The translations under genes and the position numbers were made by a program. The notes beneath the pieces were generated by a model. The model was not told the origin of the DNA and did no database searches. It saw only the letters and a program-made list of their open reading frames with translations. DNA of 11,417 nucleotides from Sulfurimonadaceae bacterium (GTDB lineage: Bacteria > Campylobacterota > Campylobacteria > Campylobacterales > Sulfurimonadaceae): the NCBI GenBank assembly GCA_041571435.1, contig JBFFUI010000051.1, forward strand, positions 1 to 11,417, read 5' to 3'. Below are positions 1-11,417 of the stretch, one piece after another (position 1 is the first letter of the stretch; each line of letters opens with the position of its first letter).

Positions 1-984
1 AATGGCATAGCGCGGCGCAAGGTCCAGACAGATATGCTCACTGCCGGCATTGGTATCAAAATAGTTTTTGTATTGCTCTACAAACTGTGTCAATCCTGCA
101 TTGATATCTCCTGCAATGACGGCGGGAAACGGTTTGATACGAATGACATGTTCGGGTGTCAGTTCACCTTGCATGAGGATCTCTTCGAGATGAGGTAGTA
201 CAGAAAGGGTACAGGCTTCGGGTGTTTCCAGAACCGTCATGGTAATAGGACAATCACGCAGTTTTGCGACTTCATCTTTCAACATGTCGAGAAATTCCTG
301 CGAAACGGTGTGTTTGGTATCACACCGTGATGGCAGCAGGGTATGGGCTGCGATGTACTCTTCAGCCTTTGTGACAAGATCGATATGCTTCTCATAGGAC
401 TTTTTCGCATCGTCATCAAAGGTAAACAGACCGTGGTTGAGCAGGATGATCCCTTCGAGTTTGTTCCACTCTATATCTCTTGTCTTCGCGTAGATCTCTT
501 TGGAAAGCATGAAGCCTGGCATCACATAGTCGATCAGCAGCACATTGTCGCCGAAGAGCTGCTGCAACGTCTCTCTGCCGCTGGGGGTGTTGGAGATCGT
601 GACGATAGCATCGGTATGGGTATGGTCGACATAGGCAAACGGGATGATCGCATGCAGGATCGCTTCGATGGAAGGATTCGGTGCATCGGGGTTTCGCAGG
701 GCAGCACGCTGCTCTTTGACCATCTGTGAATCGCTGAGCTCGTCGCGCGTGGCCATCGCCTGGAGAACAGCAAGATTGACAGGTGAAAAGCCGGGCTCTT
801 CGATGTCGATAAGGTTCCACCCGCTCCCTTTGACATAGAGTGTGTCAGCATCTTTATAGGAGGTGTTCCCGCCGCCGTGAAGGACCAGATCCTCTGACTG
901 GCCCAAGAGTTGAGAGGTGTAGACACGCATCTGAAGCGGCGTGGTCAATGTCGCTGCTTTGGCATCGTCGAACAGACTTTTCAT
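1..984 (-). CDS. Class II aldolase/adducin-family protein (rhamnulose-1-phosphate aldolase/dehydrogenase-like N-terminal domain), 3' end runs off the window
   Basis: Translated by hand from ATG at 984: [44 protein letters not shown]...[10 protein letters not shown]...[13 protein letters not shown]...VDHTHTD...[10 protein letters not shown]. It has the GGGNTS, KGSG, PS.E, HTH and NHG class II aldolase motifs. The frame is still open at position 1 (...[10 protein letters not shown]), so the ORF track missed it. Confidence 0.9.
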
Positions 985-1014
985 AAGGCTCACTTAACTA
1001 ATAGAGATAGCTGT

Positions 1015-1064
1015 ATTGTAGCGATTTTAATATTATGCAATTATGCTAATATTCTTTTTACAAT
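1015..1064. promoter_or_regulatory. Divergent sigma70 -10 boxes (TACAAT on - strand at 1015-1020 for the aldolase; TACAAT on + strand at 1059-1064 for luxS)
   Basis: Both hexamers lie in an AT-rich 99-bp intergenic gap at suitable distances from the starts. luxS has the SD-like GAAGGA upstream of its ATG. Confidence 0.5.
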
Positions 1065-1083
1065 TAGATTGAAGGATGTTTTC

Positions 1084-1593
1084 ATGCCACTTTTAGACAG
1101 CTTTACCGTAGATCACACTATTATGCCGGCACCGGCTGTTCGCCGTGCCAAGGGGATGCAGACGCCATCAGGCGACAAGCTGACTGTGTTTGACCTGCGT
1201 TTTTACAAACCGAATAAAGCGAAGATGACAACAGAAGGTGCCCACACACTCGAGCACCTCTTTGCAGGGTTTATGCGTGAGCACCTTAACTCCGACACGG
1301 TCGAGATCATTGATCTTTCACCGATGGGCTGCCAGACAGGTTTCTATATGAGCCTTATAGGCGAGCCGGATGAAGAGACGGTCGCAAAAGCCTGGGAAGA
1401 GTCGATGAAGGATGTCCTGGCAGTGAAAAGCCAAGACAATATTCCCGAGCTGAATGTCTACCAGTGCGGTACCTACAAGATGCACTCGCTTGACGATGCG
1501 AAAAAGATCGCTACGGACGTCTTGAACAGCGGTATTGGTATTATGGACAATGATGCCCTTGCACTGGATCTTTCAAAAGTAGGTCAAGCCTAA
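1084..1593 (+). CDS. luxS: S-ribosylhomocysteine lyase (AI-2 synthase)
   Basis: [13 protein letters not shown]-terminus, HTLEH metal motif, [11 protein letters not shown] and QCG..H motifs. The real start is ATG 1084 after AAGGA; the 910 start in the track overlaps the aldolase gene. Confidence 0.97.
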
Positions 1594-1896
1594 ATGTTCA
1601 TATTATTACCGATGGACAGCGATGATACGCAAGAGGGGAAACTCGTTTCGATCAACGATGTGAAAAAATGGGCCGTGCTCAATATCGAAGAGGGTCAGGT
1701 CGTTGAGATCAACTACTATGACAACAGAGATGCTATCGAAGAGTGGGTCGAAGCGGTTGTGGTCGTCGGCAATTATGAACCGGTGATGGAGTTCCTCGAA
1801 CAGCAGATCATGGTGCTGGTCGCACACACGCAGCGTCACATCGATGACATTGTCGAGGCTTTTCTCTTTAAAGAGCTGCACGACATGCCATACTAG
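1594..1896 (+). CDS. Small acidic hypothetical protein, possibly NifX/NifB (FeMo-cofactor-binding-like) fold
   Basis: ATG directly follows the luxS TAA. The pattern I(L)LPM...beta strands...VEAVVV...I.VL...IDDIVEAFL..EL recalls the NifX-like fold; the fold call is tentative. Confidence 0.75.
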   Translation: MFILLPMDSDDTQEGKLVSINDVKKWAVLNIEEGQVVEINYYDNRDAIEEWVEAVVVVGNYEPVMEFLEQQIMVLVAHTQRHIDDIVEAFLFKELHDMPY

Positions 1897-1909
1897 ACAG
1901 CACGATCAG

Positions 1910-2404
1910 ATGCACACCTATACGCAGTTTTTAGAGTTGATCAAACCGCAGCCCGGGTTTAAAGTGTTGGACATTACGTCGCATGCCGACGATTTGACGG
2001 AGGCTGTTAAAGTGCATTTGGAAGCTTACCCAAGGCATCGACTGGCACTTGCCCAATACCCGGGGGAGCATCAGGCCTTTGCTGCCAGCGACGCGCTAAA
2101 AATACAAAATATCCCGAACTACGGTGCCCCTTTCCGCGCACTGCCGCGAGACAACGACATTGTGATCATCCGCGACGTACTGCACCAGCACTCCCAGGCA
2201 GAACGCATCCTAAAAGCCATCTACACCACGCTGGCGAACACCGGTGATGTCATCGTCGTGACGAAAGATGAAAACGCCGATATCGAAGCGCAAAAAGAGA
2301 TGTTGGAGCGACTGGAGTTCCGTGCTCCCAATAGTATAGAGATACTTGACGGTTACACCATCGTCATGGCCAAGAAGATGCACATGTGGGGCAACGGTCT
2401 GTAG
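1910..2404 (+). CDS. Class I SAM-methyltransferase-like protein with degenerate motif I
   Basis: QPGFKVLDITSH (motif I position), DIVIIRDVLHQ and ILKAIYTTLANTGDVIVV match the Rossmann MTase layout. ATG 1910 was chosen to avoid overlap with the upstream gene. Confidence 0.75.
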   Translation: MHTYTQFLELIKPQPGFKVLDITSHADDLTEAVKVHLEAYPRHRLALAQYPGEHQAFAASDALKIQNIPNYGAPFRALPRDNDIVIIRDVLHQHSQAERILKAIYTTLANTGDVIVVTKDENADIEAQKEMLERLEFRAPNSIEILDGYTIVMAKKMHMWGNGL

Positions 2405-3168
2405 TGGCATTTAATACTGCAAAACATAAGATGGTGGAGAGTGAGGACGGCAGCTTTACCGCCTACAGCAGCGAATTTAACGAACATTATCACTCGACCA
2501 GAGACGGTGCGCTTCACGAGTCGCTTTATAAGCATGTCATTCCGGCATTTGAACATCACAAAGATAAAGACGAACTGACGATACTCGATATCTGTTTCGG
2601 TCTCGGGTTCAATACCTTGGCGACACTCTACTATATGCAGGAGAAGGATATTAAGAAAAAAATACGTATCTTCTCACCTGAATTCGATGCGGAACTGATC
2701 GCATCGCTAAGATTGTTCACCTATCCCGAGATTTTTAGACCGTTCCTGCCGATTATCGAAGCGCTCAGCACCGAAAACGTCTATAAAGACGAGAGCCTCT
2801 ATATCGAGCTCTATATCGGTGATGCGCGGGAGTACCTACGGACGTGCAGTGAACGTTTCGACATTGTCTACCAGGATGCCTTCAGCCCTGCGACAAACCC
2901 AATGCTCTGGACAAAGGAGTACTTCGAAGATATTGCCCGCCTGATCAAAGATGACGGCATACTGACCACCTACTCAATGGCATTGAAAACACGTCTGGCA
3001 CTGTATGAGAATGGGTTTAAGATCTATATCAACCGCGGGGAAGGGCATCGGGATGCGACCTTGGCATCAAAAAGCGAATTAAACGGTTATGAAAAGGTGG
3101 ATATGGCGCATAAGATAGCCTGTAACAAGGACGTTAGACCTTTAAATGATAGTGATCTGCCGGCTTAG
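2404..3168 (+). CDS. mnmD: Stand-alone MnmC-type (MnmD) tRNA mnm5s2U34 methyltransferase domain protein
   Basis: EDGSFT.YS.EF.EHYHS..DGAL.ES..KH, ILDICFGLGFN, YQDAFSP..NP.LWT and G.LTTYS motifs. The probable GTG start at 2404 overlaps the upstream TAG; ATG 2431 is an alternative. Confidence 0.85.
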   Translation: MAFNTAKHKMVESEDGSFTAYSSEFNEHYHSTRDGALHESLYKHVIPAFEHHKDKDELTILDICFGLGFNTLATLYYMQEKDIKKKIRIFSPEFDAELIASLRLFTYPEIFRPFLPIIEALSTENVYKDESLYIELYIGDAREYLRTCSERFDIVYQDAFSPATNPMLWTKEYFEDIARLIKDDGILTTYSMALKTRLALYENGFKIYINRGEGHRDATLASKSELNGYEKVDMAHKIACNKDVRPLNDSDLPA

Positions 3169-3182
3169 AAGATAGCTGCATT

Positions 3183-3794
3183 TCAGTAGAGGGCGCTGAT
3201 CTGATCGACGGTCTTCCAATCCAGAGAACTTTTTTTATGGGCAATGATGTGCTCGATATAACGGGCAAACATGTCAGTCTCGATATTAACGCGGCTTCCT
3301 ATTTTATAGCTTCCAAAGAGTGTCTCTTTCATCGTGATCGGGATGATAGTCAGACGGAAAGAGCTCTCAAACACCTCATTGACAGTCAGGCTGACACCGT
3401 CAATAGTGATAGAGCCTTTCGGGACAATATATGCAATGTACTTTGGATCGATCTCGACAAAAACATCGTAGGAGTTGCCGTTGTTCTTGATCTGCGTGAT
3501 GGTGCCGATGGTGTCGACATGCCCTTGAACGATATGGCCTTCGAAACGGTCACCCATCATCATCGCCGGCTCCATATGCACTTTGCCTTTATAGTTCTCC
3601 ATGGCGACATGACTCTGCGTCTCAGGAGAGAGCTCGACACTGAAACCGTCACCGGACAAAGCAGTGACGCTCAGGCATGTACCGTTGATGGCAATGGAGT
3701 CACCCAACTTTGGTCGGTATGAAGCCTGCAGTGTCAGTGTGTTGTTGGCAAAACTTTTGACAGTGGCCATCTCACGTATAAGTCCTGTAAACAA
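3183..3794 (-). CDS. ribE: Riboflavin synthase (alpha chain)
   Basis: MFTGL N-terminus, GDSIAINGTCL, GHIVQGHVD, KGSITIDGVSLTV and VNIETD motifs. TTG start. Confidence 0.96.
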   Translation of the reverse strand: MFTGLIREMATVKSFANNTLTLQASYRPKLGDSIAINGTCLSVTALSGDGFSVELSPETQSHVAMENYKGKVHMEPAMMMGDRFEGHIVQGHVDTIGTITQIKNNGNSYDVFVEIDPKYIAYIVPKGSITIDGVSLTVNEVFESSFRLTIIPITMKETLFGSYKIGSRVNIETDMFARYIEHIIAHKKSSLDWKTVDQISALY

Positions 3795-3817
3795 ATAAAG
3801 CCTTTAATTTTAGAGAT

Positions 3818-3826
3818 ATTATAACA
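3818..3826 (-). promoter_or_regulatory. Extended -10 promoter of riboflavin synthase
   Basis: TGtTATAAT on the - strand 23 nt before the start codon, followed by the SD-like AAAGG. Confidence 0.6.
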
Positions 3827-3870
3827 AAATAGAGGCGGGCGCTCTATACCGGCCCATTACGCTGAGGTGT

Positions 3871-4557
3871 TTAAAAAACGATCTTGCCGTCTTCTTGCAA
3901 TCCTGCAATGATCTTCTTGGCTTTTTCATGCCCGGCGTAGGCCGCTTTTCGGCAGAGGTCAAGGGCTTTGTCATGATCTTCATTGACGCCTAAACCCTGG
4001 TCGTAAAGAAGACCGAGGTTGTAATACCCTTCTGCCAACTCTTGTTCAGCCGCCCGTGAGAAACAGATAAAGGCGCGCTGGTAATCTTGGTGGACACCGT
4101 GCCCCTCTTTATAGAGGGCCCCAAGGTTGTTGAACGCTTGGGGGTGTCCACGTTTTGCCGCCTCTTCATACCAGAATGCCGCTTCCGAATAGTTCTGGAC
4201 ACAGCCAAGGCCACGCTCCAGCATCAGGGCCACTTCATACATGGCAGGGGGTACTTCTCTCTCTGCAGCTTCAAGAAAAAGATCGTGGGCCTTGAACTGG
4301 TCATGTTCCACACCGCCAATGCCGTTGCTGTAGAGGATACCCAGGTTGAAAAGGGCATAGGGCTGTTTCTGTTCGGCAGCTTGAAGGTAATACTCCAAGG
4401 CCTTTTCATCGCTCTTCTCGACACCAAAGCCGTTTTGGTACATAAAGGCTAAAGAGGTCATAGCAGTCGCATCGCCGTTTTGCGCGAGTGCCTCATAGAG
4501 TGTGAACGCCTTGTCGTAATCTTGTGCGTTATATGCTTCATGCGCTTTTTGGATCAT
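3871..4557 (-). CDS. Sel1-like repeat (TPR) protein, no signal peptide
   Basis: About five to six 36-aa repeats of the form A...LG.LY..G.GV..D..KA...Y..AAE.G. Confidence 0.92.
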   Translation of the reverse strand: MIQKAHEAYNAQDYDKAFTLYEALAQNGDATAMTSLAFMYQNGFGVEKSDEKALEYYLQAAEQKQPYALFNLGILYSNGIGGVEHDQFKAHDLFLEAAEREVPPAMYEVALMLERGLGCVQNYSEAAFWYEEAAKRGHPQAFNNLGALYKEGHGVHQDYQRAFICFSRAAEQELAEGYYNLGLLYDQGLGVNEDHDKALDLCRKAAYAGHEKAKKIIAGLQEDGKIVF

Positions 4558-4607
4558 GATTATTCTCGATTATTAAGTAGTTGCAGGATTTTAGTGCGTT
4601 TGGGGTT

Positions 4608-4633
4608 AAGAGTGACTAAATAGAATCACTCCC
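4608..4633 (-). terminator. Possible terminator-like hairpin after the 62-aa ORF
   Basis: On the - strand GGGAGTGAT-TCTATTTA-GTCACTCTT forms a 9-bp stem with G-U pairs; the U-tract is weak. Confidence 0.3.
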
Positions 4634-4666
4634 TTGGATATTTAAGAATATGCTGATACGTTGTTT

Positions 4667-4855
4667 CTAGCGTCGAACTTTTCTGTCACCACGATTTTCA
4701 GTCTTACGTTTCGTGATCAGTTTTTTCAGGCGCTCTTTTTCATCAAGGTGATCTTCACGGATAAGGTGTTCGCTTCCCCCATCCACTTCAGGATCGTAAT
4801 ACATGATCTCCGGGACATAGTCTTTAAACAGTTCTTTGGCGCTTTTTTTTGCCAT
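4667..4855 (-). CDS. Small charged hypothetical protein (62 aa)
   Basis: MAKKSAKELFKDYVPEIMYYDPE...KVRR with a strong SD (GAGGAG) 6 nt before ATG 4855. The longer track ORF overlaps the opposite gene. Confidence 0.75.
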   Translation of the reverse strand: MAKKSAKELFKDYVPEIMYYDPEVDGGSEHLIREDHLDEKERLKKLITKRKTENRGDRKVRR

Positions 4856-4967
4856 GCTGTGCTCCTCATGAATTCGTAGCTCTATTTTAGAGTGTAATGA
4901 CTTACAAAAGTTATAAAGCTTGCGGTATGTCAAACCTTTCTTTGGAAAAAGAGCGTAAAGTAGCAGT

Positions 4968-5414
4968 ATGAATATCATACTGTTTGTCCATATTTTATCG
5001 GCCACCGCATGGATAGGTGGATCTCTGCTACTGTTTGCGTTGGGTATTTTTATACGTGACAAGCAGGCGCAGACGGATGTCTATGATCAGCTCGGCCCTA
5101 TTTACGGCTATTTTGAGACATTCTGGCTGCTGACCTTACTGGGTACCGGCACTTTTATGTTTTTATATCATGGCATAGGCGATGTGCTTTTATACGCGCC
5201 GGAGTCTATATTGGGGCAGAACATGATTCATAAGTTGTATGCTGTGGGACTGATCACGCTCTTTACCATCGTCCACATGGCCATCGCATTCAAAGTGCAT
5301 AAGTCAAACCGGACAATGCTTCAGAACATTCTGATGCGGGGAAGTTCACTGCTGATCTTTATTTTGAATATTGTGATCTTGTGGTTTGCGATCGGGGTGC
5401 GATCTTCTTTATAA
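4968..5414 (+). CDS. Four-TM membrane protein, CopD/DUF4149-like
   Basis: LFVHILSATAWIGG motif, four hydrophobic segments, KL..V and H in TM3. Confidence 0.8.
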   Translation: MNIILFVHILSATAWIGGSLLLFALGIFIRDKQAQTDVYDQLGPIYGYFETFWLLTLLGTGTFMFLYHGIGDVLLYAPESILGQNMIHKLYAVGLITLFTIVHMAIAFKVHKSNRTMLQNILMRGSSLLIFILNIVILWFAIGVRSSL

Positions 5415-5482
5415 CGTTTTTGTGTTGTAAAAGGGTCTGTGAAAAATGTGTGCTAAAGGGTGTGATGAGGTCGGATCGTAAA

Positions 5483-5506
5483 ATCACGGGCAAGAAGCCT
5501 CGTGAT
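5483..5506 (-). terminator. Intrinsic terminator of the FKBP gene (between convergent genes)
   Basis: On the - strand ATCACG(A)GGC-TTCTT-GCCCGTGAT is followed by TTT, 8 nt past the stop codon. Confidence 0.6.
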
Positions 5507-5514
5507 CGATAGGC

Positions 5515-6234
5515 TTACTTTTTGATCTCTAACAGTTCGATATCAAACAGAAGCGTTGAGTTTGGTGCAATCGTCTGGCCTGCACCGCGTTCGCCATAGG
5601 CAAGGCTTGCCGGGATGAACAGCTGCCATTTGGCACCGACTTTCATATGTTGAAGCGCTTCTGTCCAGCCTGGGATAACACCGTTTACCGGGAAAGTTGC
5701 AGGTTGACCGCGCTGAACAGAACTGTCAAAGACCTGGCCATTGATCAATGTACCGGTATAGTGGGTGACAACGGTGTCGCTAGCTGTAGGTGTTGCACCG
5801 GTTCCCGTTTTGATAACTTTGTATTGAAGACCGCTTGGCAGGGTAACAACACCCTCTTTGGTTTTATTCTCAGCAAGGAACTTTTCACCTTCAGCTTTGT
5901 TTGTTTCAGCCAGTTTCAACATCTCTTGTTGTGCTTTTTCCTGAACCTTCTGTTGGAAAGCCATCTTGGCCTCTTGCATCTGCTGATCCGTCAGTTTCAG
6001 TTCGGTGCCGTTCATTGCATCGTTGAGACCTGCAATAAGGGCTTTGCTGTCAATACCATCTTTCGTCATCGCAAGCTGTGCGCCGATCTGTGCACCGATA
6101 GCATAACCGACCTTCTGCTCTTGTGTGGTCAGGTCAGGTGCCGCAGCTGTTTCAGCTTTTTTTTCTTCGTTACATCCGGCCATAGTCATTCCGACTAGAG
6201 CGATCGCGAGAGTGGAGAGATAGATTTTTTTCAT
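5515..6234 (-). CDS. FKBP-type peptidyl-prolyl isomerase, FkpA/Mip-like lipoprotein
   Basis: MKK + hydrophobic stretch + lipobox MAG-C, FKBP_N dimerisation domain (YAIG..IG), long linker helix, and catalytic domain (SGLQY, HYTGTLING.VFDSS, VIPGWTEAL, LAYG, LLFDIELL). Start ATG 6234. Confidence 0.93.
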   Translation of the reverse strand: MKKIYLSTLAIALVGMTMAGCNEEKKAETAAAPDLTTQEQKVGYAIGAQIGAQLAMTKDGIDSKALIAGLNDAMNGTELKLTDQQMQEAKMAFQQKVQEKAQQEMLKLAETNKAEGEKFLAENKTKEGVVTLPSGLQYKVIKTGTGATPTASDTVVTHYTGTLINGQVFDSSVQRGQPATFPVNGVIPGWTEALQHMKVGAKWQLFIPASLAYGERGAGQTIAPNSTLLFDIELLEIKK

Positions 6235-6327
6235 GGAGTTCTTCTTTCGTTTAAATTTTAATGCTGAGAAATATAACGAAAAATAATTAATGAAAGTAAA
6301 TGAGAGCGGATTTGCCCTCAAATGTGA

Positions 6328-6645
6328 TTATTCTGAGATATACGAGCAGCAGTAGTCTGTCGGTGTCTTGATGACAAGGTCGAATGAGCTGTTGGCAGGA
6401 ACCTCAAAAGTGCAGGGTGCTTTCATAGCTTTAAAGCTCTCTTCGCCGGGAAGCTTCAGGTCAAATTCGCCGGCCATGATCTCCATTACCTCATATTCGT
6501 CGGTACCGAATGTGTATTCACCCGGCATCATAAAGCCCAGTGTCTTGCGGCTGCCGTCGTCAAACTTGATAGTACGGCTTGATACTTTGCCGTCAAAATA
6601 GATGTTGGCCTTTTTGACGACAGTCACATTGTTGAATTCACTCAT
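6328..6645 (-). CDS. ppnP: Pyrimidine/purine nucleoside phosphorylase (DUF1255/YaiE)
   Basis: [37 protein letters not shown] and DYCCSY motifs; SD AAGGA. Confidence 0.93.
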
Positions 6646-6670
6646 GATTTTCCTTTTAAATATTTGCGCG

Positions 6671-6679
6671 ATTGTAGCA
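6671..6679 (-). promoter_or_regulatory. Extended -10 promoter of ppnP
   Basis: TGcTACAAT on the - strand followed by a GC-rich CGCGC discriminator. Confidence 0.55.
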
Positions 6680-6701
6680 TTATTGCTTTATGCGTTTGCT
6701 T

Positions 6702-6911
6702 TTATTTCTTCAGCGGTTTGACCAACTGCTTGATCTCTTTGGGAAGGTGGGCGAAAGTGACTTCATGTGTCCCTTTTGAACCTGCTTCCATGCATTTGAG
6801 TTCAACGGCTTGGATCTCAGGCATGTAGCGCATCAGTTTCTCTTGTTTTTGATCGAGTGTAAAGACAATGTTTTGCGCACTGTAGTCAACACTTTTTTTC
6901 TTTTTCGCCAT
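6702..6911 (-). CDS. Small basic hypothetical protein (69 aa)
   Basis: Starts 2 nt after the cvfB-like stop, with an SD-like AGGGA; ends FAHLPKEIKQLVKPLKK. Confidence 0.75.
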   Translation of the reverse strand: MAKKKKSVDYSAQNIVFTLDQKQEKLMRYMPEIQAVELKCMEAGSKGTHEVTFAHLPKEIKQLVKPLKK

Positions 6912-6913
6912 CG

Positions 6914-7768
6914 TTATCCCTGCTTTTTATAGATACCTGTCTCAGTGACTTCGATCTCGCCTGCATCGATCAGTGTTGTCAATGCGCGTTTATAGTTCTT
7001 TTTACTCAACCCGAAGACCGTATTGATCAGCTCAGCATCGCTTTTGTAGTTATAAGGCAGTGAGCCGTTGTTCTCCTCCAACAGCTGAAGGATCTTATCT
7101 GTAGCGATATCCGTTTTTGCGGCGGTACCTATAGGCTGTAGCGAGATGTCAAAGTTGCCGTCTTTGCGTATCTGTTTGACAAAGCCTTTTTTAGTGTCGC
7201 CGACGGCGATCTCTTCAAAGATCTCATTAGTAAAGAGCATGCCGGAGTATTTGTTGTCCACAATGACTTTGAAACCCAGCGGTGTTTTGGCGATGACCAG
7301 CAGCTTTACCGGTCTGTTTTTATAGTAACCCTCTTCAACTTCATGTGAGAGAAATTGTTTGATCTTTTCAACACCTAAAAGACGTTCGCTCTGTTCATCT
7401 TTAACAATCCGAAGGATGCGTTTGTCACCGATTCTAAAGGGTGTTTTTTGACGGTTCTTGGGAACAAAAAGATCCTTTGGCAGCCCCCAGTTGACAAAGG
7501 CGCCAAATTCAGCGATATCGACAACTTCGAAAAAGCCGAATTCGTCTACCATAGCTTTTGGTGTGTCGGTTGTTGCGACAAGACGGTCTTCGCTGTCAGT
7601 GTATACAAAGACCTCGATCTCCTGGTCAACAGTCATAGTATCAGTGACATATTGTCCCGGAAGAAGCAGGTCTTCTTCATCTTGTGCCATCAGGTAGATA
7701 CCCGGTTCGGTAAACCGGTCTATTCGTAGGGTGTTTATCTTCCCTAACTCTATTTTTTCATTAATCAT
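6914..7768 (-). CDS. cvfB: CvfB/YitL-family S1-domain RNA-binding protein
   Basis: LG.INTL, VFVYTDSEDRLVAT, FGAFVNWGLPKDLFVP, TPLGF and a C-terminal winged helix (FGLSKKNYKRAL..L). Confidence 0.9.
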   Translation of the reverse strand: MINEKIELGKINTLRIDRFTEPGIYLMAQDEEDLLLPGQYVTDTMTVDQEIEVFVYTDSEDRLVATTDTPKAMVDEFGFFEVVDIAEFGAFVNWGLPKDLFVPKNRQKTPFRIGDKRILRIVKDEQSERLLGVEKIKQFLSHEVEEGYYKNRPVKLLVIAKTPLGFKVIVDNKYSGMLFTNEIFEEIAVGDTKKGFVKQIRKDGNFDISLQPIGTAAKTDIATDKILQLLEENNGSLPYNYKSDAELINTVFGLSKKNYKRALTTLIDAGEIEVTETGIYKKQG

Positions 7769-7774
7769 AGTTGA

Positions 7775-7780
7775 ATTATA
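7775..7780 (-). promoter_or_regulatory. -10 box of cvfB (probably leaderless mRNA)
   Basis: Perfect TATAAT 6 nt upstream of the ATG, with no SD. Confidence 0.6.
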
Positions 7781-7801
7781 GCGGATTTGTTCTGCTTGCA
7801 G

Positions 7802-7831
7802 TTGACAGAAAGAGTAAAATGTCTTTAAAAT
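7802..7831 (+). promoter_or_regulatory. Candidate distal sigma70 promoter of the alpha operon
   Basis: TTGACA-18 nt-TAAAAT. Confidence 0.5.
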
Positions 7832-7886
7832 GAGATAAAAGCTAGACTAATATTTGTTTTTAATAAAGCTTTTAAGGATTTTTTTG

Positions 7887-7902
7887 TAATATACGCGTCC
7901 AC
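7887..7902 (+). promoter_or_regulatory. Candidate proximal promoter of the alpha operon with GC-rich discriminator
   Basis: TAATAT followed by ACGCGTCCAC, downstream of T-tracts. The predicted start site falls at the 5' end of the leader stem. Confidence 0.6.
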
Positions 7903-8008
7903 TTTGCCGTTTTAAACAAAATGGTTGAGTATTTGTACCTATATATAGTATATGTTAGATACAAGTATTGGCAGGGTGCAAAACCGCTACTGCCTGAAAC
8001 GGTAAAGT
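7901..8008 (+). ncRNA. Structured 5' leader RNA of the rpmJ-rpsM-rpsK-rpsD-rpoA-rplQ operon (candidate ribosomal protein leader)
   Basis: A 14-bp closing stem 7901-7914/7995-8008 encloses a long hairpin 7928-7969 and the stem GGCAG/CTGCC (7970-7974/7990-7994), which is capped by GGT-GCAAA-ACC with a GCTA bulge. Confidence 0.65.
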
Positions 8009-8029
8009 AAACAAAATAAAGGGCTTACA

Positions 8030-8143
8030 ATGAAAGTACGCGCTTCAGTAAAGAAGATGTGTGACGATTGTAAAATCGTTAAACGCAAAGGGATTGTCAG
8101 AGTGATCTGCAAGAACCCGAAACATAAACAGAGACAAGGATAA
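8030..8143 (+). CDS. rpmJ: 50S ribosomal protein L36 (zinc-binding C+ type)
   Basis: [37 protein letters not shown]; below the ORF track size cut-off. Confidence 0.98.
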
Positions 8144-8145
8144 GC

Positions 8146-8508
8146 ATGGCACGTATTGCTGGTGTGGACTTACCTAAGAAAAAACGTGTAGAGTATGGTC
8201 TAACATACATCTACGGTGTTGGTCTTTACGCTTCTCGTCAGATTCTTGACGCGACAGGTATCGACTATAATAAACGTGTTCATGAGCTTAACGAAGCTGA
8301 TGTAGCTGCTATTACTGCAGAGATCCGTGAAAACCACATGGTTGAAGGTGACCTTCGTAAGAAAGTTGCAATGGACATTAAAGCATTGATGGACCTAGGT
8401 TCTTACCGTGGTCTTCGTCACCGTCGTGGTCTTCCATGTCGTGGCCAAAAAACTAAGACAAACGCGCGTACTCGCAAGGGTAAACGTAAGACTGTCGGCG
8501 CAGCGTAA
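8146..8508 (+). CDS. rpsM: 30S ribosomal protein S13
   Basis: [10 protein letters not shown]...[27 protein letters not shown]. Confidence 0.99.
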
Positions 8509-8519
8509 GGAATTAGAGT

Positions 8520-8912
8520 ATGGCAAAAAGAAAAGCAACTCGTAAAAAAGTAGTAAAAAAGAATATTGCACGCGGTATCGCACATATCGCTGCATCATTC
8601 AACAATACACTTGTAACGATTACGGATGAGATGGGTAACATGATCGCATGGAGCTCAGCAGGTAGTCTAGGTTTCAAAGGCTCTAAAAAATCTACACCGT
8701 TTGCAGCGCAAGCAGCAGTAGAAGATGCAGTAGCTAAAGCGCAAGTACATGGTATCAAAGAACTTGGTATCAAAGTACAAGGTCCTGGTTCAGGCCGTGA
8801 AACAGCAGTTAAAGCTGTAGGTGGAATCGAAGGTATCCGTGTTACATTTATGAAAGATGTTACACCACTACCACACAACGGTTGTCGCGCACCTAAGCGT
8901 CGTAGAGTTTAA
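8520..8912 (+). CDS. rpsK: 30S ribosomal protein S11
   Basis: [33 protein letters not shown] and [18 protein letters not shown] motifs. Confidence 0.99.
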
Positions 8913-8923
8913 GGAGATTACTG

Positions 8924-9550
8924 ATGGCAAGATATAGAGGTCCAGTAGAAAAAATCGAAAGAAGATTCGGTGTAAGCCTTAACTTAAAAGGTGAGCGTCG
9001 TCTTGCAGGTAAATCTGCTCTAGAAAAACGTCCTTACGGTCCAGGTCAACATGGCCAACGTCGTAAGAAAGTTTCTGAGTACGGTCTACAACTTAATGAA
9101 AAGCAAAAAGCGAAGTTCAGGTACGGTGTTTCTGAGAAACAGATGCGTGCACTGTTTGCTGAAGCTAAACGTCGTTCAGGAAATACAGGTACTAACCTAG
9201 TACTTCTACTCGAGCAGCGTCTTGACAATGTTGTTTACAGAATGGGATTTGCATCGACTCGTCGTTTTGCACGCCAATTCGTAAACCACGGTCACGTACT
9301 TGTTGACGGCAAACGTGTAGATATCGCTTCTTACCGTGTTAAGCCGGGTCAAAAAGTAGAGATCCGTGAAAAAAGCAAGCAGAACAACCAAGTTGTGCGT
9401 GCTATCGAACTTACAGCTCAAACTGGAATCGCTCCATGGGTTGATATCGATGCTGAAAAAGTATTTGGTATCTTCACACGTCTTCCAGAGCGCGAAGAAG
9501 TCGTTATCCCAGTTGAAGAACGTTTAATCGTTGAGCTTTACTCGAAATAA
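8924..9550 (+). CDS. rpsD: 30S ribosomal protein S4
   Basis: [38 protein letters not shown] and IVELYSK motifs. Confidence 0.99.
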
Positions 9551-9570
9551 TTTATAAAAAGGCGTTGTGA

Positions 9571-10563
9571 ATGAAAAAAATCAAAACATCTCCGCTTCTT
9601 CCACAAGAGTTTGTGGTTGAGCAAATTAGCGAAAATGAAGCAAATATCATTGCATTCCCGTTTGAGACGGGTTATGCGGTGTCACTTGCACACCCATTAC
9701 GCCGCTTTTTGCTTAGCAGCTCTGTAGGGTACGCTCCAGTAGCAATTAAAATCGAAGGCGCTAAGCACGAGTTTGACTCTGTGCGCGGTATGCTTGAAGA
9801 TATCTCTGACTTTATTATCAACCTTAAAGGTATTCGCTTTAAACTTAAAGACGATGCCAAAGAGGCTGAGATCACATACAGCTTTGCTGGTCCATGTGAG
9901 ATCAAAGGTTCTGACCTTAACAATGATGAAGTTGAGATTGTTACTCCGGACGCGTTCCTTGCAACTCTTAACGATGATGCAACGCTGAATTTTACAATCA
10001 AAATTTTCCAGGGTATCGGTTATGTGCCTAGTGAAGACATTCGTGAAGAGCTGGATGAGGGTTACATCGCATTAGATGCTTTCTTCACTCCGGTTCGTAA
10101 AGCAACTTATGCTATCCAGAATGTTCTTGTCGAAGACAACCCGAACTTTGAAAAAGTTGTACTTAACATTGTGACTGATGGTCAAATCTCTCCATTAGAC
10201 GCATTCCGTAATGCGTTGGAAGTTATGCACGCTCAATTGAATGTGTTTAGCAGCGAGATCAGCATTCAAGCTCCGGCAACTATCGAGCGTGTCGAAGAGT
10301 CTCCAGAGCTGAAAAAATTGACTGCTCGTATTGATGATCTTGGTTTGAGTGCTCGTTCATTCAACTGTCTTGATCGTTCAAATATCAAATATATCGGCGA
10401 AATCGTATTGATGAGCCAAAACGATCTTAAGAACGTTAAAAACCTAGGTAAAAAATCTTATGAAGAGATCCTTGAGAAATTGGCTGAAACCGGTTTCTCT
10501 GTAGGTGAAAACTTGTCAGATGACCTTGTTAGCGCACTTAAGAAAAAAATCGAAGCTGAATAA
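9571..10563 (+). CDS. rpoA: DNA-directed RNA polymerase alpha subunit
   Basis: [28 protein letters not shown] and the alpha-[12 protein letters not shown]...VKNLGKKS. Confidence 0.99.
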
Positions 10564-10572
10564 GGAAGTAAC

Positions 10573-10923
10573 ATGAGACACCGTCATGGATACCGCAAAC
10601 TAGGTCGTACTAGCTCACACCGTGCAGCTCTTCTTAAGAACCTTAGTATTGCGTTGATCGAAAACGAAAAAATCGAAACAACTGTTCCAAAAGCAAAAGA
10701 ACTACGTTCTTATGTTGAGAAACTAATCACAGCAGCTGCTAAAGGTGACTCTAATGCTCACCGTACAGTGTTTGCTGCACTACAAAGCAAAGAAGCGACT
10801 AATAAACTGGTTACTGAGATTGCTCCTAAATACGCAGATCGTAAAGGTGGATACACTCGTATCACGCGTACTCGTATTCGTCGCGGTGACGCAACGACTA
10901 TGGCCTTCATCGAATTAGTATAA
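10573..10923 (+). CDS. rplQ: 50S ribosomal protein L17
   Basis: [33 protein letters not shown] and RRGDA..MAFIELV motifs. Confidence 0.99.
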
Positions 10924-10931
10924 TTCGATAC

Positions 10932-10960
10932 TGTCACGCTAAGGCGTGACACCCTTTCTT
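10932..10960 (+). terminator. Intrinsic terminator of the alpha operon
   Basis: Perfect hairpin TGTCACGC-TAAG-GCGTGACA (10932-10951) followed by a pyrimidine/T-rich tract, 8 nt after the rplQ stop. Confidence 0.75.
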
Positions 10961-11046
10961 CTACAACTTCTCTTTTACTTATTTACATCTATTCTCTTTA
11001 TTTAATACTGTAGTATTGTCTATATCGCTAATATGGGTATATATAA

Positions 11047-11075
11047 TTGACATAAATATACTTTGGCTTTACAAT
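11047..11075 (+). promoter_or_regulatory. Near-consensus sigma70 promoter (upstream of tandem pair)
   Basis: TTGACA-17 nt-TACAAT. Confidence 0.65.
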
Positions 11076-11321
11076 AGGATATTCCCAAGTTGAATTTGAA
11101 AAAATAGTTTTAAATCTTATTACAAATACAAGAAATGTTAAGGCATTCTATATGAACTATCTGACTTTTATGTATGGCCAGACATAATATTGAAACAGTT
11201 TTATAGCGAAGACCGCTTTTATGCTCTCCTGAATATCAGAACTGAAAACGTTGTAGTATGGTAGTGTTTGAGATGAATTTTTACAAATTTCAAGAAATTT
11301 GATAATTCGTGGAAAAAGCAC

Positions 11322-11360
11322 TTGACATAGAAGAATGATTTGTCTATAATTCCCGTCCAC
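11322..11360 (+). promoter_or_regulatory. Consensus sigma70 promoter with GC-rich discriminator, probably an rRNA (rrn) operon promoter
   Basis: TTGACA-17 nt-TATAAT-TCCCGTCCAC, with an A-tract just upstream and non-coding-looking sequence downstream. The rRNA gene itself is not in the window. Confidence 0.75.
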
Positions 11361-11417
11361 AAACGATGAGTCGCTTGAAAGAGAGACACAGAGACTACGT
11401 GTTGTAGCTCGGAATAG

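Follow-up and report, generated by a model that had tools for sequence, protein, structure and literature searches.

Most known ribosomal-protein feedback leaders come from Gammaproteobacteria and Firmicutes, and the rpsD leader of the Firmicutes heads a monocistronic rpsD. E. coli S4 represses the alpha operon via a pseudoknot, and the S4 leader of this operon (Rfam RF00140) is thought to repress translation (consulted sections of PMC3616713). Four further predicted S4 leaders, in Clostridia, Fusobacteriales, Bacteroidia and Flavobacteria, head rpsD-containing operons (Eckert and Weinberg 2020, PMC7247131, in the sections covered here). According to the same sections, the Firmicutes rpsD leader (Grundy and Henkin) is used in S4 autoregulation and imitates rRNA via a GUAA element, while S15 leaders imitating a three-way junction of 16S rRNA carry a conserved G-U pair in the junction as the protein recognition element.

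Here we describe a leader RNA in an 11,417-nucleotide stretch of DNA from a Sulfurimonadaceae bacterium, referred to as the window. A sequence-only reading of the window had proposed a new leader, bound by S4, that mimics helix 18 of 16S rRNA, is unlike the E. coli alpha pseudoknot and is not known to have been described for this lineage.

Comparison with described leaders

The searches agree with a new leader. At the gathering score Rfam 15 has no match in the window, and 12 loci of the same family plus 16 loci of other families give tRNA matches only. A literature search found no rpmJ or alpha-operon leader in Campylobacterota, although the supplements of PMC7247131 and PMC11109978 could hold unnamed candidates. 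In the consulted sections of PMC7247131 no S4 leader is given for Campylobacterota, with zero mentions of Epsilonproteobacteria or Campylobacter, and the catalogues there and in the corresponding sections of PMC3616713 contain no ribosomal-protein feedback leader of this phylum.

RF00140 (Alpha_RBS) reaches at best 16.8 bits (E 0.15) against a gathering score of 38, at 8120-8178, which is the rpsM coding start only. The window leader thus matches it neither in sequence nor in structure. RF00140 is a double pseudoknot over the rpsM start, while the structure in the window occupies 7901-8008 ahead of rpmJ. This structure is a three-way junction, without a pseudoknot in the window's family, and S4 is only its candidate ligand. 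The proposed unlikeness to the alpha pseudoknot therefore stands for Sulfurimonadaceae. It does not extend to the sister families, whose form, as in E. coli, has a pseudoknot adjoining the ribosome binding site.

The four predicted S4 leaders are closer in kind. They are also structures from comparative genomics before rpsD-containing gene sets, with the ligand assigned by precedent, and they are lineage-restricted with mutually unrelated folds, as here (PMC7247131, same sections). However, they precede rpsM or rpsD and the window leader precedes rpmJ. In contrast to the Firmicutes rpsD leader there is no conserved GUAA, as the 5' strand of stem P2 reads UUUGUA in many family leaders and UUUAUA, UUUCUA or UUUUUA in others. 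The S15 leaders belong to a different operon and protein, rpsO is absent from the window operon, and the likeness is in principle only.

Operon and fold of the leader

The rpmJ-rpsM-rpsK-rpsD-rpoA-rplQ mRNA has 7899-8029 as its 5' untranslated leader and carries these genes:

8030..8143, + strand: rpmJ (L36), Pfam PF00444, E 2e-21
8146..8508, + strand: rpsM (S13), Pfam PF00416, 2 nt past rpmJ
8520..8912, + strand: rpsK (S11), Pfam PF00411
8924..9550, + strand: rpsD (S4, the favoured candidate ligand), Pfam PF00163 and PF01479
9571..10563, + strand: rpoA, Pfam PF01000, PF03118 and PF01193
10573..10923, + strand: rplQ (L17), Pfam PF01196

The two Pfam domains at 8924..9550 confirm that the leader heads an operon containing rpsD, as had been claimed. 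The intergenic gaps are 2, 11, 11, 20 and 9 nt, and the first of them leaves no room for a leader at the rpsM start. Conservation is lacking in the rpsK-rpsD spacers (8-174 nt), and a second leader was not found there. In all 27 loci examined from outside the window's family the gene content of the operon is identical, whether the leader is present or absent, so gene context cannot separate S4 from L36, S13, S11 or L17.

Direct re-reading of the window returns the same letters at 7901-8008 as the earlier reader gave, and the leader has the following parts:

7901..7914 with 7995..8008, + strand: P1 helix, 14 pairs of which two are G-U (7906-8003 and 7913-7996)
7901..7914, + strand: P1 5' strand (re-reading, RNAfold; compensatory changes in 12 of the 13 modelled pairs of the P1 helices)
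7915..7927, + strand: junction J1/2, whose last base is the invariant G7927, a G directly 5' of P2 in 79/79 leaders
7928..7969, + strand: P2, with a conserved base helix (7928-7937 with 7960-7969, the U7932-G7965 wobble inside) and a variable apex (7938-7959)
7970..7994, + strand: P3 hairpin, GGCAG-GGT-GCAAA-ACC-GCTA-CTGCC, site of the proposed helix-18 look-alike; a hairpin in 77/79 leaders
7995..8008, + strand: P1 3' strand, ending in AAAGU at 8004-8008 (re-reading, RNAfold, covariation); its equivalent is the pseudoknot 3' strand in other families
8009..8029, + strand: A-rich linker with the Shine-Dalgarno AAGGG at 8019-8023 (from the letters), largely single-stranded when 7899-8060 is folded

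Structurally, the leader is a three-way junction: P1 ties the 5' end to a segment ending 21 nt 5' of the AUG, and P3 directly adjoins the long hairpin P2. The minimum free energy and centroid structures from RNAfold are the identical three-stem fold at -37.6 kcal/mol. This exceeds chance, as 200 dinucleotide shuffles average -21.4 +/- 3.2 kcal/mol and none is equally stable (z -5.0). The letters and RNAfold thus agree with the multi-stem fold reported earlier, including the size of P1, its two G-U pairs and the 21 nt between its 3' end and the rpmJ ATG (8030). An RNA on the + strand, previously argued from the G-U pairs, is in line with the poorer fold of the reverse strand (-25.0 kcal/mol, z -2.9). 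When the longer piece 7899-8060 is folded the three stems are retained, and the G's of the Shine-Dalgarno enter only a weak local hairpin reaching from about 8019 into the rpmJ start. The leader fold proper leaves both Shine-Dalgarno and AUG free.

Conservation within Sulfurimonadaceae

The covariance model R1 finds a match in 115 of 151 Sulfurimonadaceae genomes (101/115 among those of good quality) and at least one match in 20/23 genera; visibly diverged copies exist in five R1-negative genomes from four genera. All true matches in the fetched loci (76/76) lie upstream of rpmJ, at a distance of 0-156 nt. There is one leader per genome, with G226 and G252 having a second match on another contig. 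Matches in L028, L029 and L072, as well as reverse-strand matches in L071, L033 and a second time in L029, were dismissed as spurious or unrelated.

In the family alignment, which is fitted to the model, 92.4% of the cells are paired, compared with 32-53% when the partners are slid. Compensatory changes are seen in 22 of 30 pairs of this model-fitted alignment, and none of 500 shuffles is as high. The conservation and covariation in relatives that the sequence-only reading had asked to see are hence both present. We have virtually no doubt that this conserved, structured 5' UTR RNA is real.

The conserved parts are the P2 base and the P2/P3 junction, following the pattern UGARURUUU...AAGUAUUGG-hairpin-CCU. 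GARURUUU occurs in 75/79 leaders, AAGUAUUGG in 68/79, and the U-G pair U7932-G7965 is kept in 72/79, while the P2 apex varies in both length and sequence. The functional core is the P2 base together with the P2/P3 boundary, i.e., G7927, A7928, the U7932-G7965 wobble and AAGUAUUGG...CCU. Most of the conserved letters sit in helices and not in a junction pocket. Inside P3 there is no such conservation: the 77 folding copies have 67 distinct sequences of 12 to 44 nt, and nothing but the closing GG/CC is kept.

The same alignment bears on a coding function. A 29-codon open reading frame runs from the ATG at 7921 to the TAA at 8008-8010, and could be a translated, regulatory leader peptide; besides the window, several same-genus genomes have this frame. 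However, only 31/79 leaders have an ATG-started frame across the conserved block, with phases split 16/16/4, the length changes in P2 and P3 are not multiples of three, and the compensatory pair changes suit an RNA structure but not a coding region. We rejected this upstream frame, and a leader peptide is extremely improbable.

Likeness to helix 18 of 16S rRNA

According to the sequence-only reading, P3 (7970-7994) copies the base of 16S helix 18 in circularly permuted form, and within it S4 recognises AGGGUGCAA and ACC-GCUA-CU. The letters and the bulge topology do occur in the window, with AGGGTGCAA at 7973-7981 and ACCGCTACT at 7983-7991, both inside P3. Imitation of rRNA via a GUAA element is also described for some S4 leaders of other phyla (PMC7247131, consulted sections), and the arrangement GGGUG...ACCGCU(A/U)CU is found in 9/13 same-genus leaders.

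Against the relatives this likeness dissolves. Among the homologous leaders AGGGTGCAA occurs in 2/79 (2/13 of the same genus), ACCGCTACT in 6/79 and AGGGUGCAA in 2/79. P3 covaries freely, with 67 distinct sequences in 77 copies, and even within the genus its loop changes from GCAA to GAAA, GAUA or UGAA. The parts that the family does conserve, the P2 base and the junction, lie elsewhere.

A 16S rRNA from the same genus was compared as well. The window's genome is without an assembled 16S, and the gene was taken from a complete same-genus genome (G003). At helix 18 it has AGGGAGCAA paired to CUCC, i.e., CTCC...GGAGGGAGCAAGC, and not the E. coli letters cited in the sequence-only reading; compared with the look-alike, CTCCGGCTAACTCC...GGAGGGAGCAAGC shares 8 of 9 letters with the pair flipped. 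The 9-mer thus seems to fit those E. coli letters better than the rRNA of its own lineage. It is present in the window letters, yet once the relatives are counted it is no more than chance, and the proposed mimicry by P3 is very improbable. The conserved core was also compared with the same-genus 16S by eye and nothing convincing was found; mimicry by the core was dropped, as only matches of about 6 nt appear, such as UGAAUA near the strand into helix 18, which are expected by chance. A striking 9-mer likeness in one genome that vanishes against relatives is a caution.

An order-wide leader with two topologies

Outside the family the leader takes a related form. Model R3 has a match in 85 of 151 Campylobacterales genomes, and the leader class is present in 16 of the 26 sampled families, probably including that of Campylobacter. 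The strong R3 matches in the fetched loci all lie upstream of rpmJ (43/43). The apparent absence of rpmJ 3' of the leader in one family (f11) is explained by a GTG start of the gene. A match in L188 of genome G069 was rejected as spurious or unrelated, and weak second matches in G071, G148, G072 and G095 lie in or beside unrelated open reading frames and are spurious, so families f14 and f25 are not counted as leader carriers.

The models also recognise each other's families. R3, built without family f1, gives weak full-length scores at the right spot in f1 leaders (L178 18.9, L026 18.1 and L025 15.8 bits), and R2, built from f1 only, detects the f23 leader in G162. When 18 leaders drawn from 11 families are aligned by plain MAFFT, the share of paired cells is 93.9%, compared with 40-63% for slid partners, and 16 of 21 pairs in these sister families show compensatory changes. 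At the level of sequence comparison, the rpmJ leader is order-wide in Campylobacterales, and the element in the window is its Sulfurimonadaceae form.

In the sister families a covarying pseudoknot joins the P2 loop to a segment about 22 nt 5' of the start codon. In the MAFFT alignments A4 and A7 the 3' strand of this pseudoknot is out of register, so the pseudoknot was assessed by a script instead of by alignment pair counts. A loop forms on average 5.7 contiguous Watson-Crick pairs with its own target and 3.6 across classes, and none of 2000 random pairings matches the observed sum; shuffling of single loops is uninformative because the loops are very short. The pairing classes include CCACUG/CAGUGG, GGCACU/AGUGCC, GCACC/GGUGC and GGGAA/UUCCC. 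On the same comparisons, the segment before the Shine-Dalgarno pairs with the P2 loop in other families and with the 5' end in Sulfurimonadaceae.

Promoter and transcription start

7860..7866, + strand: upstream promoter box TTAATAA, kept at at least 80% in the consensus of the 50 nt 5' of 79 family leaders
7887..7892, + strand: -10 box TAATAT, preceded by TG at 7885-7886; TAnnnT at this fixed distance in 78/79 family leaders
7899..7901, + strand: predicted transcription start, CCR with R = A7901, from the conserved -10 box and the 5' edge of the covarying P1

From the position of the TAnnnT box the start would be at about 7899-7901, which agrees with the earlier suggestion that the structure begins at the predicted transcription start. 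A simple sigma-70 scan does not list the box at 7887..7892. A sigma-70-like site at 7802-7831 was rejected as the promoter, as it is not conserved in relatives.

Metatranscriptome contigs join the leader to rpmJ and rpsM (X12 7910-8396, X19 7926-8213, X7 7918-8034), from libraries that could contain DNA. Their 5' ends are at 7910-7926 and not at 7901, and a sequencing adapter lies directly 5' of 7910 in X7 and X12, both from one study. A true 5' end at 7910 would remove half of P1, and the covariation of P1 speaks against this. As 7354-7893 is uncovered in all four RNA runs, absent cover is not counted as evidence on the start site.

In C. jejuni, rpmJ has a primary start site and a 132-nt 5' UTR mapped by dRNA-seq (PMC3656092, Tables S3 and S4), in a species whose mean 5' UTR is 30.6 nt (PMC3847290, in the part consulted). 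When lined up with locus L192 by eye only, the mapped start sits at the corresponding 5' edge of the leader. A word search of the main text of PMC3656092 indicates that the 132-nt UTR goes undiscussed there.

A structure whose P1 starts 0-2 nt from the predicted transcription start could also act without any protein, by shielding an abundant mRNA from 5'-end-dependent decay or by setting a constant translation rate, with no feedback. The Shine-Dalgarno lies outside the leader fold, as such a role would allow, and inserts are tolerated between the two: 18/76 family loci and 7/43 loci of other families have 70-480 extra nt between leader and Shine-Dalgarno. However, a stabiliser needs neither invariant unpaired or junction bases (G7927; AAGUAUUGG in 68/79) nor a conserved U-G wobble (72/79), and it has no need for a three-way junction across 16/26 families or for a covarying pseudoknot on one fixed segment before the Shine-Dalgarno. 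We regard a protein-independent role as unlikely.

Candidate ligands and proposed mechanism

The usual rule is to take a structure as a ribosomal-protein leader if it occurs exclusively in front of ribosomal protein genes (PMC7247131 and PMC11109978, consulted sections). The leader class has this 5' UTR position before a ribosomal protein gene in 76/76 loci of the family and 43/43 of other families, and its structure is backed by covariation in 22/30 and 16/21 pairs, respectively.

The rule also bears on a riboswitch or another sensor in trans, whether of a small molecule, an ion, a non-ribosomal protein or an sRNA. Three-way junctions with a conserved core are typical of aptamers, and no known protein-binding family matches the leader. 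Nevertheless, the leader is single-copy and stands solely before rpmJ in all the loci above, the weak second matches examined being spurious; its conserved letters are mostly helical and do not outline a junction pocket, and a terminator-like site was not found 3' of the leader. Such a sensor is improbable.

We thus consider it somewhat probable that the leader is a ribosomal-protein feedback element, with any of the operon-encoded proteins as ligand. S4 specifically is a tentative choice, favoured by the precedent of other alpha-operon leaders; L36, S13, S11 and L17 are the other candidates, and we infer the ligand from gene context only. To our knowledge no autoregulation by L36 has been described.

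We suggest that one operon-encoded ribosomal protein, when in excess of free rRNA, would bind the core formed by the P2 base and the junction, and that binding would lock the structure next to the ribosome binding site. Translation of rpmJ would then be lowered, and that of the later genes too, via the tightly packed cistrons. Given the inserts of 70-480 nt, such repression cannot work everywhere by steric hindrance of the ribosome alone.

Implications

Taken as a whole, it is about an even bet that the leader represents an uncatalogued order-wide RNA class in which two interchangeable topologies, the P2-loop pseudoknot and the pairing by the 5' end CCACUUU, act on the same segment about 22 nt 5' of the start. 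It would then be the first ribosomal-protein feedback element known in the phylum, and its ligand could be S4, making it a further independent S4 operator, or instead L36. Such a leader would add another independent RNA solution for the control of alpha-type operons. Sister copies exist in a family that is probably that of Campylobacter, for which the rpmJ 5' UTR is already mapped. With the target segment unchanged, the exchange of a pseudoknot for a 5'-end clamp would be a natural experiment in RNA evolution.

The rpmJ leader RNA and its operon

A genuine leader RNA, so far uncatalogued, precedes rpmJ. The stems proposed in the sequence-only reading of the leader (7901-8008, + strand), i.e. 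P1 (7901-7914/7995-8008), P2 (7928-7969) and P3 (7970-7994), are all present in the window sequence, and the three-stem fold is both the RNAfold MFE and the centroid structure (-37.6 kcal/mol, compared with -21.4 +/- 3.2 kcal/mol for shuffles of the leader; native z -5.0, none of 200 shuffles as good). The preference for the + strand is also seen, as the reverse complement folds far worse (-25.0 kcal/mol, z -2.9). Folding 7899-8060 leaves the three stems unaltered, places the Shine-Dalgarno AAGGG (8019-8023) and the AUG outside the leader fold, and covers the Shine-Dalgarno by only a weak local hairpin.

The leader lies within the following features.

Features of the window around the leader (coordinates, strand, description)
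5515-6321, -, FKBP-type isomerase gene, divergent, upstream side
6328-6645, -, Ppnp nucleoside phosphorylase gene, divergent, upstream side
6914-7768, -, CvfB-like S1-domain/winged-helix protein gene, divergent neighbour upstream of the operon
7860-7866, +, upstream box TTAATAA, conserved in family leaders
7887-7892, +, -10-type box TAATAT, window copy of the conserved TAnnnT
8030-8143, +, rpmJ (Pfam)
8146-8508, +, rpsM (Pfam)
8520-8912, +, rpsK (Pfam)
8924-9550, +, rpsD (Pfam)
9571-10563, +, rpoA (Pfam)
10573-10923, +, rplQ (Pfam)

As the gene at 6914-7768 is divergent, the operon begins with rpmJ, and 7769-8029 constitutes the promoter and leader region. The intergenic gaps from rpmJ to rplQ are, in order, 2, 11, 11, 20 and 9 nt. 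infA is not adjacent to rpmJ in the window; in the other families of the order they are mostly neighbours. In the loci examined, lineages that have the leader and those that lack it did not differ in gene context.

A check against known families had been proposed; Rfam 15 gave no match at the gathering level over the whole window. At permissive thresholds only three matches, all sub-threshold, were found in 7700-8200. Among them, Alpha_RBS (8120-8178, + strand; 16.8 bits vs 38, E 0.15) runs from the 3' end of rpmJ into rpsM, and only the conserved rpsM coding start aligns.

Conservation within Sulfurimonadaceae

BLASTN found the leader region in 18 of 41 relatives, and alignment A1 and covariance model R1 were built from 17 of these. 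R1 matches in 115 of 151 family genomes sampled (good-quality genomes, 101/115; genera, 20/23), and in 11 of 151 genomes of a whole-order sample, with 8/10 in the window's family. Five R1-negative family genomes were inspected and all five carry a recognisable but diverged leader before rpmJ. Among 79 fetched loci with 82 R1 matches, 76 matches have the start of L36, the rpmJ product, 0-156 nt past the model end; L028, L072, two matches in L029 and two reverse-strand echoes account for the remaining six, all spurious.

In alignment A3 (79 sequences), 92.4% of cells are paired, vs 32-53% after sliding the 3' partners, two-sided changes occur in 22 of 30 pairs, and none of 500 shuffles reaches any of five covariation measures; A3 is a model-fitted alignment and its related sequences are not independent. 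Together with the R1 counts, this bears out the expected conservation and covariation in relatives.

Invariant in all 79 leaders are a C at model position 1, one U in P1 and G7927 directly before P2; within P2, its first A (A7928), two U of the 5' strand and AA..UU of the 3' strand; and, in P3, the opening GG. GARURUUU is found in 75/79, AAGUAUUGG in 68/79, and the U7932-G7965 wobble is retained in 72/79. The P2 apex varies in both length and sequence. P3 is a hairpin in 77/79 leaders, with 12-44 nt and 67 distinct sequences, and only its closing GG/CC is retained.

An open reading frame of 29 codons from ATG (7921-8010, + strand) spans P2 and P3 and has its stop codon where P1 ends. A leader peptide, the third by weight of four rival explanations, was rejected because an ORF crosses the conserved block in only 31 of the 79 family leaders, and in mixed phases.

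The proposed helix-18 mimic

The sequence-only reading took P3 for a circularly permuted look-alike of 16S rRNA helix 18 that is bound by S4. The existence of an uncatalogued leader stood; this specific mechanism was not supported. The proposed site is the P3 interior, the least conserved region of the leader. AGGGTGCAA occurs in 2/79 leaders (2/13 in the genus) and ACCGCTACT in 6/79, and within the genus the GCAA loop is already exchanged for GAAA, GAUA, UGAA and others. The window's genome has no assembled 16S; in a complete genome of the same genus, helix 18 reads CTCCGGCTAACTCC...GGAGGGAGCAAGC. Judged by that genome, the 9-mer matches the E. coli letters used in the sequence-only reading and not the rRNA of the lineage itself. 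Comparison by eye with the same-genus 16S showed no convincing rRNA likeness in the conserved core. The helix-18 likeness is thus best read, from these comparisons, as a coincidence in one genus, and a mimic carries the least weight of the four rivals.

The leader in other families

Fetching the rpsM neighbourhoods of 40 Campylobacterales genomes and inspecting the region before rpmJ revealed a leader of the same architecture in 18 loci of 11 other families, where a promoter-like box separates infA from the leader. The leader starts with P1 (AAACUG/CAGUUU type) and continues with a junction that ends in GAAG, a long P2, RUUGG, the P3 hairpin, CCU and the P1 3' strand. With the P2-P3 core aligned by plain MAFFT (A5) and a hand-written structure imposed, 93.9% of cells are paired vs 40-63% when slid, with compensatory changes in 16/21 pairs.

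A5 served to build model R3, with matches in 85 of 151 order genomes. Matches were complete in families f4, f6, f11 and f12 (10/10 each), f17 and f23 (9/9 each) and f24 (4/4), partial in f10 (5/10), f19 (8/9) and f20 (2/3), and also present in f3, f5, f13, f18 and f21. There was no R3 match in f8 (0/10), f16 (0/10) and f26 (0/9), and the one weak match each in f14 and f25 is spurious. The leader is hence present in 16 of 26 sampled families, the window's family included. All 43 strong matches in fetched other-family loci lie before rpmJ, 36 within 60 nt and seven with longer spacers. No Rfam family matches 16 of the other-family leader loci. Two f6 loci (L198, L204) carry an additional 5' hairpin ahead of P1, and in f11 loci L224, L230, L233, L199 and L210 the rpmJ start codon is GTG.

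Location, topology, the G-A entry into P2 and the UUGG...CCU boundary are shared between the Sulfurimonadaceae and other-family leaders, and ACAAG(G/U)AUUGG is common to the window and some other families. R3 gives weak, correctly placed matches in three of eight Sulfurimonadaceae loci, and R2, from Sulfurimonadaceae only, picks up the f23 leader of genome G162; R3 misses the window's own copy at E <= 1. That the two forms of the leader are one family is well supported by these sequence features, if not proven.

Predicted capture of the segment before the Shine-Dalgarno

In other families, the apical loop of P2 has a complement in a segment whose end lies 20-24 nt ahead of the start codon; 22 of the 34 leaders in which the first pattern located L36 show it. 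The pairing co-varies across families: CCACUG/CAGUGG, GGCACU/AGUGCC, GCACC/GGUGC, UGCACCGG/UCGGUGCA and GGGAA/UUCCC. The longest strict Watson-Crick run of each loop with its own target window (36 leaders) averages 5.7, minimum 4, vs 3.6 with windows of other classes, and none of 2000 random pairings reaches the observed sum, a test that relatedness inflates.

The P2 apex of the window's family has no such complement to the pre-start segment. Here, the 5'-terminal CCACUUU pairs with AAAGU(G/A) as the outer P1; in the window AAAGU(G/A) is 8004-8008, ending 21 nt before the AUG. Both forms, the other-family pseudoknot and the Sulfurimonadaceae 5' clamp, would thus capture one pre-Shine-Dalgarno segment.

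In a minority of genomes, a structured-looking insert of ~70-480 nt follows the leader, ahead of the rpmJ Shine-Dalgarno.

Loci with an insert
Sulfurimonadaceae: L030, L032, L037, L040, L042-L047, L050, L051, L053-L055, L024, L077
Other families: L194, L195, L196, L205, L215, L228, L241

The insert is patchy even in the window's genus, where it consists of hairpin, GCUUUAGUGCC, hairpin; it is absent in the window and has no Rfam match. With inserts of 70-480 nt, simple steric occlusion is unlikely to be the sole mechanism.

Promoter and transcription

Of 79 leaders, 78 have a TAnnnT box at constant distance upstream of the structure, and the conserved boxes place the predicted start at about 7899-7901, at a conserved CCR. 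A near-consensus, sigma-70-like site is found at 7802-7831 (+ strand; TTGACA, 18 nt, TAAAAT; 11/12 positions). It looks stronger than the conserved promoter, which it precedes by ~60 nt, and is not kept in same-genus relatives; it could be an additional or fortuitous promoter. Between 7500 and 8300, no terminator-like site was seen.

Leader-bearing contigs come from four metatranscriptome runs of two studies; they do not fix the start site, and DNA carry-over is possible in these libraries. The contig of run X12 (7910-8396) joins leader, rpmJ and rpsM, that of X19 covers 7926-8213, and those of X7 cover 7918-8034 and 8017-8646. In X7 and X12, from the same study, a sequencing adapter lies immediately 5' of 7910. 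The 5' end in such libraries is commonly a few bases inside the true start. Covariation of the outer P1 indicates that positions 7901-7909 belong to the RNA.

In Campylobacter jejuni NCTC 11168, Tables S3/S4 of Dugar et al. 2013 (PMC3656092) list for Cj1591 (L36) a primary start at 1522215 (+) with a 132-nt 5' UTR and step height 805, shared by two other strains, and 5 nt upstream of it a secondary start; Cj1594 (S4) has a weaker primary start 50 nt before the gene. Their 51-nt promoter string agrees with locus L192 (f12) at ~40/51 positions, aligned by eye, and the predicted L192 leader, from the C of GTG|CTTTTGC to the ATG, is also 132 nt. Porcelli et al. 2013 (PMC3847290) give a mean C. jejuni 5' UTR of 30.6 nt and no riboswitch except the TPP one. 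'Ribosomal protein' and 'riboswitch' are both absent from the main text of Dugar et al.

Function of the leader

No description of the element was found in Rfam 15, in PMC7247131 (its S4-leader table, sections 9 and 10), in passages of PMC3616713 and PMC11109978, or by full-text literature searches. A second S4 element was looked for before rpsD and none was found. In the window and many families, 8-11 nt separate rpsK from rpsD, against 74-174 nt in some; the long spacers (L199 and L210 in f11, L202 in f15, L209 and L211 in f23) have stable predicted folds, but no between-family conservation.

The leader occurs as one copy per genome, always ahead of the operon's first cistron. This single copy, the conserved junction core and the variable peripheral stems are hallmarks of a protein-binding ribosomal leader. 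The foremost rival is a 5' stabiliser acting independently of any protein, followed by a sensor of another ligand. We consider a putative ribosomal-protein feedback leader somewhat more probable than these together with the other rivals. The precedent rule of Eckert and Weinberg (PMC7247131) and the E. coli case (PMC3616713) make S4 the first candidate. By this analogy S4 might be the regulating protein, a tentative assignment, and we estimate the remaining probability to be divided among L36, S13, S11 and L17.
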